A DNA stretch of 64,000 bases from a virus: positions 32,001-96,000 of the IMG/VR virus record IMGVR_UViG_3300031576_000006. One strand, written 5' to 3'. Shown in pieces: positions 1 through 64,000 of the stretch; the first letter of the stretch is position 1, and every line of letters starts with the position of its first letter. The position numbers were made by a program, and so were the translations under genes. The notes under the pieces are model-generated. The model was given only the letters and a program-made list of their open reading frames with translations, was not told the DNA's origin and ran no database searches.

Positions 1-342
1 GTACTTGAATCTTGGGAAGAACATCTTCATTAACTCGGCACCGCGCTTATCGGTATAGATCTCAGCCCTGTGACTGTAGCTTATGGATTGATTGAAAGTT
101 TTAAAGTGGTCTTGGTAAGTAGGAGTCTGACTGTGCATGAGCGGATATTTTCCTTCTCGCCAATTCAGATAGTGACCCATCTCATGGCAAAAAACATTTG
201 CTACCATGCGTTCGCCTCCACCGGCACCAACGGAAATAACTTCGCCATGGTTCCAATAACCGCCCTGGTTACCTTCTAACCATTCAATCCTAGCACCAAA
301 CATTGTTGCAATGTCTTCACAATATCTGTGCAGTTCAGTCAT
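1..342 (-). CDS. HExxH zinc metallopeptidase (ImmA/IrrE-like), runs off window start
   Basis: Not in ORF track. Manual translation from ATG at 342 (ATGA overlap with stop at 339-341): MTELHRYCEDIATMFGARIEW...VANVFCHEMGHYLNW...HRAEIYTDKRG; HEMGH motif plus a downstream Glu. Confidence 0.7.
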   Translation of the reverse strand, partial: MTELHRYCEDIATMFGARIEWLEGNQGGYWNHGEVISVGAGGGERMVANVFCHEMGHYLNWREGKYPLMHSQTPTYQDHFKTFNQSISYSHRAEIYTDKRGAELMKMFFPRFKY

Positions 343-707
343 TTTATATCCAACGCTTTCAATGCTGCCAGGCAAATGGCATGAGGCAGGGTTTCCGCCT
401 TCTCTTCCCATTCTTTATTAATCAAGTCACTATTGCGGAATTTTACCGTGTAATATCGATCTCCACAATATTGCCAATTCATGATGGTGACCATAATTCC
501 CTTCAAGGCTAACTTCTCTACGATTTTAAAAGCCTCTTCGGCTGAATCCGTATAGAAAGGGATCTCATTCATTAGAGTGCTGCCTTCGAACCTTATCCAA
601 TCCCAATCCGCAGGTCCATCACTTAGGGTTCTACCTTCGCTGGAAAAAACAGGATTGAGATTGAAGATATGTTTCGCAATGAGGGCGTCAATCTTTCTGT
701 CGATCAT
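339..707 (-). CDS. Phage ABA-sandwich domain protein
   Basis: Motifs DRKIDALIAKHIF, PFYTDSAEEAFKIVEKL and AETLPHAICLAALKA; start trimmed to ATG 707 (SD upstream, ATGA overlap). Confidence 0.7.
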   Translation of the reverse strand: MIDRKIDALIAKHIFNLNPVFSSEGRTLSDGPADWDWIRFEGSTLMNEIPFYTDSAEEAFKIVEKLALKGIMVTIMNWQYCGDRYYTVKFRNSDLINKEWEEKAETLPHAICLAALKALDIK

Positions 708-1003
708 AGTTTCCCCAATCTTCTCAGTGCTTCTCCTTTTGCACTGTGCCATTTTTTCCAGCCTTCTGTATTTTTTTGGTTTGGTTCTACGATTCCCATC
801 ATATAAAGGAATTCTACTTGAGCCCGGCGACCGGCACCGGCAGCACGTCTAACAACGGTGTGTTGGTGTCTACCGATGGGCCGTCTTATATGACCATCAA
901 TTTGATCTGCAGTTTGATGATAGACCATCCAAGCTTTTACGTAGGCTTCATACTCGTGATCAATCATAGGTTCAGATAGATATTCTTGTTTGAAATCACT
1001 CAT
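704..1003 (-). CDS. hypothetical protein
   Basis: ORF coupled by ATGA overlaps on both sides; start trimmed to MSDFKQ. Confidence 0.6.
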   Translation of the reverse strand: MSDFKQEYLSEPMIDHEYEAYVKAWMVYHQTADQIDGHIRRPIGRHQHTVVRRAAGAGRRAQVEFLYMMGIVEPNQKNTEGWKKWHSAKGEALRRLGKL

Positions 1004-1479
1004 ATATTTGGCCCAATAATTCCAAAGTGTGCATTCAAGGCTTTGAAAAATCCAGCCAACTCCGGAGCACGCCAAGCATGGTCAACGTATGTATGGGCGT
1101 TGTCAGAGTAGTGATAGTGATTTATTTCTAAATGGCGTTTGGCGTCGTCCTCAGTAAGAAATAAGCCTTTCTGCTCCCATCGCTTCTTGATGCCATATTC
1201 GTGCGCTTCTTTCATTTGCTCTTCGATGTCGTCGGCGTATCCAAGCTCTACCATCATATTTTCCATGGCCTTCTTGGAGTGAAATGATGAGTCATTCCAG
1301 TACCATTTAGTAAAGTCACAGTTTTCAATGGGTGCCGGATCTTCAACTTCAGTTCTAATGACATAGAAAAATGGGGATGCTGTACCTCTGTTGTTCTGAG
1401 TGGCCATCTTTGTGAGAAAGTTTTTTATAATTTCTTCGTTAGTGATGGTTGGTTCGGTGGTTGTAATATTTTTATCCAT
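1000..1479 (-). CDS. conserved phage hypothetical protein
   Basis: TQNNRGTASPFF...FLTEDDAKRHL...YVDHAWRAPE pattern seen in many phage early proteins. Confidence 0.55.
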   Translation of the reverse strand: MDKNITTTEPTITNEEIIKNFLTKMATQNNRGTASPFFYVIRTEVEDPAPIENCDFTKWYWNDSSFHSKKAMENMMVELGYADDIEEQMKEAHEYGIKKRWEQKGLFLTEDDAKRHLEINHYHYSDNAHTYVDHAWRAPELAGFFKALNAHFGIIGPNI

Positions 1480-1663
1480 TGATTGAAATCTCCTTCGATT
1501 CTTTATAAATCGTAAATTCTCCCTTGCAGATACGGCCTAAGGCACTATCGTATTTTACCTCATAGTCATCAAATTCTGAAGGAAGTTTATCCAACATTTC
1601 TTTAAGAATTTTTACAGTAATTTGTTTACCGCAGTCTGGATCGTTTTCAAATGGCTGCTCCAT
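1472..1663 (-). CDS. hypothetical protein
   Basis: SD AGGAG upstream; co-oriented and overlaps next gene. Confidence 0.55.
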   Translation of the reverse strand: MEQPFENDPDCGKQITVKILKEMLDKLPSEFDDYEVKYDSALGRICKGEFTIYKESKEISING

Positions 1664-1776
1664 TAATCATCTCCTTTTTATAGAACTGCAAATTTCTTGC
1701 ATAATAAAGCTCAATCTGCTGAGTAGATCTTCCAGTTTCTCTATATTAGCCTTAAGCTCTTTAAGTTCTTGCATTG

Positions 1777-2355
1777 TCACCTTATGATCATTTTAGGCAG
1801 GTTTGCCTTTTTTAGCAACAAATCTTCCATATTTTCAAAAGAAAGATCACAACAATCCTCTGTATTGCATTTGGGGCAAATATTAGACCGTCCTATACAG
1901 TTACCTTCGTAGTCATAATCACTTTCATCTTTAAGATCGGGGTGAAGGAATTTTTTACCACAATGGCAACATTTAACCTTAGTCTTCTTGTGTTTAAAGA
2001 AATATGGAGGTTCTGGTTCCATAAAGTTTAAGTGATCATAATTGTTGGTGACCGTGTACTTTAGACGATTTTTGAAGCGTTTCATGAGCTTCTCGATTAA
2101 AATGTCTACTTTTTCGGGATAATCGATAAGTAAATAATGAGTTTCGTAATAAATTTCTTCTGAGGACATTTTACTACTGGAGCCAGTCATCCTAACCTTA
2201 TCATTTTCCAACGATCTGTGTTTGCCCCTTACTGTAAATTCGCAGGTGGAATTAATAAGAATGTGAGCTTCGGTTTCTCCGGCATTAGGATTGCGTTCGA
2301 TCGACTTTGGATCTATTTCCACAAAAAATAATTGAGGTTCCTTATTTCTTTTCAT
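1777..2355 (-). CDS. hypothetical protein with C-terminal Zn-ribbon
   Basis: CCHCG...CPKC cysteine pairs. Confidence 0.6.
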   Translation of the reverse strand: MKRNKEPQLFFVEIDPKSIERNPNAGETEAHILINSTCEFTVRGKHRSLENDKVRMTGSSSKMSSEEIYYETHYLLIDYPEKVDILIEKLMKRFKNRLKYTVTNNYDHLNFMEPEPPYFFKHKKTKVKCCHCGKKFLHPDLKDESDYDYEGNCIGRSNICPKCNTEDCCDLSFENMEDLLLKKANLPKMIIR

Positions 2356-2364
2356 ATAATCTCT

Positions 2365-2613
2365 TCATGGTTTATGTGTTTTATTTTTATTAATGTCAAC
2401 TGAGAATAATCTCCCTTCCTGATACTGTTGTCGTACACGTAGGCGGTCAATATCTACGCCCTTAGAGATTATCCTATCTGAAACTGGAACCTGAGCGCCA
2501 AACGTTTTAGTATAAGCTATACATTCACCATCGGCATCCAGGTGTCTTTTTTGAACCAACTCTACAGCACTGTTAATAAATAATGCTCTATTTCGCTTCG
2601 GTTTTAGGTCCAC
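2365..2613 (-). CDS. hypothetical protein
   Basis: Co-oriented ORF in operon; GTG start with GAGGG upstream. Confidence 0.5.
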   Translation of the reverse strand: MDLKPKRNRALFINSAVELVQKRHLDADGECIAYTKTFGAQVPVSDRIISKGVDIDRLRVRQQYQEGRLFSVDINKNKTHKP

Positions 2614-3076
2614 TAGCAGTCCCTCCTATGTTAATGGAGGTTCCCCTAATTCTCCAGTGGCAATATCGCATGCGCTGATCTTCACCATTGGCTGTCATAA
2701 ATCGATCTAAGTAAGTGTTGTCCACCAAATACTGATATTTGCCGAAATTCAATAGTTTATAATTGACCTGACTAGTTACCTTGTTTTTAATAAGCCTGAG
2801 AATTTGTTTGACGATGAACGATGATTGTGTGTCTCCCGACATGCCCTGTGGGACATCAATCCAGGCCGCATCTACATCGCGGCGATCTAAGTAGTTTGGG
2901 ATATCGAGATCTGGACTTATAAAAACAGTAGCGCCCTTCGTAAGGGCGTTTTCAATCCAAACTTCATCAGACTCGCTTCGAGCGTGATAAACTATATCAT
3001 AACCGGCTTCCCGGATCTCCTGAGCCGCTTTGCGGGAAATTTGATTGTCAAGAGCCAGCTTGATTAGGATTAGCAC
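2588..3076 (-). CDS. PIN-like (DUF5615/Mut7-C-type) nuclease-fold protein
   Basis: LALDNQIS...GYDIV...SESDEVWIENA...VFISPDLDI matches the acidic-residue spacing of small PIN-like domains. Confidence 0.55.
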   Translation of the reverse strand: MLILIKLALDNQISRKAAQEIREAGYDIVYHARSESDEVWIENALTKGATVFISPDLDIPNYLDRRDVDAAWIDVPQGMSGDTQSSFIVKQILRLIKNKVTSQVNYKLLNFGKYQYLVDNTYLDRFMTANGEDQRMRYCHWRIRGTSINIGGTASGPKTEAK

Positions 3077-3291
3077 TAGGACAACCTTTCCCTCAGAGTT
3101 TCACGCTCTTTTTCATGAAGCGCACGCTTTTTTCTAAGAAAAGAAATCATCTCTCTATCTCCCGATTGATTTCCTTCAGAATTTTCGAGTAGAAATTTTT
3201 GATATATTTCAATTTCGGTACTAATTTTCGCGATGATGGCCGCCTTGCCATCCAGAGCTTTTTGTTTACGTCTTCTTTGATATACGGTCAT
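3076..3291 (-). CDS. hypothetical protein
   Basis: Strong SD GGAGGAGG; TAGTG stop/start coupling. Confidence 0.6.
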   Translation of the reverse strand: MTVYQRRRKQKALDGKAAIIAKISTEIEIYQKFLLENSEGNQSGDREMISFLRKKRALHEKERETLRERLS

Positions 3292-3605
3292 ACCTCCTCC
3301 TTAATAGGATCATCAATAAGATAAATGGTTACCGGCATCTCCCTGAATGATTCAGATACCATAACTCCATCCAGCTGCTTTTTATCTTCACTATCAAGGT
3401 TGCGCCACTTAGCAATATCAGCATTTTTGGCAATGCCGATAGGTGCGCCTCTTTCCATAGATCCAGTATCAAATCTATGTTCTTTCAGCCAAGTAGTGGC
3501 TTCACTGTAAGCCGAGAAATTGTCATTAGGTGTACCGTTGAATGTTTTAGTGAATCCCAACTCTTTACCGATAAACCCCTTCACTTGTTCCTTTGTATAG
3601 AGCAT
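3288..3605 (-). CDS. conserved phage hypothetical protein
   Basis: AGGAGG SD before ATG 3605; motif GAPIGI...IAKWRNL...LDG. Confidence 0.6.
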   Translation of the reverse strand: MLYTKEQVKGFIGKELGFTKTFNGTPNDNFSAYSEATTWLKEHRFDTGSMERGAPIGIAKNADIAKWRNLDSEDKKQLDGVMVSESFREMPVTIYLIDDPIKEEV

Positions 3606-3631
3606 AAAACCTCCTAGATTTAGTTTACCAC

Positions 3632-3665
3632 AAGAAAACACCGCCGTCCAACATTGAACGGCGGC
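3632..3665 (-). terminator. intrinsic terminator
   Basis: Minus strand GCCGCCGTTCAA-TG-TTGGACGGCGGT hairpin followed by GTTTTCTT, just after the stop of 3675..4127. Confidence 0.75.
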
Positions 3666-3674
3666 TAATATTAT

Positions 3675-4127
3675 TTAGTAATCGTAACCGACGCCGAGCA
3701 TGAACGTGCCGTTCGTCAAGACTTGTCCGTTTCCAGACCATCGTTCGTCTAACATATGATCAAGGCCAAATCCGAGAACTGCATCGTTCTTAGTTCGAAC
3801 CGTCATAGTTGAGCCATTGACTTCTTTGTCAATCTTATTGCTGGGTCCTACACCGCCCATCAATCTTACCCGGTTCAATCTTTGAACCGGAACTTCAACA
3901 ACTTGCGTTTGAACTGCAACCTGCTGTTCAGCTGCGGCTGCAGCTTCACCGATCTTCACAACTTTGTATTCAGCGCGGCTCATATCGCCGATTTTTTTAC
4001 CTGAAGGTTGGTGAATCACAAGGATTCGGTATTCAGCCAGTTGTTCTTTGGTCATATCATCGAACATACTTTCTGCGCTGGCTACTGCCGCTACGAACAT
4101 AATTAAGAAAATAATTAATTGTTTCAT
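3675..4127 (-). CDS. secreted protein with C-terminal outer-membrane beta-strands
   Basis: Sec signal MKQLIIFLIMFVAAVASA; four amphipathic strands ending FMLGVGYDY (aromatic beta-signal). Confidence 0.6.
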   Translation of the reverse strand: MKQLIIFLIMFVAAVASAESMFDDMTKEQLAEYRILVIHQPSGKKIGDMSRAEYKVVKIGEAAAAAEQQVAVQTQVVEVPVQRLNRVRLMGGVGPSNKIDKEVNGSTMTVRTKNDAVLGFGLDHMLDERWSGNGQVLTNGTFMLGVGYDY

Positions 4128-4137
4128 TTTTCCCGCC

Positions 4138-4758
4138 TTAGTTAAATTCTATCAGCTTCGCATCATTTGGCTCTGCGAAGGTTAAGAGTTTGCCGTTGAT
4201 CCAGAACATTGGACTTGAGTTTTGCAGTGTTGCTTTTTTGGTTGAACTGTGGCAAGAATTGTTATTGTACACATTATATTCATTTGATGAGCTTTTGCCA
4301 TAATATCCATCAGCGATTGCATGGCATGAACTTGAGGTGAAAGTTGTGATAGTTACCGACCCCGAAGATTCTCCTGGAGGACCCTGAGGACCATCATTAC
4401 CATCTTCACCGTCTGATCCATCTTCACCGTCTGATCCATCTTCACCGTCTGATCCATCTTCACCGTCTGATCCATCTTCACCGTCTGATCCATCTTCACC
4501 GTCTGATCCGGCTGGGCCGCGAGGAATGGTGATAGATCCAGCGTAAGTATCGAGTTCTGACACTGAATTGGATTCATCTGAATCGACATAGAAATCGACC
4601 TGGATACCTTCTTCAACTGTAGTAGAAGTAAAAAGAAGTTTCTGGACTTTGCCAGGCGCTCCGCCATCACCCTTGTCGCCCTTGTAGGCGCTGATCTCGG
4701 CTGTCTGAGCACATCCGGCAACCAATGCCATTAAAATAATACCTTTCAAAAATTTCAT
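4138..4758 (-). CDS. collagen-like lipoprotein
   Basis: Lipobox LVAG-C; Gly-X-Y runs GDKGDGGAPG and (GSDGED)x6-GNDGPQGPPGE. Confidence 0.75.
   Translation of the reverse strand: MKFLKGIILMALVAGCAQTAEISAYKGDKGDGGAPGKVQKLLFTSTTVEEGIQVDFYVDSDESNSVSELDTYAGSITIPRGPAGSDGEDGSDGEDGSDGEDGSDGEDGSDGEDGSDGEDGNDGPQGPPGESSGSVTITTFTSSSCHAIADGYYGKSSSNEYNVYNNNSCHSSTKKATLQNSSPMFWINGKLLTFAEPNDAKLIEFN
4400..4509. repeat. perfect 18-bp tandem repeat x6 (CCATCTTCACCGTCTGAT)
   Basis: Six identical units read directly; they encode GSDGED on the minus strand. Confidence 0.95.
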
Positions 4759-4985
4759 ACCCCGTCCCCTTCGTTTTGGCCGTTATTGGCCGTTTTTAAG
4801 TTTCCTTTTTTTAATTCTGGATTAAAGAAAAGTTCAAGAATAACTTCGCGGACGAATTGTTCGCCCATGGTCGCCATCATATTGCGCATATGGACGCAAA
4901 TAATATAGGCGTCCGGCGCAGCCTCCAGGCTAAATTCACGCTTCTTTGACTTTATTAAATTATTTTTTGGTTGTTCGTCGCTCAT
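4755..4985 (-). CDS. hypothetical protein
   Basis: ATGA-coupled ORF with GGAGG SD. Confidence 0.55.
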   Translation of the reverse strand: MSDEQPKNNLIKSKKREFSLEAAPDAYIICVHMRNMMATMGEQFVREVILELFFNPELKKGNLKTANNGQNEGDGV

Positions 4986-5251
4986 TCGTGCCTCCCTTGA
5001 GCATCTTTTTTAGCCAAACGTGCGTCGATAATCACCTTGGCATCATTCATGATTTGGTAGGCCAACTCAAAGTATCCGGCGAGGCTTGCTTCCTGAGCGT
5101 CTGAGAGCATAGACATGACGTACAAAGAAGCAGGCATGGTAGAATTGTCACATCGCTCCAAGGCATCCTTACGATCTTGCTCCATTTTAGTCTTTATGGT
5201 AGCGATCCTGACCTCTTCCTGAACTATTCCGTTTTTACATACTAATCCCAT
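4982..5251 (-). CDS. hypothetical protein
   Basis: Start trimmed to ATG 5251 after GGGAGG SD and a sigma70 promoter. Confidence 0.55.
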   Translation of the reverse strand: MGLVCKNGIVQEEVRIATIKTKMEQDRKDALERCDNSTMPASLYVMSMLSDAQEASLAGYFELAYQIMNDAKVIIDARLAKKDAQGRHE

Positions 5252-5272
5252 AGACTTCCTCCCTATAGATAC

Positions 5273-5300
5273 AGTATATCGCAGTAAGTAAAAAATACAA
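5273..5300 (-). promoter_or_regulatory. sigma70-like early promoter
   Basis: TTGTAT-N16-TATACT; shares GATATACTGTAT with the promoter at 9190-9217. Confidence 0.6.
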
Positions 5301-5319
5301 TCTTTCATCTGAAAAAGTT

Positions 5320-5517
5320 TCATTTTGAAACAACCTCGAACCCATCTTTCATATATTTTACGTACCGCTCAGCCTCAGATTGATATATGAAGCACATATC
5401 TCCCCCAAAATCCTTTTCATCTAGATCTTCGGGCCTTTGTATCGTTCTCCAAAAGAACCAAAGAAATCTGATTTGAATTTTATAAAATCCTCCCTGTAAT
5501 ATAATGCGTGTTTTCAT
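5320..5517 (-). CDS. hypothetical protein
   Basis: SD GAGGAGG; ATGA coupling. Confidence 0.55.
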   Translation of the reverse strand: MKTRIILQGGFYKIQIRFLWFFWRTIQRPEDLDEKDFGGDMCFIYQSEAERYVKYMKDGFEVVSK

Positions 5518-5717
5518 TCTTCCTCCTCATAATAAATTTCTACATGGTTAGCTGCCCACTCGTTGACTTCCTCTTCTTTTTCGTCCTCGGTTAATGCCAA
5601 CCATTCTTCTTTGGTATAGCCAAGGCTCTTTTGTCCTTTTTCTGTATTAAGATCAAAAGTCACTGATTTGCATGAGTGTATATTTGCACAAGAATCTAGA
5701 TTAAATGTTACTTTCAT
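5514..5717 (-). CDS. hypothetical protein
   Basis: ATGA-coupled acidic small ORF. Confidence 0.55.
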   Translation of the reverse strand: MKVTFNLDSCANIHSCKSVTFDLNTEKGQKSLGYTKEEWLALTEDEKEEEVNEWAANHVEIYYEEEE

Positions 5718-6178
5718 AATAAACACCAAATGATAAAATAATTAGTTAAGTGATGGGCCATTTGATCTGCGCCCAGACTCCACCAGAATAGAGTATTTGA
5801 ACGTAATTGAGCTTTAGCTTTATTATTGAAAGATAATTGTTTTATCACTGGAATAAACTCAGCTTTACTTAAAGCTTCATAACGTCCTAATAAATTCGGA
5901 CTAGCTTTAATCCGATCCACCACAAAATGAACGCTAAAGTCAAAGACAGCTAATCCTAATGCCATAGGCCACATGAAAAAGTGGTGTGTGTAGTAAAAAT
6001 AATACAACAATACAATAATAAAAGTGAAGAATGCATGAACTCCACAATGAGCAGCTAGAGGTAATGCCCAGTCTTTAGATTTGAATTTACCCATCATATA
6101 TTTTCCCTGGAGTGGGAAGTCTGCCAAGAAGTGTTTGATTTGATAAACAGTCAGCAATATAAAAATTTCTGTAATCAT
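5714..6178 (-). CDS. DUF3307-family membrane protein
   Basis: KHFLADFPLQ...HCGVH...HFVVDRIK...GADQMAHH His/Asp pattern with TM segments. Confidence 0.75.
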   Translation of the reverse strand: MITEIFILLTVYQIKHFLADFPLQGKYMMGKFKSKDWALPLAAHCGVHAFFTFIIVLLYYFYYTHHFFMWPMALGLAVFDFSVHFVVDRIKASPNLLGRYEALSKAEFIPVIKQLSFNNKAKAQLRSNTLFWWSLGADQMAHHLTNYFIIWCLL

Positions 6179-6582
6179 AATTCCCCCCAATAACTCATCG
6201 TTGTTCTTGCATATTCAATACCGTCTTTGTAAAAGAACGAATTTTGACTGTTTAAATACATATCGGCAATCCATAATTTACCAGTTCTCTGACTTTCCTT
6301 GATGGCTGCGAGTGAAATAAGCTCTTTAGCTGATTCTTTACGGTCTTGATTCCCTTTAGGTAATTTTATTATTAATTCTTTCGTGTGTTTTTGTTTACCT
6401 ACTTTCTCTAGGTGTTCCACTTCCATATCAATTGGTCTTTCGGCCAGCCCCATTATGCCTTGCATAAAATCCTCATGAGTCATTCTAATCTCGATGAATC
6501 TTGCCCCTGAGACTTCATCTTTCATCCGTATACTGACTAGGCCGTCAGATGGGTTTGATATCGTAATTCTACCTTTGATCAT
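6175..6582 (-). CDS. hypothetical protein
   Basis: AAGGAGG SD; ATGA coupling. Confidence 0.6.
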   Translation of the reverse strand: MIKGRITISNPSDGLVSIRMKDEVSGARFIEIRMTHEDFMQGIMGLAERPIDMEVEHLEKVGKQKHTKELIIKLPKGNQDRKESAKELISLAAIKESQRTGKLWIADMYLNSQNSFFYKDGIEYARTTMSYWGEL

Positions 6583-6812
6583 AATTCCTCCTTATGCCCC
6601 TTACAGTCAGGACTGTCGCAAACATGATTAGGGTCTGTTTCAGTAGCAGCAGCCGTTTCTGCTAAAGCACCGCGCATGAATTTTTGTTTGAGGGCTTCAA
6701 CTACTACATCAGCCGCTATCGCACCATCTCTGAGGCCATCATGTCGCCAAGCAGTTGCCAGGCGTTCGACTTCTTGTATTACTTCGTTTAAATTGGCATT
6801 TTTCTTGCTCAT
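6579..6812 (-). CDS. hypothetical protein
   Basis: TAATG coupling; C-terminal CxxxxC. Confidence 0.55.
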   Translation of the reverse strand: MSKKNANLNEVIQEVERLATAWRHDGLRDGAIAADVVVEALKQKFMRGALAETAAATETDPNHVCDSPDCKGHKEEL

Positions 6813-7264
6813 TATTTCCAACTTTTGTGAAAGATTAAATACGCTTCTGCGATCGGGTAGTTTATAAACTCCATAGAATCGAAACTGTCAATGTCGCCGG
6901 AGTGAGCAATGTTGTTATTGTAAATGACCGACCATGTGCTCTCTTCTTTATAGCAGTGTTGGTTGATCAGTAATACATTCATCGTGTTGATATCCGGCTT
7001 TCCTCTCTTGACACTATGAGCCTCCACCACATTACCGAGAGTTACTGGTATGATTTCGAATCCGCGCTTTTTCAAAAATGAGAACATCATAGAGTTTGGC
7101 CAGTGCCCCTTTCTGGACATTTTTATAATTTTTTCGTATGGCAGTTTGGTTAAAGTGTAAAGTGCATATGCGCCGCATTCCGCAGACATCATTTCCTGGG
7201 CGAAGCGAAAATGAGGAGTGCGATATTCTTTCCAGTTTATTAATTTTGGTATGCCGATTCTCAT
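6812..7264 (-). CDS. C39/papain-like fold protein (catalytic His uncertain)
   Basis: AQ...AECGAYAL motif typical of the C39 N-terminus; expected His position reads STWSVI. Confidence 0.4.
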   Translation of the reverse strand: MRIGIPKLINWKEYRTPHFRFAQEMMSAECGAYALYTLTKLPYEKIIKMSRKGHWPNSMMFSFLKKRGFEIIPVTLGNVVEAHSVKRGKPDINTMNVLLINQHCYKEESTWSVIYNNNIAHSGDIDSFDSMEFINYPIAEAYLIFHKSWK

Positions 7265-7713
7265 TTTTTCTTCTCCCCGCACGAGGCGCAGTATTCGTAA
7301 GTTTCGATTAGGCCGACATAAGGAACAAGCTGATGCTGATTATAGGCGTTAAAATAAACACATACTGATTTTGGTACGACCGTGAATCCGCGTGACTCTG
7401 GAAAATTTTCAATATACTCTGGCATACCAAGGAAATCTGAAGGTTGGATTTTACCGGCATATGGCTTAAGTTTCGTTACCAGAGGATTGACCGCTGCACC
7501 CCATAGAGCCTGATTTACAGCAACTCCATTTACGGCCCTAAGCATATAGTCAAGGGAGGCAACATTCCAACTGTATCTTTTTCCATCGTCTTCTTTTATT
7601 TCATATTTTTGATATGCAACTGCCACAGTGAAAATTGCTATCACCTCTCCATAGAAAAATACACTTGCTTTAGCTGCAAATCTATCTCCAACTTTCATCA
7701 TCGGTTTACTCAT
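7261..7713 (-). CDS. hypothetical protein
   Basis: GAGGAG SD; C-terminal CASC. Confidence 0.55.
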   Translation of the reverse strand: MSKPMMKVGDRFAAKASVFFYGEVIAIFTVAVAYQKYEIKEDDGKRYSWNVASLDYMLRAVNGVAVNQALWGAAVNPLVTKLKPYAGKIQPSDFLGMPEYIENFPESRGFTVVPKSVCVYFNAYNQHQLVPYVGLIETYEYCASCGEKKK

Positions 7714-7931
7714 AAAACTCCCTCGGATTTCCATGTTTCTAGCACCTTCAACGCATCAAGCCCATAGACTGTAGTTTCTCCGATAGGTCCACCCCATTCA
7801 TCATCCTGATTCAACTTAGCTGCTTCTTTAGTTTTGAAGGGGCCGACAGTTATGCCTGAATATCTAGGTTCGTATGAAAAATACGTGGCTTTCAGGGTAC
7901 TTAGAGGTCCGAATGCGGTTGAATAATCCAT
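7710..7931 (-). CDS. hypothetical protein
   Basis: Coupled ORF; start trimmed to MDYST. Confidence 0.5.
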   Translation of the reverse strand: MDYSTAFGPLSTLKATYFSYEPRYSGITVGPFKTKEAAKLNQDDEWGGPIGETTVYGLDALKVLETWKSEGVL

Positions 7932-8225
7932 TAGACTTCTCCCCAATATTGCCAAGTACCTTGACCTTTGCGATTCCAGTCATTGAGCATTAAAAGAAAT
8001 GTGAGGGTTGACATTTCACCCACCGTCCGTTTTTTAAAAACAACGCCAGTTGGGACATAGAATGCAAAATAAGTTCGTTCTTCCATACTTTCCCTCAATT
8101 CAAATAAGATCGAACGTCATCGAATCTGTGTTTTCGAATCAAAAAGTTACCTTTGTAAAAAACTGTATAGGTCTGCTTCGTGCAACTCCAAACCACTGTA
8201 AAGTTTTCGTTCTTTCTGGTGAATG

Positions 8226-8462
8226 TCATAATTCACCCTTCGCCTGAGCCTTGCCAAGCTCGAAATCGTTAACGGCGTGAGTCTCGCACTCAATTTTGCC
8301 ACAAGTCGCTTCGAAGCCAACCATAGGTTCATTGGTTTGGAAATGATGGAACGGAGCAGCTTTTGCTGGTGCATCACAGTAGTTGCAAAGGATTAGCAGT
8401 TGATTCATTTCACCCCTTGGGAGGGTTACCGCTGGGCCACTGTATCTTACCGTTAATTCCAT
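8226..8462 (-). CDS. hypothetical Zn-finger-like protein
   Basis: AGGAG SD; CNYC...CGKIEC. Confidence 0.55.
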   Translation of the reverse strand: MELTVRYSGPAVTLPRGEMNQLLILCNYCDAPAKAAPFHHFQTNEPMVGFEATCGKIECETHAVNDFELGKAQAKGEL

Positions 8463-8473
8463 AAGTACTCCTA

Positions 8474-8875
8474 TTAGGCCGAAGCTTCAAATATAGCATC
8501 TTGACACCGTTTTACAAAATCATTTGCGAGTTTAAGCTGGCGCTCAATAACTTCGTTCGGATCTTCTGAATGAAAGTTTTCGCTCCAAAATGATTCACCA
8601 CCAATACCGTCATCAGCACTGAAAAGAACGCTGTATTCGAGTTTGCCAATAGTGTATTCGTGTATGTAAATTTTCATGCCGCCTTTTTGTATTGAAGTGT
8701 GCCAGCCGCAATTTTCCCATACTGCCACTTTCCAACCGGTTTTGTTTTTGAGGAGCTTTAAGGCCGCCCTAGCCTTTGCTCTGGCCTTAAGATAAGCCTT
8801 ATGGGTACATTCAAAGCCGCAAGCCGGAGCACAATAGATCTTTTCTTTTCTAACTGCTTTCCAACTTAATCCCAT
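8474..8875 (-). CDS. hypothetical protein
   Basis: AGGGGG SD; YCAPACGFECT motif. Confidence 0.6.
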   Translation of the reverse strand: MGLSWKAVRKEKIYCAPACGFECTHKAYLKARAKARAALKLLKNKTGWKVAVWENCGWHTSIQKGGMKIYIHEYTIGKLEYSVLFSADDGIGGESFWSENFHSEDPNEVIERQLKLANDFVKRCQDAIFEASA

Positions 8876-9160
8876 TTATACCCCCTTCGCTTTGGCGATT
8901 GCACTTTTTACGATCGCCCTTAAGCCTTCAATGTCCACCTTGCCGTCATTATTCGTAACGTCATCGGTCAAGCCAAAAAGCACGGTCTCAAGTGCTGACA
9001 ACATTTCGGGCGCGGCAGCTAGGACTTTGGCATTATCTGCATACGGCAATTCTACTTCAACTGAACCAATATAGGTTTGCTCTTCCACAAGAGCGATTCT
9101 GGTTCTACCAGCTGCAATTATTTTTCCATCAGCTTTCCATGGACCTTGTGTATGGCTCAT
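8876..9160 (-). CDS. conserved phage early protein
   Basis: HTQGPW...DNAKVLAAAPEMLSALE...AIAKAKG, a widespread phage motif; start trimmed to ATG 9160. Confidence 0.65.
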   Translation of the reverse strand: MSHTQGPWKADGKIIAAGRTRIALVEEQTYIGSVEVELPYADNAKVLAAAPEMLSALETVLFGLTDDVTNNDGKVDIEGLRAIVKSAIAKAKGV

Positions 9161-9189
9161 TTCCCATCCTTTGTAAACGTTACAAATAC

Positions 9190-9217
9190 AGTATATCAAA
9201 ATAGGGATTGCAATCAA
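9190..9217 (-). promoter_or_regulatory. sigma70-like early promoter (leftward)
   Basis: TTGATT-N16-TATACT. Confidence 0.6.
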
Positions 9218-9236
9218 TAAAAAATTGATTTAGTAT
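9208..9236 (+). promoter_or_regulatory. sigma70-like promoter (rightward, overlapping divergent)
   Basis: TTGCAA-N17-TAGTAT; predicted start near G9243. Confidence 0.65.
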
Positions 9237-9242
9237 CATTAT

Positions 9243-9414
9243 GTGACATGCGGCGTGGGAAGCTGTGGGGATATTACCTCTAGGTGTGTGGACGCAAGTC
9301 CTGCCCTGGATTTTAGAAAGACCACTGGAGACACGTTCGGATAATATTACCCTAACGAATAGCACGGATGGGCATTACCGTGCATTGGTCGGAGTCGCGT
9401 CCGGCCATGTCACA
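9243..9414 (+). ncRNA. tRNA-like structured ncRNA (non-decoding)
   Basis: Closing stem GTGACATG/CATGTCAC; D-like stem CGTG/CACG around a ~74-nt structured insert with a GGAC-GCAA-GTCC tetraloop hairpin; GCACGG/CCGTGC arm; T-like arm GTCGG/CCGGC. Confidence 0.7.
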
Positions 9415-9426
9415 TAAGGAGAATCA

Positions 9427-9660
9427 ATGAAACCAAGTTTTAAAATAATTACAGGTTTAAAAAAGGCTACAGGGGTGTCAGATTTTGAGATTAAGCTTAT
9501 AGTTCGAGATTTTATCAAGGCCACGAGTAAGCATAAGAAAAAAATTCCACAGTCAGTTGTAGATGCTGCTTTTAATTTCTTTCTTGCTGGTAATTTAAAC
9601 GCTACGGCCCATAACACTTGCTTTGGGAAATACATGTCACCATTTCTTAGGGAAAAATGA
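9427..9660 (+). CDS. small basic hypothetical protein
   Basis: AAGGAG SD immediately after the ncRNA; ATGA coupling to HNH gene. Confidence 0.6.
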   Translation: MKPSFKIITGLKKATGVSDFEIKLIVRDFIKATSKHKKKIPQSVVDAAFNFFLAGNLNATAHNTCFGKYMSPFLREK

Positions 9661-10085
9661 AACCTAATTCCAGCTGCTTTATCTGTAGCAGAAAATTCTA
9701 TAGAATCCCCTCTAGAAAGCAGGAAAGAAATTTTTGCTCTTATTCTTGTCGTAATAAATATTTTTCCAAAGAAAAGAGTTTTGTTTGGAAGGGCGGCAAG
9801 CGAAATCAAGCTAAGGCTTATTCGGATGCCAGACTAAGAAGGGTTAAATATAAACAAATCGTAGTTAATTTGATGGGCGGCAGATGTCAGAATTGTCATT
9901 ACAATAAGTGCCTATCAGCTTTAGAATTTCACCATACCGATGACAATAAAGATCGCAATGTAAGGGATTTCGTAAGAGGAAGCTTAAGTAAAGCTATAAA
10001 AGAGGCTAAAAAATGTATACTTCTGTGCGCTAATTGTCACAGAGAAGAACACGAAAGGTTAAAGGAAAATGAAAAAAGAACTTGA
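9657..10085 (+). CDS. HNH endonuclease (free-standing homing-type)
   Basis: N-terminal CFIC...FCSYSC Zn finger and WKGG; CQNC...LEFHH...CILLCANCHREEH. Confidence 0.85.
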   Translation: MKPNSSCFICSRKFYRIPSRKQERNFCSYSCRNKYFSKEKSFVWKGGKRNQAKAYSDARLRRVKYKQIVVNLMGGRCQNCHYNKCLSALEFHHTDDNKDRNVRDFVRGSLSKAIKEAKKCILLCANCHREEHERLKENEKRT

Positions 10086-10650
10086 TGAGAGGTTGTGTAA
10101 AGAATTCCCCAATCTCTTTGCGGATCGCAATGGGGATATGATGTCTACCTGCATGGTTTGGGGTTTCGAACATAGCGATGGCTGGTTTGATATCATATAT
10201 GAAGCAGCTTCAAAGATTGAGCCGCTTATTGTCGCCATGAAAAAGGAACATCCAAATCTTGAATGGTACCCCAGAGCTTCTCAGGTCAAGGAAAAATACG
10301 GAACCTTGAGGTTCTACATGTCTTCCGAAACTGATGAAATGAGTAAGATTATTCAAGAAGCTGAAGATAAGAGCGAAGTAACCTGCGAAATATGTGGGCA
10401 ACCCGGAAAAACTCGCGGCATTGGATGGCTCAGCACCAACTGTTTAGAACACACAAGTAAGGAAGCTTTGGAATCTATGTATGAATATGTTTGTAAATAT
10501 AAAAAAGAGAACGACGAACGTCACGAAAAAATCATGTCTGACTTAGTAAAAAGCGGCCTTATTCCTAGAGAAGCCTTGAAGAAAATCACCGGACTCAGCG
10601 ATTGGTCTATCGATTCATACTTGGAAGGCTGTAAATCTGATAATGGTTGA
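10069..10650 (+). CDS. conserved phage hypothetical protein
   Basis: GWFDII...QVKEKYGTLRFY...TCEICGQPG motif family. Confidence 0.6.
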   Translation: MKKELDERLCKEFPNLFADRNGDMMSTCMVWGFEHSDGWFDIIYEAASKIEPLIVAMKKEHPNLEWYPRASQVKEKYGTLRFYMSSETDEMSKIIQEAEDKSEVTCEICGQPGKTRGIGWLSTNCLEHTSKEALESMYEYVCKYKKENDERHEKIMSDLVKSGLIPREALKKITGLSDWSIDSYLEGCKSDNG

Positions 10651-11176
10651 AATATTTACTTTCATAGATTTAGAACTGGCTCAGCCGTCAAGAAAACTTA
10701 TTCAGTTGGGCGCTGTGGTGGGAAATATTAAAACCGGCCAGGTTTTAGAACGTTTATCTGTTTTTGTTAATCCCCACGAACAGTTAAGTGAATTTATAAT
10801 TAATCTTACCGGTATTACCCAGGAGCAAGTTGATACGGGAACAACCCTTGAAAAAATGTATGAACAACTTTGCTCATTACATAAAAAGCATGGAAGCTAT
10901 CGTAATTTTGTTCAATGGGGCAGCGGTGATTCTGAGTGTATTAGAGAACAGATGGGATTAAATGGAGAAGTTTTTATTGGAGGTAGACGCACCATTGATG
11001 TAAAAACTATTTTTATTGCATGGCGATTATCTCAGGGCGAAAAACTTCAAAGTGGATTAGCAAAATCTTTGGTAAAATTGGGGTTAAAATTTGAAGGTAC
11101 CAAGCATAATGCTCTTTCGGACGCCGAAAATACTTTTAGGATTTTTATGGCACTTCAGAAAAAATTTAGAGCATGA
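10643..11176 (+). CDS. DEDDh 3'-5' exonuclease (DnaQ/ERI-1-like)
   Basis: IDLE, LTGITQEQVD, WGSGD, HNALSDAENT. Confidence 0.85.
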   Translation: MVEIFTFIDLELAQPSRKLIQLGAVVGNIKTGQVLERLSVFVNPHEQLSEFIINLTGITQEQVDTGTTLEKMYEQLCSLHKKHGSYRNFVQWGSGDSECIREQMGLNGEVFIGGRRTIDVKTIFIAWRLSQGEKLQSGLAKSLVKLGLKFEGTKHNALSDAENTFRIFMALQKKFRA

Positions 11177-11257
11177 TTAAATAGCCTCTTCGTCGTTGCG
11201 ATTGATTAATGGTCCTATAGCATATGGCACTGCATCCGCTGCATGATTCACATCGTC

Positions 11258-13018
11258 CTAATTTATTACATTAACTCCATTGATTCGAACTGGTCGAATT
11301 GGAGGTTGTATATCGCCAGCATCTAAAGCTCTTCGTAATTCACTCAAAGCACTAATTAAATCTCGCTCTTTGGCTAACTCTTTTTCAGCCAAAAATTTGA
11401 GCACCGTAACTTTATCTTGCAGATCTGCAGGGCTATTGCGATATGAATAAAACTGATGAATTTCTTTGTTGTATACCTCTATATTGTATTTTAGCGCCCC
11501 GTCTTTGTGAACCCCCAACAACCACTGTCTTCCATCGGAGTTGTTTACTTGACGGCCATACGAGCCAATACAATTGCTCATTTTTTGGCCCCATAAGATA
11601 AGTTCAATATTTGTTTTTGGGATGATAAGCTTAAGCCCTCCTTCTAGTTCTATGCCGTCTATTGCCACCACCTCATCTTTGAATTTTAGGTCAAAATTAT
11701 CCGTGGATAGTTTTCTGTATTCAATCGTAACGTAGTCATGCAAAGCTTCTAAGGTTCGTAAGTCGCTTGGTATTAATATTTTGTCTGGCTTTTCATTCCA
11801 TTGATTGGCCGTATCTCGTAGATAATTAAATTTGTGGGATACTAATCCAGCTTCCAAGCTCGCTACGTCCCAAATATCTTTTAGGACCCTTTCCGTTCTT
11901 GATTCCCCAATATGCTTGAAAAATTTATCTATTTTTTGCTTTGCGAATACAAGACCACCAATTGCTGGTAATAAATCCTGACGGCCAACTAGGGTTTTTG
12001 TACGGGCAGTGCGTTCAATTTCAAGAAAAATATCTTGAACTTTGTCGAGGTTGATATACTCCTTCAAGAATTTACCTAAAGTGAAAACTGACAAATCAAA
12101 CATTCCTAAGGTTCTTAAAAAAGTGAATGTTTGATAATTACCGGGTCGTACAGTTATATTTATAGGGTTCTCTGCATTGAAGTTTATTAAATTTTCATTA
12201 TTGACAGGAATATATTTTTCTATCGATTTGGCTTCCGCGATTCTATATATCAGTCTTGCTTGGACTGCACGCCTTAAGTACTTGGCATTTTTGCCGAAAA
12301 CCTTTTTGCAGATTTTTTCCAGGGAATTGTGCTTGCGTAGTAGTTTGAATATTGCAAAATTTTCTTTATCGCCCTGTTCAAATCTAATCGTTTCTATATC
12401 ATTGTTCGATTTAATGAAGTAGTAAATATTATTGCACAAAAATTCAGACCCTATAGATAGTCGTAATAAATTTAATCCTGTTTTTCGTGCGCAATTCTTG
12501 TTGAGCTTACCAGTAAACAAACCTTCTTTCTTTGCCTTCCATAAAATAAGCTCAGACATACGCCTGTCAAATGCCAGTCTAGTCTTGGCTACAGATATCG
12601 TAGTGCCCTTGACTTGTTTGATATTTTTGGATTGAATGGTTTTCATTATAATTTCATCCCACCGGGTTGACTTATAAGTACCATTGGTGAATATTTTACC
12701 TTTTGCGTCCCACGGTGAATTATTCAAAAGCAGCATCACGCTTTTCTTTTTAAACAAGAATGTGGCCATCCATTTATACTCGTATTTTTGTTTTGTATGG
12801 TTGCCAATAACATACATAAGCACGAGTTTGCCGGGCTTTTCAAAACATTTTATACCAGCTATACCTTTGACTTGGTTGTCGCTTTCAGGTTTGCTTGTAT
12901 TTATGCCGTTAGGATAATGAGCTTTATTGAGATTTTGACGTTCGATTAAAACTGCAGCCGGAACTCTATATATGTCCCAGTATTTATTTCCATTTTTAGC
13001 TACGCCGTCAGGTTTCAA
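11258..13018 (-). CDS. PcfJ-like domain protein
   Basis: C-terminal LHD...PKTNIELILWGQKMSNCIGSY...YNIEV...QFYSYRN. Confidence 0.7.
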   Translation of the reverse strand: MKPDGVAKNGNKYWDIYRVPAAVLIERQNLNKAHYPNGINTSKPESDNQVKGIAGIKCFEKPGKLVLMYVIGNHTKQKYEYKWMATFLFKKKSVMLLLNNSPWDAKGKIFTNGTYKSTRWDEIIMKTIQSKNIKQVKGTTISVAKTRLAFDRRMSELILWKAKKEGLFTGKLNKNCARKTGLNLLRLSIGSEFLCNNIYYFIKSNNDIETIRFEQGDKENFAIFKLLRKHNSLEKICKKVFGKNAKYLRRAVQARLIYRIAEAKSIEKYIPVNNENLINFNAENPINITVRPGNYQTFTFLRTLGMFDLSVFTLGKFLKEYINLDKVQDIFLEIERTARTKTLVGRQDLLPAIGGLVFAKQKIDKFFKHIGESRTERVLKDIWDVASLEAGLVSHKFNYLRDTANQWNEKPDKILIPSDLRTLEALHDYVTIEYRKLSTDNFDLKFKDEVVAIDGIELEGGLKLIIPKTNIELILWGQKMSNCIGSYGRQVNNSDGRQWLLGVHKDGALKYNIEVYNKEIHQFYSYRNSPADLQDKVTVLKFLAEKELAKERDLISALSELRRALDAGDIQPPIRPVRINGVNVIN

Positions 13019-13733
13019 GTTCGTAATCCAAAATAGTTACAGGGTTAAGAGGTCCGCCAATCCAAGTGCAAATAGCTACATTATAAAAGCTTATACCTTC
13101 TTGATGTTTTTGCCCGTGGCCCTGATGTATGTGTCCAAAAAAATGGAGATCAGGTCTGATGCGCTCAACGGCATCACGAAGATCGGCACACCCTAAAAAT
13201 TGTCCTAATGGTGTTCCTTGGAAGGTTGTTAATTCATCAAGGATATATAGCGGAGGTCCGTGAGTAATAAGTACATTGATGTCTTCAGGCATCGTAGCCC
13301 AATCATCCTTAATCCATGGAATCCGGCGAAGCATACTCTCTGAAAGCGTCCGGGCTCTGTTGAATGCGTAGTCGTTATACCATGGAGTATACGGAGATCC
13401 GAAGAACTTGATACCCTCAAGCGTAATTGCTTCATGGTTGAGTAGGATCACATTATTATCTTCACACATTTTTCTTGCGTCCGTTGGGTTCTGTTCGAAG
13501 TATCGATCGTGGTTGCCTGGCGTAAAAATAATGTGCTTGAAGTTTAATTCGCCATACCATTTGAGAAACGTTTCCGTTTCTTTCATGTCTCCCCAGAAAG
13601 TGGCATCTCCGGCATGGATAAGAATATCGCCGCTTAACGGCTCTTTATCTTCGCCCAAAGAGTTGATTTCTTTGAATTCTGGTATGAGGTAGTGGTAGTT
13701 ATGTGTGTCCGATATTGCAGCTATTTTTAACAT
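13008..13733 (-). CDS. calcineurin-like metallophosphoesterase (MPPED-like)
   Basis: SDTH, HAGD, GNHD, THGPP and FGHIH motifs. Confidence 0.9.
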   Translation of the reverse strand: MLKIAAISDTHNYHYLIPEFKEINSLGEDKEPLSGDILIHAGDATFWGDMKETETFLKWYGELNFKHIIFTPGNHDRYFEQNPTDARKMCEDNNVILLNHEAITLEGIKFFGSPYTPWYNDYAFNRARTLSESMLRRIPWIKDDWATMPEDINVLITHGPPLYILDELTTFQGTPLGQFLGCADLRDAVERIRPDLHFFGHIHQGHGQKHQEGISFYNVAICTWIGGPLNPVTILDYELET

Positions 13734-13734
13734 A

Positions 13735-13917
13735 TTAACTCTCTTGGTGATTTATCCATCCACCGTTTTTTACAAGATCTCCTATTCTATAGGCACATAT
13801 GGCACCGCCGAAATGATCCCAGCTGACCCTAAACCATCCATCTTTCATAATTTCTGTGATTGCTCCAACCCACTTGCGATGTCCGAAATCGACAATTACG
13901 GTATCCCCAATTTTCAC
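13735..13917 (-). CDS. small hypothetical protein (SH3/KOW-like)
   Basis: MKIGDTVIV...G.ITEI; coupled ORF. Confidence 0.45.
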   Translation of the reverse strand: MKIGDTVIVDFGHRKWVGAITEIMKDGWFRVSWDHFGGAICAYRIGDLVKNGGWINHQES

Positions 13918-13918
13918 G

Positions 13919-14143
13919 TTAATCCTTAATTGTATTTTTCGACCACTCTTCGTATGCTGACATAGGTATCATTCTACCCGACCTTGATCCCCCTACAAAG
14001 CTAAATTTTGCCAAAATAAGATAATCGTCTTGATCCGTTGTTTTGTTCGTTCTAAAGCAGGTTGCATAAAACTTATACACTGCCGTCAGTAGTAATAGGC
14101 CGACCAATATGGCTGGATGATAATTCAAGAAAAATGTAATCAT
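13919..14143 (-). CDS. small membrane protein
   Basis: N-terminal hydrophobic helix; ATGA coupling. Confidence 0.55.
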   Translation of the reverse strand: MITFFLNYHPAILVGLLLLTAVYKFYATCFRTNKTTDQDDYLILAKFSFVGGSRSGRMIPMSAYEEWSKNTIKD

Positions 14144-14760
14144 AACTTGACTCCCATTAATTGATTCGTAAATTCATCCTGCTCTGCTTGCTCCGAATCC
14201 GACATCAGTCTTAAAAAACTTCTAGATGGCAACGTCCAGGGTGCCCACTCTGTACTCCACCATTTACGGTCCTTATAGCCCCAATTTGGATCTAAAATTT
14301 GTTGGCCGTCCCATGTGACCACATGTTGAGCATTTAATACGTTTAGGCTCTTAAGGGTTACGAGGCATGGTTTGCCGGTCGGCCTGTTCGTATAGACTAG
14401 ATCTCTACCGAACATTTTGGCAACCTTCAGCGTCCAGACATCATTAATGCCATTCTCGTCATTATTCCACCCTAACTTGGCATAAGCTCTCTTTACGGCG
14501 ATCAGTGGCTCTTGTAGGAGCATCGCAAGTGCGGCGGGACCACATTCATACTTGCCCTGCCTGACAATATTGACTCTTGGTTCTTGTCTGTTGACAATAT
14601 TACAGTGCAATTCAACATGGCTGGGAGATGTTAGCCTAATCCCTCCTCCGTTGTTTTCTTTTGAATAAATTACAAGCCGCTCGCTATAGTTCATCCCTAC
14701 AGCAAGAATCAGAATGCCATCCTTCTCTGTTATTATTTTGGGAACTCGCAATTTGATCAT
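14140..14760 (-). CDS. C39-like cysteine peptidase
   Basis: RQGKYECGPAALAM (Gln, Cys), AQHVVTWDG (His), ILDPN (Asp). Confidence 0.75.
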   Translation of the reverse strand: MIKLRVPKIITEKDGILILAVGMNYSERLVIYSKENNGGGIRLTSPSHVELHCNIVNRQEPRVNIVRQGKYECGPAALAMLLQEPLIAVKRAYAKLGWNNDENGINDVWTLKVAKMFGRDLVYTNRPTGKPCLVTLKSLNVLNAQHVVTWDGQQILDPNWGYKDRKWWSTEWAPWTLPSRSFLRLMSDSEQAEQDEFTNQLMGVKL

Positions 14761-15056
14761 TGCTTAAGTCCTTTAAATTCTGAGAATATAAAGGTGCCGA
14801 ATGTGCCGAAGTGTGCAGTATCGTGATCATTTTGCTCCATTACTTCAAGCCCAATAACAATCTCGTTTTTTTCCACACCCATTTCTTCCAAGTATTCAGC
14901 CATTTCGACCAAAGGTCCAGTCTTTTCAGATAAAGTGCATGGACCATTGACATCCAAAGCCTTAACGATGGCCCTTGCCTTTCTAGCGTCCATATTTTCT
15001 ATGATTAACTGATATCCTATTGCCGGAATCGTCATTTTGCTTGCCTGTGCTTGCAT
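14757..15056 (-). CDS. hypothetical protein
   Basis: GGGAGG SD; ATGA coupling. Confidence 0.6.
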   Translation of the reverse strand: MQAQASKMTIPAIGYQLIIENMDARKARAIVKALDVNGPCTLSEKTGPLVEMAEYLEEMGVEKNEIVIGLEVMEQNDHDTAHFGTFGTFIFSEFKGLKQ

Positions 15057-15244
15057 CTTAACCTCCCACGTAACTTATAATCCAATATCCCAATTTAATT
15101 TCATAATAATGATCATGATTGAAGTATTTAGGCATCCATTTCCAATTTCGACAGCGATGAATTTCTAATTTTTTAAATTTCAAGTGTCGCTCCTTAGATA
15201 ATAGAATAGTGCAATATTTACACAAACACAAGAGAAATAATTGC

Positions 15245-15273
15245 TTGCATTTTGATACGCATCAGATTAAGAT
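15245..15273 (+). promoter_or_regulatory. sigma70-like promoter, probably leaderless transcript
   Basis: TTGCAT-N17-TAAGAT-N6-ATG(15280). Confidence 0.6.
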
Positions 15274-15279
15274 TGTAAT

Positions 15280-15504
15280 ATGGGTCTAATAAGGATTTAT
15301 TTGTGGCTGATGGCCGCCATTATCATTGGAGCAATGCTCAACCGGGCCTACATCGTGATCGGCGTATCATCCTGGAACGAGGGGTGCAAGGAAGCATCTA
15401 TGAAAATGGGCATGGTTTACGGACTGCAATATCAAGGATATTTGGACAAATTTTGTAATGCTAGATTAAATCATATGAATGAAGAATTTCAATTGGAGGA
15501 TTAA
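15280..15504 (+). CDS. small membrane/secreted protein
   Basis: Hydrophobic N-terminus. Confidence 0.55.
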   Translation: MGLIRIYLWLMAAIIIGAMLNRAYIVIGVSSWNEGCKEASMKMGMVYGLQYQGYLDKFCNARLNHMNEEFQLED

Positions 15505-15741
15505 GTGAAAGTTATTGATGTAGAGGCCGTTGAGGCATTGGCTGGGTTGGCTCAATCTCACGGCAAAGAACTGAACATTACTATTAACAACAGTAAAACA
15601 TTTGGAACGAAAATTTCCGTAGGTGATCACGAATATTTCACCGACCGACTAGATAATATGTCAGTGATAGCGGCCCTTACCCATATTGGAAGAGGATTGG
15701 CACTTGAGCAAAAAGATGAGGAAACAAAGAAAGAAGCTTAG
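15505..15741 (+). CDS. hypothetical protein
   Basis: GGAGG SD, GTG start. Confidence 0.55.
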   Translation: MKVIDVEAVEALAGLAQSHGKELNITINNSKTFGTKISVGDHEYFTDRLDNMSVIAALTHIGRGLALEQKDEETKKEA

Positions 15742-15928
15742 GCCGGTCGGAGATATTTTATCCGACATGGAAAAGTTTTTATATGAACTTCATGAAGATC
15801 ATGATTTACAGCATGGTGAGGTTCTCTATCTCGTGAACGGATGGCAGAAAATTCATGTACCTGAACACATTGAATCTTACCTAGATGGCACTCATCCCAT
15901 CCTATACGGACCAGGGGAGGATAAATGA
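15686..15928 (+). CDS. hypothetical protein (true start probably at the internal MRKQ)
   Basis: Coupled ORF in plus-strand operon. Confidence 0.5.
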   Translation: MEEDWHLSKKMRKQRKKLRPVGDILSDMEKFLYELHEDHDLQHGEVLYLVNGWQKIHVPEHIESYLDGTHPILYGPGEDK

Positions 15929-16137
15929 AGGCTGAATTGATGACCGTGATATCAAAGATCACAAATTCTAAACCGGGCCTTACTAAGGGAAAGAAGTACA
16001 AAGTCATTGAATACGGTTTCAGTATGACCCACGGACCCTGGTACGAGATCAAGAATGATCGAAAGGAATTGATTTCCATCGTCAATGCAAACAAATATTT
16101 GAAGCTGGTAAGTCCAGTCAAAAGGAAGAAGAAGTGA
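15925..16137 (+). CDS. small basic hypothetical protein
   Basis: GGGGAGG SD; LTKGKKYKVI motif. Confidence 0.55.
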   Translation: MKAELMTVISKITNSKPGLTKGKKYKVIEYGFSMTHGPWYEIKNDRKELISIVNANKYLKLVSPVKRKKK

Positions 16138-16352
16138 AAAAAGGATTTTGGTACTATTTTCGGAACATTTATACCGGTGTGGCTATCTGGCAGGTTGCCG
16201 CATTTCTAACAACCTTTGTATTTCATAGTGAACTGGATAGATATATGGCTCTTGCTCGAATTCCAATTATCTTAATTGGGTCGTCTGTTCCAATCATAGT
16301 AAGTTCTTTAATCTTATCAAAGAAGGATAAGAATGCTGGTATCAATAGTTAA
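16134..16352 (+). CDS. small 2-TM membrane protein
   Basis: Two hydrophobic segments; GTGA coupling. Confidence 0.55.
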   Translation: MKKGFWYYFRNIYTGVAIWQVAAFLTTFVFHSELDRYMALARIPIILIGSSVPIIVSSLILSKKDKNAGINS

Positions 16353-16548
16353 AGGGCTGCTGACAGTATTTCTGACTTTCGTTCTGCTTACGGCGGCACC
16401 GGGCCTTCTACTGGGTGCCGGAACATGCCTAGCTCTGATAGGTAAACTTTTAGGTATGCTCCTCAAGGGATCTCCAGTAATATTCTTTATTTTATCTGTA
16501 ATTATTTCAATTCTACATGGACTTAAAGTTTTTCTTACCTCAAAATAA
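16333..16548 (+). CDS. small hydrophobic membrane protein
   Basis: Nearly entirely hydrophobic. Confidence 0.5.
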   Translation: MLVSIVKGLLTVFLTFVLLTAAPGLLLGAGTCLALIGKLLGMLLKGSPVIFFILSVIISILHGLKVFLTSK

Positions 16549-16572
16549 TCAGCATTAACAATAGGTTACCTC

Positions 16573-16586
16573 AAAAACTTAATAAT
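16573..16586 (+). promoter_or_regulatory. putative late promoter core (copy 1)
   Basis: AAAAACTTAATAAT; the identical core occurs at 6 intergenic sites upstream of structural blocks. Confidence 0.65.
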
Positions 16587-16613
16587 TGAAACGTAAGCTT
16601 GAGGTGTCTAGAA

Positions 16614-16934
16614 ATGGCTAATGAAGATAATAGGCCTAAACCTACAATCAATGATCAAATTGCTTTGTATGTTTTACATGAAAGAGTTAACGAACTCAGA
16701 GAAGCGCATAGGCAGAAGGACGATAGGGATTTGCGGCTGTTTCAACAGCTGGCTGATGCCCAGAAGTCAACGTCTGAGCGTTTGGCGGTAGTCGAGACAA
16801 ATGATATTCATGTATCCCATGCAGTCATTAAACTTCAAAAAGAATCTTCGATACAAACTAAGCTTTTGACTGGTATTTTCCTGTCTGCTATCAGTGCGCT
16901 AATAACAATTATTGTTAAAGCTATTTTGGGGTAA
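16614..16934 (+). CDS. coiled-coil protein with C-terminal TM (holin/XhlA-like)
   Basis: GAGG SD; coiled coil then LLTGIFLSAISALITIIVKAILG. Confidence 0.45.
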   Translation: MANEDNRPKPTINDQIALYVLHERVNELREAHRQKDDRDLRLFQQLADAQKSTSERLAVVETNDIHVSHAVIKLQKESSIQTKLLTGIFLSAISALITIIVKAILG

Positions 16935-16936
16935 TC

Positions 16937-17326
16937 ATGAAATTTGGAATCCAGATGTTAGAATCAGAGTCAACTCTCAATAACCTTATTCCTTCTAATC
17001 AGTTGGAGGTTAGCCCTGGTGAAACTGCCACAATAATGTTTCAATTGGTCAATGAAAAGACTGGACAGCGATACATACCTGCGTCTGGTGCGACCATGAC
17101 AGCACGTCTCGTCGCCAGTAATAATGTCAACGTCATAAGCAAGATCCCTACACAGCCCTTTGTTGCGGACGATAGATCTATTTGGTCATTCCCGTTGAGT
17201 GCAGTCGACACAGCTAAGGCGGCTGGAATAAATATAGAAGTTGTTTTGACCGAAGGCGCTAATATCAAAAAAGTTTGGGCTAAATCGGTACTTATCATGT
17301 CTCCCAATTCACCCTTTAAGGCATAA
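16937..17326 (+). CDS. putative virion protein (beta-sandwich)
   Basis: Follows late motif; beta-rich composition. Confidence 0.4.
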   Translation: MKFGIQMLESESTLNNLIPSNQLEVSPGETATIMFQLVNEKTGQRYIPASGATMTARLVASNNVNVISKIPTQPFVADDRSIWSFPLSAVDTAKAAGINIEVVLTEGANIKKVWAKSVLIMSPNSPFKA

Positions 17327-17393
17327 TTATATGGAACTTTATTCAGATAAAAACATTATTCAGTTATCGAAATAACCGATTTGAGAGAATAAT

Positions 17394-18299
17394 ATGAGCG
17401 ATTTTTCAAATAAAAAACCAAATCCCCATGGAGCGTATCCATTAGACCATGAAGCCTTACCGGCAGATAGTACTAATGTGGGCAGTGGATTCACTCGCGT
17501 TGAAGCCTGGATGACCGTTGAGCGGCTTAAGGATGAATATCTATTCGGTATTCCCTTAATGAGTCCTATCACTCAACAGCGCCTCACGGACCCCGTTTTA
17601 AAGAACATTCTAACTAAGTCTGCTGCACGCATAGAGCTTGAGTGTAATATTGATGTATTCCCCCTTGTTCGTGTTGTTAGGCAGCCATTTGATCGCGTTA
17701 AGATGACTCAGGGCTTTAATCAGATCGATACTGGGGTTCGAAGCATTCGTGAACTTCTGGAAGTTTCCATACGTTCGTCTAATTCATCTCACACACAAAA
17801 TAATGTAGATTACCAAACAGACACAACCAATCGTGAAGGGTCTGTTTTGTATAATTTTCCTCTTGAATGGATAGATCCAAGTCTAATGAGAAAAGGTTTA
17901 ATTCATTTTGTTCCACTTCAATCGTCTGCCAATGGCACTATACCGGGCGGATTGATTGGCGGCACTGCCGCACCGTTATTTCAAATTCTTACTCAGTTGA
18001 CTAGTATTCCTGGATATTTCTTTATCCGTTACGCTTCTGGTTGGCAGGAGAATTCTATTCCATCTACAGTTAACGACCTTATTGGCACTTATGCCGCTAT
18101 GGAAGTACTTTCATTACTAGGTCCTACTAATCGATGGAACAGTCAAAATATTGGTATTGATGGAGCCAGTCAGGGTATTTCTGGTCCGGGCAACCAACTT
18201 TTTGCTCTGAGAATGCAAGAATTAACAGCTAAGGCCGATCAATTGAGAGATCTTATTAAGAAGCGTTTTTCAAACGCTATCTTCATGCGGCATATTTAA
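17394..18299 (+). CDS. putative head-tail adaptor/neck protein
   Basis: LKDEYLFGIPL N-terminal helix; RYASGW...IP...DLIG and SQNIGIDGASQGIS hairpin typical of adaptor proteins. Confidence 0.6.
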   Translation: MSDFSNKKPNPHGAYPLDHEALPADSTNVGSGFTRVEAWMTVERLKDEYLFGIPLMSPITQQRLTDPVLKNILTKSAARIELECNIDVFPLVRVVRQPFDRVKMTQGFNQIDTGVRSIRELLEVSIRSSNSSHTQNNVDYQTDTTNREGSVLYNFPLEWIDPSLMRKGLIHFVPLQSSANGTIPGGLIGGTAAPLFQILTQLTSIPGYFFIRYASGWQENSIPSTVNDLIGTYAAMEVLSLLGPTNRWNSQNIGIDGASQGISGPGNQLFALRMQELTAKADQLRDLIKKRFSNAIFMRHI

Positions 18300-18325
18300 T
18301 AATATCATACACTTACACCACTCTA

Positions 18326-18571
18326 CTAATCTACCAGCCTCAATAAGCATGGTAGATTTCTATCCCAAAATTCTATACCTCTTTCTCTGAAGTATTTATA
18401 CACAAAGGTTGATTTGTCGGAACCCTGTAGGTAGAAGCAAAACACCCTATCTTCTATGATAAATTCTTTATATAGGCTTCCTAAGGCTTGCCTCGGCCCC
18501 TTAAGAATTTGACCGCCTGGCAAGTGATATTCGGCGTTCTTTAAATCAATCACTCCGTAAGTGTATGTCAT
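18326..18571 (-). CDS. hypothetical protein
   Basis: Last ORF of the minus-strand block; ends in a double TAG. Confidence 0.5.
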   Translation of the reverse strand: MTYTYGVIDLKNAEYHLPGGQILKGPRQALGSLYKEFIIEDRVFCFYLQGSDKSTFVYKYFRERGIEFWDRNLPCLLRLVD

Positions 18572-18737
18572 TTTTTAGGTTTCATAAAAATAGTAATGGG
18601 CTGTCTTTGAAACACTTTCGGCCTCATGTTGACATGTATATCTCTGCCATTTACTTTATAATATCGACTATTATTGGCAGGATCAGACACCGAAGTTTCT
18701 GCTTTTTCTTCTTCCTTAACATTTAAATAATAGCCCA

Positions 18738-18950
18738 TTATTGATCATCCACAATGGCGTCTTGTGCGACCGGTGACTCGGTTACATCCCTGAGACCACT
18801 CTGGGCAATAATTTGCCTTAAGCCTAAATTTGCAATATTAAGAACGTCATTTTTGAAAACTTCAACCGTTACCGAAGCTCCATTGGATGCCTTGTAAACT
18901 TTACCGTCTATCTCCACTTGTATATTAACGGTCACCTTGTAATCAGACAT
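18738..18950 (-). CDS. hypothetical protein
   Basis: AGGAG SD. Confidence 0.55.
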   Translation of the reverse strand: MSDYKVTVNIQVEIDGKVYKASNGASVTVEVFKNDVLNIANLGLRQIIAQSGLRDVTESPVAQDAIVDDQ

Positions 18951-18958
18951 ACCGTCTC

Positions 18959-19867
18959 CTATTTGTGTTCGATTTTTTCGTATTCAATATTTTCAAACGG
19001 CACTTTAAGTTTTGCCTTAAACCCAGATGCTTGCGCATGTCCGCCACCGCCGAACTGTTCCGCTACCTTAGATACATCAAAATTCTTTTTTGATCTCAAG
19101 GAGAACATCCTCACTTCATTTCGAATATCAGAGTATGAGCACGAGAAGTCAACGTCAGGATAGAGATCCAGTAGTTTCATGCCGACTTCTGACCAGTGAC
19201 TGGTTGCGTTAACGACGACGGCCTTGTGCCCCAGGAAGTTATCATCTACTCGTGCATTCTTGCAAATTTTATCTACGATTTGATCTGTCATTCTGGATAG
19301 AGCGGCACCTTCGACGCATTTTAATTCCAATACCGTATTATTCAGTAAATCATTATATAGCCCGAAGTCAAATGGAATAGATAATAGGTAGGAATGGAGA
19401 TTCACAGTCTCCGGATATTTGAAGAGCCAAAGGTCCCTATCTTCAATAAGATTAATTAATTTGGGTCTGTTGGGATTGTCCGCACACGTATGGAAATAAT
19501 CCCAGGCAACACCGGCACCCGATCTGTCCATATCTATGTTAATGAGGCAGTGATCGCCATTAAAACGGTAATTTCTTTCGTCATTAATTCCTTGAGAAAA
19601 CCTGCCCTGATCTTTTATAAAATTTTCATATGCGGTTTTGTGATGGTCCAGCACTATGACTTGTTTATGGTCAATAGAAAGCTGCATTGTAGTCTCAGGA
19701 CTGAAGGCAATATCTAGCATATAGACAGTGCTGCCTGGCTCCATATCTGGAAGTTTTTGACCGTAACCCACAGGAATGTATTTAGCTGAGTTGCTTAAAT
19801 ATTTCCAGGCAGCGAAGGCTGCTCCAAATCCGTCACAACATTGTGCATGATAAAGTACGTAAATCAT
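18959..19867 (-). CDS. DHH/DHHA1 phosphoesterase (NrnB-like nanoRNase)
   Basis: YHAQCCDGFGAA, LDHHKT, RSGA, IEDRDLW, SLRS, GGGGHAQASG. Confidence 0.9.
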   Translation of the reverse strand: MIYVLYHAQCCDGFGAAFAAWKYLSNSAKYIPVGYGQKLPDMEPGSTVYMLDIAFSPETTMQLSIDHKQVIVLDHHKTAYENFIKDQGRFSQGINDERNYRFNGDHCLINIDMDRSGAGVAWDYFHTCADNPNRPKLINLIEDRDLWLFKYPETVNLHSYLLSIPFDFGLYNDLLNNTVLELKCVEGAALSRMTDQIVDKICKNARVDDNFLGHKAVVVNATSHWSEVGMKLLDLYPDVDFSCSYSDIRNEVRMFSLRSKKNFDVSKVAEQFGGGGHAQASGFKAKLKVPFENIEYEKIEHK

Positions 19868-19871
19868 TTTT

Positions 19872-20525
19872 TTACCTCAACCAATAATCGTGATACATAC
19901 TTTGCACTTGCTTCAGCATAAATTCTACAGACGACGTGTTGTCTATAGTATAATCGAATTTTTCATTGTCTAAGTCTCTCTCTGACGGATCTTCTGAAGG
20001 GGAAGTTGCGAATCGATTAACCCTTAACGTGATAAGTTGATTGCCAAACGCTTCCTTAAGCTGCACTAACTCTGATCTATATCTAAGATCTGTTATGACG
20101 TGTAGTTTCTGCCCATTGGAATTTTTTTCCTGAATTGACCTGATCGCCTGCTTAACCCAAAACGATGGATCTACTGCTCTATTGGTAGAGCCCTTAAGAA
20201 TACACAATGCACGAGGTGTCCAATACATAACTGATTCTAAATTTCCATCGATCTGCGCCTTACCGTTCTGATCTCTGAATTCACGTCGCATGAAATCAGT
20301 AAGCATTGTTGTGAATTTGTCTCTTGGGTCAACCGGAAGGTTCATGAGTGGAGATTCTTTATACTTAGGATCGTCGGCCCAACTTCTAGGAAACCCGTAT
20401 TCTTCTGCTGCCAGGTCCTTCAGTGGATCTGCAAACGCAGTTCTACTAGCATCATATTGTTCTATTAAATAATTAGCGATTGTATCTTTCCCAGATCCCT
20501 TCCATGCACTTATTGCGACAACCAC
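19872..20525 (-). CDS. deoxynucleoside monophosphate kinase (T4 gp1-like)
   Basis: AWKGSGKDT P-loop, FADPLK, TPR, FWV, ITDLRYRSE, DPSE. Confidence 0.85.
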   Translation of the reverse strand: MVVAISAWKGSGKDTIANYLIEQYDASRTAFADPLKDLAAEEYGFPRSWADDPKYKESPLMNLPVDPRDKFTTMLTDFMRREFRDQNGKAQIDGNLESVMYWTPRALCILKGSTNRAVDPSFWVKQAIRSIQEKNSNGQKLHVITDLRYRSELVQLKEAFGNQLITLRVNRFATSPSEDPSERDLDNEKFDYTIDNTSSVEFMLKQVQSMYHDYWLR

Positions 20526-20569
20526 CTGATCCTCCTAAAAATCTAATTCTATCATTTTTGGCTGTCGTG

Positions 20570-20797
20570 TCAACTTGATTCTATATCTGATTTTATAGAT
20601 GACAAAAAGGCCGCACCTGTTTCCCATATTTTAAAATACGGAATGTGGTCTTCTGGGATATCAATTTCAATAATTTTACTTTGGGATGGGTCCAAGACGT
20701 ATTGCCTGTGGGTCCAGCTATTCGGCTGCCCCAGATCTTGGACCTGGAGCTTCATTGGCCATATTCTGTCATTCACCAGTGCGATCTTAACTTTCAC
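20570..20797 (-). CDS. hypothetical protein
   Basis: GTGA-coupled ORF. Confidence 0.5.
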   Translation of the reverse strand: MKVKIALVNDRIWPMKLQVQDLGQPNSWTHRQYVLDPSQSKIIEIDIPEDHIPYFKIWETGAAFLSSIKSDIESS

Positions 20798-21342
20798 ACA
20801 ATTCCCATATATTTCAAAAACACGATTGTAATAATGCCATCGAAGAATCCGGCAATCCAGAAGACCGATCGGTTGGACAAAATTTCAATCATTCGCGATC
20901 TGACGGACGAATAATGCACTGCTTCTGTTTCCTCAGACTCATCGCCCATCTCACAGCGACATGAATTCCATGGCAGCAAACAGAATTCACATCCATCAAT
21001 CATTTCACCTTCTTCGCGCTCTTCATCATCTTCACGTTCCTCGGCTTCTTCCGCATCTTCATCAAGTTCAAATTCTTCGTGGAGTTCCTTCACAAATTCT
21101 TCTCCATGAAGTTCTTTAAGCTTTACGGTTACATCGGGTACCGTTTTTGAAATCTCAAGAAGAATATTTTTGAAAGCATCTGTGGTTAAAAACTTGCGTT
21201 CGTGCAGGACTTTTGCTGCCTCAATCTTCCAATAGCCTATAGTATATGGGTCGTTGATGTAGTTGGTTAGGATTTCTTCAGAGGTGGAAGATTCGAAGAC
21301 GCGGCGCATGAGATCTATTTGTTCCGGTGAAATTCTGTACAT
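20794..21342 (-). CDS. acidic protein with Cys cluster and C-terminal TM
   Basis: E/D-rich tract, CEFC...CRC, terminal hydrophobic helix; AAGGGGG SD. Confidence 0.6.
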   Translation of the reverse strand: MYRISPEQIDLMRRVFESSTSEEILTNYINDPYTIGYWKIEAAKVLHERKFLTTDAFKNILLEISKTVPDVTVKLKELHGEEFVKELHEEFELDEDAEEAEEREDDEEREEGEMIDGCEFCLLPWNSCRCEMGDESEETEAVHYSSVRSRMIEILSNRSVFWIAGFFDGIITIVFLKYMGIV

Positions 21343-21389
21343 ATGGACCCCCTTGTATAACTATAGTATTGCAAATTTTACAAGCCAGG

Positions 21390-21614
21390 TCAACAAATTC
21401 CTTCTTTTGCTAGCAAATGAATCCACACAATGTCTCGTTCTGGGGCGATCAACATCTTCTCTATTGTACCAAAGACTCCATTGATTTCAAGCTGTTTACC
21501 TACGTGTAGGTTTCCAAGAACTTCACTAACCTTATCGTACCTTAATGCGAAATTTATAATAGCTCTGCCTGGAGTTGGATCTTGCCCTATTACGGTTGCG
21601 CCCGTGATTGTCAT
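21390..21614 (-). CDS. hypothetical protein
   Basis: ATGA coupling to CYTH gene. Confidence 0.55.
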   Translation of the reverse strand: MTITGATVIGQDPTPGRAIINFALRYDKVSEVLGNLHVGKQLEINGVFGTIEKMLIAPERDIVWIHLLAKEGIC

Positions 21615-22189
21615 TTTTTAAATTGCTCCCAGTTACTTTTCTTCATACGTTTTTGCGGCGTAATGCCAATGGCCGACATTTTTTGTTCCATGGCCTTCAC
21701 TTCAGCGATAGCTTCTTCCGCAGATTTGAATGGGTAATCCTTACGTGCTTCAATCTCGACCCTGCGACCAACTTCCTGCATGTTTTTGTCATAGATTATA
21801 TAATAAACGACATCAATTTTTTCAAAGTAGTAGATGTCACAGTATTTATAAACACGAAAGTTTTCTTTGAACCCCATAAGGCTTACAAATTTCATCACAA
21901 GCCATTCGGGAACGCCTTCTAGCAACGGTAGATCAACTTCTGTACGATGGTTATTATTTTTGTCATCAGTTTTGATTTTGATGGTCAATTCTGGACCTGG
22001 CCCGTTACGGAATCTAACGAATTCGAATGGCAATCCTGAACCGCTGTAGTAGATATCCCAGCTGGCGATTTCCAATCTTTTTTCGGGAGTAGACGCCTCT
22101 GCAAATTTTACGAAGTCAGCCAGCTTAATGTCTTCCGCCGAATACTTAAGCTCTAGCTCTTCGGTTCTAATATCGAATAATTGTTCCAT
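21611..22189 (-). CDS. CYTH/triphosphate tunnel metalloenzyme (class IV adenylyl cyclase-like)
   Basis: N-terminal ELELKY (ExExK), DIYY, VRFR, ELTIK, RTEVDL, VEIEA. Confidence 0.8.
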   Translation of the reverse strand: MEQLFDIRTEELELKYSAEDIKLADFVKFAEASTPEKRLEIASWDIYYSGSGLPFEFVRFRNGPGPELTIKIKTDDKNNNHRTEVDLPLLEGVPEWLVMKFVSLMGFKENFRVYKYCDIYYFEKIDVVYYIIYDKNMQEVGRRVEIEARKDYPFKSAEEAIAEVKAMEQKMSAIGITPQKRMKKSNWEQFKK

Positions 22190-22291
22190 ATATCAAACAG
22201 ACGGTGCATACTGCGTAAAACAGTAATATCAGGACTGCCAGTCCCTTCCTTAGTCTATTTTTCAGTCTCCTTCTGTTAAGGTCAATTACTT

Positions 22292-22477
22292 TCATTTCAA
22301 TGAATCAATAGTCATTTGAGTTCTGTGGATCTCCAAGTTCAACCAATCGAAGTATACTTCCTCTCGTTCCTTATATTTTGCGGGAACTGCCGCCATTAGA
22401 CGATTCTGTAAGACAATCACGTATTTATCTAGACGTAAAATCCTATCTTTGATGTGTTTGTTGTCGATTATTGCCAT
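22292..22477 (-). CDS. hypothetical protein
   Basis: AAGGGGG SD. Confidence 0.55.
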   Translation of the reverse strand: MAIIDNKHIKDRILRLDKYVIVLQNRLMAAVPAKYKEREEVYFDWLNLEIHRTQMTIDSLK

Positions 22478-22499
22478 GAGACCCCCTTATGAGACAATA

Positions 22500-22703
22500 T
22501 TACCTGCGTTTGGTTTTTTTGTCAACTCTTGTTTTTTCCCACTCATTTGCCCTTTCTCTAAGCCTCGAAACCTGCTCTCTAAGAAAATCGTGGGCTGTGC
22601 CGGGACGAATAACCCGCGAGGTTAATTGTATCATGAGTTCTAGGCGTGCAATTTCATAATCCGCCTGGTTCTTGAAGGTCTTTTGCCACAGAGGCTTGCT
22701 CAC
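22500..22703 (-). CDS. hypothetical protein
   Basis: GTGA coupling. Confidence 0.5.
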   Translation of the reverse strand: MSKPLWQKTFKNQADYEIARLELMIQLTSRVIRPGTAHDFLREQVSRLRERANEWEKTRVDKKTKRR

Positions 22704-22993
22704 GGTTTATACTCCTCATAAATATGTCCTACAATACCGGGCGGCATTTGAAGGGTAGCAAGATATCGAAAGTTAGTATAGTTTTCAAATTCGAATTCCT
22801 GGCCTGTCATAATGACATGGAATGTGCGCGGTTCAATCACAAGAGATTGCGGTAGATGATCTTCGGTGGGTTTTTCAATCCATACTGTTGGTATCCCGTC
22901 CTGTAACTGTACGTCGAGTGCGCTGGCCCCCGCAGGAAGAGCAAAAGTATTTTTCGTTTCGTTTAGTTGATACTTATGGACTACGCTTTTCAT
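22700..22993 (-). CDS. conserved small phage protein
   Basis: VHKYQL...LPAGA..LDVQLQ...VW...F.V.MTG...YLATLQ...GHIYE pattern; AAGGAGG SD. Confidence 0.65.
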   Translation of the reverse strand: MKSVVHKYQLNETKNTFALPAGASALDVQLQDGIPTVWIEKPTEDHLPQSLVIEPRTFHVIMTGQEFEFENYTNFRYLATLQMPPGIVGHIYEEYKP

Positions 22994-23004
22994 AAAACCT
23001 CCTT

Positions 23005-23180
23005 AAAAAATGTCCGTCGCGAGGTTTCGAACCGCTCCACGGACTCTGTTTCTGGTGCCGGGCCTCTGAGAAGCCTTCTTCCGTCTATCAGCCGATCATA
23101 CAACTAATTAACCGATCTTCGACTACGAAAACTAGCAGTTAATTAGGACTTAGGGCGGCGGCTTTCGCCGCCTTTCCCTA
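23005..23180 (-). ncRNA. structured intergenic RNA / attenuator-like leader
   Basis: GAAA-tetraloop hairpin, 11-bp stem with G-U on the minus strand, GGCTTC/GAGGCC hairpin, terminal GTCCGT/ACGGAC hairpin plus T6. Confidence 0.55.
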
Positions 23181-23191
23181 CTTATTTTATA

Positions 23192-24184
23192 TCATGCCGC
23201 CCTGGACATTTCAACTGCAGTTTTCAATGCTTTCTTATTCATGGCTGCACCGGTACCAAACCACAATGAATCCAATCGAGTAGATTCATTGGTGCCGCGC
23301 TCATATTGCAAGTATTCAGTTACTGAATTATAAGCTGCCCACATAGTGCCTTTAACACCGGGAAGATCATTGCCACGGCCTTTTTCGAAAAGCTCAGTAA
23401 TCCGGCCCATAACCCGCTTCCCACTGGTCAATTCTTCACCAGTAATAAGAGCTTCCTCTTCTTGCTTCGGAGTGGCAAATACGATTTTAACGTATTTCTC
23501 AAGATCTTTGCGATTGATTTCGCGAGAAGCAAGTATACGAAATTGTTCGGCAGTTGATTCAAAGGATTGATCTGCAATGTTTATCACTTCGCGGATTTCC
23601 TCCAAAGTTTTAACAATGTCACCTGTGTGTTTCACTTTGAGAAGCTGTGAACCGCCATTTTGGATGGCCATGGTCAAAGTGTTGTTGCAAACAACGCGAA
23701 CGGGCGTATAGCCGATGCGGATCGCCAAGGTACCGTCGTGGCTATTCGACATAAGAATGTACTTTTTAATGCGGTCGTCTGACTTTGAGACGATCACTGA
23801 ATCAGGGCGATTCATGGCCGCAAGAATCCAAACCCGGCGACCGTTCATCAAAGAACCGGCTGTTTCGAGAGAGGCTTCTTTTGCGTCCAAGAACGGTTGG
23901 AAGAACTGGAATGCTTCTCTGTTTTGAAGCACTTTGTAGTTTTTACCTACAACGCCAAGAATTGCGCCGTCGTCTTTGCGGTAAGTCGCGACGTGCGTCT
24001 TGATCAATTCGCCGCCGAGTTCTGGAACTACAGCAAGCTCTTTCGTACCAACTTCCCAATTGAGCTTTGCTACCATGATGCCTTCTTCAATGGTAGGAGC
24101 GATTGGGAGAACGGTTCCTAGGCGATGCCAGGGAATTTCGTTCACCGAAAACATTGTATCTTTTTCTTGGATCTCATGTGCCAT
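23192..24184 (-). CDS. DUF932-family phage/plasmid protein (TIGR03299-like)
   Basis: MAHE...PWHRLG, YKVLQNREAF, ETAGSL..GRRVW, NSHDGT, TPVRVVCNNTL, GTMWAAYNSVTEY. Confidence 0.85.
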   Translation of the reverse strand: MAHEIQEKDTMFSVNEIPWHRLGTVLPIAPTIEEGIMVAKLNWEVGTKELAVVPELGGELIKTHVATYRKDDGAILGVVGKNYKVLQNREAFQFFQPFLDAKEASLETAGSLMNGRRVWILAAMNRPDSVIVSKSDDRIKKYILMSNSHDGTLAIRIGYTPVRVVCNNTLTMAIQNGGSQLLKVKHTGDIVKTLEEIREVINIADQSFESTAEQFRILASREINRKDLEKYVKIVFATPKQEEEALITGEELTSGKRVMGRITELFEKGRGNDLPGVKGTMWAAYNSVTEYLQYERGTNESTRLDSLWFGTGAAMNKKALKTAVEMSRAA

Positions 24185-24296
24185 AACGGCCTCCTTTGTT
24201 ATTAATTAATAATAGCAACGTTCTTATTATTTAGCAATAATATAATGCAGAAATCTTTTATTGCTCTATTGGTTAATAATATCAATAACTTATCCT

Positions 24297-24310
24297 AAAA
24301 ACTTAATAAT
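24297..24310 (+). promoter_or_regulatory. putative late promoter core (copy 2)
   Basis: AAAAACTTAATAAT at the strand switch; followed by a C(UUCG)G hairpin at ~24333-24348. Confidence 0.65.
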
Positions 24311-24364
24311 TCATATGCTGGCACGGGTCGGTATAGTCTTCGGACTGTGGAATAGGTTAGGGAA

Positions 24365-25096
24365 ATGGCCAATGAAAGAAAATGGTTTGCAGTAACGCAG
24401 GCCTTCACAGCTAACGGTACACTTCAGGGAAAGATCACGGTAGCAGATGTTGCCGGATTATACGTCAAGTCCAAAGTCAGGATTTCCTCCAATACACAAC
24501 CCCCTCAATTACTTGAAATCAAAAGAATAGAAGGCACAACAGTCCTCTTTGTTGGACTGTGCGGTGACAATATCAATGATCGCACTGATATGTCAGCCTA
24601 TCTCGTTATAGATTCTGCTAAAGTAGAGCTTTTTGAACAAAAAATCCCAACAATCAAGCAAGAAGATATAGCTCAGGCTGTCTATGCCAGGGAGCCAATC
24701 TGTGCGATCCGAACTATCGGTGTTGATAAGTATGGTCGATATTATGATGCCAACAACAGGTTTCCGGTCGATGCCACTGTTACCATTGGCGATGTTTTAG
24801 TCAATGTTGAAAATCCTACAATACCGGATATCGCCAATGTCTCGGTCCCGCTGGCTGCCACTGAAGTTTCATTCACTTTCCCACTTAAGACCAAAAGATT
24901 CTTAATGAGAATCCGCGATGGAAGTGCAAATATACAGCTGGCATTCATAGCTGGGCAAAGTGGAACAAATTACACAACAATTTCTAGGGGTTGCAATTAT
25001 GGATCTGGGGATATCGATCCGCCTGATCCATTCAGTATCTATTTCCAATGTGATAAACCTGGCAAAACGGTTGAGATTTTATCCTGGAACAATTAA
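24365..25096 (+). CDS. putative virion structural protein
   Basis: Beta-rich; first gene after the late motif. Confidence 0.45.
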   Translation: MANERKWFAVTQAFTANGTLQGKITVADVAGLYVKSKVRISSNTQPPQLLEIKRIEGTTVLFVGLCGDNINDRTDMSAYLVIDSAKVELFEQKIPTIKQEDIAQAVYAREPICAIRTIGVDKYGRYYDANNRFPVDATVTIGDVLVNVENPTIPDIANVSVPLAATEVSFTFPLKTKRFLMRIRDGSANIQLAFIAGQSGTNYTTISRGCNYGSGDIDPPDPFSIYFQCDKPGKTVEILSWNN

Positions 25097-25104
25097 TTAG
25101 TTAA

Positions 25105-25134
25105 ATCGCTAACTTAGGCCAAAAACTTAATAAT
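25105..25134 (+). promoter_or_regulatory. putative late promoter (copy 3)
   Basis: ATCGCTAACTTAGGCCAAAAACTTAATAAT. Confidence 0.7.
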
Positions 25135-25174
25135 TGATTGTAAAATTGTTATTCGATGACCACGGAAGGTAAAA

Positions 25175-25924
25175 ATGGGCGGAATGATAGGAAAAGATAG
25201 ATTGATTTTTGATCCAACGGATACCACTCAAGGTGACAATGTTGGAGCTTTCATACGTGCCAGTGACGGCACCTTGATCACTCATACGGCTGTCGGCCCT
25301 AAAAAGGCTCTTGATGTAAATATCGTCGCGGGTCCCGACGACCCAGTTTATGATGAAGATTCTGCTTCTGCAAATGGCGATAAGCTTATGTCTGTCGGCG
25401 CAGTTAGACAAGATGCTTTGGCATCAAGCGTTGACGCTGACGGCGACTATGCCTGGTTTAAATTAAACAGCCGTGGCGCACTATGGACAGCACCTGTTGG
25501 TACGGTTGCCGATGACGCAGCTGATACTGAAAACCCGGTAAAGATCGGTTCGCGGTCTGTTTCTGGCGCAGCCTTACTCGCTGTTTCATCTAACAATGAC
25601 CGCGCTGATTTGATTTCAGATAAATATCGTAGGATTTATATTAATGACAGCCCAAACATTGGACTGGCATCTGTAGCTGTGCCCGTCGATACCACTGCCG
25701 GTGGGACTGCGATACCAACAACAGCTTTAGCCGGTAGACGACGAATTATGGTTCAGAACCTCGGAACAAAAGATATTTACGTAGGACCTGCAGGTGTAAC
25801 AGATACATCTGGCCTTAGAGTCGCGAATGGTGCAACTCTATCTCTCGAAATTGGCGAAAACATACTCCTTAAAGCCATTGCCGCTTCTGGTTCTCAAGAT
25901 GTTCGAGTGTTCGAATTAGCATAA
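25175..25924 (+). CDS. putative virion structural/decoration protein
   Basis: Ala/Gly/Asp-rich; C-terminal beta-sandwich RRRIMVQNLG..DIYVG. Confidence 0.5.
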   Translation: MGGMIGKDRLIFDPTDTTQGDNVGAFIRASDGTLITHTAVGPKKALDVNIVAGPDDPVYDEDSASANGDKLMSVGAVRQDALASSVDADGDYAWFKLNSRGALWTAPVGTVADDAADTENPVKIGSRSVSGAALLAVSSNNDRADLISDKYRRIYINDSPNIGLASVAVPVDTTAGGTAIPTTALAGRRRIMVQNLGTKDIYVGPAGVTDTSGLRVANGATLSLEIGENILLKAIAASGSQDVRVFELA

Positions 25925-25931
25925 GGTAAAA

Positions 25932-26177
25932 ATGCAAATCACCCAGAAAGATAAATCAAATGCTGAAAATTTGTTGCGTGCTTTAAACAAAGCACGCTTC
26001 AATGATATTGAAGGTGTTGAAGTTTTGGCGCTGGCTGATGTTTTCAAATGGGCTTCTGGACTCGTGAAAAGAATTGATGAAGACCTTATACTTCAACAAG
26101 CCCTATCTAAGGCCACGATTCAAACTCCAGATGAATCTATAAAATCTGAAGAAAAATCCCAGCCTCAAACACCATAG
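25932..26177 (+). CDS. hypothetical protein (possible chaperone)
   Basis: Small helical ORF in the late block. Confidence 0.5.
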   Translation: MQITQKDKSNAENLLRALNKARFNDIEGVEVLALADVFKWASGLVKRIDEDLILQQALSKATIQTPDESIKSEEKSQPQTP

Positions 26178-26186
26178 AGAGGTTTC

Positions 26187-27680
26187 ATGGGCGGTCTAGA
26201 AAAAGATACAGAATACGGTAAAGCACTATCGGGATCTATCACTGGCGTCGGCCAAAGTGTAGATATTTTTGATTCCAATTCCAATACCAGGACTATTCAG
26301 CTTGCTGGCACATGGTCTGGTACCTTAGTTGTAGAAGCCAGTAATGACAATGTTACCTACACAACTCTCTCAATTTTAAAATTAAGTTCATTTACATTCA
26401 TCGCTTCGTTAACGGTCAGTGGCATGTACATAGTAAATGGAGGTGGATATAGCCATCTTCGTGTAAGATCCACCGCCTGGACGAGCGGCACTGTAGATAT
26501 CTCTGCTCGTGGTACAGATGCAGCTTCCTCGATTCACTCTCAGTCTACCGTCCGAGGATCAGACGGAACCCAAATCGGAAATGCTTTTGACGCTCTTAAA
26601 ATAGGCATACAGGGTAGCGATGGAAATTATGTTGCAGATGTAGAGTTAGTTAATAGCAAGCGAAGACTTCTTACTGATGCCATTGTAACCGTTGAAGAGA
26701 TCTTTGGACAAGATCCCTTCCCAGATACATTTTTTACTATTGTAAATGCTGGCGCTGCTGGAACCACAATAAGAGTACAGGTTGCGGCAACAACTGGAGA
26801 TCCAACGACTCCAGATAGAGATATCGCAGCGGTTGATCTCACTTATACTCTTGTGGCGGCTGACGTTGGTGATGAGATAAAACTCAGAGACAATATTATA
26901 ACCTACCTGAACGCTCAATCTTCATTCAGTGCAAGCCTTAAGGCTCAAAAAGTAAAAGATCTGGCTATTGTTCACATTACCTCCAAGTTTCGTTCGATGA
27001 CTGGAGAATTTTATGAGAGGCCGGGTGTCAACGGTTTTCAGGTCACAACTACCGGAGCTACCTCAGTTCTTGTTGCCTTTGACAATGTAAAATCTCGCGG
27101 TAAGGCAACTTCTCTCGCGAGAGATCCAGATTCGCCGCACAGACTTGGAATTCTTGGTATTTCAGGTTCGGTAACTGTAACTCCCGGTGGAATTTCCGAT
27201 CTATTCATTGACAAACTACTCAATGTTGCCTCACCTGACATGCTTGTAAACGGTTCTGTCACCCCAGTAACTTTTACGCTTCCAACATCCTCACTGAATG
27301 ACAAGTATGTACAAAGACTCAGATTAGTAGCTAACGGTAATGGAATAAAATTTGGTCAATTCCTAAGTCAGAATAGCTCACTAACGACGGGCCTTTTGAT
27401 AGAGATTAAAAGTGACAATATTGTGACGACCTTACCCGTAATAAAATCAACAGACGACCTGAAGCATTTATTTTCCTTTCCCCCTACAGGATTTTCTCTA
27501 CACGTCCAAGCTGGTCGAGATGATCTAACTGCGGAGTTTCAATTTGAAAATCCATTTGTTATCAGACGAACTGGAACCTTTACAACTGATGATTATCTTA
27601 AGGTCACGGTTCGGGACAATTTAACGAACAACATTTTATACCTTGAAAGCATAGCTTTCGGATTTGAAAAGGAGCCTTAA
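26187..27680 (+). CDS. putative virion structural protein
   Basis: N-terminal jelly-roll-like GTWSGTLVVEASND...LRVRSTAWTSG; Thr/Ser-rich. Confidence 0.5.
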   Translation: MGGLEKDTEYGKALSGSITGVGQSVDIFDSNSNTRTIQLAGTWSGTLVVEASNDNVTYTTLSILKLSSFTFIASLTVSGMYIVNGGGYSHLRVRSTAWTSGTVDISARGTDAASSIHSQSTVRGSDGTQIGNAFDALKIGIQGSDGNYVADVELVNSKRRLLTDAIVTVEEIFGQDPFPDTFFTIVNAGAAGTTIRVQVAATTGDPTTPDRDIAAVDLTYTLVAADVGDEIKLRDNIITYLNAQSSFSASLKAQKVKDLAIVHITSKFRSMTGEFYERPGVNGFQVTTTGATSVLVAFDNVKSRGKATSLARDPDSPHRLGILGISGSVTVTPGGISDLFIDKLLNVASPDMLVNGSVTPVTFTLPTSSLNDKYVQRLRLVANGNGIKFGQFLSQNSSLTTGLLIEIKSDNIVTTLPVIKSTDDLKHLFSFPPTGFSLHVQAGRDDLTAEFQFENPFVIRRTGTFTTDDYLKVTVRDNLTNNILYLESIAFGFEKEP

Positions 27681-27682
27681 GT

Positions 27683-28147
27683 ATGTGGATTCCAGAGAAA
27701 AATTCTAATGGCATACCCATAAGTGCTCCGACTTTCGAAGATGTTGGCAATCTCACTCCAGTATGGAAGGGTTTTTTGTACGTTGCTGCGCCTATGTCTT
27801 TGAGTATGTTTGATCAAGTTATTACTAGCCAGGAAAGGCTCAGGGAGGGATGGTTCAGGATATTGCTAGATGGACACATTGGAGATTACATAGAATGCTC
27901 TATTGTGGACAAGGATGATGTCTTAGGAATGTTCTCTGCACTGAATTTAGTGGTTGGTGTAGACGTTCTTGAAATAAAAAAATATGTCAAAACAGAATAC
28001 GTAGCCCCTGAAGATAAAGGTAGACAAGAATTCAAATCAAATTCTGTGTCTGAATTGATGCCAGGTCTTTTTTTAAGGGTCAGCTATCTAAATATAGGAT
28101 CGGAGCCGGTAACCTTTACTGTTACTAAGAAATTTTATGAAGCTTAA
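27683..28147 (+). CDS. putative virion protein
   Basis: Late block, beta-rich. Confidence 0.45.
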   Translation: MWIPEKNSNGIPISAPTFEDVGNLTPVWKGFLYVAAPMSLSMFDQVITSQERLREGWFRILLDGHIGDYIECSIVDKDDVLGMFSALNLVVGVDVLEIKKYVKTEYVAPEDKGRQEFKSNSVSELMPGLFLRVSYLNIGSEPVTFTVTKKFYEA

Positions 28148-28290
28148 TATAAACGGAAAAGAAGTGGATCTAATCATAAATGGCGAAATTCCAGATTTTT
28201 TGGCTAAAAAAGTCAAACTGGCAGATGAAGGATTGACTCCTGATGAAGTGGTACGAAAACGTCGGGAAGAATTGAAGAAATCGGAAGAAA

Positions 28291-28554
28291 ATGAAGAATA
28301 ATTGCAGAATTTGTCGATATTTTTGGAACAATCTCATTGCGGTTGATCAATTGGTTAATACCATTTTTGGTGGTGACCCTGATGAAACCATTAGCTCTCG
28401 AATGGGCAAGTGGGGCATTCACTACAAAGACGATCATAATAATTGGCGTCATAAGTTCGCTAAGGGTCTTTGCTGGCTTCTAAATCTCATCGACAAAGAT
28501 CACTGCAATAAATCCATCGAGTCAGATGAAGGCAATAAAGAGGTAATAGAGTAA
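28291..28554 (+). CDS. conserved phage protein of tail/lysis regions
   Basis: NLIAVDQLVNTIFGGDPDETISSRMG...LC..L..IDKDHC motif. Confidence 0.6.
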   Translation: MKNNCRICRYFWNNLIAVDQLVNTIFGGDPDETISSRMGKWGIHYKDDHNNWRHKFAKGLCWLLNLIDKDHCNKSIESDEGNKEVIE

Positions 28555-28907
28555 TGAATCTTAAGCTTTTTGCCGAAAAATGGAAAGATCTAATAGATAA
28601 GGCTAACTCTCGTGGTATTCCACTGCCTATGGTTAGAGATAAAGGCAAGGCTTCGATTACGGCTACACTTGTTGTAATTTCTTCAGGCCTGTGTGGTATT
28701 TCCATACTCATGATGTTGGCAGTATTTATATCCAAAATGACCGCCTTCTTTATGCTCAATGATGCCACTTTCAATATCATGAAAGAAGCATTTAGCTCCT
28801 CATTCCAATTCTTTATTGCATCTCTTGGCGGCTATCTTGGCCGTAAAATGCAGAAAAATGGTAATGATGTTACGCTCGACGAGAAAAAAGATCCCCCTAA
28901 AGAATAA
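28554..28907 (+). CDS. putative holin (2 TM)
   Basis: Two TM segments, charged C-terminal tail, end of late block. Confidence 0.45.
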   Translation: MNLKLFAEKWKDLIDKANSRGIPLPMVRDKGKASITATLVVISSGLCGISILMMLAVFISKMTAFFMLNDATFNIMKEAFSSSFQFFIASLGGYLGRKMQKNGNDVTLDEKKDPPKE

Positions 28908-28913
28908 AAATTC

Positions 28914-28942
28914 TTGTATCTATTAATCAATTGGGTTAGTAT
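28914..28942 (+). promoter_or_regulatory. sigma70-like promoter, probably leaderless transcript
   Basis: TTGTAT-N17-TAGTAT-N6-ATG(28949). Confidence 0.6.
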
Positions 28943-28948
28943 TGATAC

Positions 28949-29203
28949 ATGATTGATCGTACTAAAAAATACAAAGTCGTAGGATATAATACGCCATGGT
29001 CCCCACCATTACCATCGGTCAACGAATACGACTTAAAATGGGCTCAAGAACTAAAAGACGTATATGGACTCAATCTAGATGTGCAAGTAATTGCATTAAA
29101 CTGGCGAACTTTCTCAAGCGATCTGTATTGTGCCGGATGGGTAGCAGACTCTAAAGAAAGCATCGAACGTTGTTTCGGTGTAGTCCTGGAGGAAATCCAG
29201 TGA
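28949..29203 (+). CDS. hypothetical protein
   Basis: First gene of the inserted operon; WRTFSSDLYCAGW motif. Confidence 0.55.
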   Translation: MIDRTKKYKVVGYNTPWSPPLPSVNEYDLKWAQELKDVYGLNLDVQVIALNWRTFSSDLYCAGWVADSKESIERCFGVVLEEIQ

Positions 29204-29397
29204 GGTTTGATCCAAGATCCACCAAACACCCCGACGAACCTTACGTCTCAAGCCCAGACTGGGCGATTCAAAAGAATAATTTTTTAATCAATAAACAAGA
29301 AGTTAAGGCGTGTAACGCTAAAATGAATGGTAGGTTTCATTGGCCCAAGCGCGAAATACCGCCTGATATGGAGATTACAGATGGTTCTATCCGATAA
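29200..29397 (+). CDS. hypothetical protein
   Basis: GGAGG SD and GTGA coupling at 29200. Confidence 0.5.
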   Translation: MRFDPRSTKHPDEPYVSSPDWAIQKNNFLINKQEVKACNAKMNGRFHWPKREIPPDMEITDGSIR

Positions 29398-29641
29398 AGA
29401 AGCCAAGTTCATAGCAATTCTTTTGGACATGGCCAAAGATGAGTTCGCAAATCACGGCTGCAATGATCTATCAGACGAACTTAGAAACTTTTTCACAAAA
29501 GAAGAACAGGATAAGCTCAACAGAGATATGCACAATTGGAACGGTGACCCTGAAGAGTACCGTAGGGGTGAACCGCTTATGAATTATGACTGGCTTTGGA
29601 TGTCATTCTTTGCTGGTAAACTAAGAGGAGAAATAAGATGA
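29381..29641 (+). CDS. hypothetical protein
   Basis: GGAG SD before ATG 29381; FANHGCND motif. Confidence 0.55.
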   Translation: MVLSDKEAKFIAILLDMAKDEFANHGCNDLSDELRNFFTKEEQDKLNRDMHNWNGDPEEYRRGEPLMNYDWLWMSFFAGKLRGEIR

Positions 29642-30672
29642 ACTTTAATCGCAGGCCCAGACTAGATATGGGCTATGGCAACCCCGGATTCCTTCAGTCA
29701 TACTGGCAGGAAGTTGGCCTGAGATTTCTTTCCAATCCACTAATAAGTCAAATGAGTTATCCACATAGTAAAGCTACTCTTCCGGAATTAGCTAACTACA
29801 TCCGACTTATCCACAAGAAACATAAGAATGTAAAAATTACTGATAAGTCTCATATTGTAGTGACCAACGGAGCCGTTCAAGCTCTCTCTGCTGCAATGTT
29901 CTATTACCATAGAAAAAAGTACGTAGACTATATGTACGCCCCCATTCCTTATTGGGGTAGGTTCGATGACTTAGCCTCCAATCTACATATCACATTAGTC
30001 AATCAATGGTTAATGGATGACACTAAAACTGATTACCAACAGGCTACTGCAGTTAAGAAAGATAGTGGGGTAATTTCACTTATCACTTCACCCAACAATC
30101 CGGACGGACAGGATACTTCAAAGCTTCCAGCTACAATCAGAGATGCCTGTTATAATTGGTCACATTATACCGATAAGGTCGTCAAGTTCAAAGATGAGGT
30201 TGTAATCTTTTCACTATCTAAATTCTCTGGCCATTCTTCCTCACGTATAGGCTGGGCTATTACTGAAAATCCTGAGATTGCCGAAACTATGCAAAAGTAT
30301 ATAGACACCTTTACTAGTGGAGTCAGTATAGATGCTCAAGTGAAGGCATCCAGAATTTTGTCTTATATGAATTCAAACAATGATTTCGTGTTTGATAGTT
30401 TGGCTGGAATCATAAAGAAAAGAAATTTCATATTAAGAAAGCTTGTAAAACATACACAGCTTCCAATTAAGATCCTATCAAGACAAGGCATGTTTTTATA
30501 TGTCGAATGCGATCCAGACTTAGTTAAAAAGCTTAATGTAGAATGTACAAACGGTAAGTACTTCGGAGACAACGAAGATCGACACAGATTTAATATTGGC
30601 GTCACTGAAGAAGTGTTTGTAGAGTTTGTTTCGAGACTTACACAAGTAAGTAAAGATTACATTAAAACGTAA
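29638..30672 (+). CDS. PLP-dependent fold-type I enzyme, TAA1/TAR/alliinase-like aminotransferase
   Basis: HIVVTNGA, TSPNNPDG, DACYNWSHYT, FSLSK(PLP Lys)FSGHSSSRIGWA, GVS..AQV, C-terminal R(FN). Confidence 0.85.
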   Translation: MNFNRRPRLDMGYGNPGFLQSYWQEVGLRFLSNPLISQMSYPHSKATLPELANYIRLIHKKHKNVKITDKSHIVVTNGAVQALSAAMFYYHRKKYVDYMYAPIPYWGRFDDLASNLHITLVNQWLMDDTKTDYQQATAVKKDSGVISLITSPNNPDGQDTSKLPATIRDACYNWSHYTDKVVKFKDEVVIFSLSKFSGHSSSRIGWAITENPEIAETMQKYIDTFTSGVSIDAQVKASRILSYMNSNNDFVFDSLAGIIKKRNFILRKLVKHTQLPIKILSRQGMFLYVECDPDLVKKLNVECTNGKYFGDNEDRHRFNIGVTEEVFVEFVSRLTQVSKDYIKT

Positions 30673-30949
30673 AGCCAAACATCAATCGACCTTCTTTATT
30701 ATTCCCTTCAATTGATATGTATTTGTTAATCACAGCCCTAGCATTATGACCAGTACTAAAGATGATCAATGGCATAGTGTAAGGAACAAGTACCTCGCTG
30801 ACAAAAGGACCGGCCACTTTCTTAGCCTGCATCTCACCACGCTGTACCATTTCCCTAAACTCCTTATTCTGTGCGTAGTAAGCCTCTGGAGTCTTATTAC
30901 ACTCGTATCCACTGACACACATAGCAATAACGAACGCTTCTAACCACAT
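30662..30949 (-). CDS. small secreted/membrane protein ending in a beta-signal-like FGFTF
   Basis: Start trimmed to ATG 30949, 6 nt after a -10 box; hydrophobic N-terminus. Confidence 0.5.
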   Translation of the reverse strand: MWLEAFVIAMCVSGYECNKTPEAYYAQNKEFREMVQRGEMQAKKVAGPFVSEVLVPYTMPLIIFSTGHNARAVINKYISIEGNNKEGRLMFGFTF

Positions 30950-30955
30950 ACTGAC

Positions 30956-30984
30956 AATATACCACATGTCAGCACTTTGTGCAA
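30956..30984 (-). promoter_or_regulatory. sigma70-like promoter, probably leaderless transcript
   Basis: TTGCAC-N17-TATATT-N6-ATG(30949), with extended TG. Confidence 0.6.
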
Positions 30985-31005
30985 TTAACACCAATATCCA
31001 ATGAT

Positions 31006-31035
31006 ATCGCTAGCTTAGCTCAAAAACTTAATAAT
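31006..31035 (+). promoter_or_regulatory. putative late promoter (copy 4)
   Basis: ATCGCTAGCTTAGCTCAAAAACTTAATAAT. Confidence 0.7.
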
Positions 31036-31082
31036 AAACCGTCCCACTTCCCCGCCTTTCTATCCTTCAATTAGGAAAACCT

Positions 31083-31475
31083 ATGAAAAAGCTGCCGGAC
31101 ATAATTAAATTTGTGTCTCTTGAATCCGTTGGTGAGAACACTGGTCACCGATATGTTGGGTCTTTTCGACTCAAAGTTTTAATAACTCATGATCAACGTT
31201 TTGCCATTGAGCGTACATATAAAGAGATGTTGCCTGATGATGTTGGCGTCATTCAAGAGATTAAAATCAGATGTGGCGCTATAGCCGAGCTTGAGCATCG
31301 TGTCGTTGAAGCTCCATTATGGTGGAGAGATTCACGCAATGGTAGAGACCTTATCGATTCACAGCCCCTATATGACATGATGATCCATATCTCTGAAAAG
31401 TACGAAGAATGGAAATCTGAACTTCAAAAGGAAGTAGCTGAGCCGAATGTACCTACCGAACAATCAAGTTCTTAA
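31083..31475 (+). CDS. putative tail assembly chaperone
   Basis: Position before the tape measure gene; ...VVEAPLWW motif. Confidence 0.5.
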   Translation: MKKLPDIIKFVSLESVGENTGHRYVGSFRLKVLITHDQRFAIERTYKEMLPDDVGVIQEIKIRCGAIAELEHRVVEAPLWWRDSRNGRDLIDSQPLYDMMIHISEKYEEWKSELQKEVAEPNVPTEQSSS

Positions 31476-31953
31476 ATATATTAGGCTTTTGTCTATTTAT
31501 AATGTCAATAGTAATTCCATTGAGTGGTATGTAGAACAGGCCTATCGATACTATTCCAAGACCTACCATACCCCATTACACGTTGCTCGTAAGAATATGA
31601 TCCCAGCTGAAGTCGTCCAGATCTTTATGGAAGATGAGATGGCCGATATGAATCCTGAAGATGTCACGGCCCTTAAGGATAGACTTGTAAAAGTTCCAAA
31701 ACCTATGCTTAATGTCGAAGACTATCAACCTGAAGAAGACACTGAGCTTTCCGATGAAGAATGGGTTATGCAACAAATGGCTGAAGCTGCTAAGAATGAA
31801 AAGAATACAAAACCAAAGCCTAAGGCCAATCCTGGCCCAAGTATGGGAGATGCCATGTCGGCAGCCCAGAAGGCCGTTCAAAACCTATATTCTCAATTAA
31901 ACAAACCTACGCCTGATAAAGATGAAGGCGAAATCAAGTTCAATAAAGAGTAA
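31447..31953 (+). CDS. putative tail assembly chaperone 2
   Basis: Immediately upstream of TMP; RYYSKTYHTPLH, acidic tail. Confidence 0.45.
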   Translation: MYLPNNQVLKYIRLLSIYNVNSNSIEWYVEQAYRYYSKTYHTPLHVARKNMIPAEVVQIFMEDEMADMNPEDVTALKDRLVKVPKPMLNVEDYQPEEDTELSDEEWVMQQMAEAAKNEKNTKPKPKANPGPSMGDAMSAAQKAVQNLYSQLNKPTPDKDEGEIKFNKE

Positions 31954-31956
31954 TAA

Positions 31957-34290
31957 ATGCAAAGCGACTTAATCAAGCAGATTATCCTCAAATTTAAGAC
32001 AGAAGGCGCTGATCAGGTCAAGCGGGTCGCTGACTCGATGACTAAATCATTTAATCCTCGCGAGACCGAAAGGTTCATGCGTAACCTTGAGCAAGTCCAA
32101 CAGAAGTTTGGTAAGGCTGGCACTGGTATGAGCGCTGAGCTTAAAAAGGTTACAGAATATTTCAAAGAACTTAATAATCAGCACTTCCAGCGAGCCGAGC
32201 GTAACCTCGATCGTATGGGTAGACTTATTAAGAATCAGATCGAAAATATTGAACGCCTTAAAAGAGAGGGTGCTTCTGCTGAAGAGATCGGTAAACGTCA
32301 GACCACACTTAAGTCGGCCACTCAAAGCATGGAACTGTTAGCAAATCAAACTCCATATAAAAGAGATCAATTGCGCGACTATATGGAAGGTCAAATTCCA
32401 GGACTAACCCAAGTAAGACGTATTGGCGGTATGCTGTCTCCAGGCATGAAAATGGCCGGTGGAGCGGTAGTGGGTGCAGCTGGAGTAGCAAGTTTAGTAG
32501 CAAGTGCCACTAGCACCGTGAATGAGATTAAAAAAGAGAGCATGCAAAACCGCATCGCAGTTGCTGATATAATCAAATCACAAGCCTTGGATGTGTTTGG
32601 CGGTAATATGTCTCGTGCTGCACTTTATTCAAATAAGCAGCGCAGAGAAGGTATAGCTTCAGACCTTGGCACCCTACAAACTACACAAGATATTGCGACT
32701 GGCGCTAGAGGAATTGGCGGTACGCTGATGACTGTAGGCGGCGGTATTCTTGGCAGTGCATTTGGTCCTCTCGGAACGGTTGCTGGTGCGTGGGCTGGAA
32801 GTAAACTTGGCGGTATGTTAGGTTTAGGCGGTGCAGGAGATACCATTAATGCCGGTAAATACTTTTTAGCCGGTGGACGAGAAGCTGCAATTCAAAAGAA
32901 TAGACAGCTGGCGGAAGATAAAGCCGAGTCTCAAACAATGGATCTCGAATACTACAAAGAATTTGGTCGCAATGCTGAAATGCGATTCAATTATCAAAGA
33001 CAGTTAGGATTAGGAGATCAGACTGCCCTAGACGTTAGAGAACGATTCCGTGCAGCTGGAGTGTTAGATGAGGGTCAAATAGCTCAGTCAATGCTCAGCT
33101 TTCGCAGATTTGGAGCGCGTACAGCACCGACTGTTGGTGCTCAAACTGCCGAGATGGCTAAACAAATGGGCATGTCACAAGAGTCCGCACAGATGTTAAT
33201 GCAGAACGTTGCAGGAGTTAATCGTGGTGGTATTGGTACAGCAAAGAAGGATTTGGAAGAACTCTTTAGACGTGCAGTAGCTTCAGGGGTTACTGATTCA
33301 GGTCTAATCGAAGAATATCAGAAATCAGCTACCGGCTTAATGCAAGTATTGGGATCTCGTATGAATGCCGGTCAGATTGCCGGAGCGATGAATAGCTTTA
33401 TGTTAGAAGGTGCTGGTCAGCGTGAGATTGCAGCTATACAACCAGCCATACAAGCTTTCGGCCAAACAATGAAAGGCGCTAGCCCATTAATGCAGGCCAA
33501 GAGCACTGCTGGTATATTAAATCTATCTCGTGATGCTAAAGGTAATGTCAATATGTTGGCATTACAATATCTCAGCAACCTTAATCCCACAGAATTGGCA
33601 ACACTGAATGAGAACGATCCGGTTTTACAGCAACTGAATGAGAACGATCCGGTTTTACAGCAGATGGGTATTACTGCTGACAAGATCAAAACTTTCAGAA
33701 GAGATCAATCTCTCGGAACTCTGCGATCTAACCTCGGTGCAGAGCCTGGCCTTAAACTGTTAAATAAAGCTCAGACAAAAGGTGCAAATCTTACAGAAGG
33801 TGACCAGCGAATGCTTGCTATTGGCTTCGGACATACCGGTACTGGCGATATTCGAACAATTCAATCATTCCTTAAAGCCAATCTCGAATCAGCTGGCGGT
33901 GCAGGCGAAGGATTAACCTTTCAAGGTCCTGGTGGAGCACAGATAGGTTTGAAAGCTGTGCAAACTATGACAGCCGAACAAGTTATGGCTGATCAAGCTG
34001 GAACTCCAATATCGGCAGGCGTTGGGGTAAGAGCTAAGGCCGAAGGTCAAACCGAATTAGACCGACAGGTATATGAAAAAGTTTCTAAGAATATAGACAG
34101 CGTTTATGCGGTTTTTAAAGAACAGACCACACAAGTAATGCAGGATCTTGATAAGAACGTTTTGGCAGGTCCTATCGGTGAAATCGGTGATGCTGCACAA
34201 CGCATTGCTAATGCACTTTCCAGTGCCGCTGATCGTATTGAGGGTAATTCTTCCCATAGACAATCCTCTTCAAAACAGCCGGGTGAATAA
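31957..34290 (+). CDS. tape measure protein
   Basis: 777 aa, helical A/G/Q-rich with Gly-rich hydrophobic segments; lies between chaperones and hub. Confidence 0.75.
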   Translation: MQSDLIKQIILKFKTEGADQVKRVADSMTKSFNPRETERFMRNLEQVQQKFGKAGTGMSAELKKVTEYFKELNNQHFQRAERNLDRMGRLIKNQIENIERLKREGASAEEIGKRQTTLKSATQSMELLANQTPYKRDQLRDYMEGQIPGLTQVRRIGGMLSPGMKMAGGAVVGAAGVASLVASATSTVNEIKKESMQNRIAVADIIKSQALDVFGGNMSRAALYSNKQRREGIASDLGTLQTTQDIATGARGIGGTLMTVGGGILGSAFGPLGTVAGAWAGSKLGGMLGLGGAGDTINAGKYFLAGGREAAIQKNRQLAEDKAESQTMDLEYYKEFGRNAEMRFNYQRQLGLGDQTALDVRERFRAAGVLDEGQIAQSMLSFRRFGARTAPTVGAQTAEMAKQMGMSQESAQMLMQNVAGVNRGGIGTAKKDLEELFRRAVASGVTDSGLIEEYQKSATGLMQVLGSRMNAGQIAGAMNSFMLEGAGQREIAAIQPAIQAFGQTMKGASPLMQAKSTAGILNLSRDAKGNVNMLALQYLSNLNPTELATLNENDPVLQQLNENDPVLQQMGITADKIKTFRRDQSLGTLRSNLGAEPGLKLLNKAQTKGANLTEGDQRMLAIGFGHTGTGDIRTIQSFLKANLESAGGAGEGLTFQGPGGAQIGLKAVQTMTAEQVMADQAGTPISAGVGVRAKAEGQTELDRQVYEKVSKNIDSVYAVFKEQTTQVMQDLDKNVLAGPIGEIGDAAQRIANALSSAADRIEGNSSHRQSSSKQPGE
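33603..33662 (+). repeat. perfect 30-bp tandem duplication in TMP
   Basis: ACTGAATGAGAACGATCCGGTTTTACAGCA x2 (LNENDPVLQQ x2). Confidence 0.95.
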
Positions 34291-36182
34291 TGGCGGCAAT
34301 TAAATTGATAAAGCCAAGTCATCCAGATAGTCATCAACAGGCTCCAAGTCCTATTGTATGTTTCTTACCTTTTACCTATCGAGATACTTATAATAATAAA
34401 AAAACATTCCCTGATGTAAGTATTACAGAGAAATCTCTTAGTATAGAAGAGCCAATTGTGGTAGTGAATGATGCCGTAAAAATTACAATAATGAACTCTA
34501 AGGCAAATGCCATAGATACTGCAGAAATTTTGCTCATGTCGGGCGATATTAATTATTCAGCAGCAATAGCCCCCGGAGATCATGCATTGATTTGGTTGGT
34601 CAACAATCAGGAAGATTATGAAAAAGTTTCAAACGACGTAAAAAACAATCGCGTATCTTTGAATGGCGAAAAGAGCGGCCTTAAATTTATCGGTAAGGTT
34701 AATTCAGTACGTCAAATCCTTCAAACTCAAGGGACAGACGGGAAAAAGTTTTATAAATTTAACGTTACTCTGTCTGGATTTTCAGAATTTCAAACACAGG
34801 TTTATTATAACGAGCTACTGAGTTCCGTTATAAATTCTGTTGATAAGAATGCCTCTAATGTCCAATTTTTTGCACAGATTAGTGAACAGTATCAGGATCT
34901 TTTTAAGTCTATTGAAAATGACGCTAGGTTACCTACGGAGGAATTAATTAAATTTTTTGTTGATGTGTTTATGGGTCCAGGGCCTAAAAACAATGCTTCG
35001 GTTATTGACAGTAAGCTAGTTCAAACTCCGAATGCAGCATTTCTTATTCCAACTGAACTTGCTAGATACTTGGGACTCGCCCTTGGAGAAAAGGCAGACA
35101 AAAGCCTCGGCTTTCAATATAGCGATATTTTACAACGAATTTTCGGATTACAAAGTTACAGCAGTAATAATATGTTTCCCGACCTGTTCCCTTCAGATCA
35201 TAACAATTATTTTAAATGTAGTCCGCTCAAGGGTGGAACTCTTATTCCTCCTGCAAACTTTAACAACATAAGTCTTTGGTCTATTTTACAGCAATTTGGC
35301 AACCCCGCACTAAATGAAATTTATACAACTTTGAAGTTTATTCCAAATAGGGGAATTATGCCTACGCTGGTTCTTAGACAGCTTCCATTTTCAACTCGAT
35401 TTCTTGCTAACCAATTTGGTCCTGACGAAATGACTCAGATAGCAAACCTGCCCAGATGGAAGTTAGATGATAATTACCCAGTGAGTCAATACAATCTTGG
35501 GACCTCCGACGCTGAGCGATTCAACTTCTTCCAGGTATATACTAATTCAATCTCAGATAATGATTCCCAGAGGGCCATACAACTTCAACTTATTCTTGGT
35601 AATGTGCGCACAGATCTTGCTGATATTATTAGATCCGGTCCCCGCATTCATTCTAGTACAAGCGATACGGAAGCTGCAGTAAAAGGTAAAACAATTGATT
35701 CAGCTGCCATTAATGAATGGGCAGATCTTATTGCTGATTTCTTTGCCAACGGACACCTCAAAATGAATGGTACAATTACTGTCGCCGGTATTCAAGATCC
35801 AATCGCCGTTGGTGATAATTTTCAATTTGATGGTAAGGTATTTCACATCGAAGGCATTCAGCACGTTTATGAAATAGAGCCCACTAAGGGCAATAAAGTT
35901 TTTCAAACAACCCTAATGTTGTCGCATGGTTATTATATTAATCCATCAACTGGAGAATTAAATTATATGACCGAACAAGTCAGGGAACGTGCGTTCCAGG
36001 CCGATAAGCATCTGCCTGGGTTTACAGATGAGGAAAGATATATAAATGATGTGCCAATATCATCAACTAATGATTCAGCCAATAAACCAACGCAATTACG
36101 GAAAAAGATTGAAACCTTCACAAATGATACTGTGACGAGCGCATCAAGTCGATTGAAGGGTAAATATGAAAATAAAGCATAA
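34290..36182 (+). CDS. baseplate hub protein (gp27-like)
   Basis: After TMP; FIGKVNSVR and NGTITVAG..DPIAVGDN...FHIEGIQH...TTLMLSHG hub-like C-terminus. Confidence 0.65.
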   Translation: MAAIKLIKPSHPDSHQQAPSPIVCFLPFTYRDTYNNKKTFPDVSITEKSLSIEEPIVVVNDAVKITIMNSKANAIDTAEILLMSGDINYSAAIAPGDHALIWLVNNQEDYEKVSNDVKNNRVSLNGEKSGLKFIGKVNSVRQILQTQGTDGKKFYKFNVTLSGFSEFQTQVYYNELLSSVINSVDKNASNVQFFAQISEQYQDLFKSIENDARLPTEELIKFFVDVFMGPGPKNNASVIDSKLVQTPNAAFLIPTELARYLGLALGEKADKSLGFQYSDILQRIFGLQSYSSNNMFPDLFPSDHNNYFKCSPLKGGTLIPPANFNNISLWSILQQFGNPALNEIYTTLKFIPNRGIMPTLVLRQLPFSTRFLANQFGPDEMTQIANLPRWKLDDNYPVSQYNLGTSDAERFNFFQVYTNSISDNDSQRAIQLQLILGNVRTDLADIIRSGPRIHSSTSDTEAAVKGKTIDSAAINEWADLIADFFANGHLKMNGTITVAGIQDPIAVGDNFQFDGKVFHIEGIQHVYEIEPTKGNKVFQTTLMLSHGYYINPSTGELNYMTEQVRERAFQADKHLPGFTDEERYINDVPISSTNDSANKPTQLRKKIETFTNDTVTSASSRLKGKYENKA

Positions 36183-36191
36183 GGAATTAAA

Positions 36192-37289
36192 ATGGGAATG
36201 ATACTAAGCGACGGATCGATATTACAGTCGGCATTAAGTTCAGCGCCAAAGACTAAAGCTAGCGACGTTTATAGAATGGACTTCGGCCTTAAGCGTGGCG
36301 TTGTAAAGGCTATATATTATCCTGATCAAAAAGAAAACGTAACTAAGCAATTCGTAGAATATGATGTAATTGTTATCGAAGAGCGTGCTGATGGTGCAGC
36401 TGCCACTGTAATTTATTCACGTTGCCAAACTATGGATAAATTCTGTACACCAAATGACTTCGAAACATTTGTTCTTCAGTCTAACTCAGAAAAAGATAAG
36501 GGCCGATATAAGCAAGGCGCTCAGGTTCTATTGTTGGCAATTAATGGTAATGCGGCTGCCGCTAAAGGTATCATTGTTGGTGGAGTATCTTATCCGTTCG
36601 CTACTAAGCCCCAACAGTCTGATGGTAAATATTACGAATCACAATTCAATGGCCTCAATGTAAAAATCGATAAAGACGGTCAATACTCTCTGACATTCAA
36701 TTCTCCTATCGATGTGAACCGCAAGAAGACTAACGCTAAGGCTGCTGGTACTAAGATGGAGATCTTCAAAGACGGTCGTATGAAGATGAGCGATAACGAA
36801 GGTCAGTATTGGGAGATTGACAGAGCCAATCAAAAATCCATATGGGCTAACGGTGCAGAGTCAATTATCATCGACAAAAAGAACAAGAAAATCGATCTCG
36901 TCACTAGTGGTACAATGAGCGAAACTATTAAAGACTCTAAGACCACAATGGTTACCAACAAAGATCATTCGATTGAAACTGCCAGCGGATCTATCATAGA
37001 GAAATCTGGCAAAGATATCAATCGCGAAGCTAAAGCTAATATCATAGAGAAGGCTGGAGCCAATTGGATGTTCGAAGCTGGTGCCAATGTGATCATTAAG
37101 TCCGGTGGTAACGTCCAAATCCAGGCAAGCGGTAATGCTCAACTTAAAGGTGTATTGAATCTTATTGGTGACGGATCAGTTCTTGCGGCTGGTGTCGGTA
37201 TCAGTCAGTGTTTTGGAATCGGTAATCTTGGCGGACCTGTCATGAGCAATATTATAACTGGATCTTCTACGGTCCTCATAGGTGCATAA
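36192..37289 (+). CDS. baseplate central spike (gp5/gpV-like)
   Basis: N-terminal OB-like region, beta-helix repeats, PAAR-like end IITGSSTVLIG. Confidence 0.7.
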   Translation: MGMILSDGSILQSALSSAPKTKASDVYRMDFGLKRGVVKAIYYPDQKENVTKQFVEYDVIVIEERADGAAATVIYSRCQTMDKFCTPNDFETFVLQSNSEKDKGRYKQGAQVLLLAINGNAAAAKGIIVGGVSYPFATKPQQSDGKYYESQFNGLNVKIDKDGQYSLTFNSPIDVNRKKTNAKAAGTKMEIFKDGRMKMSDNEGQYWEIDRANQKSIWANGAESIIIDKKNKKIDLVTSGTMSETIKDSKTTMVTNKDHSIETASGSIIEKSGKDINREAKANIIEKAGANWMFEAGANVIIKSGGNVQIQASGNAQLKGVLNLIGDGSVLAAGVGISQCFGIGNLGGPVMSNIITGSSTVLIGA

Positions 37290-37516
37290 TGATTTTCAAT
37301 ATAAAAAATACACAGGGTAAGAAAGTCAAAGTCTTCGATCCCCTCGGAAACATAATCAAGAGTGCTGTATATTATTGCGCCATTACACGGGAGGTAAGAT
37401 TTTTAGCAAACTCCCTAAAGTACCCCACTAAAATCGCCATTCGCGATGGGAAGCCTATAATCATCACGGCGATTTGGGAAAACTCTTGGATTGAAGTCGA
37501 TGGAGTCAGATATTAA
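37289..37516 (+). CDS. small hypothetical protein
   Basis: TAATG coupling on both sides. Confidence 0.55.
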   Translation: MIFNIKNTQGKKVKVFDPLGNIIKSAVYYCAITREVRFLANSLKYPTKIAIRDGKPIIITAIWENSWIEVDGVRY

Positions 37517-39027
37517 TGCCAATTAGTTTTACAGCTGCAGAGAGAAAAGCTATAACTCGACGCCAAATCAGAATTGCTTTGGAGAATTCGGGCTTTGCTT
37601 TGTCTATCGCCGCGTTCGCCGGTCAGAGCATAGCCTTATTGCAGGTAGATGTGGCCAACACTGTGTTCTATGATTTCTATAATGGTATCGTCGAAGCATA
37701 TGAAGGTGAAGGCCGGAAGATGAATGGATTAATTCCTTCACTCTATACTGGTGCCGATATTATTTCGAACGCACAAACACCAAACTTAGATCCCTTTTTT
37801 CCAATGACTCCTGCTCCTTCATATATTCGGAACCTTCCACTAATTCAAGATGGTACACATACGAACAATAAAGTGAAGGGTTTCTTCCATCCCACGGGAA
37901 CTGATGCTAGGTACGAGCAAAATATCCTGAGCAATGGAACTGTCTATGATGGACTCACAGAAATGATCTTCCGGCTTAATAACGGTATATCTGGCGGTGG
38001 AGCTACAACTACAACAACTACGGCAATTTCTGCCGGTGTTCAAACTGGCGTAGTTTTAACTGTAGCTGTTACAACCGGCTTTTCAAATGGTGAACTTGTA
38101 TATATAAACAATGGTGCCGCCTCTGGAATTTATCTCATAACTGGGATAGTACCTGCAACGAGTATTACCGTTAGTAGTGTAGTTCATACGCAGACTGGAA
38201 TAGCATCAGGAGCAACTATAAAAAATACAGTTGCAGCTTTTACAAACACCGAACGAGAGAACTTAACGTCCAGTCTGTATCAGGAAATACTTACAAATAT
38301 CACAAATAGAATCCTTTCACTCATTTCTGAATGGGAGACTAATCTTAACTTCCAGGTTACGTTCATTACCGGTAATGATGACGATAGGGCTACTCAGGTT
38401 ACTCAGAATACTGCAGCTTTGGCTGATGTAAATAATGCAAAGTCGATCATCGATATTTGGCAGGCATTGGCCAGTACCGGCGTTGGTGCCAAATATACAT
38501 CAGTCGGAATCGCTCCAATCTCCGCAGAAATTACAGCTAGAGCAACTTTTATCTCCGCACGTCTTGCGGAGATTGCAACCGCATTAGGTGGAACATCAGG
38601 TGATACTTTGTTTCAATCAGGCGATACATTTGGAACAAACAGCGCAGGTAATCCATATTTCAATCGATATAAGTGGTTGAACTTCAGAATCAATAGGGCT
38701 TCAGGATCTCTTCGAAGGTACTATGCCGCAACTCAATCTCAAGGGGCCGTACAGGAATTGTATGCGACGAATGTTTCCCTTCAGAGTGAATACGATTCAT
38801 ATTTCTTAACGAAATCGGTCGTATTTAACGATGGCAGTGCAATTCTTCACATTAAGGATTTGGCTGGATTAGCGCCAAGTGACTCTTTGACTGTTGTTTC
38901 AGAAACACAGCCTGAGATTTCAAGGACTATAGTTTCTTTAATGGGAACCACACAAATACAACTTAACGCGCCAGTTCCCAAAACATACAAAACAGATGAT
39001 ATTGCGAGAATATTCAAGACTTTATAA
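37516..39027 (+). CDS. putative baseplate/tail structural protein
   Basis: Located within the baseplate operon; Thr/Ala-rich. Confidence 0.5.
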   Translation: MPISFTAAERKAITRRQIRIALENSGFALSIAAFAGQSIALLQVDVANTVFYDFYNGIVEAYEGEGRKMNGLIPSLYTGADIISNAQTPNLDPFFPMTPAPSYIRNLPLIQDGTHTNNKVKGFFHPTGTDARYEQNILSNGTVYDGLTEMIFRLNNGISGGGATTTTTTAISAGVQTGVVLTVAVTTGFSNGELVYINNGAASGIYLITGIVPATSITVSSVVHTQTGIASGATIKNTVAAFTNTERENLTSSLYQEILTNITNRILSLISEWETNLNFQVTFITGNDDDRATQVTQNTAALADVNNAKSIIDIWQALASTGVGAKYTSVGIAPISAEITARATFISARLAEIATALGGTSGDTLFQSGDTFGTNSAGNPYFNRYKWLNFRINRASGSLRRYYAATQSQGAVQELYATNVSLQSEYDSYFLTKSVVFNDGSAILHIKDLAGLAPSDSLTVVSETQPEISRTIVSLMGTTQIQLNAPVPKTYKTDDIARIFKTL

Positions 39028-39035
39028 GGTGAATT

Positions 39036-41504
39036 ATGGGTATAACAGACGATTTTGGTAATCAAGTTAGAAAACAGGCTAATCAGAAATTTGGAATTGA
39101 TAAGGGTTTTATACGCGGAATCAATGAAATTGCAGCAGGTAACGGAGTTTCTTCGACAGATTTAGGATCTGTTATTGGTCAAATGCAAATTCTGGCTGGA
39201 TTAAATTATAGCCAGTCGATCATGATGCGCGGACTCGATCTTGCTCGCATCGATGCATCTGATTGGAATCGCTTATTTCCATATAAATTTGTAATATTAA
39301 GTGCTTCAGAAGATGGCGGATATAAACTTCATCGTGGTTTGGAAGTTACCCTTCCACTTACACCACAAGATTTACAAATTACATCACAGTTCGCTTCTGT
39401 ACTAGAAGTAGCCAGTCGTGGTATTAACGAGACGCACAATGGATTACGAGTTAAGAATATAAATTTTACGGCCTCCACCGGCATCCTTATAACTCGTCCA
39501 ACATTTACGCTCGAAGATAAGGTAGACAGTAATATTCAAGCTATTTTTGGTGGAACAGTACAGGCGGTCAATGGATTTCTTAATGCCGTTTCTTCTGTAT
39601 TTCCTAGCTCACAGGCCCAGTTATCGGATGTTGGTAGTAATGAATTAATATTTAATGGATATTATCAATATCATGCAATCAAAGCATTTCTTGAGTTGTA
39701 CGCAGATTTAAAAAGTAAACCGAAAGGGCAAGGGTATCGTCTTGGATTAGAACTTGGCAAAGATCGAGTAGTTTATTTAATTACCCCACAATCATTCGTA
39801 ACTAAAAAAAATGCTGCTTCTCCGATGGAACATATTTACACCTTCTCAGGTGTTGCGTGGGGAACTGTAACCGACATTGGATTATCACAGGGTAAAGATG
39901 CTGAAAAGTTCCTTGGAAGCTCAACTTCTGACATCCAGGATATCCTCAACGGGCTCCGCAATGTTCGCAGGGTATTTCAAAGTGCAAAGGATATTATATC
40001 TGCCGCAAAGACAGATGTTGAAACGAATATTTTTGGTCCTATTAATAATATCATACTGTCTCTCAAGGAGGCAGCTTCGATCCCTCAGACCATTGCTGAC
40101 TTTCCAGGCGAGCTTCAAAAATCATTTCAATCAACTATTGTAAAACAATCCGACACATTATCATCATTACTTCCAGGATCACTACAGGCTTCGTTCAAGG
40201 CTGCCGTTGCACCATCTCTTGCTGAGTCTAGCAATACTGGATCTGTGTCAGGTGTTGTAGTCACCAAAGCATCAATTCTTCAAGATATAGATTTTACAGA
40301 TGCAATTCCGGTTAACGGAATAACACTTACACCCGAACAGCAACAAGCGGTTCAGACTGCAATAGATAATGCTGTAAATACTTCAAATAGCGATCTTAAG
40401 TCATTAATCGAGAATATCCAAACCATGTCAGATACATTGGAAGATTCAGCGTTAACTCAAGGTATCGACAGTCCATCATGGGATATTTTATATTCCGCTG
40501 CCGAAAGTACCACTCACCTTTATGCATTACTGTCAGATAACTTCTTTGGCGTTGCGACGGTTGGTCAACAGGCCGCTGGCGTTAATCCGCTTATCGATTT
40601 TTATCAGGGCTATGCAGCTACCGGTGGAATTGAGTTTACTAAGAGCCAATCTAAATTTGCAATACCATTTCCATTCAAAGTTACACTCGAATGGCTATCT
40701 CAGAAATATCTTGGAGATGCAACTAGATGGCTTGAGATTGTTGCTGCGAATAATTTACAACCTCCATACATAGATGAGGATGGATTTACCAGAAGCTTTT
40801 TAACTAACGGCCAGGACAGACAGTTCAATATAAGCGATGGCAGTAACCTATTCGCTAATCAGTCGGTCTGGATTTTTTCAGATACCAAACCTATGCAAAA
40901 GCGAAGGATCAAGGCCATTCAGAAGGTGACAGATACAAATTTTATCATTACTGTAGACGGGGAAAGCGATTTAGGAACTTTCACTCTGGCCGACAAAGCC
41001 AAGATGAAGAGTTACTTGCCAAATACCGTCAACAGTCAAAAGCTGATATATATCCCGATCGATCAACCTTCAAACTTTTCTGGCGTCCAAAACACTCCGA
41101 TTACGTTCATCGATGAATCTCCTGAAATGTTAGCAATGGCCAAAGTTGATCTATTACTTGATCAAAACGGAGATTTAGCCGTATCGCAGGATGGATTTCA
41201 GAACTTGGCCTTTGGCAAGAACAACCTGATCCAAGCAGCTAAAATCAAAATGAAGGCTGTCGCCGGTCAGCTATTGCTACATCCTGAATTTGGAGCCGGA
41301 GTTGAAGTAGGTACATCAGAGGCGGATTTTTCACTAGAGGTACTGGTTTCTAAGATTAAAGACTCTTTCGCTGATGACCCGCGATTTCAGTCTGTGGACA
41401 GGGTAGAGATACAGCAAGAGCCCGGAGTTGTAAGGATGACTGTAATTGTTACAGTTGCCGATAATCAAGGTATAGTGCCGATCAGCTACGAGTTTTCAAA
41501 ATAA
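39036..41504 (+). CDS. multidomain baseplate protein: tube-initiator-like N-terminus, LysM-like domain, gp25-like C-terminus
   Basis: TLEWLSQKYLGDATRWLEIVAANNLQPPYI (LysM/tail X-like); DLLLDQNGDL...NLIQA...LLLHPEFG...DDPRF (gp25-like). Confidence 0.65.
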   Translation: MGITDDFGNQVRKQANQKFGIDKGFIRGINEIAAGNGVSSTDLGSVIGQMQILAGLNYSQSIMMRGLDLARIDASDWNRLFPYKFVILSASEDGGYKLHRGLEVTLPLTPQDLQITSQFASVLEVASRGINETHNGLRVKNINFTASTGILITRPTFTLEDKVDSNIQAIFGGTVQAVNGFLNAVSSVFPSSQAQLSDVGSNELIFNGYYQYHAIKAFLELYADLKSKPKGQGYRLGLELGKDRVVYLITPQSFVTKKNAASPMEHIYTFSGVAWGTVTDIGLSQGKDAEKFLGSSTSDIQDILNGLRNVRRVFQSAKDIISAAKTDVETNIFGPINNIILSLKEAASIPQTIADFPGELQKSFQSTIVKQSDTLSSLLPGSLQASFKAAVAPSLAESSNTGSVSGVVVTKASILQDIDFTDAIPVNGITLTPEQQQAVQTAIDNAVNTSNSDLKSLIENIQTMSDTLEDSALTQGIDSPSWDILYSAAESTTHLYALLSDNFFGVATVGQQAAGVNPLIDFYQGYAATGGIEFTKSQSKFAIPFPFKVTLEWLSQKYLGDATRWLEIVAANNLQPPYIDEDGFTRSFLTNGQDRQFNISDGSNLFANQSVWIFSDTKPMQKRRIKAIQKVTDTNFIITVDGESDLGTFTLADKAKMKSYLPNTVNSQKLIYIPIDQPSNFSGVQNTPITFIDESPEMLAMAKVDLLLDQNGDLAVSQDGFQNLAFGKNNLIQAAKIKMKAVAGQLLLHPEFGAGVEVGTSEADFSLEVLVSKIKDSFADDPRFQSVDRVEIQQEPGVVRMTVIVTVADNQGIVPISYEFSK

Positions 41505-41551
41505 AGTTAGGTAAGAATGTCTATATCTAACCTTGGTATTTTATGAATATA

Positions 41552-41581
41552 ATCGCTAGCTTAGGTCAAAAACTTAATAAT
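41552..41581 (+). promoter_or_regulatory. putative late promoter (copy 5)
   Basis: ATCGCTAGCTTAGGTCAAAAACTTAATAAT. Confidence 0.7.
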
Positions 41582-41632
41582 AAACTACCCTCCCCACTTC
41601 TATCTTCAAATAAATTACATTATAGGAATTAA

Positions 41633-44600
41633 ATGGCAACGCCAGTAACTCGTAGTTTTCGACAAATCTTCAAGGATATGGTTCGCCAGTACGTATTCAC
41701 ATCCGGCGTAACCGACCTTAATAAGGGTTCGGCCAATAGATCTACCCTAGAAGCAGCTGCTTTATCTGACTTTAAGACTCAGGGCGATATTATGGCTGCT
41801 CTGGCATCAGTTGATATCGATCGTGCAGAAGATTCCGATCTGGATAAGATTGGGTTCGCAGCTAAGGTTCCGCGCCCACAGGCCAGAGAATCCAATGGTA
41901 TTGTTACTATATATCAAAAGAATTTCACCAAAATATCTACAAAGGTCTATCAAGGTACTGCCGCACCTCCAGCCGGTTCTGCTACTTTAAATATAGCCGA
42001 TTCTGCCGGGCTTCCTGCCTCAGGATCTGTTTATATCGGTCGAGGAACAAATAACCTCGAAGGTCCTATAGCCTATAGCTCTATTCTATCTCTTGGATCT
42101 TTTTTCCAACTAGTTCTAGTAACCCCGACCACTAAGAATCATAACGTAGGCGAATCTGTAATTCTTGCACAAGGCGGCAATCGCGCAGTCGGTGCTGGTG
42201 CTATTGTCCAAACAAAATCCACACTTACTTCACAATCGGTCACATTTAGGACAATTAATTCAGTAACACTTCTCGATGGCGAGATGGAATTGAAAGATGT
42301 TCCTGTAATTTGCACACAGGTTGGAAAGATTGGAAATGTTACAGCTAACGCAATTGTAGAATTTGCGAGTGAGCCATTTCCTAATGCGGCCTCAGTAAAT
42401 CCACTTGGGTTTGTATCTGGCCGTGATGTAATGTCTAATATCGATTATCGAGAACTCATAAAGAAATCAGAGCAATCTCGTGTAAAGGGTACGGATGAAG
42501 CCATTAAATTAGCCGCTAACGGCGTCCAATCGACAGATGATAATCAAACTGTTACTTCGGCTGAAATCCGTAAGCCTGCTAATCGTGGAGAACCTTCCAT
42601 TCTCTTCTTAGATAACTCCACCGGCTATCAACCTATCTTCAAGGGTCAGGGTTTTGAACAGATTATCGATAGCGCAAACGGCGGCGAGAAATATTTACAA
42701 CTTCAACGTGAAGATGTTGTTCGCGCAACCGTTGTATCGTCTATTGAAACACCATTCGCTATTACTGGTGGAATGACTCTATCTGTTAAGGTCGGCGGCG
42801 TTTTAAGTGAGCACATATTTAATGCTTCAGATTTTTTAACAGAAGGTGCAGCTGACACATTTGAGGTTATCAATTCAATAAACAATAATCCAACCCTATT
42901 ATTCAATGCTCGTGGATTCAGCAACAGCAGGAAGATTGTAATATTTTCTAGATCATTCAAAAATGAGGATATGCAGGTAGCCGTTCCTAGCGCAGGAGTT
43001 GACGCAAATGAATTCCTTGGCTTTCCTAAGACACTAACATATTCGCTACGCTTATATAAAAACGATGACCTGCTGATTAAAGACGGAATTATTCCTACAA
43101 TATACTCGAACGCTCAAAATACTTGGAACAGTTCTATTACCAACGGTGCAACTCTAAAAGTCAAGGTTGATCAAACAAGTTTTCAGGCCATTACATTACT
43201 TGACGCCGATTTCGTACCGTTTGGTTATGCTACCGTCAACAAAGATAATGCACTTTCAGCCTGGGCTTCTGTTTTGACAACTAAACTCGCAGGTGTAACC
43301 GTGTCCGTCGAGGGCAATAAACTAAAAATGGTATCCAACCTTGGCGCAAACGATAGCGCACGACTAGAAGTTAGTGACAGTCTTGTTGCTAACAGCTTAG
43401 CTCAGGGCGACAATATGTTTGAACCTGAGGTATCTCAGGGCGTAACATCAGACTATTCCTTCAACAGATCTACCGGTCAAGAAGAACTCGCCGCTGTAGC
43501 AGCAACTAATGATGTATTTACAGCTGGATCTAGATTTACTCGCGGATTTATCGACTCTGGAATTTTTACATCAGGCTCTTTGACACTTACAGCTTCGCCC
43601 GTTCCTAAACTTTATTTCATTGTGGATCAAGAAGCTGCTCGCATAAGCGTAAGCCTTTCAAATACTATCACAGTTTCAGTTACTAATCCTTCTTCCAATG
43701 TTTGGCGTTACACATTTTCAGTAGCCGGTGTAATTACTGGAGTACTTAGAGATGATATTGTTATTATTACAGATAACACAACTTTATCGGCCAACAATGA
43801 AGGTCACTGGAGAGTGAACGCAGTGGACGGCGCTGGAACTTGGTTCGAGGTAGTAAAAACTACAGGAACGATTGAAGGTCCAATTACACTCACGGGTGGA
43901 AGTGATTTTATTTTCGTTAGATCCCCCTTCGGAGAAGTTCAAAGTGTTGATCTTCCGAGCGGATTACAAACCCTTACTGCTTTGTCTAATACAATCAGGA
44001 CTCTTCAAGGATTAACTGCTGAAGTTATTGGTGGAAGAAAGATCAGAGTATCTACGTTGTCGTTTGATCCAGACGTAGGTCACATCTTCCTGGCCGGTGA
44101 GAACACTAATGCTACTACTCTTGGCTTCGTCATAGGTGATTCCGATACATCCGAGATTAGCCACACAGCCTTTAATACAAGTCAAAAGGACCTTACCTTC
44201 ATAGAATTCTTTCATGACTCTTTCGCAACTGGTGATTCATCTACTCCATATACATCTGTCACAACTACTGTCAATCTTGACACTGCCGGGTATGAACCAA
44301 ATAATAAAATTGGATTTCTAAACCCATATGGTACAAAAATATCCTCTAATCGCAAAATGAACACAGATATTGACAATATCAATGGTGTAACCCTTTCATT
44401 GCGTGACTCTGCTAAGCTCCGTGAAATTATTGCAAGCGATCGTTATTATACTGGCATACCATTCAACTTTAATGCGTTGGATAATATGGTCGTAGTGCTT
44501 GACAGCGACACGATAAACAAAACTTTCAATATAAAGATGGGTCGTCTTGCTAAGATTTACAGTTCTCCCAATGCATCTACATTTAAGGCATACGACTTAG

Positions 44601-47197
44601 ACTTCGGACCCACAGCTAATTTCCCATCTGGTTTCGGTAATAATTTCAATTTCGCCGATTTCAAAATGCATTTGAAGGCTCGAAGGGTTTTCGATCCATC
44701 TGGTGCAAACAATAAGATCATGGTTAGATCCGCACTGTTTGGTCCAAGCGGAAATAGAACTCGTGTGGGATTCTTTTACCCTCAGTCTGACGCGGCTGCA
44801 GTTAGTTATTCGGCTGCCACTGGCAGTTTCACCGATATCCATATTATACTTGCCTCCGGCGCGTTGCGCACGGGCGGTACGTGGGATTCCACTACAGAGT
44901 TTGACGTAACAAATCCAGGTGGAAGCACTTGGCGGTATACTTGGAATACAGTTGGCACCGCACCTAACTTCTCATCTGCAAGTATCCTAGTTGGAGACAT
45001 TGTAAATATTTCTTCCGGCTCTACATTCAATTCTGCAAATGTCGGAACGTTTAAGGTTACTGGCATCACGAACACCTATTTTGAGATCACCAATTATTCA
45101 CCAGGATTTGCTGAAACAGGACGCACACTTAGCTCAGCTGCATCACTAAAATTCTTCCCACTAGATGCCTCTGCCAATACAGCAACATTAATTGGAACAT
45201 TTATCAATACTACGACAACCTCGGTTGAATATATTACAATTGCCCAGCTTGAAACTGGTGCAGGAGTAATCAGTACTTCCACAAAAGATGAGACTGTCGG
45301 AGTTAATGAGGTTCTTGAGCTTCAAGACGGTGAGAACTGGATCAGTTCTAGCAGTATCGGCACCACCATCACACCAACAAATGATTTCACATTAAAACGC
45401 TCTTTAAATGTTTTTGGAGCGGACTTCCTTAGTGAAGAGTTTTATCTAGTACCTACAAGATCTGAACACTTAAATAGATTTCTCAATCGATTCGCCGTTA
45501 CGGGCCTTTCTTCGCTAGGTAATATATCTCAAGCTACTGACGCTAAAGCAGTTGAGATCTACAGCACTCTATTCGGTTCCGATGGCACTGTATTTGTTAC
45601 AGGTGGATCTGGCAATGAAGTAAGTGCTGCGGTCACTGAATCTGCGGCTGTTGTTGACAGCAGTTTCGTTAAGTTTGGAATTGCAAAATCTGCATCATCC
45701 GGCTTCCATCGTGGACAGTGGTTAAAAATTGAAAATACAGACACCCTTGCAAAAGATACAAAATTCAGGTCGGCTACTCAGATCACTTGGAATGCACAAT
45801 TTCCAGTCGTCGGCCAAACAACTATCAGTATTCCTAATAGTACTGCTGGTAACGTATATCAAAACGGCTTCTTCTGGACTAATCGATATCACGATAGCGA
45901 TGTTACAACTCAGTTTAGGGTTGAGAAACAGGGTCCGTTCGTAGCCCTTAGCTGGACTGGAACAGGCACTGCACCTTTATTCACAAAAACTTTTACATTA
46001 ACTAACCGGGCACGCACGTCTGGAGTGTCTACTGTCACAACATCCGCCGCTCACGGCGTTGCAACTGGGAGTTCAATTGAATTGGTTATTTCAGGGGTCA
46101 ACGATAGCTCCTTTGATGGTACGTTTAGGGCTACTGCCGCCTCACCTACAACATTTGATTACAGACAGGATACTCTTACTAACGTTGTTTCTGCTGCTAC
46201 TGCTGGTAGTGCTGTACGAAAGGTAAAAAAGACCGATCGTATTAATTTCAGTGGAGCCTTCAGTACTGCAAACCAAGGCGAATTCGATGTCGTCGGTATT
46301 TACGGCGCATCTACGATTTATTTCATGAACAATAACGTTATTGAAGAAGATGTAATTCTTTCAGCCAATTCAAATATCAAAATTTACGATTACGATTCGG
46401 TCAGGCCGGGCGACTCTTTCTCTGTAGGATCTACAATTCTTGATTCTATATCTCCATTCGAATCACATCAGGGATCTTTTACAGTAGCTTCGATTACCTC
46501 AAGCGAGACCGAGATTGTCATCACAAGTTCTGCCGCTCAGGATGTCACGGCTGTTACCTTAGGATCTGATTTTAATACAGTAAGATCTATTGAACAATTT
46601 CCTTTCTTGATGTATGGTAAGATTCAGAACACTTCTGCATCACCACCTAACTCAAACAATACGGATATTATTATCGAAGGACTTGAGCTTCCTACAAAAA
46701 TTACACCTTCAGCAGGAACCGGTATTTCATCTGTGTCAAAACTGAATTTTGACACTTCAGTCAATTCCGGTGAAGATTCATATAAATATTACGGTGGATT
46801 AATTAGCGCAGTCGGCCAAAAGATCCGTGGTAAAGCCTCGGACCCTATCACTTATCCTGGTGTGGCTGCTACCGGCTCGTTCATTGAGATCGATGCTGCA
46901 TTAGAAAAGCGCATTCAGCTTTCTATTGTAATTAGAAATAGAACCGGTACACCGTTTTCTATAGTTAAGTCTCGTGTTCAGTCTGCAGTGGCAGCCTATG
47001 TAGATTCCGTTGGAGTAGGCCAACCGGTCGTATTCTCTGAAATCGTCGTTGCCGCTCAGTCTATTGATGGAGTTCAAGCAGTGGCTATTTCAAGTCCAAC
47101 ATATAATTCAAGTAATGACCAGATTATTTCACAACCAGACCAGAAGCCCTTGATTCGCAATATAGATCAAGACATTATCGTAAGTCAGGCCGCATAA
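41633..47197 (+). CDS. giant baseplate J/gp6-like wedge protein
   Basis: N-terminal TDLNKGSANRSTLEAAA...DLDKIG, GKIGNV, GRDVMSNIDYRE; C-terminal VAAYVDSVGVGQPVVFSEIV...IDGVQAV. Confidence 0.8.
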   Translation: MATPVTRSFRQIFKDMVRQYVFTSGVTDLNKGSANRSTLEAAALSDFKTQGDIMAALASVDIDRAEDSDLDKIGFAAKVPRPQARESNGIVTIYQKNFTKISTKVYQGTAAPPAGSATLNIADSAGLPASGSVYIGRGTNNLEGPIAYSSILSLGSFFQLVLVTPTTKNHNVGESVILAQGGNRAVGAGAIVQTKSTLTSQSVTFRTINSVTLLDGEMELKDVPVICTQVGKIGNVTANAIVEFASEPFPNAASVNPLGFVSGRDVMSNIDYRELIKKSEQSRVKGTDEAIKLAANGVQSTDDNQTVTSAEIRKPANRGEPSILFLDNSTGYQPIFKGQGFEQIIDSANGGEKYLQLQREDVVRATVVSSIETPFAITGGMTLSVKVGGVLSEHIFNASDFLTEGAADTFEVINSINNNPTLLFNARGFSNSRKIVIFSRSFKNEDMQVAVPSAGVDANEFLGFPKTLTYSLRLYKNDDLLIKDGIIPTIYSNAQNTWNSSITNGATLKVKVDQTSFQAITLLDADFVPFGYATVNKDNALSAWASVLTTKLAGVTVSVEGNKLKMVSNLGANDSARLEVSDSLVANSLAQGDNMFEPEVSQGVTSDYSFNRSTGQEELAAVAATNDVFTAGSRFTRGFIDSGIFTSGSLTLTASPVPKLYFIVDQEAARISVSLSNTITVSVTNPSSNVWRYTFSVAGVITGVLRDDIVIITDNTTLSANNEGHWRVNAVDGAGTWFEVVKTTGTIEGPITLTGGSDFIFVRSPFGEVQSVDLPSGLQTLTALSNTIRTLQGLTAEVIGGRKIRVSTLSFDPDVGHIFLAGENTNATTLGFVIGDSDTSEISHTAFNTSQKDLTFIEFFHDSFATGDSSTPYTSVTTTVNLDTAGYEPNNKIGFLNPYGTKISSNRKMNTDIDNINGVTLSLRDSAKLREIIASDRYYTGIPFNFNALDNMVVVLDSDTINKTFNIKMGRLAKIYSSPNASTFKAYDLDFGPTANFPSGFGNNFNFADFKMHLKARRVFDPSGANNKIMVRSALFGPSGNRTRVGFFYPQSDAAAVSYSAATGSFTDIHIILASGALRTGGTWDSTTEFDVTNPGGSTWRYTWNTVGTAPNFSSASILVGDIVNISSGSTFNSANVGTFKVTGITNTYFEITNYSPGFAETGRTLSSAASLKFFPLDASANTATLIGTFINTTTTSVEYITIAQLETGAGVISTSTKDETVGVNEVLELQDGENWISSSSIGTTITPTNDFTLKRSLNVFGADFLSEEFYLVPTRSEHLNRFLNRFAVTGLSSLGNISQATDAKAVEIYSTLFGSDGTVFVTGGSGNEVSAAVTESAAVVDSSFVKFGIAKSASSGFHRGQWLKIENTDTLAKDTKFRSATQITWNAQFPVVGQTTISIPNSTAGNVYQNGFFWTNRYHDSDVTTQFRVEKQGPFVALSWTGTGTAPLFTKTFTLTNRARTSGVSTVTTSAAHGVATGSSIELVISGVNDSSFDGTFRATAASPTTFDYRQDTLTNVVSAATAGSAVRKVKKTDRINFSGAFSTANQGEFDVVGIYGASTIYFMNNNVIEEDVILSANSNIKIYDYDSVRPGDSFSVGSTILDSISPFESHQGSFTVASITSSETEIVITSSAAQDVTAVTLGSDFNTVRSIEQFPFLMYGKIQNTSASPPNSNNTDIIIEGLELPTKITPSAGTGISSVSKLNFDTSVNSGEDSYKYYGGLISAVGQKIRGKASDPITYPGVAATGSFIEIDAALEKRIQLSIVIRNRTGTPFSIVKSRVQSAVAAYVDSVGVGQPVVFSEIVVAAQSIDGVQAVAISSPTYNSSNDQIISQPDQKPLIRNIDQDIIVSQAA

Positions 47198-47409
47198 TGA
47201 ATATAATTAATACTGCAGAACAATGGAACACGCGATTTGGCGATCGTATCACTCCTTTGATGGGTGAACGTGGTGAGCGAAATCTATTACAGCGCAAATT
47301 CTACAGAGTAAATGAGCAACAATTCTGGTTGAAGCTACATGATAGTAGATATCATATTAATAGGTATGGACAAAAACTAAACTTATACTCGTGGAACAAA
47401 GACGAATGA
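47197..47409 (+). CDS. microprotein array member A
   Basis: TAATG-coupled; MNII...RITP...QKLN. Confidence 0.6.
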   Translation: MNIINTAEQWNTRFGDRITPLMGERGERNLLQRKFYRVNEQQFWLKLHDSRYHINRYGQKLNLYSWNKDE

Positions 47410-47618
47410 TCATTATAGGCCGTCCATATTGTTTTACTGATTCTGAGAGATCAATTACACCTATTGCTAGTTTTGGATGTATGGATGTAATTAGCAAAAT
47501 TCATGCACACAGACAAGGGATCTCTCTTCATGAAGATATGGTATTTCGAAGTAATCATGAAGTTGATATCTACGACAGTTGGCAGAAATTAAATAAGATG
47601 GTTTACGCAAAAGTATGA
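47406..47618 (+). CDS. microprotein array member B
   Basis: ATGA-coupled start at 47406; MIIIG...SITP...QKLN. Confidence 0.6.
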   Translation: MIIIGRPYCFTDSERSITPIASFGCMDVISKIHAHRQGISLHEDMVFRSNHEVDIYDSWQKLNKMVYAKV

Positions 47619-47812
47619 ATTTTATTGGACAGCCGTGGCAAACAACCAATGCAGATCGAATCATTCATCCTGGCAATCTTGAATCCAATGCAGAATATTT
47701 AATGAATAATGATCGAGAAGTTTTAAATACTTATGACCACTACGCCATGCGTGCAGCAGACCAAGTTAATAGAAGGTCGTGGCGTCTCAACACAGTGATA
47801 CTCGATGATTAA
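47615..47812 (+). CDS. microprotein array member C
   Basis: ATGA-coupled; MNFIG...RIIHP...WRLN. Confidence 0.6.
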   Translation: MNFIGQPWQTTNADRIIHPGNLESNAEYLMNNDREVLNTYDHYAMRAADQVNRRSWRLNTVILDD

Positions 47813-48026
47813 AATAATAGCCGGAGTAACCTCCCAACATTTGTCCAATAATTCCATACGGGATTTTACTGGTAAAGGGTTCGTCAATGATGATCATATT
47901 AATGCATACGAACGACACGGACTGAATAGCCTTAGAAGAATCGTTATGTATTTGAATTTTAAGGCCACTGGTGTTTCACCTGCACACAAATATTTAAAGT
48001 TAAATCAAGTTGATATAGATGAATAG
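47805..48026 (+). CDS. microprotein array member D
   Basis: 8-nt overlap; MIKII...SIRD...LKLN. Confidence 0.55.
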   Translation: MIKIIAGVTSQHLSNNSIRDFTGKGFVNDDHINAYERHGLNSLRRIVMYLNFKATGVSPAHKYLKLNQVDIDE

Positions 48027-48309
48027 TCACCCCAAACAAATCAAATTACATTACGTAAACTGGTTAGAAAACGACTGGCAGAACCTAAACGAGGCTTTCG
48101 GTAAAGAATGGTCTGATGTGCGCCATCAGGATTCGGCTTATCATACTGGTACTACCGATGAAAGGGTAAACGCGTATGGAGATTTTATTAATCGCTGTTC
48201 CGTTATGGTTCATCAACCTGGACCATACTGCGCATTCCGGCCTGAAGATAGATCGGTTTCAACTTCAAAAGACATGTTAGAAGTAATAAGAGAGTTTTTC
48301 GATGAGTGA
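48019..48309 (+). CDS. hypothetical protein
   Basis: 8-nt overlaps on both sides. Confidence 0.55.
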   Translation: MNSHPKQIKLHYVNWLENDWQNLNEAFGKEWSDVRHQDSAYHTGTTDERVNAYGDFINRCSVMVHQPGPYCAFRPEDRSVSTSKDMLEVIREFFDE

Positions 48310-49900
48310 TAATCCCACAATTTCACAACGAATTAGAGCCTTACTAAATAAGGTTATCAAGGGCAAATTTACAAATGCTATGATAGAGGCGCTTGCCGTT
48401 GGTGATGGATATAATGACCAAAATATTATCGCCCTCAAAGATAATTTATTCATTGCTACAGCCGAGAAACGCTTTCTCGATAAACTCCTAGCTGCTAAGG
48501 GCATCATCCGTCCGCCTGGCGTTGGTATCGATGACGATAGTTTTCGCGACCTGGCTGTCTCTATTACGACAAATCAATTAGTAGCAAATATTTTCTTCGA
48601 AGTCCTTGAATTGTTTTATGGTGAAGATGCCGTTAAGTCTAATGTGTTGGCCGTTATTGAAGAACCTTATCCCCTCGAAGACGGTATGGATATTTTCATT
48701 AAGCAGGACGGTAATGATACGCCTCTCAGAGTTGAGTTTAAGGCTGCAGATTTCCAAAACATCGCTACGGCTACTTCGATCGAAATTGGTTCAATAATTT
48801 CTCGTGAAGCTATCAAGGCTAACTACACACTTTACGCCACTGATTTCTTAGATGCTGCTGCTGGTAAAACTTACGTACAACTATTCTCAGGTACACGCGG
48901 ACCAAAGTCTGCAATCACGGTTACTGGTGGATCTGCACAGAATATTTTCCGTTTTCCAACATTGAAGCCGACTACACAGATGGCTACCACTCAGTTTACG
49001 GTCACTGTAGAGGGTGGATCTTTAAGATATACGTGGACTGCAGGTAGTGATCCGGGATTACAAAACGTTGAGGTGGGTGATTATGTAAATATTAAATCCC
49101 CTCCGTTCCCCGTGAACCAAGAAGGTAGTTTTACGATTACCGCTATTGTTCCAGATACTGTTGGTCTTGGATATTTTGAAGTAAGGAATCCAATAGTTCA
49201 AACCGGAGGCGTCGTAAATCTTGCAGACCCGGATGACTTAAGATTTTTCGCACCTAAACGAAATACACTCAATGATCTCACTCGCTTTGCTACTATGTAT
49301 GAAGTTAATCCATATGAAACGGTTGTATTTTTGCCAGCCACAACTAAAATTGTAAAACGTATCTTGAAGGGCGGGTGGCACATTCACGAGGATGCTACTG
49401 ATCAGGGTTATTTAGGTGCTTATTTATTTAACCCCAAGTCTGGATTCCCAATCAGCAAAACATCTGTACCGCTCAATCAAGTAATTAATGCTGGTCAAGT
49501 ATATAGCGTAATTTCTACAAACGGTTCGTCAACTGAATTTCCAGATCAAATTGGATTTTTGGTATTCGACTTTGGAACTTCCAATCAAGAAGGTCCGATC
49601 AGATACCTTGGACGGCCATCGAACAACACTTTGCTGCTTGACGCATCATACACTTTTAAGAAGACACATGCAGTAAATGCTGATATAACATTGGTGACGA
49701 GCACAAAACCATTTCAACCGAGGGTTGATGGCAGAGACTATGCCACTTACTTAACCGGTACGACTAAAGGCCGCATTGAAGCTGAAAATCTTTCGAATAG
49801 GCTGGTCGCAGCTGGTATTTTTCTCAATATTTTGATAGTATATCCAGGGGGACCTGGACTAAATGACATTACTCAGGTGTATGCAGGAGATCAGACATAA
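48302..49900 (+). CDS. baseplate wedge protein (P2 gpI/gp7-like)
   Basis: LFIATAEKRFLDKL...GIIRPPGVGIDDDSFRDL...LELFYG; C-terminal LVAAGI. Confidence 0.65.
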   Translation: MSDNPTISQRIRALLNKVIKGKFTNAMIEALAVGDGYNDQNIIALKDNLFIATAEKRFLDKLLAAKGIIRPPGVGIDDDSFRDLAVSITTNQLVANIFFEVLELFYGEDAVKSNVLAVIEEPYPLEDGMDIFIKQDGNDTPLRVEFKAADFQNIATATSIEIGSIISREAIKANYTLYATDFLDAAAGKTYVQLFSGTRGPKSAITVTGGSAQNIFRFPTLKPTTQMATTQFTVTVEGGSLRYTWTAGSDPGLQNVEVGDYVNIKSPPFPVNQEGSFTITAIVPDTVGLGYFEVRNPIVQTGGVVNLADPDDLRFFAPKRNTLNDLTRFATMYEVNPYETVVFLPATTKIVKRILKGGWHIHEDATDQGYLGAYLFNPKSGFPISKTSVPLNQVINAGQVYSVISTNGSSTEFPDQIGFLVFDFGTSNQEGPIRYLGRPSNNTLLLDASYTFKKTHAVNADITLVTSTKPFQPRVDGRDYATYLTGTTKGRIEAENLSNRLVAAGIFLNILIVYPGGPGLNDITQVYAGDQT

Positions 49901-49903
49901 CCC

Positions 49904-49932
49904 TTGACATAAATGAAAGGATAATGGATACT
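49904..49932 (+). promoter_or_regulatory. sigma70-like promoter
   Basis: TTGACA-N17-GATACT immediately after the baseplate gene stop. Confidence 0.65.
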
Positions 49933-49955
49933 GCAGCACTCAATTAACCATATAT

Positions 49956-50528
49956 TTGGAGACTACAGTGATCTATTTTATACAAACTGAAGATGGTCCG
50001 ATAAAAATCGGATACACTACTTCTGTAAAAAAACGAATGAATACTTTACAAACATCATCACCTAAAAAACTTACATTGCTTGCGGAAATGCAAGGCAGTA
50101 GAACCTTTGAACGAGAAATTCACAATAAATTCCATCATATCAAAATGACCGGAGAATGGTTTCGACCAGAGCAAGAATTAATGAATTTTATTCAAGACCT
50201 TAAGGGGACCGCAACCGCTACTGGCGAACGCAAAATAGTGCTACTTCCTAATTTAGCCCGACAAATGGTGAACATGGGAGAAAACATTAAACTTGCAAGA
50301 CTTAGACGAAATCTTTCCGCTGCAATGATTGCCGAACGCGCCGATATAACTCGAACAACCCTGAGATCTATAGAGCGAGGTGATGCCAGTGTTTCTATTG
50401 GTAACATTGCCAAAGTATTATTCACCCTTGGACTTTCAGAAGATTTGGAAAAATTAGGGTCTGACGATATACTTGGTAGAAAACTTCAAGATATCGGATT
50501 AAGTAGAAAAAGAATCTCTAGTAAGTAA
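49956..50528 (+). CDS. T5orf172/GIY-YIG-like domain fused to XRE/HipB-like HTH
   Basis: VIYFI...IKIGYT..VKKRM..LQT...EREIH..F...GEWF; then MGENIKLARLRRNLSAAMIAERADITRTTLRSIERG...DDILGRKLQD. Confidence 0.8.
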   Translation: METTVIYFIQTEDGPIKIGYTTSVKKRMNTLQTSSPKKLTLLAEMQGSRTFEREIHNKFHHIKMTGEWFRPEQELMNFIQDLKGTATATGERKIVLLPNLARQMVNMGENIKLARLRRNLSAAMIAERADITRTTLRSIERGDASVSIGNIAKVLFTLGLSEDLEKLGSDDILGRKLQDIGLSRKRISSK

Positions 50529-50537
50529 GGGGATTTT

Positions 50538-50608
50538 TGGTAAAAAGAGTGACTGAATGGGTAGTTTGTGGTAAAAAGAGTGACTGAATGGGTAGTTTGT
50601 GGTAAAAA
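50538..50608 (+). repeat. 31-bp perfect tandem repeat (x2.3)
   Basis: TGGTAAAAAGAGTGACTGAATGGGTAGTTTG x2 plus TGGTAAAAA. Confidence 0.95.
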
Positions 50609-50613
50609 ATCAA

Positions 50614-50690
50614 TGCGGGGAAGAGCACCGGGCGCTCGTTGGCCTCATAAGCCAAAGAGAAGGTTGGTTCGATTCCACCCTCCACAACCA
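50614..50690 (+). tRNA. tRNA with CAU anticodon (Met, initiator-like, atypical)
   Basis: TGCGGGG/CTCCACA acceptor, GAGC/GCTC D stem, TTGGC-CTCATAA-GCCAA anticodon arm, GG-TTCGATT-CC T loop, encoded ACCA. Confidence 0.8.
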
Positions 50691-50738
50691 ATTTTACACA
50701 AAATCCCAACATCTAACATAAAAGGTGACACAAGGTTT

Positions 50739-50909
50739 ATGAAACCATATGGATACAAAAAACTCAAAAATCCTCCAGGTGATGGATGCTTCCTCTGCAC
50801 ACGGGCACGTAAGACTACCAAAACTGCTGCTCGACAAAAAGCTCGAACAGAGGCTCGTCGTCACATGGCTCTTTCAAAGGTCTTGGACGATGATGAGGAC
50901 CGGAATTAA
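50739..50909 (+). CDS. small basic protein with CxxC
   Basis: AAGG SD; MKPYGYKK...CFLC...ARQKAR. Confidence 0.5.
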   Translation: MKPYGYKKLKNPPGDGCFLCTRARKTTKTAARQKARTEARRHMALSKVLDDDEDRN

Positions 50910-51066
50910 GATCGGCAAAATGAAAGATTACAGAGTTAAATTCCAAGCTGAATACAGGAGTTTGGATGTCAAACCAAAGAAGCGAAATCGCAAGTATATT
51001 GAAGGCTCAAATCGCGTAAAAGCCAAGAAACAAATTAAGAAAGAGTTAGACAGGGAAGATAAATGA
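50890..51066 (+). CDS. small basic protein
   Basis: K/R-rich; ATGA-coupled to the tube-like gene. Confidence 0.45.
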   Translation: MMRTGIKIGKMKDYRVKFQAEYRSLDVKPKKRNRKYIEGSNRVKAKKQIKKELDREDK

Positions 51067-51506
51067 GTCAAGTAGACATAATTGTAGGTGCAGCGGTAAG
51101 GTTGCTCGTCAACGGCAAGGTCATTGGCGTAGGTACCTCTGTATCTATTCAACGAGATCAGGGCGTTAAGCCGATCTTTGGTATTGATACCCCTGTCGCA
51201 CAAGAAATTGCAATTACTGGCCCCTACACAGTTCGCGGTCAGATAACCGGGCTTCGCACGAGAACTACAGCTGGTTTTGATGGCTTGCAGGTTATAAACG
51301 CATCAACCTTATCAGATTACTTTAATCAAAAATATTGCACACTTGAGCTTGTAGACCGTAAGACTAATATAGTGTTTGCCAAGGTAAGTAAGGTCATATT
51401 CAATTCAGATACTATGCAGGTGAATGCCCGTACTGTTGTAACAATTACGGCCAGCTTTATAGGCACCTATCTAACAAACGAACTAAGTCAAAAGAGTGGT
51501 AAGTAA
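51063..51506 (+). CDS. tail tube-fold protein (tube or tube initiator)
   Basis: GAAVRLLVNGKVIG..TSVS...PIFGID...QEI. Confidence 0.6.
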   Translation: MSQVDIIVGAAVRLLVNGKVIGVGTSVSIQRDQGVKPIFGIDTPVAQEIAITGPYTVRGQITGLRTRTTAGFDGLQVINASTLSDYFNQKYCTLELVDRKTNIVFAKVSKVIFNSDTMQVNARTVVTITASFIGTYLTNELSQKSGK

Positions 51507-51540
51507 GGTTCAGACGGTGATCAGAGGATTCTTTAATCAA

Positions 51541-51570
51541 ATCGCTAGCTTAGGTCAAAAACTTAATAAT
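51541..51570 (+). promoter_or_regulatory. putative late promoter (copy 6)
   Basis: ATCGCTAGCTTAGGTCAAAAACTTAATAAT, identical to copy 5. Confidence 0.7.
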
Positions 51571-51624
51571 CTACTATCCCCTCCTTTCAAATCACTCTTT
51601 GAATCCCAATAATTAAAGGTACCC

Positions 51625-53727
51625 ATGTCCGTCAAGCAAAGATTTAACTGGCTCGATAATATGCGCGTAGACAAGCCGCATTTAAAATCGGTAGACGACT
51701 CCGTTCTATTTGATTTTAAGTCCTTGTTACAGGGCTTTATCTCCGATACTCCATATATTCTTAGAGGCTTTGATATCAACAATCCAGGTGCTGCCATTAA
51801 CGGCAATGCCTCGAATCTTCAGGTTATTGTCGATACCGCAAATATTTGGATGCCATCCGAAGCTGATGGGGCATTTCTCAGGGTTGTAACTGGTCAAGCT
51901 AATGAGACCTTAAGTTCTGCAAATGTTAACGTAAGCGGATCTTTCACGGCCTCCGCAATCAATTATGTTTCTGTAAAGTTTACCAGGGCTACCGATCCAA
52001 CCACTAATGATCTCGTTGCCTTCTGGGATGTGGATGCAGAAGTAGAATTTACAAAAACAGTTCCGCTCGGTCTTGTACTTAATTATCAATTTGTAATTAA
52101 TACGGCTGGATTCAGCACAAATTCTCCGATCGCTATTATAAGCACTGATGCCTCAAATAATGTCACTTCGATATCCAATGCAAAAAATTCAATGTTCCGT
52201 TTGGGCAAAGGCGGATCTTCTCCAAGTTCTTCATATAACTGGGCTTACCCGGTAGCTACTGAGAACCCTCTCACTTTAACTGCCTCTGGCGGCCCTAATC
52301 CATATTCTGGCGGCGACTGGGAAATCAAAGACTTCAAGTCCTGGATGGACGCAGTAATGACCGAAATTAAAGCCATGAAAGGTTCTGCCTTTTGGTACTC
52401 GGCTGGATCATCTGCCCTACCAGGAGTTAATCTCCCCGACTCATGGTTTGATGCGAACGGCTCAAATCTTACTGGTGTTGGTGAATATCAACATGACGAT
52501 GCAATTGCCGGTAAGCTTACCTGGACATCAAACGTATACCTTAGATCAGTTATCGGACCTTTAACTTACACAATTCCCGCAAATAACGTCACGCTTAGTG
52601 ATACTCAGGTTGCATATATCCAACTTATTCGTAATCAAGATTTCCAACCGGCCAATACATTCACATTCACCAACGGATCTGCAATTGTTTCAGCTACTGC
52701 AAATGTTACTGGTATCGTTGCTGGCGATTGGATTAAATTCGACGCACACGACCTTGGTAAGTGGGCAAAAGTTTTAACTGTTGTAACAAATACAGTTACA
52801 CTCACCGCAGTTTATACTGGAGCTAATGCTATTGGCAAAGCCCTGAGAGCACAAGGTTCTTATACGATGTCCTTTGCAAGTCCGACCTCTGTCCCTGCAG
52901 ACGCAAACGTTTATTGGATTGCAAGGCGAGACGATAACGCAGTTACCTCCTCTACTATTGAAACAATTGCAAACTCAGGTGCTACTCGCACGAGCAATAT
53001 TGCCACTATTAAGACTACCGCTGCACATAACTTAGTTGAAGGACAAACGGTCAGTGTTTCTGGAGTTTCAGACACCTCATTCAATGGAATATTTGATATA
53101 TTATCAACCCCAACCGCAACTACATTCACATATACCAATCCAGGTTCAGATGTAGGATTAACTACAGCTGGCGGTGGATCTGTTAGTGTTCGAGCAAAAA
53201 TTTATCTACGCGCACTTGGAGAGTTGATCCAAGGCGAACAGCGTCAAATCGATGATAGTATTAGTGAAGATCTTTTAGAGGCAATAGGTCTATCTAGCGA
53301 AACATCAATGCCAAACTATGCTTCATTTTCTTCTGGATCACTTAATCTTCCAAACTATAATACTGTAGCGAACGAATCAATTGTAGTTAGGGTTGCAAAA
53401 CTTACAGCGATGCTTGCGGATATTCAACAAAACTACAATGTCTCTATTGATCCAGGATTATTTACTTGGAGTGGAACGGATATCACCATCACATCAGCAA
53501 AACTTAGTATCCCAGGTACAACTATTGGCGCGGCTGCAGTTACAATTAACAATCTTGCCTCTACGGCTCTGGCCGATGGCGAATGTCTATATGTTGACAT
53601 CAGCCGAACGGTTGGTGCGGCTTTGACACTTTCATCTCCAACCGCATTAACCCTATTAACTCCATGGCAACAAAGACTTGTTGTTGCACGCAGAATTGGT
53701 TCTGACATCTTAGCGAGGGCTTCGTAA
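51625..53727 (+). CDS. baseplate/tail-fibre attachment protein
   Basis: QRFNWLDNMRVDKPHL N-terminus; beta-rich; contains the TTAAHNL repeat module. Confidence 0.55.
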   Translation: MSVKQRFNWLDNMRVDKPHLKSVDDSVLFDFKSLLQGFISDTPYILRGFDINNPGAAINGNASNLQVIVDTANIWMPSEADGAFLRVVTGQANETLSSANVNVSGSFTASAINYVSVKFTRATDPTTNDLVAFWDVDAEVEFTKTVPLGLVLNYQFVINTAGFSTNSPIAIISTDASNNVTSISNAKNSMFRLGKGGSSPSSSYNWAYPVATENPLTLTASGGPNPYSGGDWEIKDFKSWMDAVMTEIKAMKGSAFWYSAGSSALPGVNLPDSWFDANGSNLTGVGEYQHDDAIAGKLTWTSNVYLRSVIGPLTYTIPANNVTLSDTQVAYIQLIRNQDFQPANTFTFTNGSAIVSATANVTGIVAGDWIKFDAHDLGKWAKVLTVVTNTVTLTAVYTGANAIGKALRAQGSYTMSFASPTSVPADANVYWIARRDDNAVTSSTIETIANSGATRTSNIATIKTTAAHNLVEGQTVSVSGVSDTSFNGIFDILSTPTATTFTYTNPGSDVGLTTAGGGSVSVRAKIYLRALGELIQGEQRQIDDSISEDLLEAIGLSSETSMPNYASFSSGSLNLPNYNTVANESIVVRVAKLTAMLADIQQNYNVSIDPGLFTWSGTDITITSAKLSIPGTTIGAAAVTINNLASTALADGECLYVDISRTVGAALTLSSPTALTLLTPWQQRLVVARRIGSDILARAS

Positions 53728-56700
53728 TGAGTAAGATCTTATCGGGTTCTAAAGTACAGAATCCTACAGACCTTTTGCAGGGTTCCGCAGTTGATCAGTT
53801 AATTGATCGCGGCGCACAAATGTATTCAGACCAGCAAGCTACCTTCACTGGTACTGGCATTCTGTTTACCCGTCCAATGTCTGTTAGATTCCAAGATGAA
53901 GCTGGTAAATACCACTCAAACACAATCAGATTCGATGTTGTTGATCTATTCCAGGCAATACCGGGCACAATTCCATTAGCTGACAAACAGTCAATCGTTT
54001 GTAGACTAGACAGAACGACTACAAACACAAAATCAATCCTCACTGCCGTCCGTGTATCGAACATCACAACCTTCACAACTACTGTTGTGCATGGATTACA
54101 GCTTGGTGACATACTTACGGTCAGTGGCATGACCAGCTCGACCTTCAATGGTACGTTCAAAGTCCTGACCATGCCCACCACTTCTTCATTCACAGTTATA
54201 AATGTTGGTGCGAACGATACATCAACAATCAATGGCTCTTTACTTTCACGTAACGTAATATTGACCGCTGCAGCATATTCACCTACCGAGCCAAACTTAG
54301 CCGCTGGTACATATTCAGTCGTCAACACCGAAGATCTCAAAGATATCTTCTTACAAGAAAAAGACATCGTAATTCTCTTCCGAAGAGAAGATACAACTGA
54401 TCTATTGCCGGTTGTTATGTTGCCACTTCACAAGCAATTATTGGAAGCTGGTCAAACAGTATTCCTTGGTGCTTCTGGATCAGGCGGTGGTGCAGGCGAT
54501 AGCCTCCAAGCTGACATGAAACGTCGATTGGGTCTTAGCACCTACGAATCTCTTCACGTTAATGACATTGAAATCCGTAAAGACGTTCGAATTGATCTTC
54601 CAAATTCTACCGGCGCGTATTCTCCTGCAGATAAAGCATTCAAATTCACATCTATTGGCCAAACAATGCGCTCGTATGAGATGCTTGATCCTGAATTTCT
54701 CTCAAAAGGTATCGATCTTCAAAAGGTTGAGTTCACTCATCGTTGGAAGCCAATATATCTTATAGTTGATTCAATTGCCAACTCTGGTGCTGTTCGTACT
54801 ACAAATATTGCCACTATCAAAACTACCACTGCCCATGGATATATTCCCGGCCAATCAGTTGTCGTTGCCAATGTAAGCGATGCTTCATTCGATGGAACAT
54901 GGGTAATTGCCACAACTCCGACAGGAACTTCATTCACATACGCAAATACTGGTGTTGATGTCGCTGCAGCTACTGCTGGAAGCGGGACAGTCAATGCAGT
55001 ACAAGCCGCAACGTATCAAGCAACTCGCGATGGCGTTGAATTCCAAACAGTTTCTTTGACTCAGATCGGCAAAACCGATACTCACGTTGGAACACACACA
55101 TTCACTGAAGAAGTTACACCTCAAACACTCCAAACATATGATGTAAGTAATGCAAATATCAACAATATACTCAATGATTCAGCCGCGATATCTCGTGCCC
55201 AAAAATTTGCCGTTACACACACAGAGACAGCACGGTTTTTAACGCTTTATTTGAACAAATTGGAATCAGCCGGTAACTTAACCGGACATTTCTATGTTCG
55301 CGTCGTTCGAGATGATGCAGGACTCCCATCTACAGATCCAAATGACATCGTAAAAGAATCAATCAGCTACGACATCGACACTCTCGCTACCGGCAACATC
55401 TCAGTTGTTGTAGACGTAAGTCTCTGCACATTGGTTGCTGGCACTTACTGGTGGGAAATCATACCAGACGCTGAATATCAATCATCCTACCTTGGTGGAA
55501 CTCGCGAACTTCGCGTTCGTGGCGATACCACTCCTAGTACGTATGATGGTGCTCAACAAAACCTTGCTGGAGTCTGGTCTTTAACTGCCAGTAATGCAAA
55601 TACATATCTATTGACTGGCCGTTTATTGACCATGAAATTCCAAGTTACGGCTTCGGCTGCGAACTTGTTGTCAATTGGATACGGAGCTTTGTTCGAACCG
55701 CTTGTCGGAACTACACAGACTCTCTATCCAAAAGAAGTTCAACGCTTCACATTTAGTGGAGATGAGAATCGAGTATTGTTTACGCTTGGATTCTTACCTG
55801 ACCCTGATCTTTTAGTGGTTTATGACCCCAAGAGAGGTCAATCTTACGTTGTCGATGATGATGTATTTAGAATCGTAGGCTTTAACGTAACATTTGAGCC
55901 TAATACTTTTGATTTCCCAGGTGAAGAAATCAAGCTGGTCTTTAGTCAGATTGTTGGACAAGGTTTCGATAACTCAGATCAAAATGCAAACGCAATCGCA
56001 GAGATCAACAGTAATTTGATTGATCTTGGCGAAGAGTTAGCGGCGTTGTCTAATTCAATGATTTTGCCGAAGATCCCAGCTCCGTTCACATCTATCCAGA
56101 ATCGTGTTTTGATGGTGGATCTTACACAGGATCTTAAATCGAAACTTGCACCTCAGAGATTCCACGCTCAGCAACTGGTACTTATGCCTAACGAGCTTGG
56201 TCCTAACGGTGAAGCCGTATGGGGATTAGCTAACGATAAATTTGGTCAAGTTCGATTCGTCGGTACTTGGACTATGATTGCGAGCACAGAAGGATGCCAT
56301 CCTCTCGGTGCTACGGCTGGTGATTACGTAGAAATTTCATTTGCTGGAACTGGAATGAACTGTTTGGCGATTGGACAATCTCCTCGTGACGTTCGAGCAT
56401 CCGTTGATGGAGGAGCGCCTGGCGTAAATATATTCAGCTTATCAAGCTCTGTTCTCCTTAGTCGAAACTATTCATCAAACGAAGTAAATCCAGTCACAAC
56501 AGGCCTCACATATGGAATGCACACAGTAAAATTGACAGTCACAACAGCAAACTTCCACTTCATGGGATTTGAATCGTTCACATCAGAATCAACAGGCCTT
56601 ATCCGAATCAATCCAGGATCTCAATATAATAAGGGAAAGAAAAGAACTTTAGCTTCACAATTCACTACGGCATACAACGCAAGCTTCGACTCTGGAGTCT

Positions 56701-58277
56701 TAGCTGCTCGCGGTGGTAGGGTTGCAATCTTTCAAAAATTAGATGGTTCGTTTGGTAAATATGTTCAGCCGACCGATGAAACGTCTCAATTTATCAATGA
56801 TGCAACTAATCCAACAGATCACGCTAATGAAGAAGTTGCAAGAATTTACAATTTCAGAGAGTTTGGGTATGGACTTTCTACTGACTTTCAAACCTTAACA
56901 GGAACTATAGCCGACAAATCCATGATCCTTGACGATGGCGTCACTAGTTTAGTGTGCAATGATTGTAATACAGACCAAGTCGGTGTTAAGGACGCATTGG
57001 TAAATGCTCAAGCAGCCGGTTCATTCTGGACATTCACATGGGTTGGAACAGGAATCGATATATTTAATGCTCACACGCTTGTACCTTCAGTAAACTTTCC
57101 AGTTTTAACTCTTGATGGAACACAAATCGTATCTGGAGGCACAAACAGATTCACTGCTAATAGCTGGCAAAGAATTGCATCTGGTCTTCCATACGGAACA
57201 CACACATTAAAAATGGCTCAGGCTGTTGGTGGTACAGGATTCAGAGTTTCTGACTTTAAAGTTTATAGACCAATGACTCCGGCTGCTCCAGCTAATGCAA
57301 TTATCACTGATATATATGACATTCCAGCTACATACGTAGGAACTGGGATAACTGGAACAACAAACGCCGCTAACATTCAAGTCGCGACAGGCGTCATCTC
57401 TAAAGCCGCAACTCGCGAACATGTTTTTGTTGGGGCTTGGCTGATAGATTCACCACCAGACCCAACACTGTTTTCTCAATCTATTGGTGGTGGTACTGAT
57501 TATCGAACTAATTTCTGGGGAATAGGTTTCGTGATTCACCTTTCAGACTCAAGTGCTGGAACATATGACTACACCGTATCTATCGATGGAGTTCTTAATG
57601 CAACAGGCGTTGCTAGATCTAACTCATCAAACCTTGGTGGTGGATCTTACCGCGTAACTTCAGTGGTGGGCGCACAACCAGCTCGTGTTGAGTTTACCGG
57701 ACTGTCGATGAATAAACATACAATAATCGTTACTAAAACTGCAGGTGCGGGTACATTTAGACTTCAAGCTATGCACTTGATCATGCCGATCTATTCTCAT
57801 CAAAACTCTGGACCAAATGTTTACCAAAACATGTTGACAGTTGGGTCTAGTGGTATGACTGACATGAGAAAATTTACTCCTGCAGATGATCCAGACAAAG
57901 CGGAATTCTCAAAAGCTAGCGGTATCACTTCTGCCCCTACGACAACATCAACATCATATGTGCCCTTATTCGAATGTTCAAATGCTATCTACACCACAAA
58001 AAGAAAATTAAGAGTAAAGTTCCAAAGCCCGTTTACTACCAACGCAGGCAACCAAGACGTATCAGCGGCCATATATTTAGACGGCATAAGGGTTGCCGAA
58101 GTGAACGCTACAACCCCATCGGCAACCTATAACTTTGAGCTGTCTATGAATCAGACCTTCCCAATAGCTCCTGGATTCCATCAAGTTTTTATATTTTGGA
58201 AGACTAATGCCGGTACAGCAACGGCATCTGGAAACACTGCAGCTACAAGACTCATTGAGCTTGAGGGGGTTGACTAA
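53727..58277 (+). CDS. long tail fibre / receptor-binding protein
   Basis: 1516 aa, T/S/G-rich; repeated carbohydrate-binding-like beta-sandwiches (FxGTG...GLPYGTHT). Confidence 0.65.
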   Translation: MSKILSGSKVQNPTDLLQGSAVDQLIDRGAQMYSDQQATFTGTGILFTRPMSVRFQDEAGKYHSNTIRFDVVDLFQAIPGTIPLADKQSIVCRLDRTTTNTKSILTAVRVSNITTFTTTVVHGLQLGDILTVSGMTSSTFNGTFKVLTMPTTSSFTVINVGANDTSTINGSLLSRNVILTAAAYSPTEPNLAAGTYSVVNTEDLKDIFLQEKDIVILFRREDTTDLLPVVMLPLHKQLLEAGQTVFLGASGSGGGAGDSLQADMKRRLGLSTYESLHVNDIEIRKDVRIDLPNSTGAYSPADKAFKFTSIGQTMRSYEMLDPEFLSKGIDLQKVEFTHRWKPIYLIVDSIANSGAVRTTNIATIKTTTAHGYIPGQSVVVANVSDASFDGTWVIATTPTGTSFTYANTGVDVAAATAGSGTVNAVQAATYQATRDGVEFQTVSLTQIGKTDTHVGTHTFTEEVTPQTLQTYDVSNANINNILNDSAAISRAQKFAVTHTETARFLTLYLNKLESAGNLTGHFYVRVVRDDAGLPSTDPNDIVKESISYDIDTLATGNISVVVDVSLCTLVAGTYWWEIIPDAEYQSSYLGGTRELRVRGDTTPSTYDGAQQNLAGVWSLTASNANTYLLTGRLLTMKFQVTASAANLLSIGYGALFEPLVGTTQTLYPKEVQRFTFSGDENRVLFTLGFLPDPDLLVVYDPKRGQSYVVDDDVFRIVGFNVTFEPNTFDFPGEEIKLVFSQIVGQGFDNSDQNANAIAEINSNLIDLGEELAALSNSMILPKIPAPFTSIQNRVLMVDLTQDLKSKLAPQRFHAQQLVLMPNELGPNGEAVWGLANDKFGQVRFVGTWTMIASTEGCHPLGATAGDYVEISFAGTGMNCLAIGQSPRDVRASVDGGAPGVNIFSLSSSVLLSRNYSSNEVNPVTTGLTYGMHTVKLTVTTANFHFMGFESFTSESTGLIRINPGSQYNKGKKRTLASQFTTAYNASFDSGVLAARGGRVAIFQKLDGSFGKYVQPTDETSQFINDATNPTDHANEEVARIYNFREFGYGLSTDFQTLTGTIADKSMILDDGVTSLVCNDCNTDQVGVKDALVNAQAAGSFWTFTWVGTGIDIFNAHTLVPSVNFPVLTLDGTQIVSGGTNRFTANSWQRIASGLPYGTHTLKMAQAVGGTGFRVSDFKVYRPMTPAAPANAIITDIYDIPATYVGTGITGTTNAANIQVATGVISKAATREHVFVGAWLIDSPPDPTLFSQSIGGGTDYRTNFWGIGFVIHLSDSSAGTYDYTVSIDGVLNATGVARSNSSNLGGGSYRVTSVVGAQPARVEFTGLSMNKHTIIVTKTAGAGTFRLQAMHLIMPIYSHQNSGPNVYQNMLTVGSSGMTDMRKFTPADDPDKAEFSKASGITSAPTTTSTSYVPLFECSNAIYTTKRKLRVKFQSPFTTNAGNQDVSAAIYLDGIRVAEVNATTPSATYNFELSMNQTFPIAPGFHQVFIFWKTNAGTATASGNTAATRLIELEGVD

Positions 58278-59062
58278 TGGCAACACAAATCACCTCACAA
58301 AATAGAGATCAAAGGCTTGGACAGCTTACTCATTCGGCTGGCAATATAGTTCTTGCCGCTTCAACAATTCATATTGGAGCACTGCAATATACAACAGATA
58401 CGAGCAAATCGGTTGCGCTTCCATCTTTGATCGCTAATACAAGATATCAAGTGTACGCAGTAGACAACGGTGCAAGCGACGTTGCTTTGGTGATCTCAAC
58501 AAACGAAAACTCAGTTGGTCCTGCTAGCTACAACAAATGGAAGCTGGTTGGTTCACTTTATGCCGGAGCGACAGCATTTGGTAGTTTTGCTAATATTAAA
58601 GGATCGCCACGAACAGAGAGCATAGCATATACTCCACCATTGACAGGATTGACTGGACCAACTGGAATTGTATTTTTTTGGCGAAGGGATGGTAAAAGAA
58701 TATATGTATGGGGAACCGTTGATAGCGTAGGTACAGTGACCGCCACTGATGCTAGAGTTGACCTTCCTACAAATTTAATTGTCGATACTATAAATTTGGA
58801 TACCGGAAAAACTCCAATTGGCCATGTGACAAGAACTAGCAACGCTGCGGCTACAGCCATATTGAATGATGGTCTTATATTTTGGAATACCACCTATACC
58901 AATGCTATGTCTCTCGGAAGGTTAAACCAAGGCGCTGGGAATACTAACATAATTCAAGCCGGATGGGATACCTTTACCTCTTCTAGTTTTGGATTAATTG
59001 TAACAGCGTCAGCGGGACTACCAATTACAGGCTGGTCCAACACTCCAATAGAGGATTTATAA
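58277..59062 (+). CDS. tail fibre/RBP-like protein
   Basis: YTP...WRRDG...LPTNL...PITGW fibre-tip pattern. Confidence 0.55.
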   Translation: MATQITSQNRDQRLGQLTHSAGNIVLAASTIHIGALQYTTDTSKSVALPSLIANTRYQVYAVDNGASDVALVISTNENSVGPASYNKWKLVGSLYAGATAFGSFANIKGSPRTESIAYTPPLTGLTGPTGIVFFWRRDGKRIYVWGTVDSVGTVTATDARVDLPTNLIVDTINLDTGKTPIGHVTRTSNAAATAILNDGLIFWNTTYTNAMSLGRLNQGAGNTNIIQAGWDTFTSSSFGLIVTASAGLPITGWSNTPIEDL

Positions 59063-59063
59063 T

Positions 59064-60380
59064 ATGTCAGCAGGAATGACAGGCAACAGAAACGACAATA
59101 TTAAGAGAAGCGATCTATTCGCTGACTCTCTTATTCCATCTGTTGGATTCAAAAACATTGAATGGAAACACCAGGCGACTGATGGTCAAACTGTCATTGA
59201 TACCACTTCTTTGACTGCTCCTCCAATTGCTACGGCGAATGGATTCTTACAGCCAACGCTTTCTGATCTCGCTTCTGTAAATATGAAGCAGTTTCGAAAG
59301 AATCTTACACTCATAAGCTCTACTGGTAAAACACTTACCGACTATGTTGACTACAGGGTAACGGATTCCCACACACTTGTTCTTTCTTCACCTGCAATCG
59401 AAGGTGAGATCTTCACTGGTCGCATCGAAGCCAATCCACGGAATGGAACGGCAATGCTCGATGCAAGGCCTTTGGTTTTCACTGGAACATTGGCCGCTGG
59501 CAATACAGATTTCAACATTGGACCTTACCAAATCGGAGCTTATCTTAACTTCCAACACGGTACAGTAATGATTTTCATTGAGAATCAATTGGCTTATCGT
59601 AACGATAACAACCAAGCACCCGGCGCTGGCATTAATGGGGATTATCAAGAAATAGCAAATATCATCAGATTCAATACTGCAGATCTTTCAAAGGATCGCA
59701 GCGTGTCAGTGATCTCTATTGGTGCATTGGTTGAATCTCCAGATGGGAGTCAACTCGCAATGCTGGATAGTCTAGCTGGACAGATGGATAAAATCATCGA
59801 AGTCTTGGCGGCTGTCAGTGGTCAACCGGAATCTTATTTCCAAGCTGCACCAAATCAAGCGGATCTGAAAGCTTTTGGCGATAGAGTTCTGACTCTTGAG
59901 AGAATTTATGACGTTAGCGTTCCAACTCTTACAAATTGGGCTTCAGTGACAATGACACACAATTGGGGAGCTAATGCAACCTTGACTGCTCTTCGTAGAC
60001 AAGTTGGGGACTCATATGAATATGAGTGTAAAATTTTACTTAGTGGGGCACCAACTGCAGTACAGTTGTCTGTTATATTACCTTCTGGTGATGTAATTGA
60101 TACGTCAAAAATTACAGAATTAACTGGCACTGGTTCGGTATTAGGTATTGCTAATTGTCGAGATGCTGGAACTGAAATTTATGGACCTGCAATAGTAAAC
60201 TATGAATCGACAACTACGGTATATCTCCAAACTGGAGAAGCTACGGCTGGGCAGTTAGATAACGTAAGCAGCTCGGTTCCTTTTGCCTGGAATACATCAG
60301 ACACGTTAAATTTTACTTTCAGAGCCCCAATTATTGGATTGACTGCAACTCAAACTATTAGACAGATTTTAGGATTATAA
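59064..60380 (+). CDS. tail fibre/RBP-like protein
   Basis: C-terminal TNW...RRQVGDS...LPSG..IDT...PFAW...APIIG, resembling the domain in 58277..59062. Confidence 0.55.
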   Translation: MSAGMTGNRNDNIKRSDLFADSLIPSVGFKNIEWKHQATDGQTVIDTTSLTAPPIATANGFLQPTLSDLASVNMKQFRKNLTLISSTGKTLTDYVDYRVTDSHTLVLSSPAIEGEIFTGRIEANPRNGTAMLDARPLVFTGTLAAGNTDFNIGPYQIGAYLNFQHGTVMIFIENQLAYRNDNNQAPGAGINGDYQEIANIIRFNTADLSKDRSVSVISIGALVESPDGSQLAMLDSLAGQMDKIIEVLAAVSGQPESYFQAAPNQADLKAFGDRVLTLERIYDVSVPTLTNWASVTMTHNWGANATLTALRRQVGDSYEYECKILLSGAPTAVQLSVILPSGDVIDTSKITELTGTGSVLGIANCRDAGTEIYGPAIVNYESTTTVYLQTGEATAGQLDNVSSSVPFAWNTSDTLNFTFRAPIIGLTATQTIRQILGL

Positions 60381-60381
60381 G

Positions 60382-60807
60382 ATGGCAGGCGCACGAAGAC
60401 AATCAAATGATGAAATAGAAACAAGGTTGAATGATCTTGAGTCTATCTCTGGAGAGAATTTATCAGCCTTAAGACAATATTCTATAACCGTTACCGGAGG
60501 TTCGAGCTGGGCCACAACTAGGGCTGTGGCAGTTCCCTACAAAACTATAGATGGGACTTGGAGAATTAGAATCAATGTTGCGGGAGTTACCACTACCACA
60601 ACAACGCTCACTTTGACAATTACTGGAATAGTATTTAAAACGGGGTTCTCTCAAGCTCTGGCTGGTTCTTCAGATAATTTTCAAGGTATGAGATGTATTG
60701 GCAATGGTGGAACCAATACCATAACCATAGCTTCCGCAACTTCAGATACCCTTTGGTATGTTTCTGGAGATGTTGAACTAAATGCTCAACCAGCGTTTGT
60801 TATTTAA
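60382..60807 (+). CDS. small fibre-tip-like protein
   Basis: Short coiled coil plus Thr-rich beta domain. Confidence 0.45.
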   Translation: MAGARRQSNDEIETRLNDLESISGENLSALRQYSITVTGGSSWATTRAVAVPYKTIDGTWRIRINVAGVTTTTTTLTLTITGIVFKTGFSQALAGSSDNFQGMRCIGNGGTNTITIASATSDTLWYVSGDVELNAQPAFVI

Positions 60808-60816
60808 GGAATCAAT

Positions 60817-61908
60817 ATGGCAAGTAATCAACAACTAACACCAAGACTGAATAGACTGGAACCAAACATCGTTATTGACGGCGGTATGGAGATCTGGCCT
60901 GAAGGAACTTCTAGATCCGTAGCCAGTGGCTCCGATCTTTATGGTGCAGTTCTATTTAGAAACGCTAACGACTCATCTTCTGTAACTTTGACAAACTCTC
61001 AACAAGACTCTATCCCTGCTGGAACAAACGTACCGTTCTCTAATCAGGTCTCTAAAACCGCTTCAGGAACTCTAGTGCCTGGAACAAGAACCATGCTCAG
61101 ATATTTTGTTGAAGGATATGACCTGAACAAATTATTGAACCAAGAATTCTCGGTTATTTTCTGGGTTAAGTCTACCGTTGCAGCGAATAGAAGTTTAGTT
61201 CTAACAAACGGAACGGCAACACATTCTTTTGTTCAACAGTATAATATTGCATCAGCTAATACTTGGCAGTTACAGGTATTAAAATTTTCTGCATTAAGTT
61301 CATGTCCAGGCACCCTTGATAGAGTCAGTGGTTCAGGACTTCAAGTTAGATTTGGCATCGTTAGTGGATCTACTTTCCAAACAAGCACTCTAAATTCTTG
61401 GGTTGCTGGGAATTTTAGCTCTGGAACTGGTGAAGACACTACTTGGCTCACGGGCACAACTCACGATTTTAGCATTGCCGGTGTGATGATACTTCCTGGC
61501 GACTGGACATCGTTGACGTCTAACGTCTCTTCATATAACTTTCTAAGAGCTGGAAGAAACTTCCAAGATGAACAGTCAATGACACAGAGATATTACGAAA
61601 AGAGCTATGATTCAAACTTATCTCCAGGAGCCATAGCAGGAGGTGGATCAACTTATATACTTATAGCCCAACAAGAAACTGCAAATGAGTATAGAATAAG
61701 TACGAGATTTAGCGTTAGAAAAAGAGCTGATCCTGTTGTCGTTACCTATGCTCCATCATCTGCCACAGCAAATAGAGTTGAAGGTGCGGTTGTAGAGGTA
61801 TCGATAGTACAAAGTAAAGGCGAAACTGGCTTCACTGCAGGAAAAGGTCCAGGAACTACACTGGGCAATCAAATAAATTATCAATGGACAGCGGACGCGA
61901 GATTTTAA
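60817..61908 (+). CDS. tail fibre-like protein with carbohydrate-binding-like domain
   Basis: NIVIDGGMEIWPEG...TQRYYEKSY...F.VRKRADP...WTADARF, a typical fibre module. Confidence 0.6.
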   Translation: MASNQQLTPRLNRLEPNIVIDGGMEIWPEGTSRSVASGSDLYGAVLFRNANDSSSVTLTNSQQDSIPAGTNVPFSNQVSKTASGTLVPGTRTMLRYFVEGYDLNKLLNQEFSVIFWVKSTVAANRSLVLTNGTATHSFVQQYNIASANTWQLQVLKFSALSSCPGTLDRVSGSGLQVRFGIVSGSTFQTSTLNSWVAGNFSSGTGEDTTWLTGTTHDFSIAGVMILPGDWTSLTSNVSSYNFLRAGRNFQDEQSMTQRYYEKSYDSNLSPGAIAGGGSTYILIAQQETANEYRISTRFSVRKRADPVVVTYAPSSATANRVEGAVVEVSIVQSKGETGFTAGKGPGTTLGNQINYQWTADARF

Positions 61909-61920
61909 TGGAGAATCATA

Positions 61921-64000
61921 ATGGCCAACACTAAATCAAGCATAGCAAATATTGGAGAAATTCTCGGGACTCTTCCGGCGAAGTTCACGTTCCAGAATCC
62001 TCCATTAATTGCGGCTCCCAATACAGCCATTACTGACCTATCTGGAAATGCCAGACAATTGCCGGACCCTGCTCAGGCTTTAAGACCTAGTGGCGGTATC
62101 GAACGAGTTCTTACTAAACAGCTTCGATTGATTGTTAATGAAAAAGGTCCTAACGGTGAAGCCGTATGGGGAATCAATGGGGATGACAGAATTAGATTCG
62201 TCGGTAACTGGAGCGTAACTTCCAGCACTTCCGGTGCATTCATCCATTCTACAACTTCAGGAGATTTCTTCGAAGTAACTTGGTTTGGTACTGGCTTCAA
62301 TATTCTCACTGCCTATGCAACTATTTCTGCTGCAACAACATATCAGCTAGACGGCGGCTCAGCCGTGGCTCTTTCTGGTCTGTCTGGAACATCAAGTTTC
62401 CTTGAAGCTAGAAACTATGCTGTGAATGGAGTTTATCCCACTACTAACTTGGCAACTGTTGGTAGACACACTATTCGTGTCAATTGTCTTGGTGTTCTTA
62501 AAATTTATGGAGTAGAACTCCTTGATGAATCAAGCCAAATCAAGATCCCAGCCGGTGAAGCATTTGCTAATGGTAAAAAATATACAAACTCGGCCTTGGC
62601 TTCTATCGATTACCTAAGTGGCTTTGATGGAAACCCAGTCTTGAACGGTCGCGGTGGACATGCGGTTATTTATAAACGTCTTAATGGCGTGACTGGCAAA
62701 GTTCTTCAGCAAACTGGCTCTCAAGGCAACTTTGGATCTGCGAGTCATTTAGACGAATCCGTACTTCACAGGCCAAACTTTCGAGAATTTGGTGCAAGTA
62801 GATCAGATGACTTTTCCACAATCGCCGGTTCATCCACAACAAGAGCTTATGTGCTTGACGACGGGTTAACCACTCTCATCGGTAGTGCGGTATTTGCTAA
62901 TACTAACTTAGCCACAGAAGGTCTCAGCTTCAACGCTGCGGCGAGCTACTTCACACTTACTTTCGAAGGTACCGGGCTCGACATATTCGTAGCTCTACAG
63001 GCCGCTGGCACATTTACGACGAACGTATTAATTGATGGAACGAGCATTGGAAACTTCACTAATACTGATTTAGTCGCTGGGTCATTCAGATATTTGAAGA
63101 TAGTATCTGGTCTTCCATATGGAACCCACACAGCAAAATTTGTCTCTACCGCTCAGACCCAAAACAATATTATTAATCACTTCGTGATCTATGGACCTAA
63201 AAAGCCAACGATTCCTGCTGATGCAATTGAATTGAAAAGCTATTATCTCACTTCTACTTTTGTAGCCAACACTGTAGGCTCACCGTCAACCACAAGCTTG
63301 GATACAATTTCCCAAGGCATAATGAGAAAACAGGGCCAACGAGAGATCGTTTACAACGGCACATGGTCTATCGGTTCTGTTGACGCAACCTTCCCTAATG
63401 GATATTCTATTTCATCTACGACCGTAGGAAACTATGTAGAGTACACATTTTGGGGAATCGGATTTGATCTTAGAATGTTCATGTCTACTGCTGGAACTGG
63501 TAACGTACAACTCCTACTTGATGGAGTCGCTACTAACTTTTCAGGATTCACTACGACTTTTGCTGGTCCCGCTGGTACAAGTTTTACAAATACCACGGGT
63601 CTTATCGATGGATCGGCTTCGGCTGGTTCTGGATTCGCGTCTACAACGGTCAATGGACTTACACTTGGTAAACACACTCTTAGGGCTACAATTTTGACAA
63701 CGGGTATGAATATGGTTGCTTTTGATGTAATATCTCCTATTCATTTTCCAAATACTAAAATCGGCTCTTTAGCAATGAGTCCTGGAATCCAATTAGCCTC
63801 TGATTCAGGGGCCGTGGCGGATGTAGACTTAAGTAAAGCAAAGGCGTGGATTGTTTTTGATGGTACGAATGGCGTTATTTTCGCTTCAATGAATGTAAGC
63901 GCCATGCTAAGAACGACTACTGGTACTTATCGGGTTTACTTCCAAAAACCATTTAAGAATAAGGATTACGTTGCTGTAGGTGCGGCTCAAGCAGGTACTG
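61921..64000 (+). CDS. tail fibre/RBP paralog, runs off window end
   Basis: Not in ORF track. Open from ATG 61921 (GGAG SD): MANTKSSIANIGE...GPNGEAVWG...IRFVGNW...NFREFG...LDDG.T.L...SGLPYGTHT, colinear with the C-terminal half of 53727..58277. Confidence 0.75.
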   Translation, partial: MANTKSSIANIGEILGTLPAKFTFQNPPLIAAPNTAITDLSGNARQLPDPAQALRPSGGIERVLTKQLRLIVNEKGPNGEAVWGINGDDRIRFVGNWSVTSSTSGAFIHSTTSGDFFEVTWFGTGFNILTAYATISAATTYQLDGGSAVALSGLSGTSSFLEARNYAVNGVYPTTNLATVGRHTIRVNCLGVLKIYGVELLDESSQIKIPAGEAFANGKKYTNSALASIDYLSGFDGNPVLNGRGGHAVIYKRLNGVTGKVLQQTGSQGNFGSASHLDESVLHRPNFREFGASRSDDFSTIAGSSTTRAYVLDDGLTTLIGSAVFANTNLATEGLSFNAAASYFTLTFEGTGLDIFVALQAAGTFTTNVLIDGTSIGNFTNTDLVAGSFRYLKIVSGLPYGTHTAKFVSTAQTQNNIINHFVIYGPKKPTIPADAIELKSYYLTSTFVANTVGSPSTTSLDTISQGIMRKQGQREIVYNGTWSIGSVDATFPNGYSISSTTVGNYVEYTFWGIGFDLRMFMSTAGTGNVQLLLDGVATNFSGFTTTFAGPAGTSFTNTTGLIDGSASAGSGFASTTVNGLTLGKHTLRATILTTGMNMVAFDVISPIHFPNTKIGSLAMSPGIQLASDSGAVADVDLSKAKAWIVFDGTNGVIFASMNVSAMLRTTTGTYRVYFQKPFKNKDYVAVGAAQAGT

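Follow-up and report, generated by a model that had tools for sequence, protein, structure and literature searches.

A compact phage branch of the TAA1/alliinase family of PLP enzymes, with a member resident in the virion-gene operon of an uncultured phage

The window analysed here is a DNA stretch of 64,000 nucleotides, bases 32001-96000 of a 116,231-base IMG/VR virus record that is estimated to be 76% complete. It carries a gene for a PLP enzyme related to the plant tryptophan aminotransferase TAA1 and to alliinase, with virion genes on both sides (Table 1). An earlier note on this DNA had described a phage gene of exactly this position, strand and length, and both the reading frame and the assignment to a phage were borne out. 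One neighbouring reading frame matched a baseplate protein, and related phages retain a block of the long neighbouring ORFs. In PHROG and Pfam searches, most neighbours of the enzyme gene in the window had no named match.

The start of the enzyme gene was examined together with its flanking reading frames. The TGA of the preceding small ORF and the ATG of the enzyme gene share the sequence ATGA, and this 4-nt overlap suggests that the two are translationally coupled. A second possible start of the small ORF, an ATG at 29381 that follows a GGAG, would give a product of 86 residues. On the other side, the convergent ORF is kept beside the enzyme gene in related phages, with 27% identity in L002/L076 and 43% in L075. 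A public gene call of the same protein (P0001, 306 aa) begins at M39, 38 codons late. Since the N-terminal LD..YGNP.F.Q block that precedes M39 is conserved in homologues and aligns with TAA1, the 344-residue form is the correct one.

Table 1. Features of the enzyme locus, in coordinates of the window
Feature	Position	Strand	Evidence or remark
Phage-specific motif AAAAACTTAATAAT, candidate promoter, nearest copy 5' of the enzyme gene	25121..25134	+	
Small ORF 5' of the enzyme gene, 104 aa	29327..29641	+	no family match; not conserved in L075
Shine-Dalgarno sequence GAGGAG, 7 nt 5' of ATG 29638	29625..29630	+	direct reading of the sequence
Enzyme gene, 344 aa, PLP enzyme, phage-type branch of the TAA1/alliinase (Alliinase_C) family	29638..30672	+	Pfam, PDB search, model
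Subclade-specific insertion, residues 123-144	30004..30069	+	column statistics, alignment, secondary structure/pLDDT
Codon of K195, PLP (Schiff-base) lysine in FSLSKFSGH; aligns with TAA1 K217	30220..30222	+	HMMER alignment
Convergent ORF, 110 aa, overlaps the enzyme 3' end by 11 nt	30662..30994	-	
Next copy of motif AAAAACTTAATAAT, before the virion-gene block from 31083 onward	31022..31035	+	

The window protein is specifically TAA1/alliinase-like and not HisC/AspC-like. Pfam assigned residues 10-247 to Alliinase_C (PF04864; E = 2.6e-37, 129 bits, cut-off 22), ahead of Aminotran_1_2 (PF00155; E = 3.5e-20, 73 bits), and the same ranking was repeated in a six-frame search of the record. The Alliinase_C match falls short of full length, being limited to model positions 2-246 of 363, and PF00155 was strongest over the C-terminal part; the last third of the protein matches that model and not Alliinase_C. 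The best PDB sequence match was Arabidopsis TAA1 (3bwn; E = 3.3e-21, query residues 10-246, HMMER). Garlic alliinase came second (E = 1e-15), with significant similarity confined to residues 143-242, and HisC and AspC followed at E > 0.01. NCBIfam matches all lay far under their cut-offs, the best being HisC with 47.6 against 276 bits, which rules out a HisC/AspC identity. The EGF-like alliinase domain EGF_alliinase (PF04863) had no Pfam match in the window protein, which begins 9 residues before the catalytic-domain motif.

These scores agree with the subfamily-specific resemblance that the earlier note had drawn from motifs. In the HMMER alignment with 3bwn, the motifs GNP..YW, MSY, PEL..IH, IVV and TSPNNPDG were all colinear, as were D.(C/A)Y.W.HYT, FS.SK..GH..SRIGWA and GVS..QV. 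The last proposed pair, EEVFVEFVSRL against EDVFNVFLERL in TAA1, held in part: the motif is present in the window protein, but it lies within the C-terminal stretch, whose alignment to TAA1 (domain 2) was not significant on its own.

The fold pointed in the same direction. An AlphaFold2 model, for which 30 family members were used, had a pLDDT of 93.4 and a pTM of 0.92. Foldseek matched this model best to TAA1 (E = 2e-23, TM 0.82) and to alliinase (E = 3.7e-21, TM 0.83). The next fold followed at E = 1.9e-15, other aminotransferases being 6-8 orders of magnitude weaker, and PatB-type C-S lyases (8y54/9jwc) appeared in this second tier. The insertion at residues 123-144, which is missing in more than 80% of phage-type relatives and in plants, contains a confident predicted helix (residues 132-141).

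The conservation of individual residues was assessed by column statistics over aligned sequences of 164 phage-type, 62 plant, 11 plant-like/chlamydial and 4 generic outgroup proteins. K195, the counterpart of the PLP lysine Lys217 of TAA1 (PMC9231625), is invariant in the phage-type, plant and outgroup sequences. Together with D169, N154, Y172, R203, R317, G14 and Y41, it belongs to a set that is 97-100% conserved among the phage-type sequences and identical in plants; it is conserved nearly throughout the alignment, with K195, D169, N154, Y172, R203, R317 and Y41 kept in the outgroup as well. The window enzyme therefore looks intact and catalytically competent. A second group of features, W23, H59, Q81, the W174-P175 insertion, F191, H199, W206, G228-V-S230 and R262, is common to phage-type and plant proteins and differs or is missing in the four generic outgroup sequences. 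Other positions separate the phage-type proteins from plants, namely R108 (84% of phage-type sequences; S in plants), N173 (Y), C171 (A), G284-M285 (P-A) and N319 (S). Because several conserved positions differ in this way, neither substrate nor reaction type can be transferred from TAA1 or alliinase. R108, a conserved extra arginine, could be a sign that the substrate is acidic or phosphorylated.

Within the fold-type-I PLP enzymes, the reaction type changes easily. An alternative to a transaminase is a C-S/beta-lyase, either alliinase-like or resembling cystathionine beta-lyase or cysteine desulfhydrase, which would split a sulphur amino acid to give pyruvate and ammonia together with either a thiol or a sulfenic acid. 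The place of alliinase as second-best fold match and the C-S lyases in the second tier are consistent with such an activity. However, the EGF_alliinase domain is missing from the window protein, and the short extent of the significant alliinase match also speaks against it. In the HMMER alignment Y13 occupies the position of alliinase S63, a residue that helps to bind the sulfoxide. No sulphur-metabolism genes appeared among the 25 of 47 neighbour families listed in the Pfam tally. We consider a lyase unlikely, and it ranks as our second choice of reaction.

The enzyme gene is a long-standing resident of this phage lineage, within a virion-gene operon. Two related lineages, L002/L076 and L075, share with the window the order of the enzyme gene, the convergent small ORF, the homologues of 31083-31475, 31447-31953 and 31957-34290, and further genes. 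Enzyme identity to these lineages was 42-46%, and that of the flanking virion proteins was 36-61%. The retained downstream order and the similar identities indicate an old resident and not a chimera or a recent insert. The 5' side was more variable, as the distance from the homologue of 28554-28907 to the enzyme gene downstream is 0.7 kb here and 5.4 kb in L075. When the conserved neighbour at 23192-24184 was used as a tblastn query, it returned distant matches only, from phages of many hosts.

The same evidence bears on whether the gene could be an artefact, either of chimeric assembly or of a plant or algal DNA fragment joined to a phage contig. The G+C content is even over the region (0.39-0.42), the Shine-Dalgarno sequence is of bacterial type, and the gene overlaps its neighbour by 4 nt. 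The order of enzyme gene, small ORF and virion block recurs in two independently assembled lineages, and a contig of 162,719 bp encodes the identical protein. The window protein also lies outside the plant clade in the trees described below. The contig is not chimeric here, and we regard an artefactual origin as scarcely conceivable.

Expression of the gene is probably tied to that of the virion genes. The motif AAAAACTTAATAAT occurs in six exact copies and one with a single mismatch, all on the plus strand, against 0.06 expected. The exact copies stand directly before gene blocks, at 16573, 24297, 25121, 31022, 41568 and 51557, and a wider conserved block is common to the four copies that were aligned. 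We take the motif to be a candidate promoter. It does not recur between 25134 and 31022. Since none intervenes before the enzyme gene, this gene is probably the last of a unit spanning 25175-30672, if the motif does act as a promoter.

The earlier note had placed the gene in a sigma70 moron operon, a proposal that did not hold. Sigma70-like sites numbered 7 against 12.9 expected by chance, none of them convincing 5' of the enzyme gene, and the promoter/terminator scan found no plus-strand terminator 3' of it. A moron would be an insert between conserved genes, flanked by its own promoter and terminator, and this arrangement was not found. The gene instead closes the run of virion genes that follows the motif at 25121, and its position is kept in the phages whose enzymes share 42-46% identity with it.

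The window enzyme belongs to a large, compact branch of proteins (about 300-360 aa) from unrelated uncultured phages. A word-based search of 5.8 billion proteins returned 41 relatives, nearly all of 290-360 aa and from metagenomes. One of them, P0023, carries the JGI automatic annotation L-tryptophan-pyruvate aminotransferase. With phmmer, 1.84 billion representatives yielded 830 matches at E <= 1e-3, 453 at <= 1e-10 and 61 at <= 1e-30. The best 150 of the 830 were mostly short proteins of the phage type, and land-plant proteins (Diphasiastrum, Calypogeia) first appeared at about 98 bits. IMG/VR contained homologues at 42 loci, with enzymes that map to most major branches of the short-protein tree, and a metagenome scan for relatives gave 5 loci.

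Cellular genomes contributed little to this branch. When the genomes of 185,579 prokaryote species were scanned with a pattern-based method, only 31 weak matches emerged, the best of which, at 71 bits, lay below the plant matches. The best of the short matches lay within MAGs, on contigs that are phage-like or phage: L048 and an IMG/VR record are one and the same contig, and L045 has phage-type RNA ligases on its flanks. A tblastn search of 50,697 GenBank phage genomes with the window protein and the distant members P0053 and P0033 found nothing. To date, members of the phage-type branch have turned up almost exclusively in the genomes of uncultured phages, and our literature search found no publication describing an alliinase-family enzyme in phages or viruses.

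The genomic surroundings of the enzyme differed among phages. ORF clustering in the 42 IMG/VR loci revealed at least four types of neighbourhood. In one the gene accompanies ribonucleotide reductase and an exonuclease, and in another UvsX, primase, DnaB, ClpP and a CYTH protein. A third contains a phrog_3704 protein, an M15 peptidase, terminase and portal, and the fourth consists of virion genes (the window, L002 and L075). No neighbour recurred in the 41 other viral loci, which represent at least four phage lineages, and in a Pfam tally of 148 neighbour representatives no family appeared in more than three. The window gene encodes a cellular-type enzyme found in several unrelated phage lineages with no fixed phage partner, and it can be regarded as a putative phage auxiliary metabolic gene. 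As no partner genes were found, the enzyme most likely acts alone on a metabolite supplied by the host. Partner genes could also lie in the missing part, since the record is only about 76% complete.

These surroundings could also be read as signs of a phage-specific modification pathway, in which the enzyme would serve DNA base hypermodification, a nucleotide-sugar route or virion decoration instead of using a central metabolite. Two phage lineages have the gene in the company of ribonucleotide reductase, exonuclease, primase, helicase and recombinase genes, so that a part in some nucleic-acid-related pathway is conceivable, and in the window its neighbours are virion genes. Thymidine hypermodification does involve PLP enzymes (PMC8989533). 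Those enzymes, however, are decarboxylases modelled on the tryptophan-synthase-beta fold (PMC8989533), a different fold that rejects them as the identity of the window protein. The 116-kb record contained no thymidylate-synthase/dUMP-hydroxymethylase homologue (Thymidylat_synt), and the tally of 148 neighbour representatives showed no recurrent kinase, transferase or sugar-pathway partner. A role in modification is therefore very unlikely.

The relation to the plant enzymes was examined by phylogeny, for which the most careful tree was computed with IQ-TREE from 50 rows under LG+C20 PMSF (supports are given as ultrafast bootstrap/SH-aLRT). Plants were monophyletic in all trees (100). A plant-type clade (97/98) united them with full-length Alliinase_C metagenomic proteins, some of which carry EGF_alliinase, and with proteins of Parachlamydiaceae. 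The window protein fell outside it, in a separate clade (97/99). The earlier note had seen in this gene a possible missing link in TAA evolution, a suggestion that the tree does not support; the Parachlamydiaceae and EGF_alliinase metagenomic relatives are closer to plants. The window gene is no particular link, and it is in the phage-type branch taken as a whole that the plant family has a large relative.

Where the plants join is less sharply drawn. Moderate support (92/80 and 80/83) places the plant-type clade beside the short proteins P0122, P0138 and P0079, and when the careful tree was rooted on generic aminotransferases this attachment lay inside the phage-type radiation; the backbone supports of that tree are 20-70. 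In FastTree and quick IQ-TREE reconstructions, plants were nested inside the phage diversity. When all 57 phage-type rows of a 78-row set were constrained together, however, the likelihood exceeded that of the free quick tree by 41.6 log-likelihood units (p-AU 0.90). Because the constrained tree was better, the test gives no ground for rejecting a sister-group relation, and the nested position of plants in the quick trees is untrustworthy. Given this and the backbone supports, we set the nested topology aside. Plants may lie inside or beside the phage-type radiation, as the trees are compatible with either placement, and we claim no direction of transfer.

The main auxin pathway begins with the reaction of TAA1, and how the plant TAA/alliinase family arose is a matter of dispute (PMC5611494, PMC4667067). 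It is conceivable, if doubtful, that the phage-type branch was the source pool of the plant-type clade, or else that the substrate and role of the phage enzymes are peculiar to them and lack a plant counterpart. Were the former true, streptophyte TAA would descend from a gene that phages moved among bacteria (e.g. Chlamydiae) and plant ancestors.

Within the plant-type clade, bacterial members showed a distinctive gene context. In a MAG of Parachlamydiaceae (L046), the plant-type gene (7845-9014) is inside a trp operon, in the order SerA-like gene, class-V aminotransferase gene, plant-type gene, then TrpD, TrpC, TrpB and TrpE. In a second MAG (L047), TrpD directly follows the plant-type gene. 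Through this context the plant-type clade is linked to tryptophan in bacteria, too. Phage-type genes in the viral loci did not show the arrangement.

The tryptophan connection raises the question of whether the window enzyme is a true tryptophan:pyruvate aminotransferase like TAA1. Indole-3-pyruvate would then form in the infected cell and could proceed to IAA, spontaneously or via host enzymes. TAA1 is the closest solved relative in both sequence and fold, the automatic label of P0023 names this activity, and the Parachlamydiaceae genes in or beside trp operons link the wider family to tryptophan. The window protein, however, stands outside the plant-type clade and has only about 25% identity to TAA1, with differences in the C-terminal domain and at several conserved positions near the motifs. 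TAA1 itself is promiscuous, accepting Phe, Tyr and Ala (PMC9231625), so that homology says little about specificity. The earlier note had suggested that the gene could feed indole-3-pyruvate or IAA. The 116-kb record gave no such indication, as searches for FMO/YUC-like genes and for TPP-enzyme genes (IPDC-like, TPP_enzyme_N) found none. No trp or auxin genes appeared among the 25 of 47 neighbour families listed for the other viral loci, where no metabolic neighbour recurred either. We judge a dedicated tryptophan aminotransferase to be quite improbable.

Taken together, we favour a stand-alone amino-acid:2-oxoacid aminotransferase from the compact phage branch, made late and acting on a free host metabolite, and we hold this to be the probable function. 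The protein is a fold-type-I PLP enzyme that, by homology to the family, should form a homodimer with PLP bound on K195. Cofactor binding would fall to D169, N154, Y172 and R203, and recognition of the alpha-carboxylate of an L-amino-acid substrate to R317 and the G14 loop. The enzyme is expected to work alone, transferring the amino group between this substrate and a 2-oxoacid. Its location at the end of the virion-gene transcription unit implies that it is probably made late.

The diversity of the TAA1/alliinase family appears to lie mostly outside plants, as judged from the 830 phmmer matches, of which the best 150 are mostly short and of phage type. A rooted history of TAA needs these phage-type sequences. 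Many unrelated phages, small ones included, keep a PLP enzyme of this kind. With the window comes a clear-cut example of lasting residence in a virion-gene operon; a single further member settles neither the history of the family nor what the enzyme does in infection.

Among known systems, the garlic and onion alliinases (1lk9, 2hor/2hox) share the fold and the central PLP-binding segment (E = 1e-15) with the window protein. They differ from it in that the window protein has about 19% identity to them, has no EGF-like N-terminal domain, and aligns significantly over residues 143-242 only. The proteins of Parachlamydiaceae (L046, L044, L047) and the EGF_alliinase metagenomic proteins (P0107, P0176) belong to the same family and have the shared motifs. 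At 389-449 aa, they match Alliinase_C at full length (model positions 45-361 in L046) and group with plants, whereas the window protein does neither and is encoded outside any trp context. The generic class I/II aminotransferases (HisC, AspC, PatB/MalY; PF00155) share the superfamily, the catalytic residues and the C-terminal domain, but lack the W174-P175 insertion, H59, F191, H199, W206 and the GVS motif.

Arabidopsis TAA1 and the TAR proteins (3bwn, 3bwo; PF04864) differ from the window protein in several respects. The identity to TAA1 is about 25%, and the window protein has 344 residues against 391 in TAA1. Its C-terminal domain is not recognised by Alliinase_C, and its gene is phage-borne, with no YUC partner. 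Nevertheless, the likeness extends to the fold (TM about 0.8), to the residues that bind PLP and the carboxylate, and to the motifs TSPNNPDG, D.xY.W.xYT, FS.SK.xGH.xSRIGWA and GVS.xxQ, which are found in both.

The gene for the TAA1/alliinase-family enzyme (29638-30672) is flanked by one constant and one changeable neighbor. On its 3' side, a convergent 110-aa ORF, for which no family match was found, is kept beside the enzyme gene in the related phage loci L002/L076 and L075, a constant pairing in this lineage. On the other side, the distance from the 28554-28907 homologue to the enzyme gene is 0.7 kb in the window (28907-29637), compared with 5.4 kb in L075 (L075:4558-10000), and the two stretches carry different genes. 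The stretch 28907-29637 is a variable island immediately upstream of the conserved block.

A further ORF, 7.5 kb from the enzyme gene and on the opposite strand, belongs to the same cluster as CYTH-domain proteins. In eight other viral loci, members of this cluster accompany the enzyme gene, being encoded directly 3' of it in seven (L027, L028, L029, L030, L032, L034 and L039) and nearby in L024. This association may reflect shared phage ancestry or a functional tie.

The 14-mer AAAAACTTAATAAT occurs in six exact copies in the window, all on one strand, against 0.06 expected by chance. Each exact copy immediately precedes a gene block, and four aligned copies share a wider conserved block. AAAAACTTAATAAT is a candidate phage-specific promoter.

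Features in the window and in the Parachlamydiaceae locus L046
Feature	Position	Strand	Remark
AAAAACTTAATAAT, exact copies	16573, 24297, 25121, 31022, 41568, 51557	+	
AAAAACTTAATAAT, one mismatch	32165	+	
192-aa ORF	21611-22189	-	CYTH-domain protein cluster
110-aa ORF	30662-30994	-	convergent; 11-nt overlap with the enzyme gene's stop
tRNA-Met (CAT)	50614-50690	+	single; among virion genes
TAA-like protein	L046:7845-9014		389 aa; plant-type, Alliinase_C

A 423-aa distant relative, matched at 9806-11077, was seen on two very large IMG/VR viral contigs, L036 (582 kb) and L042 (391 kb). Its top match in the tree set, P0178, shares only 28% identity with it, and the protein is assignable clearly to neither the phage-type nor the plant-type branch.

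The cellular family members found here came mainly from amoeba-associated bacteria, namely Legionella and Parachlamydiaceae. Many Legionella genomes (L052-L059, L062, L063 and L073) encode a protein of ~530 aa with an Alliinase_C match that is full-length but weak (65 bits in L052), and the tree places this protein on a very long branch. A tryptophan operon of a Parachlamydiaceae MAG (JBDHQB010000001.1; L046:5517-15265) contains a full-length member. The TAA-like gene comes third there, after genes for a SerA-like dehydrogenase with an ACT domain and a class-V aminotransferase, and it is followed in turn by TrpD, TrpC, an unnamed ORF, TrpB, a second unnamed ORF and TrpE. TrpD again lies directly 3' of the TAA-like gene in a second MAG (L047:7773-9613; 58% identity). 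In trees, both Parachlamydiaceae proteins cluster with plant TAA.
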